This document shows, piece after piece, positions 1-64,000 of a DNA stretch of 64,000 nt. How positions within the stretch are numbered: the stretch's first letter is position 1; every line of letters starts with the position of its first letter. Position numbers and translations under genes: made by a program. The notes below the pieces were generated by a model. It was not told the DNA's origin, ran no database searches, and worked only from the letters and a program-made list of their open reading frames with translations. Origin of the DNA: an uncultured Lactobacillales bacterium (lineage in GTDB: Bacteria > Pseudomonadota > Alphaproteobacteria > CAAHEQ01 > UBA3637); assembly GCA_964414185.1 (NCBI GenBank), contig CAYPVK010000003.1, positions 37,085 to 101,084 on the forward strand, given 5' to 3'.

Positions 1-700
1 TCCATTCCAAGGATATATCTCCTATAATCATTTCAATCCCCAAAATTAACGAAGCGTCTTTTTCAAAAAGTACGGTTAAGTTTTCTTTGAAATTTAATTC
101 CTCTTTTAAAAAAATTGTTAATTTTTCTTTCATTTCATCACTTAAATCATCAGATGAAATAATTCGAATATTGTTTTGTTTTAAATAGAATTTTTTTATT
201 TTTTCTTTTTGACTTTTTGAAAGTACGGAAACTTTTTTTTCAAACAAATCAATTGTTTGATAAAGAGGGGTGGACGCGGATAATTCGCTTAATATTTTGC
301 GTGAAAGCGTTATAAAATTATCTGCTAACAAATTGCGGATTTCCAATTGAACGGTTTCATTTTCGCGTATTAAATCATGTTGCATTTTTTCGCGCAACCT
401 TTGTTTTTCAATTTCAATTTCCGCCATTTGCCGTGCTTTAAAAATTTCCACTTCTTTTGTTGTGTCATCATAAAGCTTTTGTCTTTGGGCATTAAAGTCG
501 GCTTGTTTTTGAAGGAGCTTATTATGTTCTTCTTCGGCCGATTTTTGTTCTTGGCGTGCCTTTTGAACACGTCCCATTATTTCAATCTGTCTTTTATCGA
601 CGGCATTTAAAATGGGGCGGTATAAAAATTTCTTGAGCAACCATACCAAGACAAACAGGTTGACAATTTGGGCAAAGAATGTAACCCAGTTGATACCCAT
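1..700 (-). CDS. atpF: ATP synthase b subunit (partial, runs off the left edge) with a delta/OSCP-like C-terminal region
   Basis: Manual minus-strand translation from the ATG at 698-700 gives MGINWVTFFAQIVNLFVWYGLLKKFLYRPILNAVDKRQ.., a b-subunit TM and charged coiled-coil. The reading frame stays open for at least 233 aa. The last visible part (LTVLFEKDASLILGIEMIIGD) resembles the delta-subunit C-terminal motif. Confidence 0.6.
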   Translation of the reverse strand, partial: MGINWVTFFAQIVNLFVLVWLLKKFLYRPILNAVDKRQIEIMGRVQKARQEQKSAEEEHNKLLQKQADFNAQRQKLYDDTTKEVEIFKARQMAEIEIEKQRLREKMQHDLIRENETVQLEIRNLLADNFITLSRKILSELSASTPLYQTIDLFEKKVSVLSKSQKEKIKKFYLKQNNIRIISSDDLSDEMKEKLTIFLKEELNFKENLTVLFEKDASLILGIEMIIGDISLEW

Positions 701-748
701 AATTTAAGCTCCTTTTTCAGTATGACCTAAACAATATTTTTTTACTTT

Positions 749-1027
749 TTATTTTGCGGCCATTTCAACGGCATAATTCCAAAACGGATTGAAATATAAA
801 ATTAAAACGGTAATAACAAACGAATAAATAGCACACGATTCAATCATGGCCATTGAAACGAATAACGTCCTGGTAATTGTCGCGGCTTCATCCGGTTGCT
901 GAGCGATTGAACGTAAAGCGGCGTGTGCGGCGTTACCTTCACCGAAACCCGATCCCATACCGCCGATGGCGATACAAAGCCCTGCCGATAAAACGGACAT
1001 ACCTCCGATAAATGTTACTGCATCCAT
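749..1027 (-). CDS. atpE: ATP synthase c subunit (proteolipid)
   Basis: 92-aa two-helix hairpin with a glycine-rich helix 1 (GGMGSGFGEGNAA) and the helix-2 motif MIESCAIYSF (E, S and Y ion-binding positions). Confidence 0.9.
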   Translation of the reverse strand: MDAVTFIGGMSVLSAGLCIAIGGMGSGFGEGNAAHAALRSIAQQPDEAATITRTLFVSMAMIESCAIYSFVITVLILYFNPFWNYAVEMAAK

Positions 1028-1052
1028 AATTTTTCTCCTTTCTGTAAGTTAG

Positions 1053-1745
1053 TTAGTAATTTTTTAAGTAATCGTCAAATTCTTTTTCCGGTCCGACCGA
1101 TGAAACATACACAATGGCCAAAAGTGCAAAGATATAGGCTTGAATCGTCCCGGTAACCAATCCCAATATTTGCATCGGCAACGGCAACAAAAACGGCACC
1201 AGCATAATCATAACCGAACCGATAACGGCACCGCTTAAAACATTGCCATATAAACGAAATGCCAATGAAAACGTTGATGAAAAATCGCTGAGTATATTCA
1301 TCGGCAACATAAACGGGACAGGATCGATATATTTTTTTAAATATTTTTTTAAACCGGCGTTACGGATACCATAAATCGGCATGGCAATGAAAACGCAAAA
1401 TGCAAAAGCCGCCGTCGTTGACAAAGAAGCGGTCGGCGCTCTGAAGACGGGAATAATCGTTAACAGGTTACTCATTGCGATAAATAAAAAGAATGTACCC
1501 ATAATATATAAATATTTCAAAGGGTTGTCGTTTGAAGCTTCTTTTATTTGGTTGCGGATTGTCATCACTATCATTTCCATGGCCGTTTGGAAGCGCGATA
1601 CACGCAAAGTCGTTTTTAAATTGCGCGTTGCCAACCAAGATAGCAAAACCAAAACCCCCATCACGACCCAAGTATAGAATATCGTGTAATTAATACCGAT
1701 TCCGAAGATATTGAACATAATCAGCGTGTCTAAATCTTCAATCAT
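1053..1745 (-). CDS. atpB: ATP synthase a subunit
   Basis: 230-aa polytopic membrane protein with the conserved a-subunit Arg region (LSLAFRLYGNVLSG). Confidence 0.9.
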   Translation of the reverse strand: MIEDLDTLIMFNIFGIGINYTIFYTWVVMGVLVLLSWLATRNLKTTLRVSRFQTAMEMIVMTIRNQIKEASNDNPLKYLYIMGTFFLFIAMSNLLTIIPVFRAPTASLSTTAAFAFCVFIAMPIYGIRNAGLKKYLKKYIDPVPFMLPMNILSDFSSTFSLAFRLYGNVLSGAVIGSVMIMLVPFLLPLPMQILGLVTGTIQAYIFALLAIVYVSSVGPEKEFDDYLKNY

Positions 1746-2155
1746 TTTGTTTTCCTTTTACGCGAGCCGATTTGTCGTGATGTTAATTTCGTTTTTGAAA
1801 ATTCGGTTGTATTTCGGGTAAAATTTTTGTTTCTATCAACTTTTGCCACACGGGCGGATAATGTGTCCAATACATTGTTTTTAATATATTTTAAAACTAT
1901 TAAACGGGTGATAATGAAACCGATGAATATTAACAGGAATCTTGCGCCGTTGTCATATGAAAAATAAAGGGCGACAAAAATAACCAAAAACAGTCTGATA
2001 ACGGCGGAAATAAATAAAAAGTTGCCTTTTTTTTGAACTTTCGGCAAGTAGAGCAGGGTGCGCCACAAGATAATCAAGTATGCCAATCCCAGCAAAACAC
2101 CCACAGTTAATGAAAATCCGATTTGCATCGGTGTTAAAACAGCAAAATCAAACAT
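1742..2155 (-). CDS. AtpR/AtpI-like small membrane protein of the ATP synthase operon
   Basis: Hydrophobic protein with Arg residues inside the predicted TM helices. It lies immediately upstream of atpB with a 4-bp overlap. Its position matches atpR in N-ATPase operons. Confidence 0.5.
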   Translation of the reverse strand: MFDFAVLTPMQIGFSLTVGVLLGLAYLIILWRTLLYLPKVQKKGNFLFISAVIRLFLVIFVALYFSYDNGARFLLIFIGFIITRLIVLKYIKNNVLDTLSARVAKVDRNKNFTRNTTEFSKTKLTSRQIGSRKRKTK

Positions 2156-2504
2156 TTTTGGTATCCTTTTTACGATTCATTTTTTCCCAGGCCTTTTTTT
2201 TGGCCCGCATGTTTCTGATGACGCCTTCTTTATTAATCCAACGCTGGGCATTGTAAAAACCGATTATAAACCCAATCAAGATTAAATTAAGTGTCCATGA
2301 CATTGGTGGCAACGGGAATTTTTTATCCAACCAACGTCCGATAATGACGCCGATAATGACGGGAACGGAAATATTCCAACCGTATGTGCCCAAAATGGCG
2401 GCATTCAAATACAGTTGGCGGTTACGGCGATTTTCCATTGCTTTAGCTTTTTTTATTAAAGTTTTGGCGGTATTTTGGATTTCGTCTTTGTTACATTGTG
2501 CCAT
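2148..2504 (-). CDS. AtpZ/AtpQ family protein (ATPase_gene1)
   Basis: Motif LGTYGWNISVPVIIGVIIGRWLD typical of the AtpZ family. It sits between atpC and atpR/atpB. Confidence 0.6.
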   Translation of the reverse strand: MAQCNKDEIQNTAKTLIKKAKAMENRRNRQLYLNAAILGTYGWNISVPVIIGVIIGRWLDKKFPLPPMSWTLNLILIGFIIGFYNAQRWINKEGVIRNMRAKKKAWEKMNRKKDTKNV

Positions 2505-2904
2505 TTGCTCCCCCGTCGGATTTAAGAGATTGCAACCCTTTTACAAGCCCGATTTCAAGGCGTGCCATGGTTGTGTTAACTTCTTTGCGTTCTTCATCCA
2601 TTGCTTTAAAATCAATTTCAATCGTTTTTTGCAATTTTTCCAAACTGTCATCCAAAATGGCCAACTTCGTCGATATGGAAATATTTGCGCCTTTTTTGAC
2701 AATGACCCCTTTATTGCAAGCCATATATTTTGTTATGTTGTCCTCATTCGTATAGCTGACAATTGATGGTGTTAAGGCGTTGACATAATCCACATGTTTA
2801 GGCAATAAAGTCCAATAGCCGTCAATGGCTTCGAAATCTATTTTTCGAATAGGCAAGTCAAGCACTGTTCCCGTGGGTGAAAAGACTTTTAATTGCATCA
2901 ACAT
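2491..2904 (-). CDS. atpC: ATP synthase epsilon subunit
   Basis: N-terminal beta-sandwich pattern LKVFSPTGTVLDLPIRKIDFEAIDGYWTLLPKHVDYVNAL. It directly follows atpD. Confidence 0.75.
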   Translation of the reverse strand: MLMQLKVFSPTGTVLDLPIRKIDFEAIDGYWTLLPKHVDYVNALTPSIVSYTNEDNITKYMACNKGVIVKKGANISISTKLAILDDSLEKLQKTIEIDFKAMDEERKEVNTTMARLEIGLVKGLQSLKSDGGANGTM

Positions 2905-4494
<1,590 letters not shown>

Positions 4495-4634
4495 TCAATT
4501 ATATAAAACTATAAAGTTTTTTTAGAACACGGTCAAGGAAAATAAGGTTAAAAAAGTCTTAAAATCTAATTGAATTTATTTGTAAATGAAAGGTTTATGT
4601 CGTTATAAAATTTTTACAATTTGTATAAATACAC

Positions 4635-4662
4635 AATAAAAAAACACCCCGATCGGAGTGTT
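4635..4662 (-). terminator. Rho-independent terminator downstream of tyrS
   Basis: Hairpin ACACCCCGATCGGAGTGT followed, on the minus strand, by a U-run. Confidence 0.5.
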
Positions 4663-4688
4663 TTTGTAAATCAAAAATCAACATATTT

Positions 4689-5903
4689 TTAAACGATATT
4701 ATAAAATCCGCGTTTACCGATTTTGATTTTTATGCCGTTTTGGGATTTTCCCAACCTAAACGTCGGATTGGTTGTTTTTTCTCCTTCAACACTTACCGCA
4801 CCGCTTTCAATTAAACGGCGCATGGCCGATTTGCTTTGTTCGGGTTGTAAGGCGACCCCCAAATCCAATAACGTTATTTCGGCATCGGCGGTTAGATTTT
4901 CCCATTTGACAGCCGTAAATTCTTTAGTATCAAATCCGCGTTGTTGGACTTGTTTATAAAAGAATTCTTGAGCGGCATCGGCGTCTTCGCGGCTGTGGTA
5001 TTGTTCAACAATGTTATAAGCGATTTTCTTTTTAATTTCCATCGGATTGACGGTATTATTTTTTAAATCGGCAATAACATTCGCTTTTGTTTCGGCATCC
5101 CAATCCGTAACCAGATCAACCCATTCGGGGATTAAACTGTCGGGAATGGACATTGTCTTGCCGTACATTTCGGTTGCAGGTTCGGTTAAACCGATGTAGT
5201 TGCCTTTGGATTTGCTCATTTTAATATGGCCGTCCAAACCGCATAAAAGAGGCATAGACAAAACAATTTGCCTGGATTTGCCGTCTTGTTCTTGCAAAGA
5301 ACGTCCGACAAGGCAATTTAAAAGTTGATCGCGTCCGCCGAATTCAATATCTGAATTCAACACGTAAGAATCATACCCTTGCATCATCGGATAAATCAAT
5401 TCGTGCAAGGCAATCGGAATATTGTTTTCATACCGATTGACAAAATCTTCACGTTGCATCATTTGAGCCAGCGTTGCTTTTGATAAAAGTTTTAACGTAT
5501 CGGCCAAAGACATTTTCCCCATCCAATCGTTGTTGTGATGAATGGTTAGTTTGGACGTATCAAATATTTTATCCAGTTGGTCAACATACGTTTTGGCATT
5601 TTGATCGACTTCTTCGGGAGTCAGCGGCGGTCTTGTTGTATTTCTGCCCGACGGATCGCCGATACGTGCGGTAAAATCGCCGATAATCAAATGAATTTCA
5701 TGCCCGTTTTCCATAAATTGTTTGATTTTTTTCAAAGCAACAGCATGTCCCAAATGCAAATCGGGTGCAGTCGGATCCATGCCGAATTTAATGATAAGCG
5801 GACGATTTTCTTTTTCGGCAAGTGCCAATTTTTCTTTTAAACCGTTTGCCGGAACGATTGTTTCAATGCCGGCGGATAATTCTTCATATGAGTATTTTGT
5901 CAT
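4689..5903 (-). CDS. tyrS: Tyrosyl-tRNA synthetase
   Basis: HIGH motif (PTAPDLHLGHAV), KMSKS motif and a C-terminal S4-like domain. Confidence 0.95.
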   Translation of the reverse strand: MTKYSYEELSAGIETIVPANGLKEKLALAEKENRPLIIKFGMDPTAPDLHLGHAVALKKIKQFMENGHEIHLIIGDFTARIGDPSGRNTTRPPLTPEEVDQNAKTYVDQLDKIFDTSKLTIHHNNDWMGKMSLADTLKLLSKATLAQMMQREDFVNRYENNIPIALHELIYPMMQGYDSYVLNSDIEFGGRDQLLNCLVGRSLQEQDGKSRQIVLSMPLLCGLDGHIKMSKSKGNYIGLTEPATEMYGKTMSIPDSLIPEWVDLVTDWDAETKANVIADLKNNTVNPMEIKKKIAYNIVEQYHSREDADAAQEFFYKQVQQRGFDTKEFTAVKWENLTADAEITLLDLGVALQPEQSKSAMRRLIESGAVSVEGEKTTNPTFRLGKSQNGIKIKIGKRGFYNIV

Positions 5904-5950
5904 GTTTTAAACCTTCATTGTTTCAGATACGAAAAAAGCTATCACAAATT

Positions 5951-8122
5951 TTAACCGTTTTCAAGAACTTCTTTAACTTTTTCAAGTAAACCCGCCAATT
6001 CGAAAGGCTTGGCCAAAAATTGAAAAGTCTCATGCTTTTGTGAACCGTGACGCGCGAATTCTTCGGAATAGCCGCTCATTAAAATGACTTTCATTTTCGG
6101 TTGAACTTGTTTAGCTTGTTTAATCAGCGTTTCCCCATCCATGCCGGGCATGACCATGTCTGTCAATAATAAATCAATGGGGGTTCCTTTTTGAAATACT
6201 TCAATTGCTTGTTCGGCATTAACACATTCTATAACCGACCACCCTTTGGATTTTAAAGCGCGCGCCGCCACCATACGGACACCGTCTTCGTCATCGACCA
6301 ATAAAATCGTTACCGTTTCTTTCGGAATAAATGTCGGGCGGATTTTTGCGGTTTTGGACAATGTAACGGGTTTTTCTTCAAACATGGGCAAATATATGGT
6401 AAATGTTGTACCGACGTTTTTAATACTGTCCACCGAAATATAACCGTCAACGCCGCGGATAATGCCGTAAACGGTCGATAATCCCAACCCCGTACCCGAT
6501 GCGCCGCCATTTTCTTTTGTTGTAAAAAACGGTTCGAAAATACGCGATAAGTTTTCTTTGGAAATGCCCATGCCGGTATCGGATACTTGGATTTTGACGT
6601 AATCGCCCGGCGTTATCATATCTGTGCCGCAAGCTCTGGTTTTTTTTATTTTTTCTTTGGCGGCCGTGATTTTAAAAGTGCCGCCGCCCGGCATGGCATC
6701 TTTGGCATTTACGGCTAAATTCAAAAAGATTTGCATCAATTGGTTCGGGTCGATTTTAACGGAACCTAATCCGCGTTTAATATCCGTTTTTAACTTAACA
6801 AACGGTGCAATGGAACGTTGGAGCAGGGCGGATAAATCCACAAACGCGTCATGCAGGGAAATCGTTTTGATACGGCTGGGTTGTTTTCGTGAAAAAGTCA
6901 ATAATTGTCCGACCAAACCGGAGGCTTTATTGGCGTTGCCTTTGATTTGCATTAAATCCAAAAAGTCGTCGTCATCCACTTTGTGGCGTTGCAGCAATAA
7001 ATCGCAAAAACCGATAATGGCCGTTAATAAATTGTTGAAATCATGCGCAACCCCGCCGGCCAATTGCCCCATAGCCTGCATCTTTTGGGCGTGAGCAAAC
7101 TGCATTTCCAAATTTTTGCGTTCGGACGCATCTATCAGATAAAGCGCAATCGTTTGTTTGTCGGCATTTGTCCATCCCAACAAAGAAGTAAATGTTTTTG
7201 CTTCATATTCATTGCCGCTGGTTAATTCGACACGTTCATTTTTTAGTGTCCCATTTTGTAATTTTTGAATCTTGGAGCTTAACACATTCGCCGAATTTTC
7301 CGATAAAATGTCAAAGACTTTCATGGTGTCAAGTTTGCCTTCGGGAATACGTAAAGTGGCGTATAAGGCGGGGTTCGCCTGAATGATTTTGCAGTTTGCC
7401 GCATCCATTAAAATGCATGGTATCGGATTGAGTGCAAATAATTCAATGTCTTTTGACAATGTTGCCGGGCGGTAATCTTGAATAAAACCGTAGTAAAAAG
7501 TATAATTGCCCGTCGTGAACGGGTTTTGTGACAGATGAAAACTTTTTTCGCCGTGTTCTGTTTCCAATAGAACGGTCCCTTCCCATGCCGTGGCGGCCGG
7601 CGGCGTATTTTCTTTGATAAACGTCTTTAATTCCTTACCCAAAATTTCTTTGGGCGTTTTGGAAAACAAAGCACACAATGGTTTATTTGCAAATAATATA
7701 TTTCCTTTTGAATCAACAAGATATAACGCTTCTTTAAAGTTTTTAATTAAGTCTGAAACGAACGATAACTGGCGAGATTGGCTTTCAAAAACAGCCGCCC
7801 GGGGCGCAATGTCGCGTGCAACCAATAAAAAGTTTTTTTGCAGTTTTTTTATTGTGATTTCATAAAGGGCATTTTGCGTTTTGATTTGCGTTTCAATCGG
7901 CGTTTTGGAACAATAGGCATCGATTAATTTTTGAACGGCCCCCAAATCTTCGGAATTTTCCAAAAAAGCAAACGGATTTTCTTTTTCTCCGAATAATTTT
8001 TCGCCTTTTTCATTAGACGCCAAAACGTTGTTTTCGGCGGTGCGGATTTGGCGCGCATCATTTTCGGCATTCAGCAACAATTCAAAAATTTTTTTCGTTT
8101 TATTCATCATGTCATATATCAT
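5951..8122 (-). CDS. Hybrid sensor histidine kinase / response regulator with PAS domains
   Basis: HisKA H-box (VAHDFNNLL), HATPase G-boxes (GTGLGLS) and a C-terminal receiver domain (LLVDDEDGVR...LLLTDMVMPGMDG). Confidence 0.9.
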   Translation of the reverse strand: MIYDMMNKTKKIFELLLNAENDARQIRTAENNVLASNEKGEKLFGEKENPFAFLENSEDLGAVQKLIDAYCSKTPIETQIKTQNALYEITIKKLQKNFLLVARDIAPRAAVFESQSRQLSFVSDLIKNFKEALYLVDSKGNILFANKPLCALFSKTPKEILGKELKTFIKENTPPAATAWEGTVLLETEHGEKSFHLSQNPFTTGNYTFYYGFIQDYRPATLSKDIELFALNPIPCILMDAANCKIIQANPALYATLRIPEGKLDTMKVFDILSENSANVLSSKIQKLQNGTLKNERVELTSGNEYEAKTFTSLLGWTNADKQTIALYLIDASERKNLEMQFAHAQKMQAMGQLAGGVAHDFNNLLTAIIGFCDLLLQRHKVDDDDFLDLMQIKGNANKASGLVGQLLTFSRKQPSRIKTISLHDAFVDLSALLQRSIAPFVKLKTDIKRGLGSVKIDPNQLMQIFLNLAVNAKDAMPGGGTFKITAAKEKIKKTRACGTDMITPGDYVKIQVSDTGMGISKENLSRIFEPFFTTKENGGASGTGLGLSTVYGIIRGVDGYISVDSIKNVGTTFTIYLPMFEEKPVTLSKTAKIRPTFIPKETVTILLVDDEDGVRMVAARALKSKGWSVIECVNAEQAIEVFQKGTPIDLLLTDMVMPGMDGETLIKQAKQVQPKMKVILMSGYSEEFARHGSQKHETFQFLAKPFELAGLLEKVKEVLENG

Positions 8123-8201
8123 ATCAACTGTTTAAAAAAAAATCCAGCATAATTATCCTTATTTCGTCATAAAACTTTCAACAACAATACTTGCAATTTT
8201 T

Positions 8202-8230
8202 TTGAAATTAAGTTAAATGTAATATATAAT
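8202..8230 (+). promoter_or_regulatory. Candidate sigma70 promoter for accBC
   Basis: TTGAAA, a 17-bp spacer, then TATAAT, ending 24 bp upstream of the accB ATG. Confidence 0.35.
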
Positions 8231-8253
8231 ATTTTTTTTAGAAAGGGAATATA

Positions 8254-8706
8254 ATGGAAAACGAACAAAAACAATCTATCAGAGAATTGGCCGAATTGTT
8301 GCATGAGAATAATTTGGGCGAAATTGAATATGAAGCCAACGGTGTTTATATTCGAATCGCCGGAGTATCTCAAAATACAAATATGGTTGTTTCGGGTGCC
8401 GCTCCCGCTCCTTCTGTGATTGAAGATAAAACATTGCCCAGCGTTAAAGAAGTTTCTTTGCCGACGAAAGCGGACGAAACAATCAATTCTCCGATGGTTG
8501 GCGTTGTTTATTTGGCAAAAGACCCTTCCTCGCCGGACTTTGTAAAAATCGGCGATAAAGTATCCGTCGGCCAAACCGTTTGTTTGATTGAAGCGATGAA
8601 AACTTATAACCCCATCAAGGCAACGAAAGCCGGAAAAATTACGGCTGTTTTGGTTGAATCGGGCAGCCCTGTAGAATATGGTCAACCTTTATTTAGCGTG
8701 GCTTAA
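8254..8706 (+). CDS. accB: Biotin carboxyl carrier protein
   Basis: Biotinyl-lysine motif EAMKT within a C-terminal lipoyl-like domain. It is followed immediately by accC. Confidence 0.9.
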   Translation: MENEQKQSIRELAELLHENNLGEIEYEANGVYIRIAGVSQNTNMVVSGAAPAPSVIEDKTLPSVKEVSLPTKADETINSPMVGVVYLAKDPSSPDFVKIGDKVSVGQTVCLIEAMKTYNPIKATKAGKITAVLVESGSPVEYGQPLFSVA

Positions 8707-8708
8707 TT

Positions 8709-10085
8709 ATGTTTGAAAAAGTATTGATTGCAAACCGTGGGGAAATTGCCCTGCGTATCCATCGTGCCTGTCAAGAGATGGGTATTAAAACCGTTGCCGT
8801 TCATTCAACGGTTGATGCAAATGCTATGCATGTGAAATTAGCCGATGAAGCCGTTTGTATCGGGCCGGCACCGGCAAAAGATTCTTATTTAAACAAAGCG
8901 GCGATTATTTCAGCCGCCATGATGACCGGTGCGGATGCTATTCATCCCGGATATGGCTTTTTGTCCGAAAATGCCGATTTTGCCGAAATGGTTGAAGCGC
9001 ATGGTATGGTCTTTATCGGCCCAAGTCCGAAAATGATTCGCATGATGGGTGATAAAGTAACTGCCAAACGGGCTGCCATCGAATCGGGATTGCCCGTTAT
9101 TTTGGGTTCCGACGGAGATGTCAAAACTGTTGAAGAAGCGCTTAAATGGGGTGAAAAAATCGGATACCCGGTAATCGTTAAGGCATCCGCCGGCGGCGGC
9201 GGGAAGGGAATGAAAGTTGCCAAATCCCCCAAAGAATTGGAAGAAGCTTTTTCATTAGCTAAAAATGAGGCCAAAAGTTCGTTCGGCGATGATACGGTTT
9301 ATATCGAAAAGTATTTGCAAACGCCGCGCCATATTGAAATTCAAATTTTGGCGGACAATTACGGAAATGTTGTTCATTTGGGCGAACGTGATTGTTCGTT
9401 GCAACGGCGTCACCAAAAAATTTTGGAAGAAGCTCCATCTCCGGCACTTAATGCCGAACAACGCGCCAAAATCGGCGAAATTGCAACGTCCGCAATGAAA
9501 AAATTAGGTTATTCAAATGTCGGGACAATTGAATTTTTATATGAAAACGGACAATTTTATTTCTTGGAAATGAATACGCGTGTTCAGGTTGAACATCCGG
9601 TTACCGAAATGGTTACCGGCATAGATGTTGTACGTGAACAAATCCGCGTTGCCGGCGGTGCGCCGCTCGGTTATTCTCAAAGCGATATCAAATTGGAAGG
9701 CGCGGCCATTGAATGCCGCATTAATGCCGAAGATCCCGAAACGTTTATTCCGTCGCCGGGCAAAATTACGGCATGGCATGTGCCGGGCGGATTGGATGTG
9801 CGTGTTGATTCGGGCATGTACGCGGGTTATACCGTTCCGCCGTCATATGACAGCTTGGTTGCAAAATTGATTGTGCGCGGGCGGACAAGAAATGCCGTTT
9901 TGATGCGCTTAAAACGCGCGCTTAATGAATTTGTCATTGATGGCATTAAAACAACCATTCCGTTACAACAAAAAATTATTGAACAGCCTGATTTTATTGA
10001 CGGCATGTATAATATCCACTGGCTGGAAAAATTTTTGGAAAACCAAGAAATCGAAAAAAATAACGTTTCGGCGGATTCGGAATAA
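8709..10085 (+). CDS. accC: Biotin carboxylase
   Basis: ATP-grasp fold with the conserved GGGGKGM loop and a biotin carboxylase C-terminal domain. Confidence 0.95.
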   Translation: MFEKVLIANRGEIALRIHRACQEMGIKTVAVHSTVDANAMHVKLADEAVCIGPAPAKDSYLNKAAIISAAMMTGADAIHPGYGFLSENADFAEMVEAHGMVFIGPSPKMIRMMGDKVTAKRAAIESGLPVILGSDGDVKTVEEALKWGEKIGYPVIVKASAGGGGKGMKVAKSPKELEEAFSLAKNEAKSSFGDDTVYIEKYLQTPRHIEIQILADNYGNVVHLGERDCSLQRRHQKILEEAPSPALNAEQRAKIGEIATSAMKKLGYSNVGTIEFLYENGQFYFLEMNTRVQVEHPVTEMVTGIDVVREQIRVAGGAPLGYSQSDIKLEGAAIECRINAEDPETFIPSPGKITAWHVPGGLDVRVDSGMYAGYTVPPSYDSLVAKLIVRGRTRNAVLMRLKRALNEFVIDGIKTTIPLQQKIIEQPDFIDGMYNIHWLEKFLENQEIEKNNVSADSE

Positions 10086-10107
10086 ATAATTTATTTTACC
10101 CGTCCGT

Positions 10108-10134
10108 AAGCCCTTCATCCGAAGGGCTTTTTTG
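10108..10134 (+). terminator. Rho-independent terminator after accC
   Basis: Hairpin AAGCCCTTCatccGAAGGGCTT followed by a T-run. Confidence 0.6.
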
Positions 10135-10213
10135 TAAACTTTTTTGTTGACATACAATAAGATGTGTGTTAAAACGCCTGTCAATAAATTCCATTGATTT
10201 TAAGGACTTACTT

Positions 10214-10774
10214 ATGAAAAAAATCTTTATTTTCATGTCATTGATTATTATTGCGGGCTGTACTTGGATGGGAACGGTTGAAAGTGTCAAAATCGTTCAT
10301 ATCGGCGGAATTGTTAATCCAAATGCCGGTTTTTATATGATTTATCCGCAAAATACAGAGCAAGGGGATATGGCCGAAGCCGTCAGCGTATTTTATAATA
10401 AATTTCATCAATCTTTCGCCACCTTGACGGTAACGCAAACGCATATACCGTTGGAAAAAGGGTTTAAACAAGCGAAATTGCAAGGTGATAAGTACCTTAT
10501 ATCTATGGAAATTCATGAATGGAAAGATGCTTTTTACATGACTTGCAGCAATAATAATTCAAAGCAAACCGCAAAGGGGGCTTCTGTTGACAGCTTGGAC
10601 GTCAGTATCCGCGTTTATGATGTAAAAACAAAAGCATTATTAAATGATCAACGGTTGCAAAACAGCGGATGCCCGTTTGTTTTGCTGGGTATTGTTCCGA
10701 TTGGCAAAATGGGGCCCGATTCAAGATTTGACGATGTATTGGATACCTGGTTTAATACCTTAATTCAAGAGTAA
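10214..10774 (+). CDS. Hypothetical lipoprotein
   Basis: Lipobox signal MKKIFIFMSLIIIAGC. The start was moved to the internal ATG at 10214. Confidence 0.5.
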   Translation: MKKIFIFMSLIIIAGCTWMGTVESVKIVHIGGIVNPNAGFYMIYPQNTEQGDMAEAVSVFYNKFHQSFATLTVTQTHIPLEKGFKQAKLQGDKYLISMEIHEWKDAFYMTCSNNNSKQTAKGASVDSLDVSIRVYDVKTKALLNDQRLQNSGCPFVLLGIVPIGKMGPDSRFDDVLDTWFNTLIQE

Positions 10775-10777
10775 TTT

Positions 10778-11356
10778 TTACCGTTGCATTTGATTAATCA
10801 ACAACAAATTTTCGCAATGTCGGTAAAAGTAAATATTTTCGGCATGTTGCCCTTTTTGCAATAATAAAGGTATGGGACGCAATTTTTTCGAATCGAACAA
10901 AATGTTTGTTTTATTTTGAATATCCGCATGAATTATATTTTTTGGCGGGAATGAATGCTCGTCTTTTTTATCGATTTTATTTTTGTTGCATGATTTGTTT
11001 TCTTGACGTTTTTTTACGATTTCTTTTTCATGTTTCGAAAGAAGACTGTCAAAATTCGAAGATTCTTCAATTATCGGAACTAATTTAAAATATAAATAAG
11101 TCGATACGGAACCAAGAACAACGGATAAAGAAATTAAGCTGATTAAAGCGGTCGAAATGCGCGATTGCCAAAATTCATGTTTTGGCGGCTTTGTATTAAT
11201 TCCGCTTGTTAAAATATCTTTTTGGGGATTTTTTGATGAGAAAGGAACGTTTTGTTTGACAGCAATATCCAAAGGGGTTAACGGGCAATCCCATCCTTTC
11301 GAATCGTATTTATTTTCCTGCTGATTGCGTTTCATTTTCTTCCCCTGTAATGGCAT
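10778..11356 (-). CDS. Hypothetical membrane protein
   Basis: ORF with one central TM segment. No recognisable domain. Confidence 0.35.
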   Translation of the reverse strand: MPLQGKKMKRNQQENKYDSKGWDCPLTPLDIAVKQNVPFSSKNPQKDILTSGINTKPPKHEFWQSRISTALISLISLSVVLGSVSTYLYFKLVPIIEESSNFDSLLSKHEKEIVKKRQENKSCNKNKIDKKDEHSFPPKNIIHADIQNKTNILFDSKKLRPIPLLLQKGQHAENIYFYRHCENLLLINQMQR

Positions 11357-11577
11357 ATTTTATAATAATTTTAAAAATAAGACAACTGAAAAATCATTAA
11401 AATAAGGTTATTTTTGAATTTATTCAATTAAATCACTAAGCGGACATGGGAAAATGTTGCTTGTATTAATTGGTAAATTACTGTTCAATATTCGATTGAA
11501 AGTTTTTTTAATATCGGTTTGGTGCGTGCATATCGCTTTTATGCAGATTGTGTGTAGGTATTTATTTCGGAACGTAT

Positions 11578-11610
11578 AAAAAACCTGTCACAGGACAGGT
11601 TGTTTTTTTA
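11578..11610 (-). terminator. Hairpin plus T-run downstream of tRNA-Asn (copy 1)
   Basis: Palindrome CCTGTCacaGGACAGG flanked by A-runs and T-runs. An identical copy follows tRNA-Asn copy 2. Confidence 0.5.
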
Positions 11611-11685
11611 TGGCTCCGGCGGTAGGGCTCGAACCTACGACCGATCGGTTAACAGCCGATTGCTCTACCACTGAGCTACGCCGGA
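11611..11685 (-). tRNA. tRNA-Asn (GTT)
   Basis: Manual fold: acceptor stem UCCGGCG/CGCCGGA, anticodon loop cuGUUaa, TpsiC arm GGTTCGAGCCC, encoded CCA. Confidence 0.9.
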
Positions 11686-12046
11686 TCCGTAAAAATACAT
11701 TTATCAAATTTTAAAATAAAATGCAAGTATTTTTTATCTAAATAATAATTTTTTTATTCGGTGGAGATAAAATTCATGTAACCTGCAGGGAAAAAAAGGG
11801 AAGGAGTGTGTCAAATTAATTAAACTGTTTTCTGAAGAAGAGTAGAGATAAAGGAGTGATGTAAAGAAAGGACCGTTTCTTTGAGACATGATTTAAAAAA
11901 AAGGCTATATGCTCTGTTTCAAGATTTAATCTTAATTTTTTAGCGGGTTATTAATTTTTCCTTGAACTTTTATTCCTTTTTTTTATGATGCATTCTATCG
12001 GTCGTTTATTTGAAACAAGCGAGTCAAAAGAAAGGGGTATGAAAGC

Positions 12047-13786
12047 ATGGGAAAAATCCAAGCAGGTCGGACGATGATGGAGATGTTGGGAGTGTTATCG
12101 ATAATAGGAGTGCTATCGATAGGAGCGTTATTGGGATATAATTATGCGATAACGAAATATAAATCGAACACGACGATAAACGATTTAAACCGGTTTGTAG
12201 TGGTTGTAACGCAACAAATGGTGATGGGACGCGATAGATTGGATTTGTCGGAAGCGAATAATAAAACGACGTTAAATTATCCGGCAAGTGCGTATTATTT
12301 GGAGGACGACAGATATTTCGAAATTGCATTGGCCGAAGTGCCCCCCAAAGTGTGCCGACAAATCCTCCGCGAAAATTTAAAAGAACCTCTTGTAATAAAA
12401 GTCAACGACTATGCGTATGTAGGAGATACGGGGATATGTGAAGCGGATGATGAAGGGAGTCCGGTAGAGATGGTGTTTCAATATGTATCGGATTTGGACA
12501 GCGATGAATTGCCGTACGGGACATGTAAAGTCGATGCCGATTGTGTTGGGGATTGTGTCAGATGTAATGAAGACGGTTTGTGTGTCTCTACTTGTATAGG
12601 CAACGAACGTTGTGCACAAGATACCTTAACGGGACAAATGTTATGCTGTCCGAAAGATAAACGCGAAGGACCCTATTGTTGTGAAAAGAAGGTCAACGGC
12701 CGTTGTTGCAACAAGTATGACCAATGTTGCCCCTGGTACCGCCCCTTAATCGATAAAAACGGCAACTGTTATGCTTGTGACTATAAAAATCGTGTTGACG
12801 TAACGGGGGTTCAAGATAACTGTAATGTGTGCTCAAATCGCGAGTTGGACGGAAATTGGTGCCGCGTCAAGTGCACTGCGGACAAACCTTTGCGCGATGC
12901 TTATGGTGTCTGCCGCTCTTGCGATGATGAAGCATTTATTTACCAAGGTTCACCGATAAATTCTAAATGCAGTCAAATTTGTCCGAATCGACACTCAAGT
13001 GGTGAAAAAAATTATTATTGCGGCTTAAAGTGTGGTGAGGGCATTTATGCAGATATGCCATTGACTGATTCGTCCGGGGTTTGCCATTCATGTGAGGAAA
13101 CAAGGAATATCAATGTAACCAATGTTCATGAAAATTGCGCAGTATGCCCGCATCGGGAAGTAATTGGTAATTTATGCGCATTGCCATGCCCTGATCCGGA
13201 TAAACCGATGCCCGGAAGCGACGGTAACTGTTATGCGTGTGATGATCCTAAACCGTTAACGGTCGCACAATATTCTTGTTCAGTTTGTCCCAATCGTATT
13301 AGTTTTAACTACCGCTGTATTTTTAAGTGTGGTGAAGGAATAAATGCAAATAAACCTTTGCTCGGGGCCAGTGGTGACTGTTATACGTGCGATGAGCCCA
13401 AAGCGGTTGATGTAAGGCATTCATCCCCAAAATGTGAAGAAATATGTCCCAATCGTGAAAATCTGAATGGTTTTTGTATCATAAACGACTGTGATGATAA
13501 TCAAATGAAGGGCGAAGATGGCAAATGTTATACGTGCGACACGCCCAATGATGCCCGTATAAAAACTCAGATGTGCGATAAATGTCCCAATCGGGTAAAG
13601 TGGGGTGATTATTGCATATTACCGTGTGATGAAGGTATTTATGAAGATATGCCTCTTCCCGATCGATACGGCAACTGTTATGCCTGTGATTACCCATCCC
13701 GGATTGATGTATATGGCGCAACCGATGTTTGCCAAAAAATTTGTCCGGACAGACAACTTGACGAGCACTATTGTGTTTTAAAATGA
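12047..13786 (+). CDS. Cysteine-rich tandem-repeat protein with a prepilin-like (class III signal) N-terminus
   Basis: The N-terminus (QAG|RTMMEMLGVLSIIGVLSIGALL) resembles the type IV pilin methylation/cleavage motif. About 7 diverged repeats of roughly 55 aa follow, each with a GNCYACD...CxxCPNR...CxxxC pattern. Confidence 0.8.
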   Translation: MGKIQAGRTMMEMLGVLSIIGVLSIGALLGYNYAITKYKSNTTINDLNRFVVVVTQQMVMGRDRLDLSEANNKTTLNYPASAYYLEDDRYFEIALAEVPPKVCRQILRENLKEPLVIKVNDYAYVGDTGICEADDEGSPVEMVFQYVSDLDSDELPYGTCKVDADCVGDCVRCNEDGLCVSTCIGNERCAQDTLTGQMLCCPKDKREGPYCCEKKVNGRCCNKYDQCCPWYRPLIDKNGNCYACDYKNRVDVTGVQDNCNVCSNRELDGNWCRVKCTADKPLRDAYGVCRSCDDEAFIYQGSPINSKCSQICPNRHSSGEKNYYCGLKCGEGIYADMPLTDSSGVCHSCEETRNINVTNVHENCAVCPHREVIGNLCALPCPDPDKPMPGSDGNCYACDDPKPLTVAQYSCSVCPNRISFNYRCIFKCGEGINANKPLLGASGDCYTCDEPKAVDVRHSSPKCEEICPNRENLNGFCIINDCDDNQMKGEDGKCYTCDTPNDARIKTQMCDKCPNRVKWGDYCILPCDEGIYEDMPLPDRYGNCYACDYPSRIDVYGATDVCQKICPDRQLDEHYCVLK

Positions 13787-13813
13787 AAAAATCAGGAAAA
13801 ACGAATTTTGTAA

Positions 13814-13853
13814 TATAAAGGGTTTGTATCAAAATTGCTGCAAGCCCTTTATA
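13814..13853 (+). terminator. Imperfect hairpin after the Cys-rich protein gene
   Basis: TATAAAGGGTTTG...CAAGCCCTTTATA. The trailing T-run is weak. Confidence 0.3.
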
Positions 13854-14078
13854 GAATATTAATCGTAAGATTTTGGTTATTTTTTATAAAAGATAATAAA
13901 AACAAGTTATTTGTGATCTTTTGATTGTAAAAGGTAAGATTTTCATTCTTGTATTTGTAAAACTTTTTCTGGGCATTTTAAAGTTTTTGATGTGATTAAA
14001 TAAACAAGCTGATTCTTGTCAATTGCATTGGTGAGGAAAGGATATCAGCCATAATAAAACGTAAAAAGACCCGCCGCA

Positions 14079-14114
14079 AGGACAGGTTGTTTTTTTATGG
14101 CTCCGGCGGTAGGG
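14079..14114 (-). repeat. Partial third copy of the tRNA-Asn 3' end plus its downstream flank
   Basis: 36 bp identical to the 3' terminus of both tRNA-Asn genes together with their shared downstream flank. Identity ends inside the T-arm. Confidence 0.7.
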
Positions 14115-14261
14115 TTGTAAATTCCCATTTTTATGGATATAAAAACTGGCCCCTTTCCGCCTCGCTCACTGCGTTCGTTCGTCTGACGAACCTTAAACGG
14201 CTCTCGCCCTTTCATACGGAACACATAAAAAAAACCTGTCACAGGACAGGTTGTTTTTTTA

Positions 14262-14336
14262 TGGCTCCGGCGGTAGGGCTCGAACCTACGACCGATCGGT
14301 TAACAGCCGATTGCTCTACCACTGAGCTACGCCGGA
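14262..14336 (-). tRNA. tRNA-Asn (GTT), copy 2
   Basis: Identical to copy 1, including the roughly 33-bp downstream hairpin. Confidence 0.9.
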
Positions 14337-14384
14337 ACAAAACCGATCATTCTGAAACCCGTAAAGAGAGGAATTCCGTTCTTT

Positions 14385-14459
14385 TGGAGGCCGATGCCGG
14401 AATCGAACCGACATAAAAGGATTTGCAGTCCTCTGCATAAGCCATTCTGCCAATCGGCC
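14385..14459 (-). tRNA. tRNA-Cys (GCA)
   Basis: Manual fold: acceptor GGCCGAU/AUCGGCC, discriminator U73, anticodon loop cuGCAaa, T-arm GGTTCGATTCC, encoded CCA. Confidence 0.85.
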
Positions 14460-14587
14460 TTCGTTTCAGAAGCAGTTACTCTTTTACACAAAATTTAAAA
14501 ATTCGTCAAGGGAAAAAATAAAAATGCTTGAAAATATTTTAAAACTGTAATAATCTAAGGTATTCGAAAAATGAAAGAGGATATGAA

Positions 14588-15949
14588 ATGATTAAGAAAA
14601 TCACATACTTAACAGCTGTATTATGTACCGTTTCAACAATGGCTATGGCGGACACATTAAATGATGTTTTGTCATATACTTATGAAAATTCTTTAACCGT
14701 TACGGCGGAAAGAGCCGGTTTGAAGGCTAAAGATGAAGGTGTGGCAAAGGCCAAAGCGGGCTATCGTCCGACAGTGCAGGCAGCCGGCAGCATCGGGCGT
14801 GCTCATAATAATATAACGTATGAAGGTTTGTTGGGAGATTACAAAGAAACGCAAACACCGCGTGAAGCTTCGATTTCATTTGTACAGCCTGTTTTTTCCG
14901 GCTTGACGACATATAACAGTGTCCAGGCGGCTAAAAATCAAGTTCGATCGGGTCGATTCTCATTGAAAAATACAGAGCAGGTCACTTTATTGGATGCGGC
15001 GGCCGTTTATATGGATGTGATTCGTGATAAAGATGTGTTGGATTTACAAATCAACAATGAAAAAGTTTTAAGCAGGCACTTGGAATCTTATAAAAAAAGA
15101 TTTAATGCCGGCGAATTGACACGAACGGATGTGGCTCAAGCGGAAGCGCGTTTGGCCGGCGCGACGGCGAATCGTATTGCCGCCGAAGGAAATTTGGAAG
15201 TGTCTAAGGCACAATTTTTCTCTGTCGTCGGTATTGAACCGAAAAATTTACAGGATGTTAGGGTTGAAGATTTGGAAATTATGTTGCCGAAATCCGTTGT
15301 CGAAGCAATAGATATGGCACTTAAGGAAAATCCGAAAGTTAAGGCGGCGCATTATGCCGAACAAGCCGCCATCAGTTCGGTCAATGCTCAAAAAGGTACG
15401 CTTGCCCCGTCCGTTGATATTAAGGGGGCAGCCGGTAAGCAAAGAGAAAATTTAACGGTCGATGATACGGAATATTGGCAAATTACAGCTAATTTAACCG
15501 TCCCCATCTATCAGGCGGGTTATGAATATGCCTCTGTCCGCGAAGCTAAACAATTGGCAAACCAATATCGTATTTTATTGGCCAAAACGCGTCAGGATGT
15601 TCGTGCCGAAACAACGGCAGCGTGGGAACAATATACGGCGACAAAAGCTCAAATTTCCTCAATTAAATCACAAATTAAAGCTTCCAAAATCGCTTTGGAC
15701 GGTGTGATTCGTGAAATGAATGTCGGTTCCAGAACGGTTTTGGATGTGTTGGATGCCGAACAAGAGCATTTGGATAACCGAGTCAGTTTGACAAAAGTTC
15801 ATCGTGATGAAATCGTATCGGCTTTTTCATTATTGTCTGCCGTCGGCCAAATGAATCCGCGCGGATTGAATTTAGGCGTTGACACATACAACCCTGAAGT
15901 TTATTATGATACTATCCAAAGCAAGTGGATCGGATGGGGCATCGATTAA
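14588..15949 (+). CDS. tolC: TolC-family outer membrane efflux protein
   Basis: Signal peptide followed by two TolC-like repeats with a coiled-coil and beta-barrel pattern. A PopZ-like gene follows, as is typical in alphaproteobacteria. Confidence 0.85.
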   Translation: MIKKITYLTAVLCTVSTMAMADTLNDVLSYTYENSLTVTAERAGLKAKDEGVAKAKAGYRPTVQAAGSIGRAHNNITYEGLLGDYKETQTPREASISFVQPVFSGLTTYNSVQAAKNQVRSGRFSLKNTEQVTLLDAAAVYMDVIRDKDVLDLQINNEKVLSRHLESYKKRFNAGELTRTDVAQAEARLAGATANRIAAEGNLEVSKAQFFSVVGIEPKNLQDVRVEDLEIMLPKSVVEAIDMALKENPKVKAAHYAEQAAISSVNAQKGTLAPSVDIKGAAGKQRENLTVDDTEYWQITANLTVPIYQAGYEYASVREAKQLANQYRILLAKTRQDVRAETTAAWEQYTATKAQISSIKSQIKASKIALDGVIREMNVGSRTVLDVLDAEQEHLDNRVSLTKVHRDEIVSAFSLLSAVGQMNPRGLNLGVDTYNPEVYYDTIQSKWIGWGID

Positions 15950-15958
15950 GGGAAAAAC

Positions 15959-16372
15959 ATGCAGGAACAAGAATTATCGGTCAATGATATCTTAAATTCA
16001 ATTAAACAGATATTGTCCGGCAAGATTGAAGATGAATTGGCACAAAAAAGCAAATCCGATAGTTTATCGAATTTGGTAAACAGCGATGAAAAACCTATCT
16101 TACAAAGGGATAGTACGCCGGTTTTGTCCGATGAAGAAGATAATGACGATGATGTTTTTGTTTTGACACCCGCCATGCAAGTTGAAGTTGATCCGAATAT
16201 GGCCGCTTTGATTGTTGAAAAGCCATCCGTGCAGGCTTCAACGTTTTCAACCGAACGGCCGCAGGAAATAATTATGCCCGCCGTTCAAAAATGGATTGAT
16301 GAAAATTTGCCGCAAATGGTTGAACGGATTGTATCCGAAGAAGTGCGCCGTATTTTTAACACACGAAAATGA
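15959..16372 (+). CDS. DUF2497/PopZ-like protein
   Basis: N-terminus VNDILNSIKQILS resembles PopZ. The middle is acidic and low-complexity. A conserved C-terminal helix (IVSEEVRRIFN) is present. Confidence 0.55.
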   Translation: MQEQELSVNDILNSIKQILSGKIEDELAQKSKSDSLSNLVNSDEKPILQRDSTPVLSDEEDNDDDVFVLTPAMQVEVDPNMAALIVEKPSVQASTFSTERPQEIIMPAVQKWIDENLPQMVERIVSEEVRRIFNTRK

Positions 16373-16401
16373 AGCGGCGGTGCATTTGAACAATCTGATA
16401 A

Positions 16402-16428
16402 AAACGCTCGGTTAAGAGCGTTTTTTTG
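16402..16428 (+). terminator. Rho-independent terminator
   Basis: AAACGCTCggttaaGAGCGTTT followed by a T-run. Confidence 0.6.
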
Positions 16429-16523
16429 TGACATTTTTCAAGTTCATATATTGAATTCGATTTTAAATAAACTGATACTGATTTTATGTGTCAAAGTAAA
16501 ATGAAAAAAATTGCGTTTGAAAC

Positions 16524-17249
16524 TTATGATTTTAAAACGCGTGCCAAAGTCAAATATGAAACTTTATTCGCACCGGCTTTTTTCAAGGCTTTTGCGCATT
16601 CATTCAAAGTTGCACCCGATGTCATAACGTCATCAATCAATAAAACGTGTTTGCCGACAATTTTAAGAGCATTTTTGACTTGGAATGCTTTTGATACATT
16701 TTGTTTACGTTCTGCCTTTTTCATATGTCCTTGGCTTTGGGTATGTTTTACCCTTAACAACACGCCGGTGGCAAAAGGTTTTTTTATACGGTCGGACAAA
16801 GCTTTTGCAAGCAGAGCAGATTGATTGTATTTTCGTTTCATCAATCTGAAACGATGTAACGGGACGGGAATCAAAATATCCGCTTCTTCAAATAAATCGC
16901 CGCCGGCCTGATAAAGCAGGTTTGTCAACAAAGTTGTGAGTTCAATATGGTCGGAATGTTTAAACGGCAAAATCAATTGTCTTGAAAAATCGTCATATTT
17001 AAAAGCGGCACGAGCTTTGTGGAAAACTTGTTTCTTGGTTAAGCACGCACCGCAAAATAATTCATCGGCAATTTGAAATTCAAAAGGTCGTCCGCATTTT
17101 TCACAATAAGGTTTTGAGATAAATCGGATGCGAGAAAAACATTCATTGCATAAGGTATCGGTATTTTGAACGCGTGTTTTGCAAATCGGGCATTGAGGCG
17201 GAAAAATAAAATTCAATAAACCTTTAAAAGCATCCGAGAAAAAAGGCAT
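16524..17249 (-). CDS. comF: ComF-family phosphoribosyltransferase-domain protein
   Basis: N-terminal Zn-finger with paired CxxC motifs and a PRTase motif VLLIDDVMTSGATL. Confidence 0.8.
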   Translation of the reverse strand: MPFFSDAFKGLLNFIFPPQCPICKTRVQNTDTLCNECFSRIRFISKPYCEKCGRPFEFQIADELFCGACLTKKQVFHKARAAFKYDDFSRQLILPFKHSDHIELTTLLTNLLYQAGGDLFEEADILIPVPLHRFRLMKRKYNQSALLAKALSDRIKKPFATGVLLRVKHTQSQGHMKKAERKQNVSKAFQVKNALKIVGKHVLLIDDVMTSGATLNECAKALKKAGANKVSYLTLARVLKS

Positions 17250-17347
17250 AGTGCATACTCATTTTTTTTGTCTTGTTTTTTTAACTTTTTATGGTATAAA
17301 TATATAATCGCATTTTAAACGTATTTTCCCGTTGGAGCAACAAAAAA

Positions 17348-18103
17348 ATGAATGAACGTTACGGGCAAAACCCCCGATTTTTATTTTGTCATGATAATCC
17401 GGCACGCCCGATATCTGTCATATTTTTTTCGGGGTTGGGTTCAACCATTGAACGGCAACATGTTGAAGAATACCGTACTTTTTGCCACCTAAATGATGTC
17501 AGTTTTTTGGCCTTGGATTTTACGGCTCATGCATATATGCATCAACGTACGGAACCTGACGATTTCGGGATGAATCATCGCTTAAATGATGCTTTAAATA
17601 TTTTAAAAGATGAAATAAAAAATAAACCTTTTGTCTTGGTCGGGTTTTCCATGGGCGGAAAATTAGCGTTGGATGTCGCTCAAAAATTAAAAAGTCAAAC
17701 ACAGGCTTTGATCGAGTTGGCTCCCGCCATTGAATTGGAACAGTATCGTTGGTATGATAATTTAAACTTAATGGTACGCCAAAAATTAGACTTGTTGCAG
17801 AAAAATGAACAAAAGCGTAATGCATTGGAAAGTTTATATGTTTTTTCCAAAATGTTGAAAGCCGTAAAGCCGCACTTATTGCTTAAGCAACCGGTTACCT
17901 ACGACAAAAGAATGGAAATTATACACGGAATTTTGGATAAACATGTTCCGTATCGCAATTCTTTGATGTTTAAAAAAGATTATGCACCACATGCAAAAGT
18001 TGCTTTACTTACCAATGAAACACATCATTTTTTGCAACCTTGCAGCCGTCAAATTGTTTTTAATACCCTTTCCGATACGCTTTGTATGGTAAGAGGGCGA
18101 TGA
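17348..18103 (+). CDS. Alpha/beta hydrolase family protein
   Basis: Nucleophile elbow GFSMGG. Overall alpha/beta hydrolase fold pattern. Confidence 0.6.
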   Translation: MNERYGQNPRFLFCHDNPARPISVIFFSGLGSTIERQHVEEYRTFCHLNDVSFLALDFTAHAYMHQRTEPDDFGMNHRLNDALNILKDEIKNKPFVLVGFSMGGKLALDVAQKLKSQTQALIELAPAIELEQYRWYDNLNLMVRQKLDLLQKNEQKRNALESLYVFSKMLKAVKPHLLLKQPVTYDKRMEIIHGILDKHVPYRNSLMFKKDYAPHAKVALLTNETHHFLQPCSRQIVFNTLSDTLCMVRGR

Positions 18104-18247
18104 ACGGATTTTTCTTTGCATTGTGACAATAAAATATCAACCGATTAAAATTATAATGTCAGGAAATTTGATTTAAATTTTTTTTGATTGGAATCAACTC
18201 TTGCATTTTGGAAAAAAGAGTGTTATTTCATCTATGAATGAGGTGAA

Positions 18248-18709
18248 ATGATGAATAAAACTTATCAAAAAGCATTGTGTTTATTCTTTTTGTTATTGTT
18301 GACAAACGGGGTAGGGTATGTGGGTTCGACTTTTATGACACCCGATAATATGTTGTGGTATCAATATTTAAACAAGCCGATATTAACGCCGCCGGATATT
18401 GTTTTTCCGATTGTATGGACAATTTTGTTCTTTTTGATGGCCTTTGCCGCTTTTATTGTTTGGAACAAAGCCAATCCTAAATATTTTACGTTGTCATTGA
18501 TGGCCAATTTGGCTTGGAGTTTTAGTTTCTTTTATTTAAGAAATACTTTAGCTGCGCTTGTTATTATATTGATTTATTTGTTTTTATTATATATGTGTAT
18601 TAAGGTTTTTTATAAGGTTTCAAAGACAGCAGCCTATTTAATGGTCCCGACATTTATTTGGTGTTTGTTTGCTTTGTATTTAAACGGTTACGTTGTTTTA
18701 TTTAATTAG
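18248..18709 (+). CDS. tspO: TspO/MBR tryptophan-rich sensory protein
   Basis: Five TM helices and the LTPPDIVFPIVWTILF motif. Confidence 0.65.
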   Translation: MMNKTYQKALCLFFLLLLTNGVGYVGSTFMTPDNMLWYQYLNKPILTPPDIVFPIVWTILFFLMAFAAFIVWNKANPKYFTLSLMANLAWSFSFFYLRNTLAALVIILIYLFLLYMCIKVFYKVSKTAAYLMVPTFIWCLFALYLNGYVVLFN

Positions 18710-19919
18710 GATTTTTATGATCTCTCTTAAAATTGCCCCCAGATTTTTGATATTGGCCAGAGCACTTCGCATGGCGAATTTCTTATTACCCGTTTCAGCT
18801 CTCTTTTATGTCGATAAAGGAGCCACAATCGGTGATTTGTTCCTTATTCAAGGCATTTGGGCAGTCAGCATCTTTTTCCTTGAAATCCCGAGCGGTTACA
18901 TCGGTGATATTATGTCACGCAAAAGGGTTGTTGCCTTTTCGTTTTTTATGGCTGTGTTAGCTTTTGCAACGATAGCTTTGGGTTACGGATTTTGGGCACT
19001 TTTGGCGGCTGAATTAATGCTCGGTTTTTCTTGGGCACTTTATTCGGGAACGGCGGAAGCTTACTATCACGATTTGTTGCAAGCGCGTTCAAAACAACAT
19101 AAACTTCATAATAAGCTGGCAAAATTGGAATCGTATTCCATGATGTCATTGGCATTGTCAACTTTGGCAGGGGGCTTTTTATATGCTTGGTTCGGTACAA
19201 ATTTTTGTGCTTGGTTGACGGCTGCATTTTGTTTTATCGGGTTTATTATAATTTGCCGTTTGCCTGATATTAAAGAAACACGGCGCGTTGTTGCGGCAGA
19301 TATCAGTAAGTTTCAAGATATTTTAAACATTTCAAAATTCACGGTTAAACATCCTGAAATTAAATGGCTGATTTTATTCCCCGCTTTTTTCGGAGCGCTG
19401 ACGTTTGTTTTGATGTGGGGATTGCAACCCGTTATGGTCGCTAAAGATATCCCGGTTTATGTGTTTGGTTTTGTTATGGGCTTTAATATGTTTTGTCGGA
19501 CAGCATGGGCCCATTTTTCGGCTGTTTTGCTTGATAAAATTAAGCTGCGTAAAACGGCTCGCGTATTATTTTATACCTTATGTGTCGGTTCGGTTGCTTC
19601 TGTTGCCGTACTAAGTATTTCGAATACGGCAGGGGTGTATTTAATGCTTGGATTGATGGCAATCGCAAGCGCTTCACAAATGGCAGTGGAAATTATAACG
19701 AATACGTTTATTCACCATCGGATTAAATCGGATGAACGTTCGACCGTGTTGTCTGTCAAATCCATGATTTGTATGATGATGTCGGGTGTATTGATGATAT
19801 CTTTAAAACCCATGATTGACAGCATCGGCATGCAAGAAACTTTTGCCATTTGTGCGCTTATTTTAATCGGTACGTTTATTTCAATGAAAAAGCTTTTAAA
19901 GTTGCACATTAAAAAATAA
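18693..19919 (+). CDS. MFS-type transporter
   Basis: About 12 predicted TM helices. MFS-like loops. Confidence 0.7.
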   Translation: MFYLIRIFMISLKIAPRFLILARALRMANFLLPVSALFYVDKGATIGDLFLIQGIWAVSIFFLEIPSGYIGDIMSRKRVVAFSFFMAVLAFATIALGYGFWALLAAELMLGFSWALYSGTAEAYYHDLLQARSKQHKLHNKLAKLESYSMMSLALSTLAGGFLYAWFGTNFCAWLTAAFCFIGFIIICRLPDIKETRRVVAADISKFQDILNISKFTVKHPEIKWLILFPAFFGALTFVLMWGLQPVMVAKDIPVYVFGFVMGFNMFCRTAWAHFSAVLLDKIKLRKTARVLFYTLCVGSVASVAVLSISNTAGVYLMLGLMAIASASQMAVEIITNTFIHHRIKSDERSTVLSVKSMICMMMSGVLMISLKPMIDSIGMQETFAICALILIGTFISMKKLLKLHIKK

Positions 19920-19952
19920 TATTTTTGTTTGGCGGCATGTGTTAAAAACGAA

Positions 19953-19978
19953 AACAGCCCCGTTAAGGGCTGTTTTAA
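19953..19978. terminator. Bidirectional hairpin terminator
   Basis: AACAGCCCcgttAAGGGCTGTT followed by T/A. Confidence 0.6.
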
Positions 19979-19979
19979 A

Positions 19980-20069
19980 TGGCGGATGGGGTGAGATTCG
20001 AACTCACGGTGGAGTTGCCCCCACGCCGGTTTTCAAGACCGGAGCATTCAACCGCTCTGCCACCCATCC
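19980..20069 (-). tRNA. tRNA-Ser (TGA)
   Basis: 90 nt with a long variable arm. Anticodon loop cuUGAaa, acceptor GGATGGG/CCCATCC, encoded CCA. Confidence 0.9.
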
Positions 20070-20287
20070 AATAGAGTGTGGGACTATCACAGCTGTCCCG
20101 AACTAACCGGCGTTATTATTTGACCTTAAGTCAAATAATTGTAACTTTACGTATTTTGTTTCATTTATATAAAACAAGAGCAGTTTTGATGAGTTGTATA
20201 TTGCATGAAAAAAAATAAAAAATCAAGTGATTTTTTAAAAAAAATAAGCTACTATCTAATCATCAAATGCTAAAAGGGTTTAGAAGT

Positions 20288-21487
20288 ATGAAATTAAAAA
20301 CATTATTGCTTTGTTTTTTAATGATTTTTTTTGTAAACGCTGAAATTCGGGCTTCCGATTCGGGCGCCGATTTTGATGCATGGAAAAAACAATTGCGCAC
20401 ACAAGCCCTAAAGGAAGGTATTTCCAAAGAATTTTTGGATGAAATAATGCCGAAAATGACGCTTTTGCCCCATGTGGTTGAAGCGGATAAAAAGCAACCG
20501 GAATTTCAGCTGACTTTTTGGACTTATTTGGATAAAACCGTTACGCCGTTGCGCATTCAAAAAGGTAAAGAAATGATGCTTTTGCATCAAAAAACATTAA
20601 AAACTGCCGAAAAGAAATACAATGTTCCCGCGAAATACATTGTTGCGTTTTGGGGATTGGAAACTAATTACGGTTCGCACAAAGGATCCGTTGAAACCTT
20701 AAATGCCTTAACGACTTTGGCTTATGATACGCGCAGGCGTACTTTTTTTACAAAGGAATTATTGGTGTTTTTGAAAATTTTGCAAAAGGAAAACTTATCA
20801 AATGTTAAAGGGTCTTGGGCCGGAGCCTTCGGCAATTTTCAATTTATGCCGACAACTTTTAAGGTTTATGCTGTAGACGGTGACGGCGACGGAAAAATTG
20901 ATATTGTTAATTCTGTGCCCGATGCGATTTTTTCGGCCGCCAATTATTTGTCTGAAATGGGATGGAATCCGAATATTAAATGGGGCAGGGAAGTCAAATT
21001 GACACAACCCGTATCATGGGATGAAGTGCATGATGTCAAACAAAAGACATTGAATGAGTGGGAAAAATTAGGTATTGTGCCCGCGAATGGAGCCCCTTGG
21101 CCGAAATCAATGTCGGGAACAAAGGCGGAAATTTTAATGCCGATGGGGATAAACGGACCTATTTTTTTGACGTATTCGAATTTTAACGTTATCATGCGGT
21201 GGAATCGTTCGGCTTTGTATGCTTTGGCGATCGGTTTGCTTTCCGATGCGGTGGAACAAGATAAAATGACAATCTGTGCCAAACGGCAAAATGATCCGCT
21301 TTCAATAAATGAAGTTAAAGAAATTCAAGAATTTTTAGCAAAAGAGGGTTATTATACCTCGGATATTGACGGGAATGTCGGTCGCGGTACGCAAGAAGCT
21401 TTACGCAAATATCAAAAAGACCATCAGTTGCCGCAAGACGGGTATGCCGACAAAGAAATACTTAAAAAAATGAAAGGAATAAAGTAA
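20288..21487 (+). CDS. mltB: Lytic murein transglycosylase (MltB family) with a C-terminal peptidoglycan-binding domain
   Basis: Signal peptide, SLT-2-like core and a C-terminal PG_binding_1-like repeat (GNVGRGTQEALRKYQ). Confidence 0.8.
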   Translation: MKLKTLLLCFLMIFFVNAEIRASDSGADFDAWKKQLRTQALKEGISKEFLDEIMPKMTLLPHVVEADKKQPEFQLTFWTYLDKTVTPLRIQKGKEMMLLHQKTLKTAEKKYNVPAKYIVAFWGLETNYGSHKGSVETLNALTTLAYDTRRRTFFTKELLVFLKILQKENLSNVKGSWAGAFGNFQFMPTTFKVYAVDGDGDGKIDIVNSVPDAIFSAANYLSEMGWNPNIKWGREVKLTQPVSWDEVHDVKQKTLNEWEKLGIVPANGAPWPKSMSGTKAEILMPMGINGPIFLTYSNFNVIMRWNRSALYALAIGLLSDAVEQDKMTICAKRQNDPLSINEVKEIQEFLAKEGYYTSDIDGNVGRGTQEALRKYQKDHQLPQDGYADKEILKKMKGIK

Positions 21488-22539
21488 TGTTTCATATGAG
21501 GCAACATTTTGTACCGATAATGGCGGTGTGCCTGTTAGCGGCGGGATGTACGGATAACGGTTTTTTATTTCGGTCGTTCGGCGGTTATTCATCCGATTTG
21601 AAGGCAACTTATAAAATCGGCGAATCTTATCAGATTAAGGGCAAATGGTATACGCCCGCCGAAGATTATTCTTATCATGAAAAAGGGGTTGCTTCTTGGT
21701 ATCAAGAAGAAAACGGCAAATTAACGGCTAATGGCGAAAAGTATGATGAAAATGTTATGTCGGCTTCTCATAAAACATTGCCGTTGCCGTCTATTGTTCG
21801 CGTAACAAACTTGGAAAACGGCAATGTTGCTATCGTTCGCGTGAATGACCGCGGCCCTTTTGTCAATAACCGTTTGATTGATGTTTCACAAAAAGCGGCA
21901 GAACAATTGGAATTTAATATGACGGGAACCACTTTGGTCAAAGTTGAAATTTTACCGGATGAAAGCAAACGATTAAAGGGTGAAATTTTAAAACGGAACG
22001 GCGGTCAGATGGAAGAAGAAAACATAAGCGGCGCATCTGTTTTGGCGGCTGACGTAACCGTTGAAGATTTATCAAACCAACCGATTTATCAACCGGATGA
22101 AACGGTAACGGAAGTTTATAAACCTTCCGATAACGATGAAGAATTTGAAGATTCTTATTTCGGAATTCCGAAATCAATTCATCAACCGCCCGAAACGGTT
22201 GTGGAACAAATGCCTTTAAAAGAAGAAAAAATGGTTAAAATGACCGAAGTTTCGACAAATGTCGATGATGACGATGTATCTGAAATTATGCCGTTAAAAC
22301 GACCGGTCTCGGGACATTATATCCAAGTCGGTGCCTTTTCAAATCCGGACAATGCAAATCGAGTAAAAGATGAACTTACTGAAATAAGTGATTCACAAAT
22401 ATACATAATTGAAAAGAATGGGTCAAAATTGCACCGTGTCAGAATCGGGCCGTTTGAATCTCGGGAAGAAGCGGTCGGATTGCTTGACAAATTATCCGAG
22501 AAAGGATATGGTGATTCCACAATCATTTTCGAACCATAG
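21487..22539 (+). CDS. rlpA: Septal ring lytic transglycosylase RlpA with a SPOR domain
   Basis: Lipobox, DPBB domain (SWYQEENGKLTANGEKYD...VRVNDRGPF) and a C-terminal SPOR domain. Confidence 0.8.
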   Translation: MFHMRQHFVPIMAVCLLAAGCTDNGFLFRSFGGYSSDLKATYKIGESYQIKGKWYTPAEDYSYHEKGVASWYQEENGKLTANGEKYDENVMSASHKTLPLPSIVRVTNLENGNVAIVRVNDRGPFVNNRLIDVSQKAAEQLEFNMTGTTLVKVEILPDESKRLKGEILKRNGGQMEEENISGASVLAADVTVEDLSNQPIYQPDETVTEVYKPSDNDEEFEDSYFGIPKSIHQPPETVVEQMPLKEEKMVKMTEVSTNVDDDDVSEIMPLKRPVSGHYIQVGAFSNPDNANRVKDELTEISDSQIYIIEKNGSKLHRVRIGPFESREEAVGLLDKLSEKGYGDSTIIFEP

Positions 22540-22550
22540 AAAGGATTATC

Positions 22551-23684
22551 ATGCGTTATTTATTTACATTAACCGTTTGTTTATTTATCGGTACAAATTG
22601 TGCCGCTGCCTTTGACACGAAAGCGAAATATGCTTTATTGATTGATGCCGATACGGGATACATCATGTATGATAAAAAATCAGATGTGGCCATGCCGCCC
22701 GCTTCGATGAGTAAGCTGATGACGGCGTATGTGATTTTTGATGCTTTAAAAAACGGGAAAATAACTGAAGACGATGAATTCGTCGTATCTGAAAACGCTT
22801 GGCGCAAAGGCGGTGCAAAAAGCGGCAGTTCTACGATGTTTTTAAATCCCAATCAAAAGGTTAAAGTGCGCGATTTGTTGCATGGTATTATCGTTCAATC
22901 GGGTAATGACGCCTGTATCGTGGCAGCCGAAGGATTGGCGGGCAGCGAAGAAGCCTTTGCCGATCGAATGAATCATAAGGCAAAAGAATTGGGTCTAAAA
23001 GATTCGACATTTTATAACGCAACGGGATTGCCGCAACCCGGCCATGTTATGAGCGCGCGGGATTTATCGATTTTGGCACGTGCGTTAATGCGCGATTTCC
23101 CCGAATATTATTCAATTTATTCGGAAAAAGAATTTGAGTACAATGGCATTAAGCAAGGAAACCGCAATCCGTTGTTGTATACGATGGACGGGGCGGACGG
23201 TTTGAAAACGGGTCATACAGAAGCCTCCGGTTACGGTTTGACCGGTTCCGTAAAAACGCGCGACGGACGGCGTTTGATTATGGTTGTCAACGGGTTAAAG
23301 TCCATGAATGACAGAAGTTCGGAATCTCAAAAATTAGTCGGTTATGGATTGGCTAATTTCGAAAACCTTTTGCTGTATAAAAAAGGTGCCGTTTTGGAAA
23401 CCGTTTCCGTTTGGTATGGTCAAAGTGAAACGGTTGAAGCCATTGTACCCGAAGATATGTTGATAACATTGCCGCGCGGGCAAAAAAATAAGATTGAAGC
23501 CAAAATCGTTTATGATACGCCGGTGGCAGCTCCGATTCAAAAGGGACAAAAGTTGGGGCGTTTAATTGTTCAGATGCCTGATGGAGGCCGAGAAGAAATT
23601 GATATGGTAGCCGCCAATGCGGTGGATAAAATCGGCTATTTCGGGAAATTGAAAAAATTTGTTTTGTCATGGATTGGAAAATAA
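22551..23684 (+). CDS. dacC: D-alanyl-D-alanine carboxypeptidase (PBP5/6 family)
   Basis: SxxK (SMSKLMT), SGN and KTG motifs, with signal peptide. Confidence 0.85.
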   Translation: MRYLFTLTVCLFIGTNCAAAFDTKAKYALLIDADTGYIMYDKKSDVAMPPASMSKLMTAYVIFDALKNGKITEDDEFVVSENAWRKGGAKSGSSTMFLNPNQKVKVRDLLHGIIVQSGNDACIVAAEGLAGSEEAFADRMNHKAKELGLKDSTFYNATGLPQPGHVMSARDLSILARALMRDFPEYYSIYSEKEFEYNGIKQGNRNPLLYTMDGADGLKTGHTEASGYGLTGSVKTRDGRRLIMVVNGLKSMNDRSSESQKLVGYGLANFENLLLYKKGAVLETVSVWYGQSETVEAIVPEDMLITLPRGQKNKIEAKIVYDTPVAAPIQKGQKLGRLIVQMPDGGREEIDMVAANAVDKIGYFGKLKKFVLSWIGK

Positions 23685-24323
23685 ATGCAAAAGGGATTGT
23701 TTATAACTTTTGAAGGCGGCGAAGGTACCGGCAAATCGACTCAAATCAAATTGTTCGCCGAATATTTGGCACGAGAAGGTATCCCTTACTCTTTAACACG
23801 TGAACCCGGTGGCAGCGATGGTGCTGAAGAAATACGATCATTATTATTAAAAGGGACTGTTGACAAATGGGATAAGATGACGGAAATGTTGTTGTTTACG
23901 GCAGCAAGGCGCGACCATTTGGTTAAAAAAATATGGCCCGAGATAAATAGGGGTATCACGGTGGTATCCGACAGGTTCGCCGACAGCACGAAAGCTTATC
24001 AAGGGTGTGGTTACGGCAGTGATGAAAAAACAATGCAAACGGTTGAAAATTTATATCATATGATTGCGGGAGATTTTAAACCCGATTTGACGTTTATTTT
24101 GGACATTGATCCTAAAATCGGCGTTATGCGCTCTCAAAAACGCGCGGGCAATAATGAACAACGTTTTGAAGATATGGATTTAAGTTTTCATGAAAATTTG
24201 CGGGCAGGTTTTTTACAAATTGCGAAAAGTGATCCGCAACGTTGTGTAGTTGTCAATGCTGACCAAACAATTGAAAATGTTCATCGAGACATTGTGAAAG
24301 GTTTTGTTGAAAGAGTCAAATGA
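23685..24323 (+). CDS. tmk: Thymidylate kinase
   Basis: P-loop FEGGEGTGKST, DRF motif and lid region. Confidence 0.9.
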   Translation: MQKGLFITFEGGEGTGKSTQIKLFAEYLAREGIPYSLTREPGGSDGAEEIRSLLLKGTVDKWDKMTEMLLFTAARRDHLVKKIWPEINRGITVVSDRFADSTKAYQGCGYGSDEKTMQTVENLYHMIAGDFKPDLTFILDIDPKIGVMRSQKRAGNNEQRFEDMDLSFHENLRAGFLQIAKSDPQRCVVVNADQTIENVHRDIVKGFVERVK

Positions 24324-25276
24324 TTGAACCGGCCGAACAAATAAAAACAGCTTTAAAAAACGGCAAATTGACCGGTTCTTGGTTAATTTGCGGTCCATAT
24401 GGCGTTGGTAAAAAAGATTTTGTCAGGCGGTTATGCGCATATTTGACAACCGGCGATTGGAAAGCCGATTTATTATTTCATCCCGATGTTAAATGGATTG
24501 AACGATCTTTGACGGAAGAAGAAAAAAAAGAAACGGTTAAATCTATCTTGGCGGGAAAGGCGGTCGAAGATAATGTCCAAAGGGCGCGTAAAAAAGAAAT
24601 TACCGTCGATGATATTCGTGAAGGGTTAAAATTTTTATCATTAAAGTCTTCCGGAACGCATTTGCGTATATTGGTCATTAATTTGGCCGATGACATGAAT
24701 GAAAATGCGGCAAATGCCTTATTAAAAATGCTGGAAGAACCGAATGATAATACTTTGATTTTGTTAATATGTCAAAATATGGGCAAACTGTTGCCGACGA
24801 TTCGTTCCAGGTGTCGGAAAATTATGATGCGCGCAAAATCCGAAAGCGAATTGATATCGGAAATAAAAGAACAAATGCCTTATTGCAAAGACCCCGAATT
24901 ATTGGCATCTTTATCGGAAGGTTCTATCGGCCTTGCCAAAGATATTTACGCGAATAAAGGGATTGAATTATATCAAAAAATGTTGTCTTTTATGGTGCCA
25001 TGGAATCAGTTGGATATCGAAAAATTGGGGATATTTGCCGATTCTTTTGCAAAAGACGAAACGGCGTATAATTTGTTGCGCGTTTTTATGTCATCTTGGA
25101 TTAGTGCGCGGGCAAAAAAAGAATGCAGTATGTATAATTTGGCCGCCGAAGGATGGGTTGATTTATTTGATGAAATTAATCGTTCTTTCAATGAAGTCAA
25201 TTATCTTTATACGGATAAAAAACAAACGATTATGAATGCTTTTTTTAAGATTTCACAAAGGTTGCAAAATGATTGA
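24320..25276 (+). CDS. holB: DNA polymerase III delta' subunit
   Basis: AAA+-like fold with a degenerate P-loop. It sits in the tmk-holB-tatD synteny. Confidence 0.8.
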   Translation: MIEPAEQIKTALKNGKLTGSWLICGPYGVGKKDFVRRLCAYLTTGDWKADLLFHPDVKWIERSLTEEEKKETVKSILAGKAVEDNVQRARKKEITVDDIREGLKFLSLKSSGTHLRILVINLADDMNENAANALLKMLEEPNDNTLILLICQNMGKLLPTIRSRCRKIMMRAKSESELISEIKEQMPYCKDPELLASLSEGSIGLAKDIYANKGIELYQKMLSFMVPWNQLDIEKLGIFADSFAKDETAYNLLRVFMSSWISARAKKECSMYNLAAEGWVDLFDEINRSFNEVNYLYTDKKQTIMNAFFKISQRLQND

Positions 25277-26027
25277 CAGTCATTGCCATATCGGTTTTGA
25301 AGAGTTAAAAGAAAATTTGCCCGAACTTGTTAGGCGTGCGAAAGAGCAGGGTGTTGATAAGATTTTGACAGTTGCGTGCACGCATGGGCAACTTTCTGAT
25401 TTAAAAGAAATTTTAGATAAATATGATAATGTTTACGGCGCTTTTGGCATTCATCCCAATGAATCAAATATTTTAATTGACGCGGATGAATTGGCGCAAA
25501 TTATTTCTTCACATCCGAAAATTATCGGTATCGGGGAAACGGGTTTGGATTATCATTATGATTATGCGCCGATTGAAATGCAAAAGAAAAATTTTTCGAC
25601 ACATATTCAAGCTGCCCGAATGCTTAATAAACCGCTGATTATCCATACACGTTCTGCTGATGCCGATACGATTGAAATTTTGAAAAATTCGGGGCAAAAG
25701 GGGTTTAGAGGTGTTTTGCATTGTTTTACGGGCTCCCAAAAATTGGCCGAAACGGCATTGGAACTTGGATTTTATATTTCCGCTTCGGGCGTTATAACTT
25801 TTAAAAAATCAGAGGAATTAAGAGAAATTTTTAAAATTATTCCGCTTAATCGTTTATTGGTTGAAACGGATGCGCCGTATTTGGCACCCGTGCCGTTTCG
25901 CGGCCGACAAAATGAACCGTCTTTTTTGCCGCACACATTGCGTGTTTTGGCCGATATTAAGGGAATCAAGCCCGAAAAGATGGAAGAAATTACCACACAA
26001 AATTTTAAAAATTTATTCGGAGTATAA
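25269..26027 (+). CDS. tatD: TatD-family metal-dependent DNase
   Basis: Histidine-rich metal site HCHIG...GETGLDYHY. The start was set to the internal ATG at 25269. Confidence 0.85.
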   Translation: MIDSHCHIGFEELKENLPELVRRAKEQGVDKILTVACTHGQLSDLKEILDKYDNVYGAFGIHPNESNILIDADELAQIISSHPKIIGIGETGLDYHYDYAPIEMQKKNFSTHIQAARMLNKPLIIHTRSADADTIEILKNSGQKGFRGVLHCFTGSQKLAETALELGFYISASGVITFKKSEELREIFKIIPLNRLLVETDAPYLAPVPFRGRQNEPSFLPHTLRVLADIKGIKPEKMEEITTQNFKNLFGV

Positions 26028-27104
26028 ATGAAACGTTTTTTGTTTTTTTCTTGTATAATTTTTGTTTTTGTATGCTTTTATTTTGCGGGCGGTATTATTT
26101 ACCAATATATGTATGACAGGTTGATGCCGCGCAAAGCATGCCTGCACATTTGGCCGAATGATAAAAATAATCGTATATTTAAAACTGATGTATTTTTTAA
26201 TCGTTTGAAAGAAGAATTTTTAAAACGCGGATATGATTTGTCGACTCAAGATATAAATCCGATATACGAAAGCGATATAGTCCTGTATGTCAATGCTTGG
26301 GCACCTTTGCCGCCCGAAAACCATAAAGACAAATCGTATGTGTGGTTTTTGGAAACGCCGCCGGTGATACATTCGTTATACAAAAAGGAAAAACACCATT
26401 TATTTAAGAAAATTTTCACTTATGATAAAGATTTGGTTGATAACGAAAAGTATCATTATATGCAGCTGACTTACTCTTTCGATCCTTGGGAAGACGTGGA
26501 TTTGAAACAAAAAACGGTTTTGGCGATGCAAGTTGCGAGAAATCATTATTATTCCAATCGTTTTTTATATCATGAACGGCGTAACTTGGTTAAATGGTTT
26601 GTTGAAAACCATCCGGAAGATTTTGAATTTTACGGAGAATATTGGGGCCCATACAAAAGCAAGATTAATCCCGAATCTCGAGCAGATTTTGACAGATGCA
26701 ACAAAGGTTATACCCCAAATAAAAAAGATACGGTAAAAAAAGCTCGGTTTGTTTTTGCTTATGAAAATTGTTTGTCTGACAATTATGTTTCCGAAAAAAT
26801 ATGGGATGTCATGAATGCCGGTTCCGTTCCGATTTATTTAGGAGCCGACAGCATTGAAACATATGTGCCGAAAGAATGCTTTATTAATAAAAAAGATTTT
26901 GACACTTATAAAAAATTATACGATTATATAAAAAATATGTCGGATGAAAGATATTTGCAATATATTGATTGCATTAAAAATTTCATTACGCATCCAAAGA
27001 AAAAAAATGAAATAACGGATATAAATTATATGGTTGATAATATGGTTAATGTTATTTTTGAAAATGAAAGTTTTGCGGATAAAGTTATAAATTATTTCAG
27101 ATAA
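26028..27104 (+). CDS. GT10-family (alpha-1,3-fucosyltransferase-like) glycosyltransferase
   Basis: The C-terminal motif FVFAYENCLSDNYVSEKIWDVMNAGSVPIYLG matches the FucT signature FxxxFENSxxxxYxTEKxxxAxxxxxVPVxxG. An N-terminal TM anchor is present. Confidence 0.6.
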   Translation: MKRFLFFSCIIFVFVCFYFAGGIIYQYMYDRLMPRKACLHIWPNDKNNRIFKTDVFFNRLKEEFLKRGYDLSTQDINPIYESDIVLYVNAWAPLPPENHKDKSYVWFLETPPVIHSLYKKEKHHLFKKIFTYDKDLVDNEKYHYMQLTYSFDPWEDVDLKQKTVLAMQVARNHYYSNRFLYHERRNLVKWFVENHPEDFEFYGEYWGPYKSKINPESRADFDRCNKGYTPNKKDTVKKARFVFAYENCLSDNYVSEKIWDVMNAGSVPIYLGADSIETYVPKECFINKKDFDTYKKLYDYIKNMSDERYLQYIDCIKNFITHPKKKNEITDINYMVDNMVNVIFENESFADKVINYFR

Positions 27105-27111
27105 GGGAAAA

Positions 27112-27858
27112 ATGTTGAAAGTAACTATTTTAGGGGCCGGTGCGTCATATGGAGTTCCCAGCATTTCAAAAGGGTATGGAGATTGTGATCCGGCGACACC
27201 TGAAAATAATCGAACACGATGCGGCTTGTTGGTGCAAACGGAACAAACAACGGTGTTGTTTGACACAGGTCCCGAAATCCGTTTGCAATTAATCAAGGCA
27301 GGGATAAAAAAAGTAGATGCTGTTGTGTATACGCATTCTCATCAAGACCATATGGCCGGAGCAGGTGATTTGGTATCTTTGTTGAAAGATAAGTCGTTAC
27401 CGGTTTACATCAGCAAGTATCACCAAGATAAATTTAAAGGGCTTGTCCCGTATCTGTTAAATTCGAACGGTTTGGAAATTCAAACAATTGAAGAATATAA
27501 GCCCTTTAAAATCAAAGAGTTGGAAATCATTCCTATATTACAATATCATGGAAAGGATTTTTCAATGGGTTTTAAAATAGGCAAATTCGCTTATTCAACG
27601 GATGTGTTGAAAATGGAACAAAAAGGGTTTAATTTATTGCGCGGTATTCAAACTTGGGTTTTGGGCGTTACCACACCGACAGTGAATTTTAAGCACGTTT
27701 GTTTGCCCGATGCGTTAAAATGGATTGAATATATCCGTCCTGACCGCGTTTATTTGACGCATATGGGGTCTCATATGGATTATAACACGCTTAAAAACGA
27801 ATTGCCCGAATTTATTCGTCCCGGATATGATGGGTTCAGCTTTAATTGTGAGGTTTAA
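27112..27858 (+). CDS. MBL-fold metallo-hydrolase
   Basis: HSHQDH motif. Confidence 0.75.
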   Translation: MLKVTILGAGASYGVPSISKGYGDCDPATPENNRTRCGLLVQTEQTTVLFDTGPEIRLQLIKAGIKKVDAVVYTHSHQDHMAGAGDLVSLLKDKSLPVYISKYHQDKFKGLVPYLLNSNGLEIQTIEEYKPFKIKELEIIPILQYHGKDFSMGFKIGKFAYSTDVLKMEQKGFNLLRGIQTWVLGVTTPTVNFKHVCLPDALKWIEYIRPDRVYLTHMGSHMDYNTLKNELPEFIRPGYDGFSFNCEV

Positions 27859-28572
27859 GTGATTGATATTTATATGGTATTTGGACCGCCTGCTTCGGGG
27901 AAAAGTTCATTAATCAGCCATTTTGACGGGGAAAAAACAATTTCAACCGGCAATATTTTGCGCGCTATGGGATTGGCACAAAAAGATGGGACTTTGGTTG
28001 ATGACAGGATTGTCAATAAAATATTGATTGAAAATTTATACAACCGTTTAGATGCCGATTTTATTGTTTTGGACGGGTATCCGCGGCGTGAAGAGCAAGC
28101 TAAGTTTTTAAAATATCTTGAAAAAACAGGTGTTGTCAAACTTAAAATGTTCTTAGAACTTTCTTGTTCGGATGAAAATGTTATTGACCGATCATGTAAC
28201 AGGCTTGTATGTGATTGCGGCGCTTCATATCATCCGACATTAAAACCTGCCAAAATTGAAAATGAATGTGATAAGTGTCATGGGAAATTGCAAAAAAGGG
28301 AAGATGATACTCCGGAAACCATTAAACAAAGATTAAATATTTATCGTTCTCAATGCGATTCAATCAGGCCGTATTTCGAAAATATAAGGTATTCGGTTGA
28401 TGTAAATGAAAATCCTATGGAAAGTTTAAAAGAAGCAATGGCAATTATCAGGCGCAATATCCATGAAACAGGAAAAGATTTAATTATGCCGTTCAAAAAG
28501 CGTGTCTGTTGTCATAATGCACGAATACAAAATTTGAATATATCAACTATGGAATCGAATTCGCGCACGTAA
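27859..28572 (+). CDS. Adenylate kinase-family protein with a Zn-finger lid
   Basis: P-loop GPPASGKSS, GYPRREEQA and a CxxC...CxxC lid. Atypical for a canonical adk. Confidence 0.55.
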   Translation: MIDIYMVFGPPASGKSSLISHFDGEKTISTGNILRAMGLAQKDGTLVDDRIVNKILIENLYNRLDADFIVLDGYPRREEQAKFLKYLEKTGVVKLKMFLELSCSDENVIDRSCNRLVCDCGASYHPTLKPAKIENECDKCHGKLQKREDDTPETIKQRLNIYRSQCDSIRPYFENIRYSVDVNENPMESLKEAMAIIRRNIHETGKDLIMPFKKRVCCHNARIQNLNISTMESNSRT

Positions 28573-28657
28573 AATTTCCGAAAGTTTTACTTTAAAGAAT
28601 ATTGTAACTTGTTGAAAAGATATTGTAATTATTGCCGCCCTTCTTTTAAACATATAT

Positions 28658-28674
28658 TAGTATTCATAATATAA
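28658..28674 (+). repeat. Left 17-bp direct repeat (attL candidate) of the phage-like element
   Basis: AGTATTCATAATATAAA, repeated exactly at 36816-36832. Confidence 0.45.
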
Positions 28675-28736
28675 AGTTTATCACACTGATTAGTTAATGG
28701 TGTGTTAATTGAAATACGTTAATTTTATTAAATTAT

Positions 28737-29012
28737 TTACTTTCCTGTGGTAAGATTTTTAATGTCTTTGAGGACATTTGATACATCTTTGTATTCTTTA
28801 AACCTGTCAATAAGAAGGTCCAGAACAACTTCTTTTTCGTCGCAGCCTGCAAGCTTAGCAACTTTTAAAGTTGTTTCGGGGCTTGGAGTGCTCCTTTTTT
28901 GAATAAAATTTGAAATGGAAGCTCCGCTAATTCCGACAACCTTGGCTACTTGATTGTTTGAAGATATGTTGTGTTTCAGCTTGGCCAAATTTACATAAGT
29001 TTCAAAATCCAT
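28737..29012 (-). CDS. XRE-family HTH transcriptional regulator (phage repressor-like)
   Basis: HTH QVAKVVGISGASISNFIQKRS. It is divergent from the replication gene. Confidence 0.7.
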   Translation of the reverse strand: MDFETYVNLAKLKHNISSNNQVAKVVGISGASISNFIQKRSTPSPETTLKVAKLAGCDEKEVVLDLLIDRFKEYKDVSNVLKDIKNLTTGK

Positions 29013-29161
29013 GTTTATCCATCCTTTCTGTTGTAAAGGTGTGATAAACTTTTTTATTATGTGTATAGAAAGTGAGAGGCGACATATTTACGAAAAATGC
29101 TTAACAACTTTTTTAATTATACCATAAAAATTTTTGTTGACAACTGTTTTTTTATTGGCTA

Positions 29162-29950
29162 ATGGTGTATATGTACACTGAAAGACTAACAGTAAAACGA
29201 GAAAAGCTTATGATGCCGCAGTTTACGCAAATACAATTACGAGTTTTAAAAGACAGGCGAGTTTCACCCCGTATGCGCGATGTTATGGGATTATTGCAAT
29301 CAATGATGAATGAACAGGGCGTATGTTGGCCATCGTTCAATTATATAGCCGATTCGTTGGGAATTTCGCGGCGAATGGTTATCAATATAATCAACCAATT
29401 GGTTGAATTGAATTATGTCATCAAAATGAAGCGCACAATCGAGGGGACGAACGAACAAACAAGCAATTATTATGCGATTAATAACAACTATGACGCAGGG
29501 TTGGCATTGCGCAAAAAGCGGGGTGGAAAACAGGCGCACAAGCTTGTGAATAAATCCGATTTCGGGGTGAAAAAAATTTCACCACCCCCTAGTGAAAAAA
29601 ATTTCACCCCGAATCAAGTAGATATTTTTTTAACTAAATGCGCGCATACACGTGAGCGCGCGGGCGCGCGTGTACGCGCGAACGGGACTTTGCAAGTTGG
29701 ATTTAATTGTTTTGACCAGCTTGTATGGCGAGAGGTCGGAAACGTACTTGAAGAGCAGGGATTTAGTCTTCAAGGTCTTAAAATTGAAAAGAAACAAGAC
29801 AAACATTACGTTATCCGGCCTTTCGAGATAAAAAACGAGGCGGCAAAGGACATCATAACTGCGGCGAATTTGGCTTTGCAGGAAATGAAAGGTCGAAAAA
29901 TCGGGAAAATAACTATACCGCCGGAAATATCATTGCAGGAGGCGATTTAA
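29162..29950 (+). CDS. Phage/plasmid-type replication initiator with a winged HTH (HTH_36-like)
   Basis: N-terminal motif CWPSFNYIADSLGISRRMVINIINQLVELNYV. The gene contains iteron-like repeats and a GC-rich inverted repeat. Confidence 0.6.
   Translation: MVYMYTERLTVKREKLMMPQFTQIQLRVLKDRRVSPRMRDVMGLLQSMMNEQGVCWPSFNYIADSLGISRRMVINIINQLVELNYVIKMKRTIEGTNEQTSNYYAINNNYDAGLALRKKRGGKQAHKLVNKSDFGVKKISPPPSEKNFTPNQVDIFLTKCAHTRERAGARVRANGTLQVGFNCFDQLVWREVGNVLEEQGFSLQGLKIEKKQDKHYVIRPFEIKNEAAKDIITAANLALQEMKGRKIGKITIPPEISLQEAI
29563..29611 (+). repeat. Two copies of the hairpin-forming 16-mer GTGAAAAAAATTTCAC inside the rep gene (iteron-like)
   Basis: Copies lie at 29567-29582 and 29592-29607. They are enclosed by the outer inverted repeat CGGGGTGAAA...TTTCACCCCG. 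Confidence 0.5.
29640..29680 (+). repeat. GC-rich (about 80% GC) inverted repeat inside the rep gene
   Basis: CGCGCATACACG...CGTGTACGCGCG with 1 mismatch and a 16-bp GC spacer. The composition is strongly atypical for this genome. Confidence 0.4.
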
Positions 29951-30120
29951 TGGCAAAAAGAAAGTATTATTTTACGGTTACTATGGCTCCAGCGGGTCAT
30001 TTTGTAGGCGATTTTGAAACGCTTGAAGCGGCTATGGGCTACTTGAGAAAAAACTTTAATATGAACTTAACGGGCATGGCAGAAATGTTTACCATTGTCA
30101 AAAAGGAATTCAAACAATGA
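29950..30120 (+). CDS. Small hypothetical protein (56 aa)
   Basis: TAATG overlap with the rep stop upstream and ATGA overlap with the next ORF downstream, both consistent with translational coupling. Confidence 0.4.
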   Translation: MAKRKYYFTVTMAPAGHFVGDFETLEAAMGYLRKNFNMNLTGMAEMFTIVKKEFKQ

Positions 30121-30461
30121 AAGAAGATTTTGCGCGGATGAAGTGCCCGGCGTGTGGAGCGGAAACGTTTATACGGATAAATAAAAACCGAATTTTATAT
30201 ACATATTGCCCTATGGGGCATCATTTGAAGTTGACGGCACAAGAAAGCCGCCAAGCAATCCCGGTTCTTACCACGGGCAAGCCATGGAACAATGGCATTT
30301 TATTTTTGTATCCACTAACGAAAGGAAAGCAAGACAATGGAACAAACAATGATGAACGAGTTGAAATTGGACGACGGGGAAATAGCGAATGTACCACCAA
30401 TCAACGAGATGGAAACACAAGAGCAGATGGAACAAATACCACCGATTGGTGGAACGTTTGA
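30117..30461 (+). CDS. Zn-ribbon protein
   Basis: CPACG...YCPMGH near the N-terminus. Coupled to the upstream ORF. Confidence 0.5.
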   Translation: MKEDFARMKCPACGAETFIRINKNRILYTYCPMGHHLKLTAQESRQAIPVLTTGKPWNNGILFLYPLTKGKQDNGTNNDERVEIGRRGNSECTTNQRDGNTRADGTNTTDWWNV

Positions 30462-30876
30462 GGCAGGTTTAAACGATATTATAACGCCTGATGATTTTTA
30501 TAATGGATTTAAAAGTGTTTTTGCTTTTGCGGGAGAATATACATCGACACAAAGCTTGCCAATTCAAGCACATGAAGAGCAGGGCGCGCGGCGCACGTCG
30601 GACAAACTGTATGAAATGGCTTTAAAATATCCTTTCTTGCGTTTTATGATTGATACAAAAACGTCATGGTTAGCAGACGTCAGTTTGATTAGTTTATTCG
30701 TTTATGGCAAAACAAATGCCGTGTTAGAAGAAAAAACAGGTTACGGATTGAATAAAATAATTTTTGGGAGGTTGGGCAAATGGTTACCGAAGCGAAAAGG
30801 GTCGGGATTTTTGGCGCGTCTGGGTCTGGGAAAACGACCAAAGCAAGAACAATCATCAGAAGTACAAAAAGATTAA
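30337..30876 (+). CDS. Hypothetical protein (overlapping frame)
   Basis: It covers the 318-bp gap before the ATPase gene and contains one hydrophobic segment. It overlaps neighbouring genes in another frame. Confidence 0.3.
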   Translation: MEQTMMNELKLDDGEIANVPPINEMETQEQMEQIPPIGGTFEAGLNDIITPDDFYNGFKSVFAFAGEYTSTQSLPIQAHEEQGARRTSDKLYEMALKYPFLRFMIDTKTSWLADVSLISLFVYGKTNAVLEEKTGYGLNKIIFGRLGKWLPKRKGSGFLARLGLGKRPKQEQSSEVQKD

Positions 30877-38021: not shown

Positions 38022-39104
38022 TTAAATACCTGATTTACGGCGATTACAATCTTTGCACAACATTTGGCAATTATCGAGTACGGTTTTCCCGCCGCTATGC
38101 CAAGGTGTAATATGGTCCCCTTCCATTTGATTGATTCCAAATGAACGGTTGCATTTCGGGCAAACGCCCTTTTGGCGTTCATAAGCTTCACGCTTCATAT
38201 TCTGGGTAAAGGCGCGAATATTCAGATGCTTTTCTTCACCGGATAAAACATAAGCATAAATACCGGATTTTTTCGTTACATCATCATCTTGCATAAGGGT
38301 CGTTATCCGTTTTTCCATTTCAACATTATTGACGGGGTTATCTTTAAACTGATTGTATAAATTCCCCCAGTTAATGCCTTTCATTTCTTTGCGATAGTTT
38401 GGAAAAATTGTTTTGACCCAATTAATCACATTTTGAAAATGTAACCATAATTCATTTGCATTCGGATCATGTTGATGCTTTGCCATATAGGATTGAATTT
38501 GCTCTTCACTTACCCAATCGATAGCCGTTTTAAGATATTCTTGCCGAATAGTCGCCCCTTTCACATAATCTTTGGCAATATTGTATGCAGGGCAATTTGT
38601 TTTGCTGAAATGTCGTTTTGCGTCCGTCAACCATTCGCCCGTATACATGGCATTTAATAATTCTTGATCGGTTAATTCTTCACCCGCAATATTAATTGTT
38701 CGGAACCATTCCAATTTTTCTTTATCCGTTCCTTCACAAATATAAATCATCAATTCATACTTTAATATCCGTTCCTTATCGGCGTTAGTTAAATTAAAAA
38801 AATAATTTCCGTTATATGAAAAATTCCCTTTTGCATATTCGCAAATGCTGACGGTTCTTTGTTGCCCGTCCAATAATTCGAATGTTTCGTCTTCATTTTT
38901 ACACCAATACATAACATTCAACGGAAAATCCTTTATGACGGTATCAATAACGGCTTCGCGTTGTTTTTCATTATACACGAATTCCCGTTGATATTTAGAG
39001 CGGATATTTAATCGGCCGTTGTATCCGATAACCCCCTCCTCTTCGGTGTTGGTGTACCCTTCAATTAAATCCTTGATTAAAATTTTGTTTAATTCTATTT
39101 TCAT
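38022..39104 (-). CDS. DUF262 (ParB-like nuclease, DGQQR) plus HNH endonuclease protein
   Basis: LDGQQRTVSI motif near the N-terminus. C-terminal HNH CPKCNRSF...GDHITPWHSGGKTVLDNCQMLCKDCNRRK. Confidence 0.7.
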   Translation of the reverse strand: MKIELNKILIKDLIEGYTNTEEEGVIGYNGRLNIRSKYQREFVYNEKQREAVIDTVIKDFPLNVMYWCKNEDETFELLDGQQRTVSICEYAKGNFSYNGNYFFNLTNADKERILKYELMIYICEGTDKEKLEWFRTINIAGEELTDQELLNAMYTGEWLTDAKRHFSKTNCPAYNIAKDYVKGATIRQEYLKTAIDWVSEEQIQSYMAKHQHDPNANELWLHFQNVINWVKTIFPNYRKEMKGINWGNLYNQFKDNPVNNVEMEKRITTLMQDDDVTKKSGIYAYVLSGEEKHLNIRAFTQNMKREAYERQKGVCPKCNRSFGINQMEGDHITPWHSGGKTVLDNCQMLCKDCNRRKSGI

Positions 39105-39284
39105 TTCTTTTTCCTGATCAGAATACGTCTGTAAGTTTCTTTCCCATTAATTAATCCATTCATTGTCCCGCCTGCTCTGCCTGTTACGCTCAATGGATGA
39201 AAACAATCTATGGGTTCCGTTTCCTGCGAATTGTGATTCTGGCGTAAGTAATTTTCCCATTTATTTTTCCTTCCGCATTTTTTA

Positions 39285-40109
39285 TCATCCCCGGAATCGC
39301 CATTGTACAAGGATACGAAAGTACGGTTGAATTCTCTCTCTGGTGAAAACTAGGTCTTTTCCATCTTCACCTTTGCGAAAACAAACAATTTCAAATTGAT
39401 CGGGATTATACTTATCAAGAAAAGTTATCGGTACACCCATAACGCCGTCATAATCACACGGAATATCGGAAACTTTGCTGACTTCAATGGCGTCATAGTT
39501 ATCATATTTTGGATATGCTTCGGGGGAATAATTACGATATAAAATCATTTCTTCATAGCGTTTTTTGTGTTCCAAGTTGGTGAACCAACAAACATTACCC
39601 ATTAAACGCCATTTTTGCCCCCGCTCATCTATTTGAAAACCTGTCATCTTTTTCTCATAATATTCGGGAACCATAAATTTTTTAACTTTTTGATAGCCCA
39701 ACCATAACTTATTTTCTTTAATCAAGGGAAAAATTTCTTTATATGTAATGGCATTTTGATTGCCAATTACAACGAATTTTTTGCCATATTCCACAAGTTG
39801 GGCAATATATTCGCGGAAAAGGGAAAATGGCGGATTTGTACAAACAATATCGGCTTGTTTCAACAGTTCGATACATTCTATGCTTCTGAAATCGCCGTTG
39901 CCTTTTAAACGTGTTAAGGCATTCTTTTTGTTCGCAAGCAATATTTTGATATCACTTAAATCAAAAGCCCCGTCCGAATTTTTGTCGGTAACTTCCGTAA
40001 TAATAATTTTATGCGCTTGTCGGGTGGTTTTGTTTTCTTTCGGTTCAAAATCGAAAAGGGATAATTCCGTATCGGCAATCGGGGAACCGTCATAACAAGT
40101 GGCAATCAA
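39285..40109 (-). CDS. N6-adenine DNA methyltransferase (NPPF motif), 3' portion in the main frame
   Basis: Motif IV DIVCTNPPF. The ORF as given starts at a TTG. The frame stays open upstream as far as a TGA at 40368-40370. Confidence 0.7.
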   Translation of the reverse strand: MIATCYDGSPIADTELSLFDFEPKENKTTRQAHKIIITEVTDKNSDGAFDLSDIKILLANKKNALTRLKGNGDFRSIECIELLKQADIVCTNPPFSLFREYIAQLVEYGKKFVVIGNQNAITYKEIFPLIKENKLWLGYQKVKKFMVPEYYEKKMTGFQIDERGQKWRLMGNVCWFTNLEHKKRYEEMILYRNYSPEAYPKYDNYDAIEVSKVSDIPCDYDGVMGVPITFLDKYNPDQFEIVCFRKGEDGKDLVFTRERIQPYFRILVQWRFRG

Positions 40110-40371
40110 TTTTTTTAAGCCGAGATGATTAAAATTAAGGACAAAATATTTGAAAAAATTACTTTCAAACGGATCATCGCAATTACAATAAACCGTTTTT
40201 CCTTTAAAATATTGATGATAATGGACAAGTTCTTTTTCTATATCGGCGAGCTGTGTGTAAAATTCATCATTTTTCGCGACTTTAGCCCTATGAAGTTTAC
40301 GGTTGTCGGAATTTTTAGCTATAACAGCATGTGTGTGTGGGGGGGGTGGTAACTGTTTGATTTTGTTTCAT
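40110..40371 (-). pseudogene. N-terminal coding segment of the methyltransferase, separated from its ATG (40369-40371) by a +1 frame offset at the G8 tract
   Basis: In the main frame, 40110-40367 encodes ..NDEFYTQLADIEKEL..FKGKTVYCNCDDPFE.. and is continuous with the MTase. The only ATG is out of frame with C8 on the coding strand and comes into frame with C7 or C10. Confidence 0.6.
40331..40346. repeat. Simple-sequence tract (GT)4 G8 (CA/C on the coding strand) within the 5' end of the methyltransferase gene
   Basis: Directly read: GTGTGTGT GGGGGGGG. It is the only long G/C homopolymer seen in this AT-rich window. Confidence 0.85.
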
Positions 40372-40588
40372 TTTTTTAATCTCGCTTTTTATATTTCAAA
40401 AAACATCTGTGCAAGTTTACAAAAAATTGAATACCTTGTCAATTTTTTTGAGCTCCCTTACCTTTTTTTATAAGAATTTGCCCATTTTTATTTTTTCGGC
40501 ATGGTTGCCTTTACAATAAATACTAAAATTGCAGCCCTAAAAATAAGACTGCAATTTTATTTAATAATCATGTGGTTAGTTGATTAAC

Positions 40589-40903
40589 TTAAATCTTTGA
40601 ATTAATCCATTTTGCCAATTCGGATTTGGGCAATGCGCCCGTTATTTGATCCAAAACTTTCCCGTCTTTGAACAAAATCATCGTCGGGATTGATTGAATG
40701 GCATAATCGCCGGGCGTTTTGGGTGCTTCATCAACATCCATTTTAACGATTTTAACTTTATCGGCCATTTCGGTTGCCAATTCCGTTACAATCGGCAACA
40801 TTTGGCGGCATGGCCCGCACCAAGTGGCAAAAAAATCAACAAGGACGGGTTTGGCAGATTTTAATACTTCGGCTTCAAACGTGTTGTCTGTTACGATATC
40901 CAT
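40589..40903 (-). CDS. trxA: Thioredoxin
   Basis: WCGPC active site. 104 aa. Confidence 0.9.
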   Translation of the reverse strand: MDIVTDNTFEAEVLKSAKPVLVDFFATWCGPCRQMLPIVTELATEMADKVKIVKMDVDEAPKTPGDYAIQSIPTMILFKDGKVLDQITGALPKSELAKWINSKI

Positions 40904-40952
40904 TTCGGGTTCTCCTTTATTGTTAATATCATTAAATTATATAGACCAATCT

Positions 40953-41981
40953 TTACAATGTGTCAAGCGGCCATCTGGGGCGCGCTTTGAAATCGAACGT
41001 ATCCGTTAATCCCGACTTAAAGCGTTCCATGCCCGCCCAAGCAATCATAACGCCGTTGTCCGTGCATAATTTTATCGGCGGTGCCGAAAAAACAAGGTTG
41101 TTTTTATCCGCGATTTCTTGCAATTTTGCCCGTATCGTCTGATTAGCCGCCACACCGCCGGAAACCACGATGTCTTTTGCATCCGGATATAATTCTTTGA
41201 AAGTTTTGATACCATGTGCCAAACGGTCTTCAATTTGTTTGACAACGGCGGCCTGAAAGCTTGCACAAATATCGCTTTTGTCCTGTTCGGATAAACAGGG
41301 TTGTTTTTCTATACAAATGCGAACGGCGGTTTTAAGCCCCGAAAACGAAAAATCGCACCCTTCCCGCCCGCGCATGGGAACAGGGAATTGATAGCGTTTC
41401 GGATTGCCTTGCAATGCCCGTTTTTCCAAATTCGGACCGCCCGGATAGCCGATATTCAACATTTTGGCAACTTTATCAAAAGCTTCTCCCGCCGAATCGT
41501 CAATGGTGGAACCCAATTTTTTGTATTTGCCGACCCCTTCAACAATTAAAATTTGACAATGTCCGCCGGAAGTCAGTAACAACAAATACGGAAATTTAAC
41601 AGGGTTTGTTAAACGCGCCGTTAGAGCATGGCCTTCCAAATGGTTAACGGCAATAAATGGCAAATTATGGCATAAAGCGATTGATTTGGCGGTCATGACC
41701 CCGACCAAAACGCCGCCGATTAATCCGGGGCCGCCGGCAACGGCAACGGCGGATAAATCTTTAAATTCGACATTGGCTTTATTCAAAGCTTCCTTAATCA
41801 AAACATCGCATTTTTCCAAATGCGCCCGTGCGGCAATTTCGGGAACAACACCGCCAAATCTACGATGTTCGTCGTATTGGGACCAAACGACGGAAGATAA
41901 AATATTTTTATTTTCATCCACAATCGCACAAGCCGTTTCATCGCAACTTGATTCAATGCCCATGACTAATTTTGCGTTCAT
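40953..41981 (-). CDS. tsaD: tRNA N6-adenosine threonylcarbamoyltransferase
   Basis: Kae1/Gcp family motifs (GIESSCDET..., HLEGH). Confidence 0.9.
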   Translation of the reverse strand: MNAKLVMGIESSCDETACAIVDENKNILSSVVWSQYDEHRRFGGVVPEIAARAHLEKCDVLIKEALNKANVEFKDLSAVAVAGGPGLIGGVLVGVMTAKSIALCHNLPFIAVNHLEGHALTARLTNPVKFPYLLLLTSGGHCQILIVEGVGKYKKLGSTIDDSAGEAFDKVAKMLNIGYPGGPNLEKRALQGNPKRYQFPVPMRGREGCDFSFSGLKTAVRICIEKQPCLSEQDKSDICASFQAAVVKQIEDRLAHGIKTFKELYPDAKDIVVSGGVAANQTIRAKLQEIADKNNLVFSAPPIKLCTDNGVMIAWAGMERFKSGLTDTFDFKARPRWPLDTL

Positions 41982-41982
41982 G

Positions 41983-42375
41983 TTATTTTTTCCTTTTTTT
42001 AAGTTGTATATTTAAGGCTCCGCCGTCGTTTTTCCATGAATAACTTTTAATAATCTCTTGAAAAACAGGCGTATCAAGCCAAAGTTCTATTTCGCTTTTT
42101 ATGGCACCCGGTGTTAAAAGCCCTTTGCCCGTTATAACGGTAACTTGCCTTGATTTGCGGTTTTGATGTTGATTTAAGAAACGTTTTAAAGCTGTGTAAG
42201 CGTTTTCCAATGTAAACCCGTGTAAATCAAGGATATAAGGCAGTTCAACGGTGGGCGCACGCCTGACACGCAAACGCGGCGGCAAAGAAGCCTTAAAATT
42301 TTCGGCCTGTTTTTCCCCCGAAAGCGGGCGAATCGTTTTTGCAAATTCTTGCCACAAGGCTTCATCCTCGTTCAT
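41983..42375 (-). CDS. Smr-domain protein
   Basis: LDLHGFTLENAY...VITGKG pattern. Confidence 0.55.
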   Translation of the reverse strand: MNEDEALWQEFAKTIRPLSGEKQAENFKASLPPRLRVRRAPTVELPYILDLHGFTLENAYTALKRFLNQHQNRKSRQVTVITGKGLLTPGAIKSEIELWLDTPVFQEIIKSYSWKNDGGALNIQLKKRKK

Positions 42376-42383
42376 GGTAATCC

Positions 42384-43478
42384 TTATTTCGGCAACAATA
42401 AATAATATCTGCCGTTAGAATTCATGCGCCCCGCTTTATGAAAAGCTTCCGCCCCGTGGCCCCAAAAGAAATCGGCTCGAATTGCCCCCGTAATCGCATT
42501 GCCGACATCTTGCGCAACAACCAAATGGTTTAATTTTGCCCCGTCGGGGTCACGCACTTCCAAAAACATCGGCGTGTGCATCGGGATGAATTTTTTATCC
42601 ACCGCAACGGAACGTTTGGGGGTTAAAACAACGCCCGCCGACCCGTAAGGCCCTTCTTTGTTTTCCTTAAAGAAAATATACCGCGGGTTTTGTGCCATAA
42701 GTTTGCGCCCTTTTGCCGGGTTTTGCTGTAACCATTTTTTCATGGCCGGCATTGAATAACCGCCGGCGGGTTTTATCCCGTTTTCTTTCATGATTTGGCC
42801 CAAGCTTTTAAAAGTATGTCCGTTATTGCCGGCATATCCGAGTTGAATTTCTTCGCCGTACGGCGTTGTCATAACGCCCGACCCTTGGATTTGCATCACG
42901 AACAATTCCACCGGATCATCGGCCCATGCTACGATGGGCGCAAAATTGGGCGTAGATTCGATTTTCTTGCGCGAAGCCAATTTTTGCCCTTGGCGATAAC
43001 CTTTCGGGGCACCGTAAACGGGTACCTGCCCCGCATGTGTTTTTGTGCGAGTGCCTGTCAATTCCGCTTCATAATAGCCAGTGATTTTACCTTTATCAGA
43101 CCCTTTTGAAACCACTTTGTACGGTGTTAAAGATTTTTCTATATAAGAGCGCACTTTTGAACCCGAAGAAGTCCTATGCTTTTTTAAACCTGCGCAAAAT
43201 TCTTTATAATCCGCCGTCGGTTTCGCGCATGACCGCAATAGTGCCGGCATCGCTTGGCGGATATTGTCATCATCCCATCCGTCAAGTTTTGAATATGAAA
43301 CTTTTTCAAGATTAAATTCGCGACCCTTGTCCAATTCATGGCCGCAGGAAGTTAACAACAAAAGGAGACAGAGGGTGACGAGAGTTTTACGCATGGGCAA
43401 CCCCGCTTTTGGTGGCTGTAATAATCCAATTGTCGTACCCGTTGCGTTTAAATGTCCAAATGTCTTCGACAATTGCAA
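42384..43478 (-). CDS. mltA: Membrane-bound lytic murein transglycosylase A
   Basis: MltA-specific and 3D domain pattern (FVMQIQGSG...). Confidence 0.7.
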   Translation of the reverse strand: MQLSKTFGHLNATGTTIGLLQPPKAGLPMRKTLVTLCLLLLLTSCGHELDKGREFNLEKVSYSKLDGWDDDNIRQAMPALLRSCAKPTADYKEFCAGLKKHRTSSGSKVRSYIEKSLTPYKVVSKGSDKGKITGYYEAELTGTRTKTHAGQVPVYGAPKGYRQGQKLASRKKIESTPNFAPIVAWADDPVELFVMQIQGSGVMTTPYGEEIQLGYAGNNGHTFKSLGQIMKENGIKPAGGYSMPAMKKWLQQNPAKGRKLMAQNPRYIFFKENKEGPYGSAGVVLTPKRSVAVDKKFIPMHTPMFLEVRDPDGAKLNHLVVAQDVGNAITGAIRADFFWGHGAEAFHKAGRMNSNGRYYLLLPK

Positions 43479-43977
43479 CCGTCATCGGATCGCCTTCAAT
43501 AACTTCCCCTTTTTCATTTTTAAGCAAATTAATTTGTTCGGAAACAAATTCGACGGTAACTTCTTTTAAATCCTGCGCTTTTTTAAGTACTTTGGCCGAA
43601 GACAAACAAATAAGCGAAAAATCCACACTGTTTTTTTGCGCTTCGCGCGTTTCAATGGCTTTGACAAAAGTGTCATAAACTTTCGGTGCCAAAAAATCTT
43701 TTAATTCTTTTTTGCGGCCTTTGGCAAAAGCATTGGAAACCACATGAAATGTCATTTTGGCGCCACGCAAGAAATCTTCTTCGGTCATTGCTTCTTTTTT
43801 CGGCAACGGAATGGAATCGGTCGGAATGACCATCTTAATGATTTTGCCGTCTTGACCTGAAATCAATGCGATTTTTTCCGGATTTGTTTCATTTCTTTGT
43901 TTTTTATTGATAACGTTGTACAACCACCATCCCAAATAAGCGACGATAAGCAGCAATCCGATATTTTCGATAGACAT
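43387..43977 (-). CDS. Tim44-like domain protein
   Basis: N-terminal TM segment plus a Tim44-like C-terminal domain. Conserved neighbour of secB in alphaproteobacteria. Confidence 0.55.
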   Translation of the reverse strand: MSIENIGLLLIVAYLGWWLYNVINKKQRNETNPEKIALISGQDGKIIKMVIPTDSIPLPKKEAMTEEDFLRGAKMTFHVVSNAFAKGRKKELKDFLAPKVYDTFVKAIETREAQKNSVDFSLICLSSAKVLKKAQDLKEVTVEFVSEQINLLKNEKGEVIEGDPMTVAIVEDIWTFKRNGYDNWIITATKSGVAHA

Positions 43978-44075
43978 ATTGTTTTCCTTTTGTTTTCCTT
44001 TTTGCTTTACATTTTTTTATTTTGTTTATATTATATAACTTGATATTTAATTTTTTTTCAAGAGGATTTTTAAAA

Positions 44076-44549
44076 ATGGCTCAAACACAAGATACACAAT
44101 CCCCCAATGTTCCCGCTGTTCAAATTATTTCCCAATATATTAAAGATTTGTCTTTTGAAGCACCCGGCCTGCCCGCCGTGCTTTTAGGTATGACAACGCC
44201 GCCGGCAATTGCGGTGGATATTGATGTGAAAGTCAACAAAACGGATCAAGAAGGTGTCTTTACGGTAGAATTGACGGTTAAGGCTAATGCAACGGTGGGC
44301 GAAGATAAAAAAACGTTGTTTATTTGTGAGCTGGTTTACGGTGGTTTGGTCGCGATGAATGTACCCAAAGAACATCTTGAACCGATGTTACTTGTCGAAA
44401 TCCCACATTTATTATTTCCGTATGCACGGGCCATCGTTTCCGATATAACACGTGACGCGGGTTTGCCGCCGTTACAAATTAATCCGATTGATTTTGCTGC
44501 GTTATATCGCCAAAGACGTGAACATAATGAACAAGAAAACGCAAGTTAA
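44076..44549 (+). CDS. secB: Protein-export chaperone SecB
   Basis: VQIISQYIKDLSFEAP core. SD AGAGGA upstream. The start was moved to the internal ATG. Confidence 0.85.
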   Translation: MAQTQDTQSPNVPAVQIISQYIKDLSFEAPGLPAVLLGMTTPPAIAVDIDVKVNKTDQEGVFTVELTVKANATVGEDKKTLFICELVYGGLVAMNVPKEHLEPMLLVEIPHLLFPYARAIVSDITRDAGLPPLQINPIDFAALYRQRREHNEQENAS

Positions 44550-44637
44550 GTCATATAATTTTATTCAAACACGGGAAAAAGGTTGCACTTTTGTTTGGCT
44601 TTATATTAAAATAGGGTTGTGTTGAGGAGAATATCAT

Positions 44638-45582
44638 ATGGTATTGAAAATAGTCCTGTGGGCATTTCTGATCGGTTCTTTGATTTTGGGCTATTTCGGA
44701 ATGCAGGCAGCCGGCGTTACGACGACTTTAATCGGCATCGGCGTTTTGTTTGTATTGGTCTTTTTGGTTTACTTCTTATTTCAACTCGGATTTGAAGCCT
44801 TTTTAGTTTTTTTAAAGTTTTTCGGCATTGCGATTCTTGTCGGCATTCTTATTTTATTGACAATACGCGGTTGTAATATGGTTATTGCAAAAGGTAAACA
44901 AGCTACCCGAGTCGTTATGCAAAAAACCGATGAAATAACTGAAAAAATGAAAGAAAATGCCGCCTCGGAATCAACTGTGCCGACATCCGACGTTTCCGAA
45001 TCCTGGTTCGCGCGTGTCAAATCATTTGTAATCGGCCGAGAAATGCACGATGTATCGCCATCTTTCCCCGAAATGCAAAAAACGCCGTCAGCTCCCGCCG
45101 TTGCGCCAAAAACTGCAAAACTCAGCGGTTTCGTTTCACATGTTTATTCCGGGAACATTTTTAAGATAGGCAATAATTTTTTAAAGCTGTACGGCGTTGA
45201 TGTGCCCAATATTAAACAAACATGTATTGATAAACGCGGCGAAACTTATAATTGCGGTCAAATAGCGAAACAACGTCTTGAAAAATTGTTACTTAATAAA
45301 AACATTGTATGTCAAACGGTCAGCCATTATGCGCAAAATCAATATGTCGTTACATGTGCTCTTAAAGGATATGATGTCGGTGCCACGATGGTAGCCGTCG
45401 GTTGGGCTGTTGCGGACAGGCACGTAACAGATGCTTATGTGCCGTATGAAAACGAAGCGCATTCAAAAAGATTGGGATTATGGGCGGGCAAATTTGTTGC
45501 ACCGTGGGTGTATCGTCGGCAAGCAGCCGTATCGGTACAAAGCGAACAAAAAAGTGGATTTTTCCAAGGATTGTTTAAATGA
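44638..45582 (+). CDS. Membrane-anchored thermonuclease (SNase)-like protein
   Basis: N-terminal TM helices. C-terminal SNase-like pattern (GNIFKIG...LYGVDVP...RLGLWAG). Confidence 0.55.
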   Translation: MVLKIVLWAFLIGSLILGYFGMQAAGVTTTLIGIGVLFVLVFLVYFLFQLGFEAFLVFLKFFGIAILVGILILLTIRGCNMVIAKGKQATRVVMQKTDEITEKMKENAASESTVPTSDVSESWFARVKSFVIGREMHDVSPSFPEMQKTPSAPAVAPKTAKLSGFVSHVYSGNIFKIGNNFLKLYGVDVPNIKQTCIDKRGETYNCGQIAKQRLEKLLLNKNIVCQTVSHYAQNQYVVTCALKGYDVGATMVAVGWAVADRHVTDAYVPYENEAHSKRLGLWAGKFVAPWVYRRQAAVSVQSEQKSGFFQGLFK

Positions 45583-45992
45583 GCCGATATATTTCAAGGA
45601 ACGAGGAAGATACCCTGAAAATTGCCGCACAATTTGCCAAAACATTGAAGCTCGGCGATATTGTCGCATTGCATGGCACGTTGGGCGTCGGGAAAACGGC
45701 TTTTACGCGTGGCGTTATTCAAACTTTAAGCGATGCCAAAGAAGTGCCCAGCCCTACGTTTACCCTTTTGCAAACTTATGATACGGCACATTTTACACTC
45801 TATCATTTTGATATGTATCGTTTAAAATCACCTGAAGAAGCTTATGAAATCGGCATAGAAGATGCTTTTGCGGACGGCGTTTCATTTATTGAATGGCCCG
45901 AAAAAATCGGTTCATTGCTGCCCAAAAAACATATAGACGTATTGATTGAAATAAAACCCGACCACCGTTTAATCACAATCTTAGGAGTATAA
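45579..45992 (+). CDS. tsaE: tRNA threonylcarbamoyladenosine biosynthesis ATPase TsaE
   Basis: GTLGVGKTAFTRG P-loop. Confidence 0.8.
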   Translation: MSRYISRNEEDTLKIAAQFAKTLKLGDIVALHGTLGVGKTAFTRGVIQTLSDAKEVPSPTFTLLQTYDTAHFTLYHFDMYRLKSPEEAYEIGIEDAFADGVSFIEWPEKIGSLLPKKHIDVLIEIKPDHRLITILGV

Positions 45993-47021
45993 ATGACAAG
46001 AAACGAACAGATAGATGCGTTTTTAAAAAGTGCCGGATGGGAAAACGCCAAGCGGTCCTTTTTAGCGGGGGATGCTTCGCTCAGAAGTTATGATCGCGTT
46101 GAATTAAACGGGAAAACGGTTGTTTTAATGGATGCTCCTCCGCCGTCGGATCCCGAAAATTATTTGCCGGCTCAATTGGTAAATATTCCACGGTGGTTGT
46201 TGGTTGATGACATGTTGAAAAATTTGGGCGTGCATTCGCCCCAAGTATTTGCGCATGACGTTAAAAACGGCTTTGTATTGCTGGAAGATTTAGGTGACAA
46301 CAGCTTTACACGCATGTTGGACGGGGGGTATGATGCTCGTACCTTATATCGAATGGCCACCGAAAGTTTAATCAAAGTCGGGCAAGGTTTTAAAATGATA
46401 CCCGACAAGGAATTTATTTACGACAAGCAACGTATGATAGCCGATATTGACCATTTGCCGAATTGGGTTGTCAAATACGTTTCCAAAATTGATATGACTC
46501 CGAACGAATGGGAAGAATATCATGACATTTGGTCCGAATTAATCGATAAAACGCTATGTGTACCCCGCGGGCCCGCTTTGTATGATTACCATGTCGATAA
46601 TTTGATTTTAACTCCTGCGAATTCTTGCGGGGTATTGGATTTTCAAGATGTGCGCACCACGGCGGCCACTTATGATATCATGAGTTTGTTGGAAGATGAA
46701 CGCCGCTTGGTTGAACCCGCCGTAAAACAAGAAATGTTGGATTTGTATTATGATGCTTTTCCGGAATTAAATACGCCGGGAATCCGTTCTTTAAGCCAAT
46801 TGGTCGCATTGCAACGCCACATTAAAGTCGTCGGTCAATTCATCCGCTATTATTATAAAGACGGCAAAGACAAATATATGAAATACGTACCGCTTGTATG
46901 GCATTTGATTGAAAATTGTTTGGAAAATCCGCATGCAAAACGTTTAAAACAATGGATGGATGTGTATGTTCCCGTTTCTTGCCGCGAACGTTTTAAAACA
47001 AAGGAAAACGAAAATGCTTGA
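45993..47021 (+). CDS. Aminoglycoside-phosphotransferase-fold kinase (AmgK-like anomeric MurNAc/GlcNAc kinase candidate)
   Basis: APH-like fold (HVDNL catalytic loop, DFQD). Followed by a MurU-like nucleotidyltransferase. Confidence 0.6.
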   Translation: MTRNEQIDAFLKSAGWENAKRSFLAGDASLRSYDRVELNGKTVVLMDAPPPSDPENYLPAQLVNIPRWLLVDDMLKNLGVHSPQVFAHDVKNGFVLLEDLGDNSFTRMLDGGYDARTLYRMATESLIKVGQGFKMIPDKEFIYDKQRMIADIDHLPNWVVKYVSKIDMTPNEWEEYHDIWSELIDKTLCVPRGPALYDYHVDNLILTPANSCGVLDFQDVRTTAATYDIMSLLEDERRLVEPAVKQEMLDLYYDAFPELNTPGIRSLSQLVALQRHIKVVGQFIRYYYKDGKDKYMKYVPLVWHLIENCLENPHAKRLKQWMDVYVPVSCRERFKTKENENA

Positions 47022-47727
47022 AATTCGGATTGCGATGATTTTGGCAGCCGGACGGGGTACTCGTATGGGGGCATTGACTGACCGTAAACCAAAACCTTTA
47101 ATGGAAGTTAAAGGCAAAACGTTGTTGGATTATATTTGCTTAAAATTGTCGCATTACGGTATATCGAAAGCCGTTGTCAACACGGCGTATAAAGGGAATA
47201 TGATTAAAGAATCGCTTAAAAATGCCCCTATTCCAATTGTTTTTTCCGATGAAGAACAAGCACTTGAAACCGGTGGCGGCGTTCAAAATGCTTTGCCGCT
47301 TTTATTGCCCGAAGGTCAGGAAGGTTTGTTCATCATCAATGCGGATGCTTTGTGGGACGAACCGACACAACCCGTTTTGGAACGTTTGGCACAAGCATGG
47401 AATCCGGACGAAATGGATTTTTTATTGGCGTTTGTACCTAAATCCCAAGCTGTCGGTGATAACGGCAGGGGCAATTATTTTGTTGAAAACGGAAAACCTC
47501 GCCGTATCGGGGCTCAAGAAGCGGATGCACCCTATTTTTACATGGGTGTTCATATTTTGCATCCGCGCGTTTTTGAAAATGCTCCCGGCGGTGTTTTCAG
47601 TTTAAGGGATTTATTTGACAAAGCGCAACAAAACGGCCGTTTAAGATACGTCATACATGACGGTAGCTGGTATCACGTCGGTACCCCGGAAGCTTTGCAA
47701 GAAGCCAATGACAGGTTTATGCCATGA
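47014..47727 (+). CDS. Nucleotidyltransferase (MurU-like sugar-1-phosphate NTase)
   Basis: ILAAGRGTRMG motif. SD AAGGA upstream of the internal ATG. Confidence 0.65.
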   Translation: MLEIRIAMILAAGRGTRMGALTDRKPKPLMEVKGKTLLDYICLKLSHYGISKAVVNTAYKGNMIKESLKNAPIPIVFSDEEQALETGGGVQNALPLLLPEGQEGLFIINADALWDEPTQPVLERLAQAWNPDEMDFLLAFVPKSQAVGDNGRGNYFVENGKPRRIGAQEADAPYFYMGVHILHPRVFENAPGGVFSLRDLFDKAQQNGRLRYVIHDGSWYHVGTPEALQEANDRFMP

Positions 47728-50543
47728 TATATAATATCAATTTATCGGATCATTTTGCAGATAGATTGGTTGAATATGTCTTGTCAAAAAAATTTGCAAG
47801 CCCGTTTGATATGGCACGTTTGCAGATTATTTTGCCTACGCGCCGTGCTTGCCGAACCGTTAAAGAAGCTTTCCTTAGGTCAAGTCGTCACCGCACTTTG
47901 TTACTTCCTAAATTAACGGCACTTTATGAATTGGATGAATTGCAAATTGATTTGCCCCCTACAATGCCAAATATTCGCCGCATCATGTTGTTGGCAAAAT
48001 TATGTTTGGCCAAACCGAACATCGGCACTCCCGATAAAGCAGTCATGGTTGCCATCGAGTTGGCTTCAATGTTGGATGAATTTTATCAACATGAAGCGGA
48101 TATGGGCAAGTTAGCAGATTTGGTTCAAGAAAAACAATTTGCAAAACATTGGAACGAAACGGTTGAATTTTTGGACATCATTCATGGTGCATGGCCCGAA
48201 ATTTTAGCCGAAGCAGGACAAATTGATGAAATGGATTATACCATTCGAATGATAAAAGCCACGACGTTAAAATGGCAAAAAACGCCACCGAAACATCCAA
48301 TTATAATGGCGGGTTTTGACGGAACTGTCCCTGCTGTTATCGAACTTGCAAAAGTTGTTAACGGTTTGAAAAACGGTGATTTGTTTTTAAACGGCGTTGA
48401 TACGTCCATGGATATTCAAGAATTCAAAAAATTGCCCGACAACCATTATCAATATACTTTTAAAAAGCTTTTGCAGGCTCTTAATATTGAACCTAAAGGA
48501 TTGAAATCTTTTTCACCTCGGCGCAGTTGCGAAAATTTATTAAGTGAAGCTTTCAAACCTGCTGAAAAAACCAATACATGGCAATATTTGGACGCGTTGG
48601 ATAAGGATACTTTAAAAAACGTAACGTTCTATGAATGCGATACAATGAATGAAGAAGCGTTAATGGTAGCTTTAATTTTGCGCCAAACATTGGAAACACC
48701 CGAAAAAACAGCTGCTTTTGTTACGACTGACAGATTATTGGCCCGTCGTGTGATAATTGAAATGAAACGATGGGGTGTTGAATTGGACGATTCGGCCGGT
48801 ACGCCGCTTTATCAAACCGAAACAGGGGTTTATTTGCTGTTGTTGGCCGAAATGGCCTTGTCAGGGGGTACAGGTGCGGCTAAGTTGGCATTGTTGAAAC
48901 ATCCGTTAAGTGCTGACCATATAAATCCGTCCGCTTTTCGTGTCAAAGTTAAGTCGGCAGAATTTGATGCGCGGTTAAAAAATCATAAACTGCAAATTCA
49001 AACCCAAACGGATTTTTCCCCTTTTATTGCCCATTTCCAAAATAATATTTTGGTACCGTTTAAAACGCTTTTGCAGGAACATATTTCCTTGGCCGAATCT
49101 TTGGCAACCAGCCATGATCGCAGCGGCGTTGAACGTTTATGGAACACCGAAGCCGGGCAAACCGCTTATAAACTTCTAACCGAATTACTTGAATATGGTG
49201 ATATTTTGGGTGAAATCGAACCGGCATTTTATCCGACCGTTTTAAAGTTATTTATGTCAAACATGTCAGTGCGTCCGCGATACGGCATGCATCCGAGGCT
49301 TGATATTTTGGGACCTATTGAAGCGCGGATGAGTCAAGCCGACGTCATGATTGTCGGCGGTTTGAACGAAGGCATTTTTCCTCAAATTCCCGAAGCGGGG
49401 CCATGGTTGAACCGTCCGATGCGCAAATCATTGGGGTTGCCGTCACTTGAAAGCAAAATTGCAACATCTGCAATGGATTTTGCCCGTTGTTTGTGTGCCA
49501 AAGAAGTGTATTTGACAAGAGCTTTGAAAGCTGACGGTTCACCGACAATCCCGTCGCGTTTTCTTTCGCGTCTTGAGGCGGTTTTGAAAGCCGGCAATGT
49601 CATATGGAAAAAACAAGTACCGAATTTGGCGCGTTTAATCGACAAACCGACCGAAACAATACCCGCCGTGCGCCCTGCTCCAAAACCGCCGTTATCGGCA
49701 CGGCCGCGTGCTTTGTCGGTTACAAAGATTGAATTGTGGATGCGTAATCCGTATGCCATTTATGCACGTTATATTTTAAACTTATATCCGTTGGACGATT
49801 TGGAAATTTTACAAAAGGGCTTATTGTTCGGGAATGCCGCGCATAAAGCCTTGGAACGTTTTATCAAACAAAATCCCGCATCACTTAATGAACAAAAATT
49901 ATTGGCATTCGGCATGGATACACTTAAATCCTACGGTTTTGACGAAGGTGATTTAGCCTTTTATATGCCAAAGTTTGAAAACATCGCCAAATGGTTTTTA
50001 ACCGAACAAGCCGCCCGTCAAGGGCGCACCGCGCAATGTATTGTCGAACAAACGGGCGAAATTGTATTGCCTATGCCGCACGGACCTTTTAAATTATCGG
50101 GGAAAGCTGACCGCATTGATATTTTAAAGGATGGGTCGGTTGAAATCATAGATTATAAAACGGGTAGCGTTCCTTCGATTAAAGAGGTACATGCCGGTTT
50201 TGCGCCGCAGTTGCCTTTGGAAGCATATATTTTAACCCAAGGCGGTTTTGAAAACGTTCAAACACATAAAATTTCCGATTTATCCTATTGGAAATTATCC
50301 GGAAAAACGGGAGATTCGAAAATTACGTCGCTTAATACGAAAAACAGCGAAAATTTATCGGCTTTAATCGCCAAATCCGCCGAAGGGGTAAAAGCGCTTA
50401 TCCATACGTTTGATGACGAAAATACGCCCTATGAAGCGTGCCCTGTCCCTGAAAAAGCGCCCAAGTATAATGATTACGAACATTTATCGCGTGCCAAAGA
50501 ATGGTTAAATGCCGATGAGGACGAGGATGACACATATGAATGA
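47724..50543 (+). CDS. addB: Double-strand break repair protein AddB
   Basis: Large inactivated-helicase fold with a C-terminal PD-(D/E)XK nuclease (IDYKTG). Paired with addA. Confidence 0.8.
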   Translation: MIYNINLSDHFADRLVEYVLSKKFASPFDMARLQIILPTRRACRTVKEAFLRSSRHRTLLLPKLTALYELDELQIDLPPTMPNIRRIMLLAKLCLAKPNIGTPDKAVMVAIELASMLDEFYQHEADMGKLADLVQEKQFAKHWNETVEFLDIIHGAWPEILAEAGQIDEMDYTIRMIKATTLKWQKTPPKHPIIMAGFDGTVPAVIELAKVVNGLKNGDLFLNGVDTSMDIQEFKKLPDNHYQYTFKKLLQALNIEPKGLKSFSPRRSCENLLSEAFKPAEKTNTWQYLDALDKDTLKNVTFYECDTMNEEALMVALILRQTLETPEKTAAFVTTDRLLARRVIIEMKRWGVELDDSAGTPLYQTETGVYLLLLAEMALSGGTGAAKLALLKHPLSADHINPSAFRVKVKSAEFDARLKNHKLQIQTQTDFSPFIAHFQNNILVPFKTLLQEHISLAESLATSHDRSGVERLWNTEAGQTAYKLLTELLEYGDILGEIEPAFYPTVLKLFMSNMSVRPRYGMHPRLDILGPIEARMSQADVMIVGGLNEGIFPQIPEAGPWLNRPMRKSLGLPSLESKIATSAMDFARCLCAKEVYLTRALKADGSPTIPSRFLSRLEAVLKAGNVIWKKQVPNLARLIDKPTETIPAVRPAPKPPLSARPRALSVTKIELWMRNPYAIYARYILNLYPLDDLEILQKGLLFGNAAHKALERFIKQNPASLNEQKLLAFGMDTLKSYGFDEGDLAFYMPKFENIAKWFLTEQAARQGRTAQCIVEQTGEIVLPMPHGPFKLSGKADRIDILKDGSVEIIDYKTGSVPSIKEVHAGFAPQLPLEAYILTQGGFENVQTHKISDLSYWKLSGKTGDSKITSLNTKNSENLSALIAKSAEGVKALIHTFDDENTPYEACPVPEKAPKYNDYEHLSRAKEWLNADEDEDDTYE

Positions 50544-53500
50544 TTTATTAAGGCAAATCAATAAAGAACAACAAAAAGCCAGCAATCCTTTATCAAGCGT
50601 TTGGGTGGCGGCATCGGCGGGTTCGGGTAAAACAAAAGTGTTAACCGACCGTGTGTTGAATTTGTTGTTGTTGAACGGCCAACCCGAAAAATTATTGTGC
50701 TTGACTTTTACCAAGACCGCTGCCGCCGAAATGTCCAACCGCATTAATGATGTTTTGAAATCTTGGGTAATTATGCCGGATGAAGCTTTGGCAGCTGAGA
50801 TTGAAAAACTGTCCGGCGATTATGCCGACGGTGACATGTTGGACAAGGCCAGACGCTTGTTCGCTCTGACTTTGGAAGCACCGGGCGGCATGAAAATCAT
50901 GACCATTCACAGTTTTTGCCAATCCGTGTTAAAACGCTTTCCGTTGGAAGCGGACGTTTCGCCCAATTTCGAAGTCATGGATGACACGACTTCAACCGAA
51001 ATGCTGAATCGGCTGTTACATGATGCTTTTAAAAATCCGTCATTGAAAAAGGATGTTGCTTACTTGTCAAGCGAATTGGATGAAACCGCATTCATGAAAA
51101 TTTTTAAAGAAATTTTGGCAAACCGTTCGGCTTTAATGCATTTGAAAGAGCGTATCCCGAACCTTCAAACATTGATATATCAATTAAAGAATTACTATAA
51201 AATAAATAATTATCTCACTGAAAATGATATTATAAATGAAAATTTTGATTTGGACGAATGGTCGGAAAAGAAAAAACTTTATCTGTATGCCGAAGGAGGG
51301 AAAAAACGTGGTATTAAAGATAAATTTGCGGATAATGATGAAGCTCAATTGGTCTATCAAACCGATGAAAAATTAAAGTTTTTTAAAATCATTCAAGCAA
51401 CCGAAAGTTTATTAAATCTTGCCTATTTCGTGTTGGAAAAATACGATTATGAAAAACAAACAAAATCAATGCTGGATTATGATGATTTGATTGAAAAAAC
51501 AAAAGTCCTGTTGGAACAATCCGATAAAGCGGCATGGGTTTTGTATAAGCTTGACGGAGGCATTGACCACATTTTGGTCGATGAGGCGCAAGATACAAAC
51601 CCGGATCAATGGGCGATTGTTCGTATGTTGGCCGAAGAATTTTTTTCGGGTGACGGTGTCAGCGATGCTTTTCGAACGATATTCGCCGTAGGGGATAAAA
51701 AACAATCCATTTACAGCTTTCAAGGTGCCGATCCGTCCGAATTTGAACGGATGCGTCTGTTTTTTGACAAAAAAGTAATGGCATCTCAAAACGATTTTAT
51801 AACCGTTCCGCTTAATTATTCTTTCCGTTCGACAAAACCCGTTTTGGATTTGGTTAATATGGTGCTGAAAAATAAAACGGCTAAAAACGGCGTATTGGAT
51901 TCCATGGAAGAAGCCGTCCACTTGGCTTTTCGGGATAAAGATGCCGGTTTGGTGGAAATTTGGCCGCTGGAAGAAGCTGAAAAAACGGATGAACCCGAAC
52001 CTTGGAAACCGCCGGTCGAACGTCAGCCTATCCAATCGGCCGAAACGCGCTTGGCTCAAAAAATAGCTTTCAAAATCAAAAACATGATAGAAAGTAAGGA
52101 AATTTTGCCCTCTCAAGGTCGCCCGATACGGCCCGGCGATTTTTTGGTTTTGGTTCAACGGCGCCGTAAATTTGTCAGCGAATTGGTTCGATATTTAAAA
52201 GAATATAATGTCCCCGTTGCCGGTATTGACCGTTTGGTTATTACCAACCATATCGCCGTGCAGGATTTATTGGCTATGGCAAAGTTTGCACTTTTGCAAA
52301 GCGACGATTTAAATTTGGCGTGTGTTTTAAAAAGCCCTTTAATCGGTTTGACCGAAGAACAATTATTTGATGTGTGCCATGGACGCGGTTCCCAATCGGT
52401 TTGGGAACGTGTTAAAGTCCTCTTCCCGGATAAAGCGGCTTTATTGTCCGAGATAATGGATAACGCCGACAAAATGCCTCCGTTCGAATTTTTTTCATAT
52501 ATTTTGAGCGTTTTGAACGGCCGCAAACGTTTTGTCGCCCGTTTGGGAGAAGAAGCAAACGAAGCGTTAGACGAATTTTTAAACCTATGTATGACGTTTG
52601 AACAAAACAACACGTCGTCATTGCAAGTTTTTTTGACTTGGATGAGTGAAAAATCCATAGAAATCAAGCGCGATTTGGACAGCGCGTCCGTTGATGCCGT
52701 GCGAATCATGACCGTTCACGGGTCAAAGGGGTTGCAAGGAAACATTGTTTTTTTGCCCGATACGCGATTTGTGTCGCACAAACGACCGGGTTTTATTTGG
52801 GATAAACAAGGCTATCCCTTATGGATACCGAAAAAAAGCGTACGTACCGAAGCGGTTTATGACATTTTTGATGAACTTGACACACTGCGTTTGCAAGAAT
52901 ACCGCCGTTTGTTATATGTTGCCATTACGCGTCCGAAAGACAGATTGTATATATGCGGTTGGGAAGGCAAAAAAAAGGCGGCTCAAGGAAATTGGTATGA
53001 TTTGATTTTAGAAGCAATCGAAGCCGTACCCGATGAAGACGGCATTATTCGTTTTAAATCTTCTCAACGGCGCGAAGTGGAAACAAAGGAAGTTCAAATC
53101 AAGAGCGAAAAACAAATTGAATTGCCATATTGGGTATTTACATCGCCGATGCAAGAACCTGTTCCGCCCAAACCTTTGGCGCCGTCCAAGCCCGTCGATG
53201 AAACGGTAATCGACGAATCGGCATTGACGGCTGCGCAAGAATCGACAATGCGCCGTGGAACGTTTATCCATAAATTATTGCAATTTTTGCTCGATATTGA
53301 ACCCGATAAGCGTCAGGAAACCGTCGAAAAAATTAAACCTCGGGATATTGAAATTCCGAACAATTTTTTTGAAATTTTTGAAAATGAAAATTTTAAAGAC
53401 TTGTTCGGCCCCCGTTCGTTGGCGGAAGTCCCCGTCGTAGGCGTTGTTGATGGGCGTGCCGTTTCGGGACAAGTGGATCGATTGGTTGAAAAGGAAAATG

Positions 53501-53682
53501 AAGTTTTAATTGTGGATTTTAAAAGCAATCGCCATGTACCGTCAACCCGGGATAAAATTCCCGAGGTTTACAAGGTGCAAATGAAAACATATAAAGCATT
53601 GCTAAAAAATGTCTTTCCTGCTAAAATAATCAAATCTTATTTATTATGGACCGAAAATATGTCATTGATGGAGATAGAATAA
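50536..53682 (+). CDS. addA: Double-strand break repair helicase-nuclease AddA (UvrD-like)
   Basis: Walker A AASAGSGKTKVL, UvrD helicase motifs and a C-terminal nuclease (VDFKS). ATGAATGA overlap with addB. Confidence 0.85.
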   Translation: MNDLLRQINKEQQKASNPLSSVWVAASAGSGKTKVLTDRVLNLLLLNGQPEKLLCLTFTKTAAAEMSNRINDVLKSWVIMPDEALAAEIEKLSGDYADGDMLDKARRLFALTLEAPGGMKIMTIHSFCQSVLKRFPLEADVSPNFEVMDDTTSTEMLNRLLHDAFKNPSLKKDVAYLSSELDETAFMKIFKEILANRSALMHLKERIPNLQTLIYQLKNYYKINNYLTENDIINENFDLDEWSEKKKLYLYAEGGKKRGIKDKFADNDEAQLVYQTDEKLKFFKIIQATESLLNLAYFVLEKYDYEKQTKSMLDYDDLIEKTKVLLEQSDKAAWVLYKLDGGIDHILVDEAQDTNPDQWAIVRMLAEEFFSGDGVSDAFRTIFAVGDKKQSIYSFQGADPSEFERMRLFFDKKVMASQNDFITVPLNYSFRSTKPVLDLVNMVLKNKTAKNGVLDSMEEAVHLAFRDKDAGLVEIWPLEEAEKTDEPEPWKPPVERQPIQSAETRLAQKIAFKIKNMIESKEILPSQGRPIRPGDFLVLVQRRRKFVSELVRYLKEYNVPVAGIDRLVITNHIAVQDLLAMAKFALLQSDDLNLACVLKSPLIGLTEEQLFDVCHGRGSQSVWERVKVLFPDKAALLSEIMDNADKMPPFEFFSYILSVLNGRKRFVARLGEEANEALDEFLNLCMTFEQNNTSSLQVFLTWMSEKSIEIKRDLDSASVDAVRIMTVHGSKGLQGNIVFLPDTRFVSHKRPGFIWDKQGYPLWIPKKSVRTEAVYDIFDELDTLRLQEYRRLLYVAITRPKDRLYICGWEGKKKAAQGNWYDLILEAIEAVPDEDGIIRFKSSQRREVETKEVQIKSEKQIELPYWVFTSPMQEPVPPKPLAPSKPVDETVIDESALTAAQESTMRRGTFIHKLLQFLLDIEPDKRQETVEKIKPRDIEIPNNFFEIFENENFKDLFGPRSLAEVPVVGVVDGRAVSGQVDRLVEKENEVLIVDFKSNRHVPSTRDKIPEVYKVQMKTYKALLKNVFPAKIIKSYLLWTENMSLMEIE

Positions 53683-54423
53683 ATGATAAAAAAACTGATG
53701 ATAGTCTGCTTGTTCGGCTTTTTGGCGTGTGCTTGCCAAACGCTTCCCCGGACGCCCGAAAATTTTGAAGCCGTAACGGTTGAAACCGAACATTTTTCAT
53801 TCCGTATTTTCCAAAAGCAAATTACTCCCGGCAAACCGATCCGTTTTTATATTGAAGGCAACGGCAATCCGAACCCGGATGATTTTGTAGCATTAAAAAT
53901 GGCGCAAAACGACCCATCGCAAAATGTTATTTATTTATCAAGGCCGTGCCAATTTATAGACAGCCGAGTATGTTCCAATTCCGCCATTTATACAACGGCA
54001 CAATACCACGAAGAAATTTTGGCCGAAATGCAAGAATTGACAGCTTATTTGATAAACAAGTATAAAACTCCGGCCGTTGAATTCATCGGGTATGACGGCG
54101 GGGGAACAATCGCCATGTTGCTCGGAACACGTGTGCCCCAAACGCGACGGATTATCACGGTGGCGGGTATATTGGATTTAAACAGCTATACCGAACACAA
54201 CGGATTGGAACCGTATGTTGACAGTTTAAATCCTGCCGATGAAAAAAATATTATCGCATCCATTCCCCAAATACATTACGTCGGCGGTAAAGATGAAATA
54301 ACGACCAAACGTATGGCGGAACGTTTTGTCGCGCGGTTGCAATCGCCGCGTTCGGCGGTTGTAAAAGTTGTCCCATCTTTGGGGCATGACGGTTGGGAAC
54401 GCGTTCAATTTGATTATTATTAA
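53683..54423 (+). CDS. Hypothetical lipoprotein (alpha/beta-hydrolase-like)
   Basis: Lipobox LACAC. No clear catalytic motif. Confidence 0.45.
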   Translation: MIKKLMIVCLFGFLACACQTLPRTPENFEAVTVETEHFSFRIFQKQITPGKPIRFYIEGNGNPNPDDFVALKMAQNDPSQNVIYLSRPCQFIDSRVCSNSAIYTTAQYHEEILAEMQELTAYLINKYKTPAVEFIGYDGGGTIAMLLGTRVPQTRRIITVAGILDLNSYTEHNGLEPYVDSLNPADEKNIIASIPQIHYVGGKDEITTKRMAERFVARLQSPRSAVVKVVPSLGHDGWERVQFDYY

Positions 54424-54448
54424 CGTATGAATTTAGATATTAATCACA

Positions 54449-54478
54449 AGGGTACCCCTAAACGGTACCCTTTATTTA
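54449..54478. terminator. Bidirectional terminator
   Basis: AAGGGTACCcctaaacGGTACCCTT followed by a T-run. Confidence 0.5.
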
Positions 54479-54567
54479 TTGTCTCTTATGTATTGTGAAA
54501 TTTAAAAGTACCTGAACAAACATACCAACCCTTTATCAGATAAGCTTTGAAACATATTAAGATAAAA

Positions 54568-56781
54568 TTAATCCAATTGCATTGTGCCGATTGTTTCCAA
54601 ATCGTCTTCTTCATTGACAAAATCTTCAGGCATCGGACCAACCGGTTTAATTTTTGACAATTCTTTGTACTGCGGTATTTTGGAATACAGCGGTGTTTGT
54701 CCGACAATCGGACGATATAATTTGCCGGCATATAAAACAATTTGTTTTGTATTCGGCATATTTAGGAAAGTTGAACCGCCGATAACCGTATCATCTTTTG
54801 TTTTTATTTTAAGTTTATGTTCATTCCAAAAAGTTGCCCCCATCCCTTTGAAATTTCCCGGCAAAAGTGAACTCGAAAGATCCAATTTACAACGGCTTTT
54901 ATCATAGCTGCGAACGACCTTTGTCAATGTTTCGATACCCTTTGTCAACTTATTACGTGTTTCGGGATTATTGTTGCGTTTGATTATTTTTGCGGCTACC
55001 GAACTCATAATCGTATCGGCCGTTTCTTGATTATATTTTGCCGAAATTTGATGCCAATCTTGGACACAGATAAAAAATGAATTTCCCTTTGAACGTCCGA
55101 AAACAATACCGTCGGCAATACTTTTTAATGATGGCATATGATGAAATTCATCTAAAATGAAAGTCATCGGGAAAGGCCCCATTCCGTCTTCATTCGGACC
55201 GCTTTTCATCAAAGCATTCATAGACATGTTGATGAATAAGCTGTTGACAAGCATTGTCGAACCCAAATCCGACAAAGGAACCGACAAATAAATCGTAATG
55301 GGGCGATATGTGCCGTCAATATCTTGAATGCCGCGTAATTGATCATAATTAATGTCATTTAATGATGTACGCAACCGAACGGCGGCATTTTTAAAAATAT
55401 TAATGCCCGAAAGTGCCATTGATACGACAGAACCGCGTTGTTTATCCGGCAATGCTTCAACTTGAGACAATTCCAGTAATGTCCGCCGTCCGTATCCGTA
55501 ATAAGCCGTTTCCAAAACAGCTTCTTCCAAAATCATCTTCCACGCATCCGTGTTTAAAGCTGTGACATCTTGTTCCAAGCGCCTTTGTTTCAATTGTTCG
55601 TTGTATTTCATTTGCGTATTGTTTAAAACATCCAACAACATCGCAAAACATGCATCGGAGCCCCGCCAATTTTTCGGAATAATGCCCCATTTACCGATAG
55701 GCAAATAATTTTCTTTGGTAATGCGTCGCGCACGAGCATTTTTAAGGGCTTCTTGCACTTCGGGAAAATCGCGCATTGTTTCATAATAGGAAATCAGTAC
55801 AACATAATCTTCTTCATCCAAAGCATCTTGTTCAATTTTATATAAAAAGTAATCATTGGCTTTTGCCTGATCGACTTTCCCGCACAACCACCCCGTTAAG
55901 CCGGTTAAACACCCGCGCCCTGCCTTTGTCCAATACGGATCGGTTCCCGTGGGGCCGTCCGGGATTAAAAAGTCAATCAATTCATCAATGTAACCTTCCC
56001 TGCCGCCTTGGATTGATGGCAGATTGTCCCCGCCCAACGGATTCCAAGACGGCCAACGGATACCCTTTGACGGGTCGTCAAGTGCACCCCAATTCAATTT
56101 AAAAACGGGGCCTAATGTCGCACGATAACCGCTGGTAGCGGCAGCTATTTCACCTTTTGGATCATGAATAATCAAACAGGTATCTTGAGCTTCAAAGATT
56201 GCGGGAATAATACATCCCACTGTTTTTCCTGTACCGGGCGCGCCGATACAAAAGACCGAACGGCAATCGGGCAACTTCATTTTCGAACCGTTCATCATGC
56301 CTAAAAACAATCCTTTTCCGGTCAACAGGCCGAATTCTTTTAAATCTTTTTTTGTCGCCACACGTCCGTCGCCGAATGTTCGAGGTGCCAAATAGTACGG
56401 ATTTTTAACCGGAATCATCAATTCATACCAAATGAATAAACCGATCGGAATAATCGGCAGTTTCCAAGCAAAAAAACTGCCCCAAGTCGTATGGCGCGGC
56501 TCATTCGTAACCCATTGGGTCAAAGATGTCCAATATGTGGTGAACGGCAAAAAGACATTGCCCGAAAAAACAGCTTTAAAATAAGTACCGTACATGCCGC
56601 CCAATTCGTTCCAATAACCTTTTATTGCCGCATATGTAAACGGTATCCAAAACAATAATAAAATCCATAATAAAACGATACCCAATAAAGCACGCCACCA
56701 CCAAAATTTCAATGCCTTGCGCGTTGATTCGGATTCTTCTTTAAACCTGAAAATTTTAAAATGGTCAAATATCATGATCAA
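54568..56781 (-). CDS. virD4: Type IV secretion coupling protein (VirD4/TraG family)
   Basis: N-terminal TM helices, Walker A GAPGTGKTVG, TraG/TrwB-like length and motifs. Confidence 0.8.
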   Translation of the reverse strand: MIMIFDHFKIFRFKEESESTRKALKFWWWRALLGIVLLWILLLFWIPFTYAAIKGYWNELGGMYGTYFKAVFSGNVFLPFTTYWTSLTQWVTNEPRHTTWGSFFAWKLPIIPIGLFIWYELMIPVKNPYYLAPRTFGDGRVATKKDLKEFGLLTGKGLFLGMMNGSKMKLPDCRSVFCIGAPGTGKTVGCIIPAIFEAQDTCLIIHDPKGEIAAATSGYRATLGPVFKLNWGALDDPSKGIRWPSWNPLGGDNLPSIQGGREGYIDELIDFLIPDGPTGTDPYWTKAGRGCLTGLTGWLCGKVDQAKANDYFLYKIEQDALDEEDYVVLISYYETMRDFPEVQEALKNARARRITKENYLPIGKWGIIPKNWRGSDACFAMLLDVLNNTQMKYNEQLKQRRLEQDVTALNTDAWKMILEEAVLETAYYGYGRRTLLELSQVEALPDKQRGSVVSMALSGINIFKNAAVRLRTSLNDINYDQLRGIQDIDGTYRPITIYLSVPLSDLGSTMLVNSLFINMSMNALMKSGPNEDGMGPFPMTFILDEFHHMPSLKSIADGIVFGRSKGNSFFICVQDWHQISAKYNQETADTIMSSVAAKIIKRNNNPETRNKLTKGIETLTKVVRSYDKSRCKLDLSSSLLPGNFKGMGATFWNEHKLKIKTKDDTVIGGSTFLNMPNTKQIVLYAGKLYRPIVGQTPLYSKIPQYKELSKIKPVGPMPEDFVNEEDDLETIGTMQLD

Positions 56782-57878
56782 TTCCTGTTCTTCAAGTTGG
56801 ATTTAGTCGTTTTGGGTTGCCCCGTAATTCGCTTGGGCCCGTTAGCCGTTGTTTCATCGACATCGGTATCTTGATTAATATCCGTTTGTTCCGTTACGGG
56901 AACGGGTGTATGTACCTCTTCTTCATACGGAACATAAACGATTTCGGGGATGCGATCATCTTTGAGCGGTGGGCGGAATAATTCGTTTTGAGGTGTATAA
57001 ACGCGCTTGTCGGCATTTTCCAGTTCATTTTTAGCATATTCTTGCAGTTCTTTTTTTCTGGCTTGCGCAAATTTTAAAGTTGCCGTTTTAATCGCTTTGG
57101 TATCCATTTTTTCCACTTCGCGATAATAATGCAGTAGCCCTTCCAAACTTAATAATCGATTCGGATCAACATAAACGCCACGCAAATTGACTCCTTCCAA
57201 ATCAAAAGCCGACAAATCAATGCCTTTTAAATCTACATTGGTTAAATCCAAACGCCGCAAATCCAAATGCAACAAATCGGATTTTGACAAAAACCGAATA
57301 TCTATCTGACCCGCTTCAATTTGTTTTATCAAAAATTCAAGTGCCGTCAATTTTTTTAAATCTTTTTCATCGATAGCCGTATTTTTCAGGTTTAATTTGC
57401 ACGCATAAATTCGATTCCAATCGGCACCGAAAAAATCCGATCCTTCAAAATCAACTTCTTCCATATATGCTTCGGTGAAATCAGCCCCTTCAAAATCACA
57501 ATTTTTAGCCGTAGTTTTGTAAAAAACGGCACCGGACAAATTAGCGCCTTTTAAACAAGCACCCGAAATATCAGCCCCTTTTAAATTAACGCCGGAAAAA
57601 TCTCTTCCTTGTAAATCAATCCCCGCTTTTACCGCTTGAACAAGCTCAACAGCCCGTTTGTCGGAGCGGTAGTCATCACGAACGGAAGGTAATATAAATT
57701 CTTGGGTATCTATGCCCAAAGAAAAATACATCATATCCGAATCGGTTATTTTCGTATCTGCGACTTTCATCGCCGGACGTGTCATTTCTTTTTTCATAAC
57801 AGAAATTATAGCACAGAAAAATAAAAAAGAAATAAAAAAAGGATGACTTTTGTTCAAATTTATACTATAAAATGACAT
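56778..57878 (-). CDS. Pentapeptide-repeat protein
   Basis: Long run of A(D/N)LxG pentapeptides (GADISGACLKGANLSGAVF...). ATGA overlap with virD4. Confidence 0.75.
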   Translation of the reverse strand: MSFYSINLNKSHPFFISFLFFCAIISVMKKEMTRPAMKVADTKITDSDMMYFSLGIDTQEFILPSVRDDYRSDKRAVELVQAVKAGIDLQGRDFSGVNLKGADISGACLKGANLSGAVFYKTTAKNCDFEGADFTEAYMEEVDFEGSDFFGADWNRIYACKLNLKNTAIDEKDLKKLTALEFLIKQIEAGQIDIRFLSKSDLLHLDLRRLDLTNVDLKGIDLSAFDLEGVNLRGVYVDPNRLLSLEGLLHYYREVEKMDTKAIKTATLKFAQARKKELQEYAKNELENADKRVYTPQNELFRPPLKDDRIPEIVYVPYEEEVHTPVPVTEQTDINQDTDVDETTANGPKRITGQPKTTKSNLKNRN

Positions 57879-57904
57879 GACAATAAAAAAATGGAGACTG
57901 AATT

Positions 57905-58358
57905 ATGGTTTATCTTATTTCATTGGCGGTAATCTTATTGGACCAGATATCGAAAATTTTTATCTTGGATGTGATGAATCCGCCTCAAACAATTGAAGTT
58001 CTTCCTTTCGCCAATATTGTTCTGGCTTATAATAAAGGCGTCAGTTTTTCAATGATGTCAAACGGTTCGGTTTATGCCCCTTATATTTTGGCAATCGTTG
58101 CGCTTTTGATTTGTGCGGGGTTGATTTGGTGGATGATGAAGGAAAAAGACAAATGGACACGGGTGGGTATAGCCCTTATCATCGGCGGTGCCATTGGGAA
58201 CGTCATTGATCGCTTTTTATACGGAGCCGTAGTGGATTTCGTTGATTTGCATGCATTCGGTTACCATTGGCCGGCTTTTAACGTAGCCGACAGTGCGATT
58301 TGTATTGGTGCTTTTTTGATATTATTAAGAGCTTTCAGATTATCCAAGGAGAAAAAGA

Positions 58359-58366
<8 letters not shown>
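57905..58366 (+). CDS. lspA: Lipoprotein signal peptidase II
   Basis: Four TM helices plus the conserved FNVADSAI motif. Confidence 0.85.
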
Positions 58367-60653
<2,287 letters not shown>

Positions 60654-62540
60654 ATGCCAATCCGATTACTCCCCCAAAACCTTATCAATCAAATCGCGGC
60701 CGGTGAAGTGGTCGAACGTCCCGCTTCGGCACTCAAAGAATTGGTTGAAAATGCCATTGATGCGGGGGCAACCAAAATTGACGTAACGATGATAGATGGC
60801 GGGAAAACATACTTTTCGGTCGTTGACAACGGCAAAGGGATGAGCAAAGACGAATTGGTGTTGGCCGTTGACAGGCATGCAACAAGCAAACTGCCGGATG
60901 AAGATTTATTCAATATTAACTTTTTGGGTTTCCGCGGCGAAGCGTTGCCGTCAATCGGTTCGGTATCAAAATTAAAAATTACCTCTCGTCCAAAAGAGGC
61001 TTCTGAAGCTTGGAGCATTGAGGTTTTGGGCGGCCATAAAAACGACCCGATGCCCGCTGCTCATACCTTTGGTACGACCGTTGAGGTACGGGATTTGTTT
61101 TATGCAACCCCTGCCCGTTTGAAATTTTTGAAGGCATCTCAAACAGAATTAAATTATGCAAAGGATGTTATTAACCGTTTGGCCATGGCTTACCCGCATA
61201 TCTCATTTACTTTAACCAATGGCGAACGCACATCGATAAATTATATTAAAACGGATGATTTGTTAACGCGTGTAGCGGCAGTTATCGGCAGAGAGTTTGA
61301 TAAAAACGCCGTAGAGATTGATACAGATTATCAAGGCGTGCATTTACGCGGCTATGTCGGGTTACCGACCTATTTAAGGGCAACATCATCTGAACAATAT
61401 CTGTTCGTTAACGGGCGTTTTATCAAAGATAAAATGGTTTTGGGTGCTGTGCGCGGCGCATTTCAAGGGCTTTTGGGGCATGGTAACGAAGGGCATCCCG
61501 TATTGGCGTTGTTTTTAACGGTGCCGAATGAAGATGTGGATGTCAATGTCCATCCGGCCAAAACGGAAGTACGATTTAAAGATGCAGCCTCTATCCGCGG
61601 ATTGCTTGTCGGTTCCATCCGCAACGCATTGGCCCGGCACGGCCATAAAACGGCTACGACAATCGGTATCGGTGCATTGGGAAAAGCAACACCGTCAATT
61701 TTGCCTCAACATCAACATTCAACGACGCCGTCCAAGTTGAATTTTGACAATATCGAGCCAATGATGAAAATGAACGATTTTTATTCGGTTCGTACAGATA
61801 AGGAATATATTGATATTTCTGAAAGCAAATACAGTTCGTTCAATCCGGATACGTCTTATACCGATTTAAATACCGTTGCCGTCAATTCTACCGTCCGACC
61901 GGATGAAATTCCGAATTTTGAAATGCCCGAATCGATTGGGACAGATATTCAAGACGATTTTCCGCCATTGGGTTTTGCCAAAGCACAACTTCATAAAACA
62001 TATATTGTTGCACAAACAAAAGACAGCATTATAATAGTCGACCAGCATGCTTCGCACGAACGGTTAACTTATGAAAAAATAATGGGAAATTTGGGACAGC
62101 ATGTGGCAACGCAATTATTGCTTATCCCCGAAATTGTCGATTTAAAACAACAAGAAGTCCAAACTTTGATGGATTGGCAAGCGGAGTTGAGCAAACTTGG
62201 GTTAGTGATTGATTCTTTCGGAACGGACAGTATTGCCGTACGCGAAGTGCCCGCCATTTTAAAACGGGTTGACATTAAAGCGCTCATTCAAGATTTAGCC
62301 GATACAATTTCCGAATTTGAAGATACGGTGACTTTGCAAGATAAACTTAAAGATATCTGTGCGCGTATGGCTTGCCATGGTTCCATTCGTGCCGGACGTG
62401 TCTTAACGTTGGATGAAATGAATGCCCTGCTCCGCCAAATGGAAGCTTGCGGAACATCGGGGCAATGTATCCACGGGCGTCCGACATATGTGGAATTAAA
62501 ATTGAATGATATTGAACGTTTGTTCGGCCGTAAGAATTAA
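60654..62540 (+). CDS. mutL: DNA mismatch repair protein MutL
   Basis: GHKL ATPase N-terminus (ELVENAIDAGAT, GFRGEAL) and a MutL C-terminal dimerisation domain. Confidence 0.9.
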   Translation: MPIRLLPQNLINQIAAGEVVERPASALKELVENAIDAGATKIDVTMIDGGKTYFSVVDNGKGMSKDELVLAVDRHATSKLPDEDLFNINFLGFRGEALPSIGSVSKLKITSRPKEASEAWSIEVLGGHKNDPMPAAHTFGTTVEVRDLFYATPARLKFLKASQTELNYAKDVINRLAMAYPHISFTLTNGERTSINYIKTDDLLTRVAAVIGREFDKNAVEIDTDYQGVHLRGYVGLPTYLRATSSEQYLFVNGRFIKDKMVLGAVRGAFQGLLGHGNEGHPVLALFLTVPNEDVDVNVHPAKTEVRFKDAASIRGLLVGSIRNALARHGHKTATTIGIGALGKATPSILPQHQHSTTPSKLNFDNIEPMMKMNDFYSVRTDKEYIDISESKYSSFNPDTSYTDLNTVAVNSTVRPDEIPNFEMPESIGTDIQDDFPPLGFAKAQLHKTYIVAQTKDSIIIVDQHASHERLTYEKIMGNLGQHVATQLLLIPEIVDLKQQEVQTLMDWQAELSKLGLVIDSFGTDSIAVREVPAILKRVDIKALIQDLADTISEFEDTVTLQDKLKDICARMACHGSIRAGRVLTLDEMNALLRQMEACGTSGQCIHGRPTYVELKLNDIERLFGRKN

Positions 62541-62649
62541 CGGAAAATTTTAACATCCTTAAATAACAAAATGAACGGTAAATTAAATCTTTAATTTGCG
62601 GTAAATCTTTTAGATTCGTTGTTTCAATTTTAATCATTATTTTTTCCTA

Positions 62650-62673
62650 AAAAAAGGGCGCGATTACGCGCCC
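62650..62673 (-). terminator. Terminator downstream of serS
   Basis: GGGCGCGattaCGCGCCC followed by a U-run on the minus strand. Confidence 0.5.
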
Positions 62674-62682
62674 CGACAATAT

Positions 62683-63948
62683 TTATTTAATTTCCGTCAT
62701 GCCCATCATATAGGGTTGCAAAGCTTTCGGAATCCTAATCGAACCGTCGGCTTGTTGATGATTTTCCAATAGGCCGACAAAAATGCGCGGACTGGCAATA
62801 CCCGTATTATTTAATGTATAACAATAATGTACTTTGCCGTCATTGCCGCGATACCTTAAATTTGTACGGCGCGCTTGCCAATCCACTAAAGAGGAACAAC
62901 TGTGCGTTTCACGATATTTTCCTTCGGACGGTACCCATACTTCGGCATCATGCATCATATATTTGCCCATTCCCATATCGCCCGTACAATTTTGAATGAT
63001 TTGATAAGGCAATTCAAAATCTTGCAATATTTCTTCCGTATTATTGAGCAAGAAATAATGCATTTTTTCCATTTCTTCCAAATTATCGCGCATTAAAACG
63101 TATTGTTCGGTTTTGTTAAATTGGTGAACGCGAATCAAACCGCGCGTATCACGCCCCGTCGCCCCCGCTTCACGGCGCAAGCATGGGGAAAAACCGGCAT
63201 ACATAATAGGCAAATCATTTTCCGTTAACAATTCATCCCTGTGCAAGCTGTTTAAAATAACTTCAGCCGTTCCGATTAAATATTGGTTGTCTTTCGGTAT
63301 TTCATACACACTGTCCGGATCGGCGGGAAAATGCCCCGTTCCCAACAAAGCACGTTCATCGCACAAAACGGGAACACTGATGGGAGTGAAACCTTTGGAA
63401 GCCAATTTATTAAGAACGTATTGATGAACGGCCAATTCATATTGTACCATTACTCCTTTAAGGCCGACCGTACGTGTGCCGGAAATTTTCGTAATACGGT
63501 TAGTTTCCAATAATCCTTTGCTTTCCAACAATTCCACATGGTCTTTGGGTTCGAAATCAAATTTCGGCGGTGTGCCGACTTGACGAATAACGACATTTTC
63601 ACTTTCGTCTTTGCCAATCGGCGTTCCTTCTTTCGGAATTGTCGGCGTTGACAACATCATGGTATATAATTGATCTTCAAGCGGTTTTAATTCAGCCGTC
63701 ATTTCGGCGATTTTAGCGCCCTCTTCCTTAGATTTTTCAATCAAAGCGGGCCGTGTTTCGTTAGTTGCCTTTTTAATTTCATTGGTCAAGCGGTTTTTTT
63801 CTTCTTGAGCCGCTTGTACGGCTGTTTTTAACGATGTGACTTTTTTATCCAAAGCCAACAATTCGTTTACATTCAAATCCAACCTTTTTTGAAGAGCCGC
63901 CGTTTGTACTTTTTCGGCATTTTCCCGAATAAATTTAATATCTAACAT
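62683..63948 (-). CDS. serS: Seryl-tRNA synthetase
   Basis: N-terminal coiled-coil and class II aaRS motifs 2 and 3 (FRREAG..., GSGLA...). Confidence 0.95.
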   Translation of the reverse strand: MLDIKFIRENAEKVQTAALQKRLDLNVNELLALDKKVTSLKTAVQAAQEEKNRLTNEIKKATNETRPALIEKSKEEGAKIAEMTAELKPLEDQLYTMMLSTPTIPKEGTPIGKDESENVVIRQVGTPPKFDFEPKDHVELLESKGLLETNRITKISGTRTVGLKGVMVQYELAVHQYVLNKLASKGFTPISVPVLCDERALLGTGHFPADPDSVYEIPKDNQYLIGTAEVILNSLHRDELLTENDLPIMYAGFSPCLRREAGATGRDTRGLIRVHQFNKTEQYVLMRDNLEEMEKMHYFLLNNTEEILQDFELPYQIIQNCTGDMGMGKYMMHDAEVWVPSEGKYRETHSCSSLVDWQARRTNLRYRGNDGKVHYCYTLNNTGIASPRIFVGLLENHQQADGSIRIPKALQPYMMGMTEIK

Positions 63949-64000
63949 ATCATACTCCTTACATAAATAATCTTAAAATTCCCATAAAAAAAGGATACAG

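Follow-up and report, generated by a model that had tools for sequence, protein, structure and literature searches.

An apparently inherited tandem tRNA-Asn duplication with a labile spacer and a pilin-like gene in uncultured gut Alphaproteobacteria

The locus described here lies in a 64,000-nucleotide stretch of DNA, referred to as the window, and reflects genome evolution of an ordinary kind rather than a classical island built by an integrase. We read it, with a probability of roughly 0.62, as an old tandem tRNA-Asn duplication with a labile spacer that later became host to a relocated or copied block, comprising an invertible promoter (the switch) and a gene for a pilin-like protein (the cargo). 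The tRNA-Asn transcription unit, consisting of promoter, tRNA, terminator and a flanking segment termed S, would have been duplicated in the ancestor from which a small, uncultured clade of gut Alphaproteobacteria descends, and the copies would then have been homogenised within each genome by gene conversion. The block of 1.9 kb, extending from the left inverted repeat of the switch to the stop codon of the cargo gene, would have entered the spacer in an ancestor that the window lineage shares with the related lineage L047. It may have come from an intragenomic move, from copying or from transfer out of a sister lineage, and was probably inserted by illegitimate or short-homology recombination. 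The window would have kept the gene intact with the promoter segment facing it (ON), and L047 would later have lost 1.6 kb of the gene.

The duplicated tRNA genes are accompanied by the following features, all on the minus strand.

11582-11601, minus: hairpin AACCTGTCCTGTGACAGGTT of the 'new type', terminator of tRNA-Asn copy 1 (terminator scan; fold -11.2 kcal/mol, z -2.85)
11611-11685, minus: tRNA-Asn(GTT) copy 1, the distal copy, predicted to be independently transcribed (ARAGORN; Rfam tRNA 72 bits)
11698-11726, minus: promoter-like site of copy 1, TTGCAT-17 nt-TAAATG (read from the sequence; conserved flank)
14233-14252, minus: hairpin of the 'new type', terminator of tRNA-Asn copy 2 and the same as that of copy 1 (terminator scan, fold)
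14262-14336, minus: tRNA-Asn(GTT) copy 2, 48 nt downstream of tRNA-Cys (ARAGORN, Rfam)
14385-14459, minus: tRNA-Cys(GCA), head of a conserved tRNA-Cys/tRNA-Asn unit, divergent from tolC (ARAGORN)

An earlier note on this DNA had recognized two identical tRNA-Asn(GTT) genes with a shared downstream hairpin, and ARAGORN and Rfam both find the two genes. The copies share 108 nt exactly, terminator included (11578-11685 and 14229-14336); across 11572-11685 they differ at only two of 114 positions. An Rfam scan of 10.5-15.5 kb at E values up to 1 returned the three tRNAs and nothing further. The AACCTGTCCTGTGACAGGTT hairpin and its T-run, found 3' of both Asn copies, score as an intrinsic terminator in both directions in the terminator scan, with fold energies of -11 to -16 kcal/mol and z values of -2.9 and -5.2; that of copy 1 is taken to be bidirectional because T-runs flank the hairpin on both sides. 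Some 12 nt separate the promoter-like site of copy 1 from the 5' end of the tRNA; the site lies within a 5' flank that is conserved in the related lineages L027, L043 and L047, and similar motifs are found upstream of other tRNA genes in relatives. This site probably drives copy 1. Judged from sequence, each Asn copy would thus have signals for expression and termination, in the form of the terminator hairpins, the promoter-like flank of copy 1 and the tRNA-Cys ahead of copy 2.

The position of copy 2 is common to all relatives. Twenty-two more distant relatives (TolC 37-77% identical) have a single tRNA-Asn beside tRNA-Cys and tolC, and every close lineage (TolC 94-98% identical), namely L027/L053, L052, L056, L043 and L047, has two copies and keeps the promoter flank 5' of copy 1. 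The period of the repeat is 413 nt in L043, 841 nt in L047 and 758 nt in L056; these three contiguous assemblies have both copies, separated by spacers of 338-766 nt with no intact gene. For L027 and L052, a scaffold gap falls in one tRNA-Asn copy. The arrangement has the marks of a tandem tRNA duplication, with two complete, identical genes in the same orientation that recur across related genomes. Because L043, L047 and L056 carry both copies without an intact cargo gene, the duplication appears to predate the cargo and to have been inherited vertically. Gene conversion would keep the two copies identical within each genome, as their flanks are near-identical within a genome and diverged between genomes. 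The content in or beside the spacer differs in each of the four two-copy lineages, which supports the earlier suggestion of a recombination hot spot; the AT-rich spacer and the DNA just downstream of it appear to be such a site for both indels and recombination.

The earlier note had also raised the concern that the duplication might be an assembly artefact, in which a single tRNA-Asn was duplicated by mis-assembly. The exact repeat of 108 nt exceeds typical k-mers, and short-read contigs of relatives do end inside tRNA-Asn. Such an error is nonetheless extremely improbable, since the copies have different 5' flanks, each of them conserved, and the same architecture recurs in three independent contiguous assemblies (L043, L047 and L056); contig breaks at tRNA-Asn are expected in metagenomes because the tRNA is identical across species. 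Logan contig ends inside tRNA-Asn were rejected as evidence of a repeat, given the identity of the tRNA across co-occurring species, and masking was rejected as the explanation of the N-run in L027, which is a scaffold gap in the original record.

The order of events also bears on whether duplication and insertion could have happened in one step, through homologous, Campbell-type recombination of a circular DNA carrying a full tRNA-Asn and the cargo, taken up for example from a related strain. The perfect 108-nt direct repeats that flank the cargo are what a single crossover is expected to leave, and the window contains a ComF-like gene. However, cargo-free lineages also have two copies and, 5' of copy 1, the same promoter flank, and the duplication therefore came first; moreover, the spacers of L043, L056 and L027 hold no remnants of the switch or of the coding sequence. 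A one-step origin is accordingly rather improbable.

Between the cargo and copy 2 lie three elements of an older structure.

14069-14087, minus: 'old-type' terminator hairpin ACCTGTCCTTGCGGCGGGT after the tRNA fragment (terminator scan)
14098-14114, minus: tRNA-Asn relic, the last 17 nt, comprising the T stem 3' strand, acceptor 3' strand, discriminator base and CCA (repeat match)
14117-14223, no strand: segment S, 105-107 nt, GC 0.48 (present after tRNA-Asn in relatives)

The truncated third copy that had been reported at 14079-14114 is indeed an exact 36-nt match, formed by the last 17 nt of the tRNA and 19 nt of flank, and weaker similarity (81-83%) extends it to 14056. In L047, the terminator and tRNA end of copy 2 closely resemble 14063-14114, with 98% identity over the 52 nt. 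The GC-rich character earlier ascribed to 14117-14223 is equally clear, with a GC content of 0.477 for S against a window mean of 0.398 and values of 0.26-0.29 in neighbouring intergenic DNA. In L047, segment S comes after each of the tRNA-Asn copies; in L043 it comes after copy 1, with a shorter, divergent version after copy 2. It belongs to the native DNA downstream of tRNA-Asn in this sub-clade. It has no match in Rfam or among phage records and viral contigs, and its folding is not significant (z -1.6). Short-word BLAST of S, the AT-rich 13787-14060 and the spacer 11686-11860 against the fetched loci other than L043 and L047 found only motifs resembling tRNA promoters.

Decayed counterparts of the 17-nt relic are found after S at copy 1 of both L043 and L047. 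The post-S sequence of L043 aligns to the window fragment and old terminator with a z of 5.4 (p 0.0015), and that of L047 aligns to them as well, with a collinear exact 11-mer in common (p 0.01), which is statistically modest evidence that these sequences may be homologous. The order of the older structure is tRNA, terminator, GC-rich segment S, 3' fragment and second terminator. The fragment had seemed to be on the 'wrong side' of the cargo for a simple integration, a difficulty that falls away once it is seen as part of this older structure, decayed after copy 1 in L043 and L047. Together, the 17-nt fragment and the old-type terminator, which bracket S, would form a relic of an earlier state: either what a small, ancient insertion left behind at the 3' end of the tRNA, or a repeat unit cut short. 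When the two full copies were later homogenised and came to share the new-type terminator, this relic may have been spared.

These observations weigh directly on the classical islet, in which an element bearing the cargo would have inserted site-specifically at the tRNA-Asn 3' end and would since have lost its integrase, leaving the tRNA repeats as att sites. The exact 36-nt direct repeat does take in the final 17 nt of the tRNA, L043 and L056 lack the cargo, and the region is mildly atypical in its k-mers (tetranucleotide distance z 1.76). However, the cargo sits between two complete tRNA genes with their own promoters, rather than between a tRNA and a 3' fragment, and the 36-nt pair (14079-14114 and 14243-14278) encloses only the terminator and S, 128 nt of native flank. 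The duplication occurs without the cargo in L043, L056 and L027, so the view that the full tRNA copies are integration scars of the cargo does not hold. A Pfam scan of every open reading frame of at least 110 aa in the 64-kb window gave no match to an integrase or recombinase (the 1057-aa AddA frame was searched with NCBIfam only), which bears out the earlier remark on this point, and the cargo family is absent from viral and phage collections. An integrase islet is thus largely refuted for the cargo and very unlikely as an account of the locus.

The composition of the cargo gene had been taken as a sign of foreign origin, on account of its NNG codons. The bias is present but local, with G at the third codon position at 0.33 in codons 1-160 and 0.14 in the rest of the gene (window mean 0.214, sd 0.046), and it points only weakly to a foreign origin, since the GC content of the whole gene (0.43) is typical and its codon fit is 1.5 sd below the mean. 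The coding sequence is the most k-mer-atypical 1.7-kb stretch in the window, an oddity that arises from its Cys-rich internal repeats, and it leaves some room for a foreign source. GC skew follows the coding strand here, and because of this it is not decisive for a dif reading.

The cargo gene and its probable terminator are as follows.

12047-13786, plus: cargo gene, encoding a 579-aa type-IV-pilin-like protein (ORF, alignment, profile, predicted fold)
13801-13866, plus: long hairpin past the stop codon, which probably terminates the pilin-like gene (inverted repeat I1; fold)

As the earlier note had stated, this Cys-rich gene is the sole gene between the copies and lies on the opposite strand; it is the only long open reading frame there, and its 579 residues include 58 Cys. 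The N-terminus is of the prepilin type, QAG/RTMMEML with Glu at +5, and has the features of a class III signal peptide, with Gly and Glu at positions -1 and +5 and an alpha-1 helix that is hydrophobic (QAG/RTMMEMLGVLSIIGVLSIGALL, the slash marking the boundary between -1 and +1). Residues E12, M13, L14, G15 and L17 are invariant or nearly so in alignment A3 (44 sequences, with 43 homologues). A predicted pilin head takes up about residues 10-150; the rest of the domain plan is a linker rich in Cys and seven modules, likewise Cys-rich, each about 50 aa long. Searched against the PDB, the family profile matches type IV pilins only, and weakly (E 0.03-0.7). An AF2 model has a mean pLDDT of 85, with a helix at 10-59 and strands at 79-147, and in a Foldseek search of the PDB the first 12 places go without exception to type IVb pilins of the TcpA/CofA kind (best E 2.4e-3, target TM-score up to 0.50, probability 1.0 for the best eight). 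A pilin fold, with the N-terminal helix packed on an antiparallel sheet, is thereby predicted.

No Pfam or NCBIfam family, including Pfam N_methyl and TIGR02532, scores above threshold for the protein, and the 64-kb window has no genes for type IV pilus machinery or prepilin peptidase. At least 134 homologues make up the family, all from uncultured gut or rumen Alphaproteobacteria, and there is no Pfam model for it. Exact look-ups of the 579-aa protein and of orf192 returned no identical entry on record, viral contigs and phage records held no relatives, and a metagenome scan with the protein found one locus only, L041. The gene has a dN/dS of 0.17 against its orthologue in L037, and in the window it is intact and appears to be under purifying selection. 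The hairpin at 13801-13866 folds at -25.3 kcal/mol (z -5.4) and is conserved in L047.

Upstream of the gene is the switch.

11863-11875, plus: left inverted repeat AAAGAAAGGACCG (repeat search, sequence)
11876-11998, plus: invertible segment of 123 nt with a sigma-70-like promoter (inversion relative to relatives; promoter scan)
11999-12011, plus: right inverted repeat CGGTCGTTTATTT (repeat search, sequence)

The two 13-nt repeats are complementary at 11 of 13 positions, and their counterpart in L039 is a 22-nt pair. The promoter matches the consensus, with TTGAAC at 11962-11967, a 16-nt spacer and TATGAT at 11984-11989, and it faces the gene in the window; read from the sequence, the same motif in L037 points the opposite way. 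The interior of the segment is inverted in L047 and L037 relative to the window and the flanks are collinear. Alignment scores for the two orientations, in comparisons of the window with L047 and L037, are 131 versus 44.5 and 104 versus 43.5. The two orientations were thus seen in different genomes. The window holds no cognate site-specific recombinase for the segment, though one may be encoded in another part of the genome.

Cargo orthologues are found in seven contigs (L037-L042), with 69-89% identity, always between ppiD and rpmE and with no tRNA nearby, and the homology of the window to these loci is limited to the switch and the coding sequence. In the L047 spacer a remnant persists: with 1.6 kb of the gene deleted, some 50 codons at its 3' end are left, along with the terminator and the switch. 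The spacers of L043 and L056 contain no cargo remnant. The L027 spacer has a small Cys-rich open reading frame that might have been one, and a blastx comparison of this spacer with the pilin-like family gave nothing (best E 0.97). From the ppiD-rpmE orthologues and the L047 remnant, we therefore infer that the cargo was relocated or copied into the spacer in the lineage of the window and L047. The comparison with relatives that the earlier note had proposed thus identifies the cargo as an insertion, since the gene is missing from L043 and L056, where the tRNA is present twice.

The source of the block is the one point on which a variant of this explanation differs, namely that the block was gained horizontally from the ppiD-rpmE locus of a sister lineage and entered the spacer by illegitimate recombination, with no intragenomic move. 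The dS of the cargo between the window and L037 (0.42) is far below the tolC dS between the window and a UBA7488-like lineage (1.3), and that lineage co-occurs with L041 in one metagenome. L041 also shares a sample with L056, as L040 does with L063; the lineage of the ppiD-rpmE contigs can be judged only from such co-occurrence in the same samples. Cargo alleles differ by up to 9% in protein and their flanks by about 1% in DNA, an excess that suggests allele exchange and favours horizontal gain. However, vertical descent would likewise be consistent with a dS of 0.42, provided that the host of L037 is L043- or L047-like, as the tolC dS of the window is 0.34 to L047 and 0.63 to L043. We regard horizontal gain as unlikely, if conceivable. 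A bolder proposal is that switch and gene (about 1.9 kb) form a self-contained mobile cassette, moved between ppiD-rpmE and the tRNA-Asn spacer by its own hypothetical invertase acting on a pseudo-site, and that the protein belongs to a new class of Cys-rich pilus-tip adhesins. This is a rather improbable reading; were it true, phase-variable pilin cassettes in uncultured gut Alphaproteobacteria would be mobile units.

The favoured reading, an old duplication with a later insertion, mirrors known systems in some respects. The direct repeat of the High-Pathogenicity Island is 17 bp, and here the repeat covers the last 17 nt of tRNA-Asn. As with that island at an asn tRNA in Yersinia and E. coli (PMC2801613), variable DNA lies beside tRNA-Asn and the cargo is absent from some relatives. 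However, the present locus has no integrase within the 64-kb window, its cargo lies between two complete tRNA genes, its 3'-end repeat brackets only a 128-nt native segment, and the duplication is older than the cargo. In E. coli, asnT, asnW, asnU and asnV are identical tRNA-Asn paralogues, each with its own promoter and terminator, which undergo concerted evolution through gene conversion and have strain-variable DNA between them. The identical copies with their own signals, their presumed concerted evolution and the variable intervening DNA are alike, whereas here there are only two copies, 0.4-2.65 kb apart, in an uncultured clade.

The protein resembles the type IVb pilins TcpA and CofA, by its predicted fold, in Gly(-1) and Glu(+5) and in a 50-residue alpha-1 helix packed on a beta-sheet. 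TcpB and CofB are tip minor pilins with extra C-terminal domains, and the cargo protein likewise has extra C-terminal domains. Unlike type IV pilins, it has Arg at +1, matches neither Pfam N_methyl nor TIGR02532 and has no pilus machinery genes within the window; unlike type IVb pilins, its seven C-terminal Cys-rich modules of about 50 aa are without a detectable homologue. The switch resembles invertons, such as fimS of E. coli and the gut invertons found with PhaseFinder and DeepInverton (PMC11602134), in being a short segment with inverted repeats and a sigma-70-like promoter upstream of a gene of the pilus or fimbria type, with opposite orientations in different genomes. It differs in that no recombinase gene is adjacent and the change of orientation was seen between genomes only. 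The host clade and the controlled gene family of this inverton-like switch are undescribed.

The locus carries a caution, in that duplicated tRNA ends beside an odd gene mimic an integration scar, and it takes the relatives to show that the tRNA duplication is inherited and its spacer quick to change. Of more use is a by-product, an uncharacterised family of proteins with a type IV pilin head and Cys-rich modules, which appears to be under the control of a conserved invertible promoter. This combination of pilin head, Cys-rich modules and invertible promoter makes the protein a candidate for a surface adhesin with phase variation, in a gut clade about which little is known.

The tRNA-Asn locus combines a tandemly duplicated tRNA gene, whose spacer varies in content, with a pilin-like gene behind a candidate inverton and a probable old scar at a tRNA 3' end, all of them elements of known kinds. 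Everything that the earlier note listed (an identical tRNA-Asn pair, a partial copy, a single gene and a GC-rich segment) is present, and the main features are as follows.

Features of the tRNA-Asn locus in the window (tRNA genes called by ARAGORN and Rfam)
11611-11685, minus strand: tRNA-Asn(GTT), copy 1
11863-11875: left inverted repeat, 13 nt, AAAGAAAGGACCG
11999-12011: right inverted repeat, 13 nt, CGGTCGTTTATTT
12047-13786, plus strand: pilin-like gene, 579 aa, the sole substantial ORF between the full tRNA-Asn copies
14262-14336, minus strand: tRNA-Asn(GTT), copy 2
14385-14459, minus strand: tRNA-Cys(GCA)

The tRNA-Asn genes and their downstream DNA are identical over 108 nt (11578-11685 and 14229-14336), and over the longer stretch 11572-11685 the two units agree at 112 of 114 positions. 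Both full copies are followed by the hairpin AACCTGTCCTGTGACAGGTT, which folds well, has T-runs at both sides and is called as an intrinsic terminator in either direction by a terminator scan. The partial third copy (14079-14114) is a 36-nt exact match to the final 17 nt of the tRNA and 19 nt of its flank, with lower similarity extending to 14056; it is followed by another, still foldable hairpin, ACCTGTCCTTGCGGCGGGT, and a T-run, unlike that of the full copies. The segment at 14117-14223, here called S, has a GC content of 0.477; the window as a whole has 0.398, and the adjoining intergenic DNA 0.26-0.29.

Relatives were collected via the adjacent TolC gene, giving 36 loci, nearly all from metagenome-assembled genomes of uncultured Alphaproteobacteria from animal guts. 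In 22 of the 36 loci (TolC identity 37-77%) there is one tRNA-Asn, which comes immediately after tRNA-Cys and lies upstream of tolC, so a single copy beside tRNA-Cys is the older state. Two copies are found in all of the close lineages (TolC 94-98% identical).

tRNA-Asn copies at loci of the close lineages
L027/L053 (UBA7488), TolC 94%: two copies, one interrupted by a scaffold gap
L052, TolC 94%: two copies, one interrupted by a scaffold gap
L056 (contiguous), TolC 94%: 5417-5491 and 6175-6249
L043, TolC 97%: 4542-4616 and 4955-5029, 338 nt apart with a gene-free spacer
L047 (273-kb contig), TolC 98%: 5834-5908 and 6675-6749

All close lineages have kept a stretch of 60-180 nt upstream of copy 1, in which a 17-nt spacer separates TTGCAT from TAAATG; motifs resembling these lie upstream of other tRNA genes in the relatives. 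The shared two-copy state and the conservation of this flank argue that the duplication was inherited, and the promoter-like motifs suggest that each copy is a separate transcription unit. An assembly artefact of the window, the alternative raised for the duplication, is made very unlikely by the same two-copy state in the close lineages. Many short-read contigs end inside tRNA-Asn; these were discounted as evidence of a repeat, since the tRNA is identical across co-occurring species. Copy 1 of L043 (4542-4616) has two substitutions, in the T stem and the acceptor 3' strand, and copy 2 of L052 (6175-6249) has the anticodon GGT (Thr) rather than GTT; the variants are explained either by a redundant copy that is decaying or being retargeted, or by errors in the assemblies.

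Segment S, about 107 nt long and 94% identical between the window and L047, follows both tRNA-Asn copies in L047 (5691-5800 and 6540-6650), and in L043 it follows copy 1, with a shorter divergent version after copy 2. This placement identifies S as a native downstream flank in the sub-clade, not brought by the pilin-like gene. The terminators of L047 and L043 are of an old type (…CCTTGCGGCGGG…), as is that after the window's fragment, and the window's two full copies have a new type of hairpin in common. In L047 the terminator of copy 2, together with the end of that tRNA, shares 98% identity with window positions 14063-14114. S ends in …GGGAATTTAC, and right after it copy 1 of L043 aligns over about 60 nt to the window's fragment and old terminator (z 5.4, p 0.0015), with which copy 1 of L047 has a collinear exact 11-mer in common (p 0.01). 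We infer, with moderate confidence, an ancestral unit that ran from tRNA to terminator, S, 3' fragment and second terminator, formed when 128 nt were inserted or locally duplicated at the 3' end of the tRNA, an old event that would have predated or accompanied the tandem duplication. Gene conversion would then have homogenised the two full copies, and the fragment, being too short to take part, would have retained the old terminator. The earlier note had the fragment on the wrong side for a simple integration; it probably stands on the correct side for this older event, which would be unrelated to the pilin-like gene. S itself is without a match in Rfam, phage records or viral contigs, and its fold is not significant. 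It sits between the terminator that scores in either direction and a candidate promoter on the plus strand (TTGTAA-17-TATAAA, 14112-14140), and could be a small RNA that converges on the tRNA.

At least 134 homologues of the 579-aa protein were found, every one of them unannotated and from uncultured gut Alphaproteobacteria. The context of its closest relatives was inspected on seven contigs, including L037 and L038 (89% protein identity), L042 (83%), L041 (81%), L040 (70%) and L039 (69%). On every one with flanks present the orthologue lies between a SurA/PpiD-like rotamase gene and rpmE, and no tRNA was found near it on any of the seven; ppiD, rpmE and topA were not found within the 64-kb window. 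DNA homology between the window and L037 is limited to the coding sequence (12052-13776, 88.6%) and a 160-nt upstream segment in reverse orientation. The L047 spacer has a deletion of about 1.6 kb, corresponding to window 12016-13595, and keeps the copy-1 promoter flank, the inverted-repeat segment, the last ~50 codons of the gene and its terminator hairpin; the spacers of L043, L056 and L027 have no trace of the gene. In the simplest history a block made up of the inverted-repeat segment (the switch) and the coding sequence entered the spacer once, before the window lineage and L047 split. The L047 remnant is 85% identical to the window, comparable to other fast-evolving parts of the locus, which supports an insertion that was inherited vertically.

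Purifying selection acts on the gene (dN/dS 0.17), and its dS from L037 is 0.42; tolC dS from the window is 0.34 for L047, 0.63 for L043 and 1.3 for a UBA7488-like lineage. L041 and L056 occur in one metagenome assembly, and L040 and L063 in one sample. The block may have moved, been copied or come from a sister lineage. At the ppiD-rpmE locus of L037/L038, L041 and L042, the proteins encoded by different alleles diverge by up to 9% (dS 0.21 for L037 against L042), whereas the rpmE-side flank is 98.9-99.3% identical in DNA, a disparity that points to a hypervariable surface-protein locus subject to allele exchange or diversifying selection.

Foreign origin had been suggested from a bias towards NNG codons. 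Third-position G is indeed raised (0.33 against 0.214 ± 0.046), but in the first 160 codons only, and this is not common to the 69-70% orthologues. Whole-gene GC (0.43) is typical for the window, and codon fit lies 1.5 sd under the window mean, a range that includes several other genes. The tetranucleotide distance of 11686-14261 has z 1.76, in the top 6% of windows; the coding sequence alone is the most atypical 1.74-kb stretch, but its residues are 10% Cys and it contains internal repeats. In agreement with the earlier note, no Pfam integrase or recombinase matches any window ORF of at least 110 aa; the protein family has no relatives in viral contigs.

The 13-nt inverted repeats upstream of the gene enclose 123 nt (11876-11998), inside the coordinates of the earlier note. 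This interior matches L047 and L037 far better in reverse (scores 131 and 104) than in forward orientation (44.5 and 43.5), with identities of 95/123 and 87/117, and the outer flanks are collinear with both. Equivalent repeats occur in L039 and L040 (AACGACCGTT … AACGGTCGTT). A promoter scan found a sigma-70-like promoter within the segment (TTGAAC, 16 nt, TATGAT; 11962-11989), directed at the gene in the window and away from it in L037, L038 and L047. The segment thus has the anatomy of an inverton and is a candidate for one. The inverton fimS has the same anatomy; the window's switch is known from orientation differences between genomes. Control of fimbrial genes by invertons is well documented (PMC11602134).

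The protein begins MGKIQAG|RTMMEMLGVLSIIGVLSIGALL (position -1 is Gly, position +5 Glu), and the EMLG-L core is invariant or nearly so in an alignment of 44 sequences (A3, 43 homologues). Run against PDB sequences, the family profile picks up type IV pilins and nothing else, with weak scores (E 0.03-0.7). An AlphaFold2 model (mean pLDDT 85.1) places a helix of 50 residues (10-59) against a sheet (79-147). When it is compared with the PDB by Foldseek, all twelve top matches are TcpA or CofA, which are type IVb pilins (best E 2.4e-3); the best eight have probability 1.0, and the target TM-score (TMt) is 0.33-0.50 overall and 0.43-0.50 for the eight cryo-EM pilin chains. Residues 161-579 hold 55 of the 58 cysteines, in a Cys-rich linker and seven modules of ~50 aa, each ending in G-x-C-[Y/H/R]-x-C-[D/E]. 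Motif and predicted fold thus support calling the protein 'pilin-like', although no Pfam or NCBIfam model, curated prepilin families included, matches it. No pilus machinery genes were found within the 64-kb window.

Other elements occur elsewhere in the window. An 8.1-kb compact plus-strand ORF block (28659-36843) has Pfam matches to an HTH_36 protein, a weak HerA/DUF87 ATPase, a cell-wall hydrolase and a P2_C double-jelly-roll coat protein (E 3.8e-6), the last without a match in viral contigs. A perfect 17-nt direct repeat, AGTATTCATAATATAAA, lies on both sides, and its right copy runs on as AGTATTCATAA-TATAAA-TTATGCGACAA, a dif-like site by comparison with the dif consensus; GC skew was not decisive on this. 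The block looks like a PM2/corticovirus-type prophage placed at dif via XerCD, with no integrase of its own. Just past the dif-like site and tRNA-Gln (37202-37275), at 38022-40109, a small putative defence islet consists of genes for a GmrSD_N + HNH endonuclease and for an adenine methyltransferase of EcoRI type (E 5.5e-107). At 54568-57878 a gene for a VirD4/TraG-type coupling protein of type IV secretion precedes one for a pentapeptide-repeat protein; no other conjugation genes were found nearby within the window.

Other parts of the tRNA-Asn locus have changed as well. A Band_7/SPFH gene, a gene for a 64-aa membrane protein and S lie between copy 1 and orf192 in L027, L043, L047 and L056; the window has none of these downstream of copy 1 (11357-11577; counterparts L047 4428-5690 and L043 2066-4540) and has lost them, and L043 has gained a CgtA-like glycosyltransferase gene there. 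Content differs in each lineage, which makes the surroundings of the tRNA-Asn pair a hot spot for small indels. The locus was previously read as either a decayed or rearranged integration islet or a recombination-prone duplication hot spot. The integration-scar reading is not confirmed; the hot spot, with a relocated gene, was essentially right. The locus is of interest mainly for its family of Cys-rich pilin-like proteins, which is uncharacterised, seems to be phase-variable and belongs to a gut clade without cultured members.

Follow-up and report, generated by a model that had tools for sequence, protein, structure and literature searches.

Type IV pili play a central part in colonisation, in the exchange of DNA and in the entry of phages. 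The grafting of modules onto pilins is one proposed way for a simple filament to acquire many specificities. Residue +1 of type IV pilins is Phe, or Met or Leu in the type IVb class, and is N-methylated. Large sets of pilin-like genes are found in Planctomycetes, Verrucomicrobia and Lentisphaerae, where a prepilin N-terminus is combined with DUF1559 or an H-X9-DG motif, and in Elusimicrobia. Tens of such genes are dispersed through each of these genomes, and they have the canonical leader G↓F-T-L-I-E (the arrow marks the cleavage site) and C-terminal domains other than those described below.

The modular type IV pilins PilB and PilC of Streptococcus sanguinis consist of a small N-terminal class III pilin module, a linker and a bulky extra module that is thought to be presented by the filament (PMC8179133). 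In type IVb systems, TcpB of Vibrio cholerae is located at the pilus tip and initiates assembly, and a tip location has been proposed for CofB of enterotoxigenic E. coli (ETEC) (PMC6048534, PMC5207764). PilV tips set the specificity for recipients in IncI plasmids and PAPI-1-type islands (PMC9045228, PMC5297154). The open reading frame (ORF) described here follows the S. sanguinis plan, and its leader has seven residues as in PilB. Whereas the extra module in S. sanguinis is a vWA or lectin module, that of the ORF is an undescribed disulfide-rich repeat, and residue +1 is Arg. The host also differs from S. sanguinis, being a diderm alphaproteobacterium whose genomes each encode many paralogues.

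The whole 64-kb stretch of DNA that was analysed is referred to as the window. The features of the gene, its product and its surroundings are collected in Table 1. The product is built from a leader, a pilin module, a linker and a repeat region that occupies aa 228-579. Cysteine makes up 58 of the 579 residues (10.0%), slightly fewer than the 60 or more counted in the first-pass annotation. Promoter-like sites in the region are no commoner than in shuffled sequence by consensus scan, and support for the listed site is weak.

Table 1. Features of the modular pilin-like gene, its product and the flanking tRNA genes (window coordinates)
Feature	Position	Strand	Basis or remark
tRNA-Asn(GTT), left copy of 114-nt direct repeat bracketing the gene	11611..11685	-	
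Promoter-like site TTGAAC-16-TATGAT	11962..11989	+	Consensus scan only; 58 nt upstream of start codon
Ribosome-binding site AAAGGGG	12031..12037	+	Read from sequence; 9 nt 5' of ATG at 12047
Whole ORF, modular pilin-like protein (579 aa), stop codon included	12047..13786	+	ATG start
Leader peptide MGKIQAG (aa 1-7), ending in predicted cleavage-site Gly	12047..12067	+	Conservation and profile alignment
Hydrophobic α1-N segment RTMMEMLGVLSIIGVLSIGAL (aa 8-28), Arg +1, Glu +5	12068..12130	+	Sequence, hydropathy
Pilin module (aa 8-157), α1 helix and β-sheet head, conserved Cys103/Cys131 pair	12068..12517	+	AlphaFold, Foldseek, profiles
Cys-rich linker (aa 158-227), 14 Cys including four CC doublets	12518..12727	+	Sequence; predicted short β-hairpins
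Repeat unit 1 (aa 228-275)	12728..12871	+	Cys register
Repeat unit 2 (aa 276-328)	12872..13030	+	Cys register
Repeat unit 3 (aa 329-380)	13031..13186	+	Cys register; mostly inside double-repeat model, pLDDT 88.4
Repeat unit 4 (aa 381-427)	13187..13327	+	Cys register; double-repeat model
Repeat unit 5 (aa 428-481)	13328..13489	+	Cys register
Repeat unit 6 (aa 482-526)	13490..13624	+	Cys register
Repeat unit 7 (aa 527-579), ending ...YCVLK	13625..13783	+	Cys register
tRNA-Asn 3'-end remnant	14098..14114	-	Beside variant of tRNA-Asn terminator hairpin (14069-14087)
tRNA-Asn(GTT), right copy of direct repeat	14262..14336	-	Followed by tRNA-Cys (14385-14459) and tolC

The ORF protein has 134 homologues, and by exact-match search the protein itself is absent from the record. 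Plasmid records and IMG/VR returned no match, and in phage records the N-terminal 48 aa alone were matched, in two unannotated faecal contigs. Pfam and NCBIfam scans of the protein and its relatives gave nothing above threshold except for pilins with the same leader that pass the PilS model. The copy at locus L091 is 88.6% identical, and comparison with it reveals purifying selection (dN/dS 0.08 for the pilin module, 0.21 for the repeats), so the ORF is a living gene. The tRNA-Asn duplication, together with the 3' remnant, is compatible with insertion of a possible tRNA-integrated island. In the relative L022 a single tRNA-Asn is followed by tRNA-Cys and tolC, and no ORF-like gene lies beside the tRNA. 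No integrase for such an island was found.

The N-terminus, MGKIQAG↓RTMMEMLGVLSIIGVLSIGAL, had been read in the first-pass annotation as a class III (prepilin) signal, and the ORF agrees with the quoted sequence letter for letter. A motif of this type occurs once in the window. The leader is short and hydrophilic, ends in Gly and is followed by about 21 mostly hydrophobic residues with E12 at +5, which matches the class III definition (PMC8179133); a hydropathy peak lies over aa 8-30. Across 279 relatives, Gly at -1 is present in every sequence (279/279), Arg at +1 in 98%, and Ser at +2 and Met at +3 in 96% each. Position -3 is E or Q in 95%, and Glu stands at +5. Conservation along the pattern [EQ]-x-G↓R-S-M-V-E-M-L-G ranges from 95 to 100%, and E12 is invariant in alignments A1 and A3. 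When the family profile is aligned to mature solved pilins, Ser +2 falls on pilin residue 2, and both +2 and +5 are in register. The near-invariant motif, the match to solved pilins, the predicted pilin fold and the presence of pilins with the same leader in type IVb clusters bear out the earlier reading. This is a genuine, if unusual, class III signal, with predicted cleavage after the Gly.

The unusual feature is residue +1. The Phe, Met or Leu of other type IV pilins is replaced by Arg, here as in almost all of the relatives, and we know of no precedent for Arg at +1 among characterised pilins. The first-pass annotation was right about the residue, and its apparent oddity proves to be a lineage-wide rule. 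An invariant Arg bears on the specificity of prepilin peptidases and on the contact between the N-terminus and Glu5 in filament assembly. Curated models of the pilin N-terminus find the right position in the ORF protein and stay below threshold (PF07963 N_methyl, 11.1 bits against a cut-off of 21.2; TIGR02532, 11.2 bits against 16.3); small relatives reach 17-18 bits with such models. The published census of modular pilins reportedly rests on an InterPro entry underlain by these two models, and it would have missed the family because the leader fails both.

Structure prediction and profile comparison place the module behind the leader among the type IVb pilins. AlphaFold predicts a 50-residue α1 helix (aa 10-59) and strands at aa 79-147, with a pLDDT of about 87-93 across most of the module and lower values at the N-terminus and at aa 121-140. 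The modelled helix protrudes from the β-sheet head in the manner of a type IV pilin. The best Foldseek matches are the type IVb pilins CofA (9iuf) and TcpA (8uhf), at probability 1.0. Homology to experimentally established pilins is also found at the sequence level: the family profile matches the PDB pilins 8tob (E = 4.9e-4) and TcpA (8uhf, E = 9.4e-4) with mature N-termini in register, and hhalign joins the pilin-module family of the ORF to PilS/bundlin-type major pilins with the same leader (99.9%, E = 1.8e-31, 126 columns). The ORF protein itself fails the gathering thresholds of PilS (PF08805) and Bundlin (PF05307), and the same-leader relative P0134 clears the PilS cut-off of 22 bits by scoring 42.8. 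The protein thus has an N-terminal pilin module, a linker and an additional module that is also found without a pilin, as in the published definition of a modular pilin (PMC8179133). The pilin nature implied by the earlier label "pseudopilin" is upheld, and "type IVb modular (minor) pilin" is the better term.

The linker and the repeats account for nearly all of the cysteines. Only 16 lie outside the seven units, i.e. C103 and C131 of the pilin head and the 14 of the linker. The Cys columns of the linker are conserved in alignment A1, and no Pfam family matches it. Granulin was considered for the linker on a resemblance in CC-doublet spacing and was rejected, as Pfam Granulin gave no match.

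The register of the repeat units begins at the Cys preceding P-x-D-K-P-L. Each unit has six Cys in the arrangement C0 ... G-x-C1-x2-C2 ... C3-x2/3-C4-P-N-R ... C5-x-L-x, and most relatives terminate at a boundary of the unit 7 type (C-V-L-K, C-V-L-K-E or C-V-L-N-E). The repeats are also visible in the DNA, where they recur at intervals of 147-150 nt and of 297 nt. A unit HMM finds 1-16 copies in 117 relatives, and all six Cys are kept in 524 of the 536 full-length distinct units of the family. These three observations show that the Cys pattern is not due to chance. Of the roughly seven modules of about 55 aa with invariant Cys that had been reported at first, the number and the Cys framework stand, and the length is corrected to 45-54 aa in the structural register. 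The repeat family had not been recognised at that stage, and it remains without a profile or fold match, also to EGF, TNFR, furin-like, granulin and LDL-receptor A domains. There is no match in Pfam (E up to 10), NCBIfam or PDB; the best PDB profile score is E = 0.035, to an Fe-S protein (formate dehydrogenase β), and the best Foldseek score of the repeat model is E = 3.2. The six-Cys "CPNR" repeat may represent a new extracellular fold.

The proposal that the repeat is extracytoplasmic and disulfide-bonded is supported by several observations. Repeat-only relatives carry Sec signal peptides, and P0132 combines the same repeat with a C-terminal membrane anchor. The number of Cys is even in every module of the ORF protein, and a DsbA gene adjoins a small family member in the lineage. 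Where cysteines have been lost, they have been lost in pairs (C3 with C5 in four or more groups of relatives, C2 with C4 in a single one), which suggests three disulfides per unit. Zinc binding by the CxxC...CxxC pairs, in zinc-ribbon or treble-clef-like beads, is a highly improbable alternative. A CxxC in a β-hairpin together with a CxxC at the start of a helix is the treble-clef arrangement, and C1-x2-C2 and C3-x2/3-C4 are predicted in just these positions. The formate dehydrogenase β score and a match of P0093 to DUF1451 (E = 0.029), both weak and sub-threshold, point the same way. However, the paired losses cut across the supposed metal site, and the zinc reading was rejected on this ground. 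The spacing is C3-x3-C4 instead of C3-x2-C4 in three of the seven units of the ORF protein, and the extracytoplasmic location, even Cys counts and DsbA also speak for disulfides.

The ORF belongs to a very large family that almost wholly escapes current domain models. The family exceeds 5,300 clusters at 50% identity, is modular, and is almost entirely passed over by Pfam, which also recognises almost nothing in 69 members that do not have the ORF-type repeat. Mature family proteins have a median length of about 450 aa, with Cys at about 8% of residues, and each genome carries at least 9-12 paralogues. Exchange of pilin and cargo modules between relatives is clear. P0006 is 89% identical to the ORF protein in the pilin module and 41-50% identical in the repeats, and the reverse holds for P0003 (49% and 74-85%, respectively). 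No conserved neighbour of the family genes was found in 81 sequences, comprising the window and 80 GTDB loci with about 110 family genes. The genes for P0003, P0001, P0006, P0134, P0228 and P0233 each lie in a different housekeeping neighbourhood. A search of the literature on the lineage and pili gave nothing usable. The ORF product is one of thousands of unannotated proteins of this type, which uncultured gut Alphaproteobacteria probably display on a type IVb pilus. The hosts are common uncultured members of the human and livestock gut microbiota, which makes the family proteins plausible determinants of attachment to mucus, host cells or other bacteria, as putative adhesins.

The leader type links the family to type IVb pilus clusters. 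Gut-metagenome contig L145 encodes a 223-aa pilin with the G↓R-S-M leader that scores 60.6 bits with PilS and 50 bits with Bundlin. Its cluster comprises a TcpQ-domain lipoprotein, a Secretin, a PAP_PilO protein, a 479-aa protein without Pfam match, a T2SSE ATPase, a T2SSF platform protein, a PilS-like protein, the pilin with the G↓R-S-M leader and a PilT-like ATPase. The same type of cluster is complete in L155, present from the 479-aa gene onward in L148, and partial in L147, L146 and L133. In L061, a GTDB Alphaproteobacteria MAG locus, a 352-aa modular pilin is encoded some 6.7 kb away from a partial type IVb cluster.

Several observations weaken the type IVb pilus reading. No pilus genes are present in the window, no type IVb cluster was seen in the closest relatives of the window, and the family genes have no conserved neighbours. 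Motif scans and phmmer with two E. coli A24 peptidases, one of them taken from a type IVb cluster, turned up no A24 prepilin peptidase in the window or in about 1.9 Mb of related loci. In 1.37 Mb, nothing was found by scanning for Walker-A and A24 motifs or by phmmer with GspD, GspE, GspF, GspG, GspK and GspO of E. coli; the GspD query also missed the PilN-type secretin of L061, which the L145 protein queries later detected. The contigs that carry the clusters have 46-49% GC, against 40% in the window. Arg at +1 and the sub-threshold N_methyl and TIGR02532 scores also weaken the reading, as does a number of paralogues above the minor-pilin use of any known pilus.

These gaps bear on the alternative that the pilin-like N-terminus, cleaved or not, is only an inner-membrane anchor, and that the Cys-rich rod is a structural or sensory element of the periplasm or envelope that never polymerises. 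Machinery genes are absent beside the ORF and most paralogues, no peptidase was found, and the paralogue count far exceeds that of known minor pilins. The repeat also works with plain Sec signals and with the C-terminal anchor of P0132, and so needs no pilus. However, a signal-anchor would not require G(-1), R(+1), S(+2), M(+3) and E(+5) to be kept in 95-100% of 279 proteins, nor a conserved pilin head homologous to major pilins inside pilus clusters. An anchor-only role is considered quite unlikely.

On balance, the likely reading is that the ORF product is a modular type IV pilin of the type IVb (PilS/bundlin/TcpA-like) lineage that acts as follows. The prepilin would enter the inner membrane through its hydrophobic α1-N segment, and a prepilin peptidase would cut the 7-residue leader after Gly7, leaving Arg8 as the mature N-terminus and Glu12 at +5. 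The C-terminal 420 residues would fold in the periplasm into an elongated array with about 28 disulfides (seven in the linker and three per repeat), with one more in the pilin head. The proposed bonds of each repeat are C0-C1, C2-C4 and C3-C5. The pilin module would be taken up by a type IVb machine that requires a secretin, a PilO-type protein, a PilQ-type ATPase, a PilR-type platform and a PilS-type major pilin with the same leader. The subunit would most likely sit at the pilus tip, given its bulky cargo, as one of many alternative ligand-binding heads. Such a head may function like PilV of IncI plasmid thin pili, CofB and TcpB, or PilB of S. sanguinis.

The ligand may be a bacterial partner rather than the host. 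The product would then be a tip adhesin analogous to PilV, on a conjugative type IVb "thin pilus" by which recipient cells are chosen, and the many paralogues would supply the alternative tips in place of a shufflon. The L145 type of cluster (TcpQ/PilL-like protein, PilN-type secretin, PilO2, ATPase, platform, PilS and PilT-like ATPase) is that of IncI plasmids and PAPI-1-type islands. Its ATPase is 35-38% identical to plasmid versions, a syntenic cluster on a Bosea plasmid includes an annotated PilV tip adhesin, and a VirD4/TraG-like coupling protein is encoded in the window at 54571-56781. However, no relaxase or other conjugation gene was seen adjoining the L145 or L155 clusters, and the family genes are dispersed among housekeeping genes. 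The NCBIfam PilV model does not match the ORF protein at E up to 10, and BLASTP against the Bosea PilV gives E = 0.1. This conjugative version is considered unlikely.

A bolder form of the preferred modular-pilin reading can be put forward tentatively. The motif [EQ]-x-G↓R-S-M-V-E-M-L-G, in which Arg replaces N-methyl-Phe/Met at +1, may be a private "pilin code" that is read by a diverged or candidate novel peptidase. It may feed a single type IVb pilus with at least ten interchangeable, cassette-shuffled giant tip subunits per genome, built of disulfide-rich folds without known relatives, the "CPNR" bead among them. If true, surface recognition would be combinatorial through dispersed whole genes, without a shufflon or silent cassettes.

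Among described systems, the PilS and bundlin (BfpA) major pilins (PF08805, PF05307) have in common with the ORF protein the α1 helix, the β-sheet head and the first Cys of the head disulfide. The ORF protein differs in its shorter head (about 100 aa after α1-N) and its 420-aa extension. CofB and TcpB likewise consist of a pilin domain followed by C-terminal domains, which are β-rich (PMC6048534, PMC5207764), and the structurally nearest pilins to the ORF module, CofA and TcpA, are their partner major pilins. However, there is one CofB or TcpB per operon, encoded within the operon; the C-terminal folds are β-repeats and β-sandwiches rather than disulfide beads, and no family expansion is known. 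The ORF family grafts modules onto pilins at a previously undescribed scale, with many paralogues per genome.

PilV of the IncI1 and IncI2 thin pili (R64, TP114) belongs to the same kind of cluster (TcpQ/PilL, PilN secretin, PilO, ATPase, platform and PilS) as the pilins with the G↓R-S-M leader (PMC9045228, PMC5430464). As in the ORF family, a constant pilin N-terminus is combined with alternative C-terminal binding parts, and recombination generates the diversity. PilV has no Cys-rich repeats, carries a canonical leader (G↓LTLIE in the Bosea PilV) and shows no detectable sequence similarity to the ORF protein. PilV diversity comes from shufflon inversions inside a single gene, whereas the ORF family consists of separate, dispersed, full-length genes with shuffled modules.

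The open reading frame at 12047-13786 (+) proposed in the first-pass annotation is genuine; it starts with ATG, and a ribosome-binding site (AAAGGGG) precedes the start by 9 nt. Cys makes up 10% of its 579-aa product (58 residues), alongside 54 Asp and 41 Asn; the earlier figure of at least 60 Cys was two too high. The best-supported reading of this protein is a modular type IVb pilin. Its modules, listed in the table, all contain an even number of Cys.

Features of the 579-aa protein, of the type IVb cluster on contig L145 and of the prophage-like element
Feature	Location	Strand	Detail
Leader	7 aa		MGKIQAG
Pilin-like module	aa 8-157
Cys-rich linker	aa 158-227; window 12518-12727		14 Cys including four CC doublets
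Repeat unit 1	aa 228-275
Repeat unit 2	aa 276-328
Repeat unit 3	aa 329-380
Repeat unit 4	aa 381-427
Repeat unit 5	aa 428-481
Repeat unit 6	aa 482-526
Repeat unit 7	aa 527-579
TcpQ-domain lipoprotein	L145:1380-2141
Secretin	L145:2125-3729
PAP_PilO	L145:3754-5028
479-aa protein	L145:5006-6442		no Pfam match
T2SSE ATPase	L145:6450-8129
T2SSF platform	L145:8144-9265
PilS-like protein	L145:9204-9860
GRSM-leader pilin	L145:9986-10654		PilS 60.6 bits, Bundlin 50 bits, cut-offs about 22
PilT-like ATPase	L145:10762-11757
Repressor-like HTH	window 28740-29012	-	PHROGs
Replication initiator	window 29162-29947		PHROGs
P-loop packaging ATPase	window 30780-31430		217 aa; PHROGs
Endolysin	window 34506-35003		PHROGs

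Pfam N_methyl and TIGR02532 align at the right position on the 579-aa protein with scores below threshold. The leader motif is nonetheless exceptionally well conserved: among 279 distinct relatives it has G(-1) in 100%, R(+1) in 98%, S(+2) in 96% and M(+3) in 96% (hereafter the GRSM leader), with E or Q at -3 in 95%. Glu at +5 was demanded by the search pattern that gave these relatives, and is also invariant in alignments built without that pattern. A profile built from the first 157 aa (alignment A3) matched the solved type IV pilins 8tob (E = 4.9e-4) and TcpA (8uhf, E = 9.4e-4), with several entries for PilA and PilE next. In the alignment, S(+2)...E(+5) falls on the N-terminus of the mature pilin, a register that predicts cleavage at G7|R8. 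In the AlphaFold2 model (44-sequence alignment, mean pLDDT 86.3), residues 10-59 form a 50-residue helix and residues 79-147 a β-sheet. The best PDB matches from Foldseek are CofA (9iuf) and TcpA (8uhf, 3hrv, 1oqv), both type IVb pilins; the leading ones have probability 1.0. These features agree with the published definition of a class III signal and of the pilin fold (PMC8179133), and the signal is of a type particular to this lineage.

In the register chosen as best, each repeat unit begins at the Cys preceding P-x-D-K-P-L and has six Cys, in the order C0-P-x-D-K-P-L-x-D-x2-G-x-C1-Y-x-C2-D ... C3-x2/3-C4-P-N-R ... C5-x-L-x. The C-terminus (...YCVLK) is an exact unit boundary, as in most relatives, and DNA-level repeats in the gene are spaced by 147-150 nt and 297 nt. 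A unit HMM found 1-16 copies in each of 117 relatives, and 524 of 536 full-length distinct units keep all six Cys. In the rare Cys-poor units the loss is pairwise: C3 and C5 are jointly absent in at least four separate protein groups, and C2 and C4 in one. This pattern implies disulfides C3-C5 and C2-C4, with C0-C1 by elimination, and argues against a Zn(Cys)4 site in the unit. A DsbA gene adjoins a small family member in locus L063. Other proteins of 100-840 aa, from MAGs of this kind, lack a pilin module and have the repeat downstream of an ordinary Sec signal peptide (e.g. P0067, P0091, P0094, P0102, P0103, P0109, P0121, P0128, P0130, P0132); the repeat is therefore an extracytoplasmic module in its own right. 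The linker, with doublets spaced CC-x9-CC-x7-CC-x5-CC, is conserved in relatives; its pattern is reminiscent of the granulin ladder, and Pfam Granulin gives no match to it.

A full-length search returned 134 homologues, none informatively named; the few with names read "MAG: hypothetical protein [Alphaproteobacteria bacterium]". For the P0001 and P0006 genes (loci L091, L092 and L088-L090), the database start is an internal Met, within M-(V)-E-M-L-G, and the ORFs extend upstream through ...NNQEGR[ST]M. Since gene callers chose the internal Met, the leader is missing from these entries, which contributes to the family being overlooked. A leader-pattern scan of GTDB species representatives gave at least 599 sites, 584 of them confirmed; all 80 retained loci are uncultured Alphaproteobacteria MAGs, from ruminant or rabbit gut where the source is stated. 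Single MAGs carry at least 9-12 members of the family, and some of these form tandem arrays of 3-4; no canonical G-F-T-L-I-E pilin was found in about 1.35 Mb surrounding family genes. Searched against 1.84 billion cluster representatives, the N-domain profile had 6,521 matches with E no higher than 1e-3, of which 5,304 had E of 1e-10 or less. Family members have mature lengths of 125-980 residues (median 448 aa) and about 8% Cys. The repeat is present in 58 of 127 new proteins from the 150 best profile matches listed; in the other 69, Pfam identifies essentially nothing apart from one FGE-sulfatase domain. Different C-terminal modules, with a W-x2-A-x3-C-x2-L-G/N-K pattern, were observed in the family members at L061:10001-11056, L074:11208 onward and L078:9973 onward. 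They look like a C-type-lectin or DUF1566-like fold, to which FGE-sulfatase is related, and are consistent with ligand-binding cargo.

No pilus genes lie in the 64-kb window, where the gene's neighbours are accC, a DUF4823 lipoprotein gene, tRNAs, tolC, DUF2497, a ComF-like gene and cell-wall genes, and no recurrent gene family adjoins family members across the GTDB loci. A scan of JGI metagenome contigs, using the conserved N-terminal consensus only, found GRSM-leader pilins inside complete type IVb clusters, as on the 76-kb human-gut contig L145. Gene order is identical in L155; L148 has the part of the cluster that starts at the 479-aa gene, and portions of it occur in L147, L146 and L133. 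Directly upstream of the major pilin in L145, the 219-aa PilS/bundlin-like product has a hydrophobic N-terminus and no G|RSM.E motif. In L061, a GTDB locus from a named Alphaproteobacteria MAG, about 6.7 kb separates the gene of a 352-aa modular family member from those for secretin, TcpQ and PilO. The cluster ATPase is 35-38% identical to those of type IVb clusters on Methylorubrum, Bosea and E. coli plasmids; the Bosea cluster is syntenic and includes an annotated PilV tip adhesin. By hhalign, A3 matches PilS-type major pilins (alignment A5) at 99.9% (E = 1.8e-31, 126 columns), the alignment extending into the head up to the first conserved Cys. Given these clusters and this homology, a genuine type IVb system in the lineage uses this leader type. 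No type IVb cluster was seen in the examined sequence of this genome or its closest relatives. No A24 prepilin peptidase was found in about 1.9 Mb searched, and none is listed in the Bosea cluster either. A ComF-family protein (double zinc ribbon and phosphoribosyltransferase) is encoded at 16527-17249 (-), and DprA in a related contig (L081:3853-4989); both are competence-associated but widespread, and therefore support a DNA-uptake filament only weakly. The product of 54571-56781 (-), with Pfam T4SS-DNA_transf, TrwB_AAD_bind and TraG-D_C, is a type IV secretion coupling protein of the VirD4/TraG type, a hint that this genome has a conjugative element.

Purifying selection acts on the gene: in comparison with L091, dN/dS values are 0.08 for the pilin module and 0.21 for the repeats. 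P0006 and P0007 share 89-90% identity with the window protein in the pilin module and 39-50% in the repeats, whereas P0003 and P0004 share 49% and 74-85%; the histories of the two modules are thus discordant. DNA homology with L091:2586-4310 (88.6%) spans 12052-13776, from the leader end to just short of the stop codon, and that with L088:5979-6522 (82.9%) covers the pilin module only. The conserved stretch coding for the leader and α1-N may be a recombination site between paralogues. The L091 copy lies between surA and rpmE, unlike the window gene. The latter lies between two copies of a 114-nt direct repeat (98% identical; tRNA-Asn and its terminator) at 11572-11685 and 14223-14336, with a third, partial copy (17-nt tRNA 3' end and variant hairpin) at 14056-14114 and tRNA-Cys following at 14385-14459. 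A Cys- and Asn-rich gene is thus placed between tRNA-Asn copies, beside tRNA-Cys. In the distant relative L022, one tRNA-Asn is followed by tRNA-Cys and tolC, and no such gene adjoins the tRNA. These arrangements fit insertion or copying of a gene-sized cassette; no integrase was found at the bracketed locus.

Elsewhere in the window, a small prophage-like element (about 28700-36700) adjoins tRNA-Gln (37202-37275). Nothing matched its 288-aa ORF (31672-32535) or several small membrane ORFs in it; in size and content the element presumably resembles tailless membrane-containing (corticovirus-like) phages. A GT10-family (fucosyltransferase) gene at 26028-27101 (+) lies within a tmk-holB-tatD housekeeping operon; such enzymes produce Lewis-type host-mimicking glycans in Helicobacter. 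At 38022-40109 (-), an EcoRI-like adenine methyltransferase (39288-40109) adjoins a 360-aa protein with a terminal HNH-type motif in translation, a possible restriction-modification or defence pair.

As a modular type IVb pilin, the prepilin would be processed at its leader, fold in the periplasm with about 29 disulfides, and be presented by a type IVb pilus, probably at the tip, as one among many alternative binding heads. By sequence the protein does not belong to the PilV, CofB/TcpB or PilB families; its proposed mode of working would be like theirs.

Follow-up and report, generated by a model that had tools for sequence, protein, structure and literature searches.

A probable phase-variable restriction-modification operon with an ON/OFF tract and three overlapping methylase tails in an uncultured alphaproteobacterium

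A methylase gene and, downstream of it, a nuclease gene are located on the minus strand of the window, which is the whole stretch of 64,000 nucleotides (39.8% G+C) that was analyzed. The features considered in this work are the following:

40414..40442, minus strand: promoter-like site TTGACA-17 nt-TAAACT, 5' of the methylase gene (consensus match only).
40369..40371, minus strand: start codon ATG that opens the methylase gene; in locus L003 it is likewise the start of P0001, a 389-aa protein that is in frame there.
40331..40346, minus strand: 5' contingency repeat, C8 (40346-40339) followed by (AC)4 (40338-40331) on the coding strand.
40315..40317, minus strand: premature TAA that ends the ATG frame after 18 codons at C8.
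39285..40367, minus strand: body of the putative M.EcoRI-family N6-adenine methyltransferase (PF13651), including the stop codon of the tail-1 state (39285-39287).
39333..39340, minus strand: 3' contingency repeat, (AG)4 on the coding strand, which sets the frame of the C-terminal tail.
39285..39332, minus strand: tail 1, the frame now in use, RIQPYFRILVQWRFRG followed by a stop; it ends 180 nt before the nuclease start.
39208..39332, minus strand: tail 2, in the second frame, ending in NSTVLSYPCTMAIPGMIKNAEGKINGKITYARITIRRKRNP and a stop; reached by -1 or +2 AG units.
39101..39332, minus strand: tail 3, in the third frame, ending in PLSVTGRAGGTMNGLINGKETYRRILIRKKK and a stop; reached by +1 AG unit.
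38022..39104, minus strand: nuclease gene (360 aa); its product combines an N-terminal ParB/DUF262 NTPase-like domain and a C-terminal HNH domain, with a helical region between them.

The promoter-like site was the best sigma-70-type match in the region (10/12) and lies just downstream of a trxA terminator-like hairpin (40524-40559). The methylase ATG (40371-40369) is overlapped by a TGA (40370-40368), and the frame of the methylase body, open from 40367 to the stop at 39287-39285, is one base out of the ATG frame in the present sequence. At C8 the ATG frame encodes only the peptide MKQNQTVTTPPTHTCCYS before its stop at 40317-40315. Gene callers begin the methylase at an internal TTG (40107-40109), which gives a product of 274 aa, and no in-frame ATG, GTG or TTG was found in the window between the tract and the DEFYTQ motif. 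The initial annotation had described the out-of-frame ATG, an ORF starting at TTG 40109 with its frame open upstream, and the closure of the ATG frame after 18 codons at C8; these coordinates and all its other sequence statements were rechecked and are correct.

When one C was deleted in silico (C7), a continuous protein of 361 aa was obtained that matched PF13651 (EcoRI_methylase) with E = 1.3e-145 and 485.5 bits (cut-off 26.4), over profile positions 2-305 of 345, the remainder being the variable tail. The methylase also matched the PADLOC model MTase_II (1.8e-126), and its residues 14-327 are about 50% identical to the product of the M.EcoRI gene on an E. coli plasmid. The motifs NDEFYTQ (40268-40251, with the DEFYTQ part at 40251-40268), CNCDDP (40187-40170) and NPPF (39836-39825) are present on the minus strand, the last two being invariant across an alignment of 28 homologues. 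The proposal of an NPPF-motif adenine methyltransferase with a coding N-terminal part was thus borne out by the domain search, and the protein is classified from these matches as a putative M.EcoRI-family N6-adenine methyltransferase, its methylation activity itself being without assay or methylome. A PDB sequence search with the methylase gave no match, and NCBIfam contains no specific family for either methylase or nuclease. In a scan of genome contigs with P0001, the best match was 66% identical. The AF2 model of the methylase was poor in the C-terminal third (pLDDT below 50 at residues 269-306 and 331-350) and was not used to interpret the tails. Palindrome statistics revealed no avoidance of AATT and GAATTC within the 64-kb window; GATC, CCGG and GGCC are strongly avoided there, an observation that cannot be tied to this system.

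The 5' tract, which reads GTGTGTGT-GGGGGGGG on the plus strand (40331-40346), is placed eight codons past the ATG, and changes in its number of units shift the frame. C8, the present state, corresponds to methylase OFF, and C7, C10 or C13 would correspond to methylase ON. The G8 run is the sole G/C run longer than 6 in the 64-kb window, where four others of 6 were counted and no other of 7 or more, in agreement with the earlier remark that G/C homopolymers are otherwise absent; because of this, and of the low G+C content of the window, the tract is no chance feature.

Tract length is polymorphic in nature. C8(AC)4 is shared by the window and L002, and the other loci in the same position carry C12(AC)4 (L001), C10(AC)1 in frame with a 389-aa product (L003), C9(AC)1 (L004) or C7(AC)3 (L086-L093). 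The comparison of L004 with L003 extends over 12,915 nt with 0 mismatches and a single gap, which is the tract itself (C9 vs C10), and L001 differs from the window along 8,871 nt only by 2 mismatches and the tract (C12 vs C8). In another genomic context, where the methylase is 77% identical, C8 (1 locus), C9 (10 loci), C10 and C13 (both ON) were found, and over both contexts 3 assemblies are ON vs 20 OFF. The initial view of a phase-variable methylase that is currently OFF is therefore supported by the occurrence of C7, C8, C9, C10 and C12 at the same locus, including an in-frame ON allele, and the result that would have refuted it, a uniform tract in a gene broken in all relatives, was not obtained. 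Switching within a population is inferred from these differences between assemblies, with no read-level data; the contig of L085 breaks inside the tract, which is a hint only in this respect.

Synonymous and non-synonymous changes were counted in the first 615 nt of the body, a stretch that includes 70 codons upstream of the TTG and for which about 80% of changes would be non-synonymous under neutrality. There were 17 synonymous and 0 non-synonymous changes with respect to L003, and 19 and 1 with respect to L086 (dN/dS about 0 to 0.01), and no other disruption of the methylase gene was found in any lineage. Judged by these substitutions, the methylase body is under strong purifying selection. 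A decaying pseudogene, or a homopolymer miscall, with tails that are dead relics in the 'spacer', could also be considered, since most assemblies are OFF (20 vs 3), sequencing of homopolymers is error-prone and (AG)4 is short. However, equal lengths recur in independent assemblies (C9 in 10, C8 in 2 and C7 in 7, with C10, C12 and C13 as single calls from one assembly each), ON alleles exist, the body has accumulated almost exclusively synonymous changes without further disruption, and tails 2 and 3 are selected in their own frames and used in other genomes, so that this explanation is already largely refuted and retains hardly any weight. Natural tract-length polymorphism together with purifying selection on the body establishes the switching at the 5' end and, as far as sequence data can tell, the locus is a genuine contingency locus and not a pseudogene.

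Homologous genes likewise carry repeats, of other types, at their 5' end or a short distance ahead of it: ATG+(CGAACAG)n in Acinetobacter parvus, (CAAGCCG)9 (out of frame) in a Pseudomonadota MAG, (GGCTT)7 in a Flavobacteriaceae MAG and G10 ahead of the ribosome-binding site in a 'Cyanobacteria' MAG.

A second repeat, (AG)4, which had been overlooked in the initial annotation and is the route to tails 2 and 3, falls within the last beta-hairpin loop of the methylase. Lineage 3 carries (AG)7 at this position, and homologues have (GA)4, (GA)6 or (GAAGA)10 in their DNA, or peptides coded by (CA)n, poly-G or (AGCAG)n in the same loop. Each tail ends in the terminal motif of the family. The counterpart of tail 1 in M.EcoRI-like proteins is their class-A end, ...PYFRILIRKK, with which it aligns. 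Tail 2 differs from lineage 3 by 6 synonymous and 2 non-synonymous codon changes in its own frame, changes that are all non-synonymous in the other frames, and it is the frame used in L021, P0008, P0036, P0052, P0091 and P0116. In tail 3, all 7 changes within the last 32 codons are synonymous when read in its own frame, and the terminal TGA (39101-39103) and the nuclease ATG share the sequence ATGA, a junction that is the normal methylase end in L003.

The stretch 39105-39284, previously described as a 180-bp spacer of atypical composition, is indeed a gap between the called ORFs but not a non-coding one, as it encodes two further methylase C-termini in other frames, and the pattern of synonymous substitution changes frame along it. 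The end motif Y.RI.I is present in all three frames exactly in those loci that have a repeat between FEIV and the nuclease start, among them the window (tail 1), L021 (tail 2), L059 (tail 3) and L039, and this three-tail layout recurs in distant phyla with different repeat types. The 36 insert-subfamily proteins among the best 120 matches comprise 12 with tail 1, 5 with tail 2, 12 with a tail-3-like end, 5 with two modules and 2 truncated. The substitution patterns show that three tails exist, each under purifying selection in its own frame. The possibility that the tails are recombination relics was rejected, in view of the synonymous changes in their own frames and the use of each tail somewhere. 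That (AG)n switches between tails in this organism, and what this would do to function, is inference: (AG)4 and (AG)7 leave both lineages of the species in the same frame, and tail switching was not observed here. The (AG)4 repeat is short, with a low expected mutability. No description of this methylase/nuclease family, its repeats or its three-tail layout was found in the literature searched.

In the nuclease, the DUF262 (DGQQR) and HNH parts proposed earlier were both found, as GmrSD_N/DUF262 (3e-18) and HNH (1.6e-13). DGQQR is located at 38856-38870 and a DH at about 38097-38120, and the HNH domain is PF01844 with two CxxC pairs (CxxC...CxxC); neither a match to DUF1524 (His-Me, EHxxP) nor a helicase domain was found in the protein. 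The PADLOC model REase_II was matched end to end (6.8e-140) and mREase_IV only weakly (2e-4). The best structural matches of the fold were BrxU, EcoKMcrA, SspE and TagI, and a PDB sequence search gave generic HNH matches only. The type IV-like architecture suggested initially was thus maintained at the level of the fold but not beyond it, given the end-to-end match to the type II model and the conserved methylase partner. Because of this match, and because the methylase partner is conserved across phyla, a methylation-protected or methylase-dependent role of the nuclease is more likely than a methylation-dependent one. A conserved methylase partner is atypical for type IV enzymes.

Across many phyla, the two genes adjoin in 68/80 loci and, among non-redundant loci, 46/62 have the methylase stop between -20 and +6 nt relative to the nuclease start; no terminator-like site was found between the two genes in the window. 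Each gene has at least 8000 relatives in gut, rumen and environmental metagenomes, and those of the nuclease (at least 8000) are nearly all of 360 aa and about 67% identical across phyla. These data bear on the proposal that the nuclease is an independent type IV-like enzyme directed against foreign modified DNA, the methylase being an orphan-like, phase-variable epigenetic regulator only. All its best folds are modification-sensing or modification-dependent proteins, weak mREase_IV matches exist and the nuclease remains intact in ON and OFF strains alike; however, a pair maintained in most loci, with mostly overlapping or abutting stop and start codons, is unexpected for unrelated functions, and the REase_II match far exceeds that of the type IV model, which makes this proposal improbable.

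The methylase and the nuclease are encoded by separate, adjacent genes with matches to type II models (MTase_II, REase_II), which conforms to a type II scheme. The criteria of a type III system are not fulfilled, the methylase being PF13651 and not PF01555 and the nuclease being DUF262-HNH without a helicase domain instead of a Res with SF2 helicase motifs and a PD-(D/E)XK nuclease. In a classic type II system, cells that lose the methylase should die. The nuclease is intact in both methylase-ON and methylase-OFF strains, and the fact that OFF strains live with an intact nuclease speaks for a mechanism that goes beyond this classic scheme.

Taken together, the data probably describe a phase-variable operon in which a 5' tract turns the methylase ON or OFF and a 3' cassette carries three selected tails. 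According to the model proposed, this would be a horizontally mobile two-gene restriction-modification operon of an uncultured alphaproteobacterium (a placement based on TsaD relatives), in which an M.EcoRI-family methylase gene precedes the gene of a ParB-like-NTPase and HNH nuclease. Slipped-strand mispairing at C8(AC)4 would put the whole methylase ORF in or out of frame, and (AG)4 would select which of the three overlapping C-terminal tails completes the methylase, with tail 1 as the present state and only tail 3 finishing on the nuclease start codon. Because OFF strains keep a selected, intact nuclease gene and are evidently viable, the nuclease must be harmless without methylase, and in the model this would most likely be achieved by an output that depends on translation of the upstream methylase ORF, through polarity or coupling. 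The 5' tract would then switch, by inference, the whole system and not methylation alone. Silencing of the nuclease through polarity or coupling was inferred, not shown, and is a supposition with somewhat less than even support, much less certain than the core reading of the operon. Operon polarity or coupling is the family norm. Translational coupling is not obligatory here, since the nuclease gene carries an AGGA ribosome-binding site of its own; moreover, the tail-1 methylase ORF ends 180 nt upstream. The AGGA site is unpaired in the predicted mRNA fold (z = -1.58), and a structure-based translational coupling was unsupported, as the fold at the nuclease start does not sequester the ribosome-binding site.

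A need for the methylase protein itself is a close alternative to polarity or coupling. In a type III-like manner, the nuclease may lack its own sequence specificity and cut only after the methylase protein has recruited or activated it. Turning the methylase OFF would in that case also turn restriction OFF, at the level of the proteins, and the tails would alter the methylase-nuclease interaction or the target. Repeats at the 5' end are elsewhere typical of type I and type III systems, whose restriction needs the methylase, and in this methylase family they have evolved repeatedly. The nuclease is unusually uniform, whereas internal and C-terminal segments of the methylase have been exchanged (in lineage 3 the internal methylase segment is a different one, beside a 94-95% identical nuclease). 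The nuclease begins with a ParB/GmrSD-type NTPase domain, which fits a regulated enzyme, and polarity alone may not silence a gene whose ribosome-binding site is predicted to be accessible. Nevertheless, relatives seem to be catalogued as stand-alone enzymes, judging from the full-length match to a type II restriction enzyme HMM, and no methylase-nuclease fusions were found among the best matches. Dependence on the methylase protein is considered possible but doubtful.

The OFF state could also be leaky if polymerase or ribosome slippage on C8-C12 restored the frame in some transcripts; the tract would be a rheostat and 'OFF' cells would make enough methylase for protection from a constitutive nuclease. 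Long homopolymer runs are established sites of transcriptional slippage in other bacteria, and such leakage would explain viable OFF strains despite the accessible nuclease ribosome-binding site. A sister module has an in-frame TTG right after the tract, which is used by gene callers (P0142), but in the window the stretch from the tract to DEFYTQ is free of in-frame ATG, GTG and TTG codons, the efficiency of slippage on such C runs is unknown and no expression data are available. A leaky OFF state is therefore regarded as an unlikely source of protection, and polarity or coupling is kept as the working model.

Phase variation of methylases has been known mainly from a few pathogens and their type I and type III systems; the present locus adds a module annotated as type II, which is horizontally mobile and very widespread. 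Since different repeats arose independently at the same two positions in distant phyla, selection for switchability is indicated, and these recurrent repeats imply an unrecognised means of keeping the nuclease harmless at methylase OFF. With its overlapping tails, the locus is one of the rare examples of DNA that is coding, and selected, in all three frames, and it offers a directly testable model in which a repeat chooses protein variants instead of only turning a gene off. Metagenome annotation systematically misreads the truncated methylase calls and the 'spacers' of this family. More speculatively, and with only limited confidence, M.EcoRI-like/DUF262-HNH modules may constitute a distinct restriction-modification class, with a methylase-controlled NTP-dependent nuclease and the triple-frame cassette as a three-way switch. 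If so, the cassette would reprogram the methylase target or activity, or the nuclease-to-methylase ratio, which could change because one frame alone ends on the nuclease start codon, and the 5' tract and the cassette would provide up to six heritable, reversible states per operon.

Among the known systems, the EcoRI system contains a true homologue of the methylase, with about 50% identity and with the motifs DEFYTQ, CNCDDP and NPPF in common, and tail 1 shares the terminal ...PYFRILI strand with M.EcoRI. However, the EcoRI endonuclease is a PD-(D/E)XK enzyme whereas the partner found here is DUF262-HNH, the gene order is methylase then nuclease with coupling instead of nuclease then methylase, and the two simple-sequence repeats and three alternative tails have no counterpart in the EcoRI system.

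Phase-variable type III mod genes (ModA, ModH, ModS) and type I/IIG genes (NgoAV, Cj0031) likewise have a repeat early in the ORF with ON and OFF frames and, as in the phase-variable mod genes, both states occur in natural populations. Poly-G/C tracts act as the switch in phase-variable systems (PMC4889913, PMC5909438), and in the mod/res locus of H. influenzae variable methylase segments are swapped beside a conserved nuclease gene, as here (PMC1557822). The mod/phasevarion label given in the initial annotation is an analogy only: this methylase is an M.EcoRI homologue of the gamma type and not a type III Mod (PF01555), the nuclease is not the SF2-helicase Res of type III, and there is no regulon evidence. 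The host is an uncultured, commensal-type alphaproteobacterium, whereas mod phasevarions come from known pathogens.

Members of the GmrSD/BrxU/SspE family have an N-terminal ParB-like DUF262 domain with DGQ(Q/H)R and a C-terminal His-Me finger nuclease, as does the protein described here, which is however much shorter (360 aa vs about 580), has PF01844 HNH in place of the DUF1524 of the GmrSD family, is paired with a methylase, usually in a translationally abutting arrangement, and matches a type II REase HMM.

The 3' repeat resembles C-terminal phase variation, in which a repeat near the 3' end alters the end of the protein and expression is kept (Snyder et al. 2010, PMC2823697; Neisseria gonorrhoeae repeats, PMC5320596). 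Unlike the known cases, all three frames encode here homologous, selected tails that each restore the same structural motif at the terminus, the layout is conserved across phyla with different repeats, and one of the frames ends on the start codon of the next gene.

All statements of the initial annotation on the sequence itself (ATG, tract, reading frames, motifs and neighbouring gene) were borne out on re-checking. The elements at the 5' end of the methylase gene are the following:

40371-40369, minus strand: methylase ATG, followed by seven further codons and then the tract
40346-40339, minus strand: C8 of the 5' tract, read on the coding strand
40338-40331, minus strand: (AC)4, directly after C8 on the coding strand

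The ATG frame encodes MKQNQTVTTPPTHTCCYS and stops at 40317-40315. The body frame, which is one base off the ATG frame, runs without interruption from 40367 to its stop at 39287-39285 and carries NDEFYTQ, CNCDDP and NPPF, and the removal of one C yields a protein of 361 aa with a match to PF13651 (EcoRI_methylase) of Pfam at E = 1.3e-145. The G8 run is conspicuous because the other G/C runs in the window (39.8% G+C) never exceed six bases, a length reached by just four of them.

Natural variation in the 5' tract decides whether or not the methylase ORF is in frame. The repaired protein, used as a query, recovered the exact 274-aa call of the window (P0003), a full-length relative of 389 aa that is 96% identical (P0001) and the same P0001 protein called from an internal TTG (P0005). 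The contigs encoding these proteins share with the window the gene order trxA, methylase, nuclease and nitroreductase. The alleles found in these and other assemblies, including those of lineage 3 (L086-L093, the same module in the same species), are listed here:

Tract alleles at the 5' end of the methylase gene
Window and L002: C8(AC)4, OFF
L001: C12(AC)4, OFF
L003: C10(AC)1, ON, in frame
L004: C9(AC)1, OFF
L086-L089 and L093 (five samples): C7(AC)3, OFF

Over 12,915 nt the sole difference between L004 and L003 is one base in the tract, and over 8,871 nt L001 differs from the window by two mismatches apart from four Cs; the L085 contig ends within the tract. A 77% identical methylase, flanked in a second chromosomal context by an ABC transporter on the upstream side and YbjN on the downstream side, has poly-C at the matching codon position, found as C8 (one locus) and C9 (ten loci) and, in frame, as C10 and C13.

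In the first 615 nt of the methylase body, 17 synonymous and no non-synonymous changes were found between lineages, and 19 and one, respectively, in a second lineage comparison; the neighbouring gene tsaD showed 28 synonymous and seven non-synonymous changes. The 70 methylase codons located 5' of the TTG, which would not be expected to be translated if the gene were dead, contained three synonymous changes and no non-synonymous ones. Because the tract mutates much faster than its flanks, ON and OFF states are both present and the body is under strong purifying selection, the methylase gene is, as judged from sequence comparison, a contingency locus, and a plain pseudogene is ruled out on the same grounds. 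The initial annotation, which had proposed a tract-switched methylase with a DUF262-HNH partner, is supported by the tract polymorphism, the ON allele and the signs of selection, with two amendments that concern the partner and the region between both genes.

The 5' ends of methylase genes were examined for repeats in 80 loci from species-representative genomes. The Acinetobacter parvus DSM 16617 homologue begins with ATG and (CGAACAG)n, and a homologue from a Pseudomonadota MAG with ATGACTA(CAAGCCG)9, which is out of frame; in a 'Cyanobacteria' MAG a G10 run abuts the ribosome-binding site on its upstream side, and in a Flavobacteriaceae MAG (GGCTT)7 is located about 130 nt upstream. These different repeat units, held at one place by distant taxa, indicate that switchability has been selected repeatedly in this family. 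In the public assembly of A. parvus (L061, 3864-4010) a run of Ns interrupts (CGAACAG)n directly after the start codon, which is what a long and unstable tract would be expected to cause.

The partner gene and the putative control site of the operon are the following:

38022-39104, minus strand: nuclease gene, 360 aa, with GmrSD_N/DUF262 and HNH domains
40442-40414, minus strand: promoter-like site upstream of the methylase gene, the one good candidate in the window operon

No terminator-like site was found between the methylase and nuclease genes of the window. Of the 80 loci from species-representative genomes, 68 have a nuclease relative beside the methylase; they span Bacillota, Bacteroidota, Patescibacteria, Spirochaetota, Actinomycetota, Pseudomonadota and archaea, and the pair is also borne by a Lactiplantibacillus plasmid. 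The methylase stop lies -20 to +6 nt from the nuclease start in 46 of 62 non-redundant loci, with gene overlap in 22 of those 46. PADLOC assigned the methylase to MTase_II (1.8e-126) and the nuclease, in an end-to-end match, to a type II restriction-enzyme model (6.8e-140). The nuclease family comprises at least 8000 matches, nearly all of 360 aa and about 67% identical across phyla. The pairing noted initially stands, and the nuclease, introduced there as a DUF262-HNH neighbour, is best regarded as the methylase's restriction partner, given the type II model match and the 68/80 adjacency, in a module annotated as type II with a GmrSD-like fold. Riemerella columbina DSM 16469 (L030, 2904-5158) is an exception to the methylase-then-nuclease order, with the DUF262-HNH gene upstream.

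The region between both genes, previously described as a spacer, is amended to coding sequence, a three-frame set of alternative methylase C-termini behind a second repeat:

39333-39340, minus strand: (AG)4, second repeat, in the last-hairpin loop between ...GKDLVFT and ...PYFRILV
Tail 1, minus strand, frame in use: RIQPYFRILVQWRFRG, stop at 39285
Tail 2, minus strand, second frame: ending in AIPGMIKNAEGKINGKITYARITIRRKRNP, stop at 39208
Tail 3, minus strand, third frame: ending in GLINGKETYRRILIRKKK, TGA at 39101-39103, overlapping the nuclease ATG

The Pfam match of the methylase ends at profile position 305 of 345, and the L003 allele lacks the spacer, its methylase stop overlapping the nuclease ATG. 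All three frames are open 3' of (AG)4, which is (AG)7 in lineage 3, and each is closed by the terminal motif of the family. Among the 80 loci, those with a repeat at this 3' position and those with the end motif in three frames coincide exactly. The window is in the tail 1 state, an Abditibacteriota MAG with (GA)6 in tail 2 and an Acidimicrobiales MAG with (GA)4 in tail 3, and a Flavobacteriaceae MAG has (GAAGA)10 and three tails. The insert subfamily accounts for 36 of the 120 best protein hits, which end in tail 1 (12), tail 2 (5), a tail-3-like sequence (12), a duplicated C-terminal module (5) or a truncation (2); its loop peptides are coded by (GA)n, (CA)n, poly-G, (GAAGA)n or (AGCAG)n, and the recurrent peptides LTSEYSS and LLQNT are the PYFRILI DNA read in +1 and +2.

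Comparison of the window with lineage 3 over 233 nt without indels revealed one synonymous change in the tail 1 stretch (frame in use), six synonymous and two non-synonymous changes in the tail 2 stretch (second frame), and seven synonymous and no non-synonymous changes in the final 32 codons of tail 3 (third frame); read in either other frame, the substitutions are non-synonymous. Since substitutions are synonymous frame by frame, repeat and motif coincide and different states are in use elsewhere, each of the three tails has been kept as protein-coding sequence. A chance arrangement or relics were rejected as their source, also considering the few truncations. The DNA encodes three alternative tails that are all under selection, and the repeat in front of them varies in unit and length among genomes. 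Tail switching in this species, an uncultured alphaproteobacterium, is inferred and would rest on a short (AG)4, and both of its lineages share one tail frame; the predicted structure of the methylase is unreliable over its C-terminal third.

Fusions or duplicated modules occur in the family members P0002, P0020, P0055, P0063, P0077, P0100 and P0041, the 632-aa P0002 being a tandem fusion of two complete M.EcoRI-like methylases. In others the 3' repeat is followed by the C-terminal module once more, in a second copy that begins GVPITFLDKYNPxQFEI and has a different tail, and in such genomes the repeat may switch whole modules.

Selection acts on both genes, that of the methylase and that of the nuclease. 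In OFF strains, the dominant genotype in most samples, the nuclease is intact, and it is therefore inferred that the nuclease must be harmless in the absence of the methylase. If the methylase ORF goes untranslated, nuclease output would drop through polarity or coupling, an inference based on the family-wide abutting genes, the single upstream promoter and termination after 18 codons. The main alternative, to which we give a fairly low probability, is that the nuclease depends on the methylase protein in the manner of type I and type III systems; it is favoured by the repeated evolution of 5' repeats, the uniform nuclease versus the swapped methylase segments and the apparently accessible ribosome-binding site of the nuclease. 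The 3' repeat could speculatively tune the nuclease-to-methylase ratio, which is conceivable because tail 3 alone ends on the nuclease start, or alter methylase properties. Switching of the operon was inferred without raw reads, methylome or expression data.

Elsewhere in the window, a stretch of about 8.1 kb (28676-36815) is missing from L003, which is otherwise collinear:

37202-37275, minus strand: tRNA-Gln, beside the stretch
29162-29950: phage-type replication initiator, within the stretch
30780-31433: terminase-large-subunit-like fragment, within the stretch
34506-35006: endolysin or cell-wall hydrolase, within the stretch

Many small ORFs in 28676-36815 had no match, and the stretch probably represents a small prophage, or the remnant of a phage, that integrated by the tRNA gene. 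The site by tRNA-Gln and the nitroreductase gene looks like an integration hotspot, because lineage 3 holds different genes (HTH, SSB) on the corresponding side of the nitroreductase gene. GATC is strongly under-represented in the window (68 observed, 220 expected, ratio 0.31), CCGG (0.55) and GGCC (0.56) are also depleted, and AATT and GAATTC are not. The scarcity of the first three suggests past or present pressure by other restriction systems, with no link to the methylase locus established.

No literature on this methylase/DUF262-HNH family or on a three-frame tail cassette was found; coverage was incomplete and a prior description is not excluded. What has been described is C-terminal phase variation as a concept (PMC2823697, PMC5320596) and numerous phase-variable systems of types I, III and IIG. 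The lineage 3 methylase has a shorter internal segment at residues ~205-235 (window ~39560-39700), with GFTTPGDFIQIAQELPKKMTGLTRW replacing GYQKVKKFMVPEYYEKKMTGFQIDERGQKWRLMGNVCW, nearly identical flanks and a 94-95% identical nuclease; this allelic replacement recalls the variable region of mod genes in type III systems. Identity between the methylase and true M.EcoRI, its homologue in the EcoRI system, is about 50%, and both the partner and the gene order of that system differ from those of the window operon.
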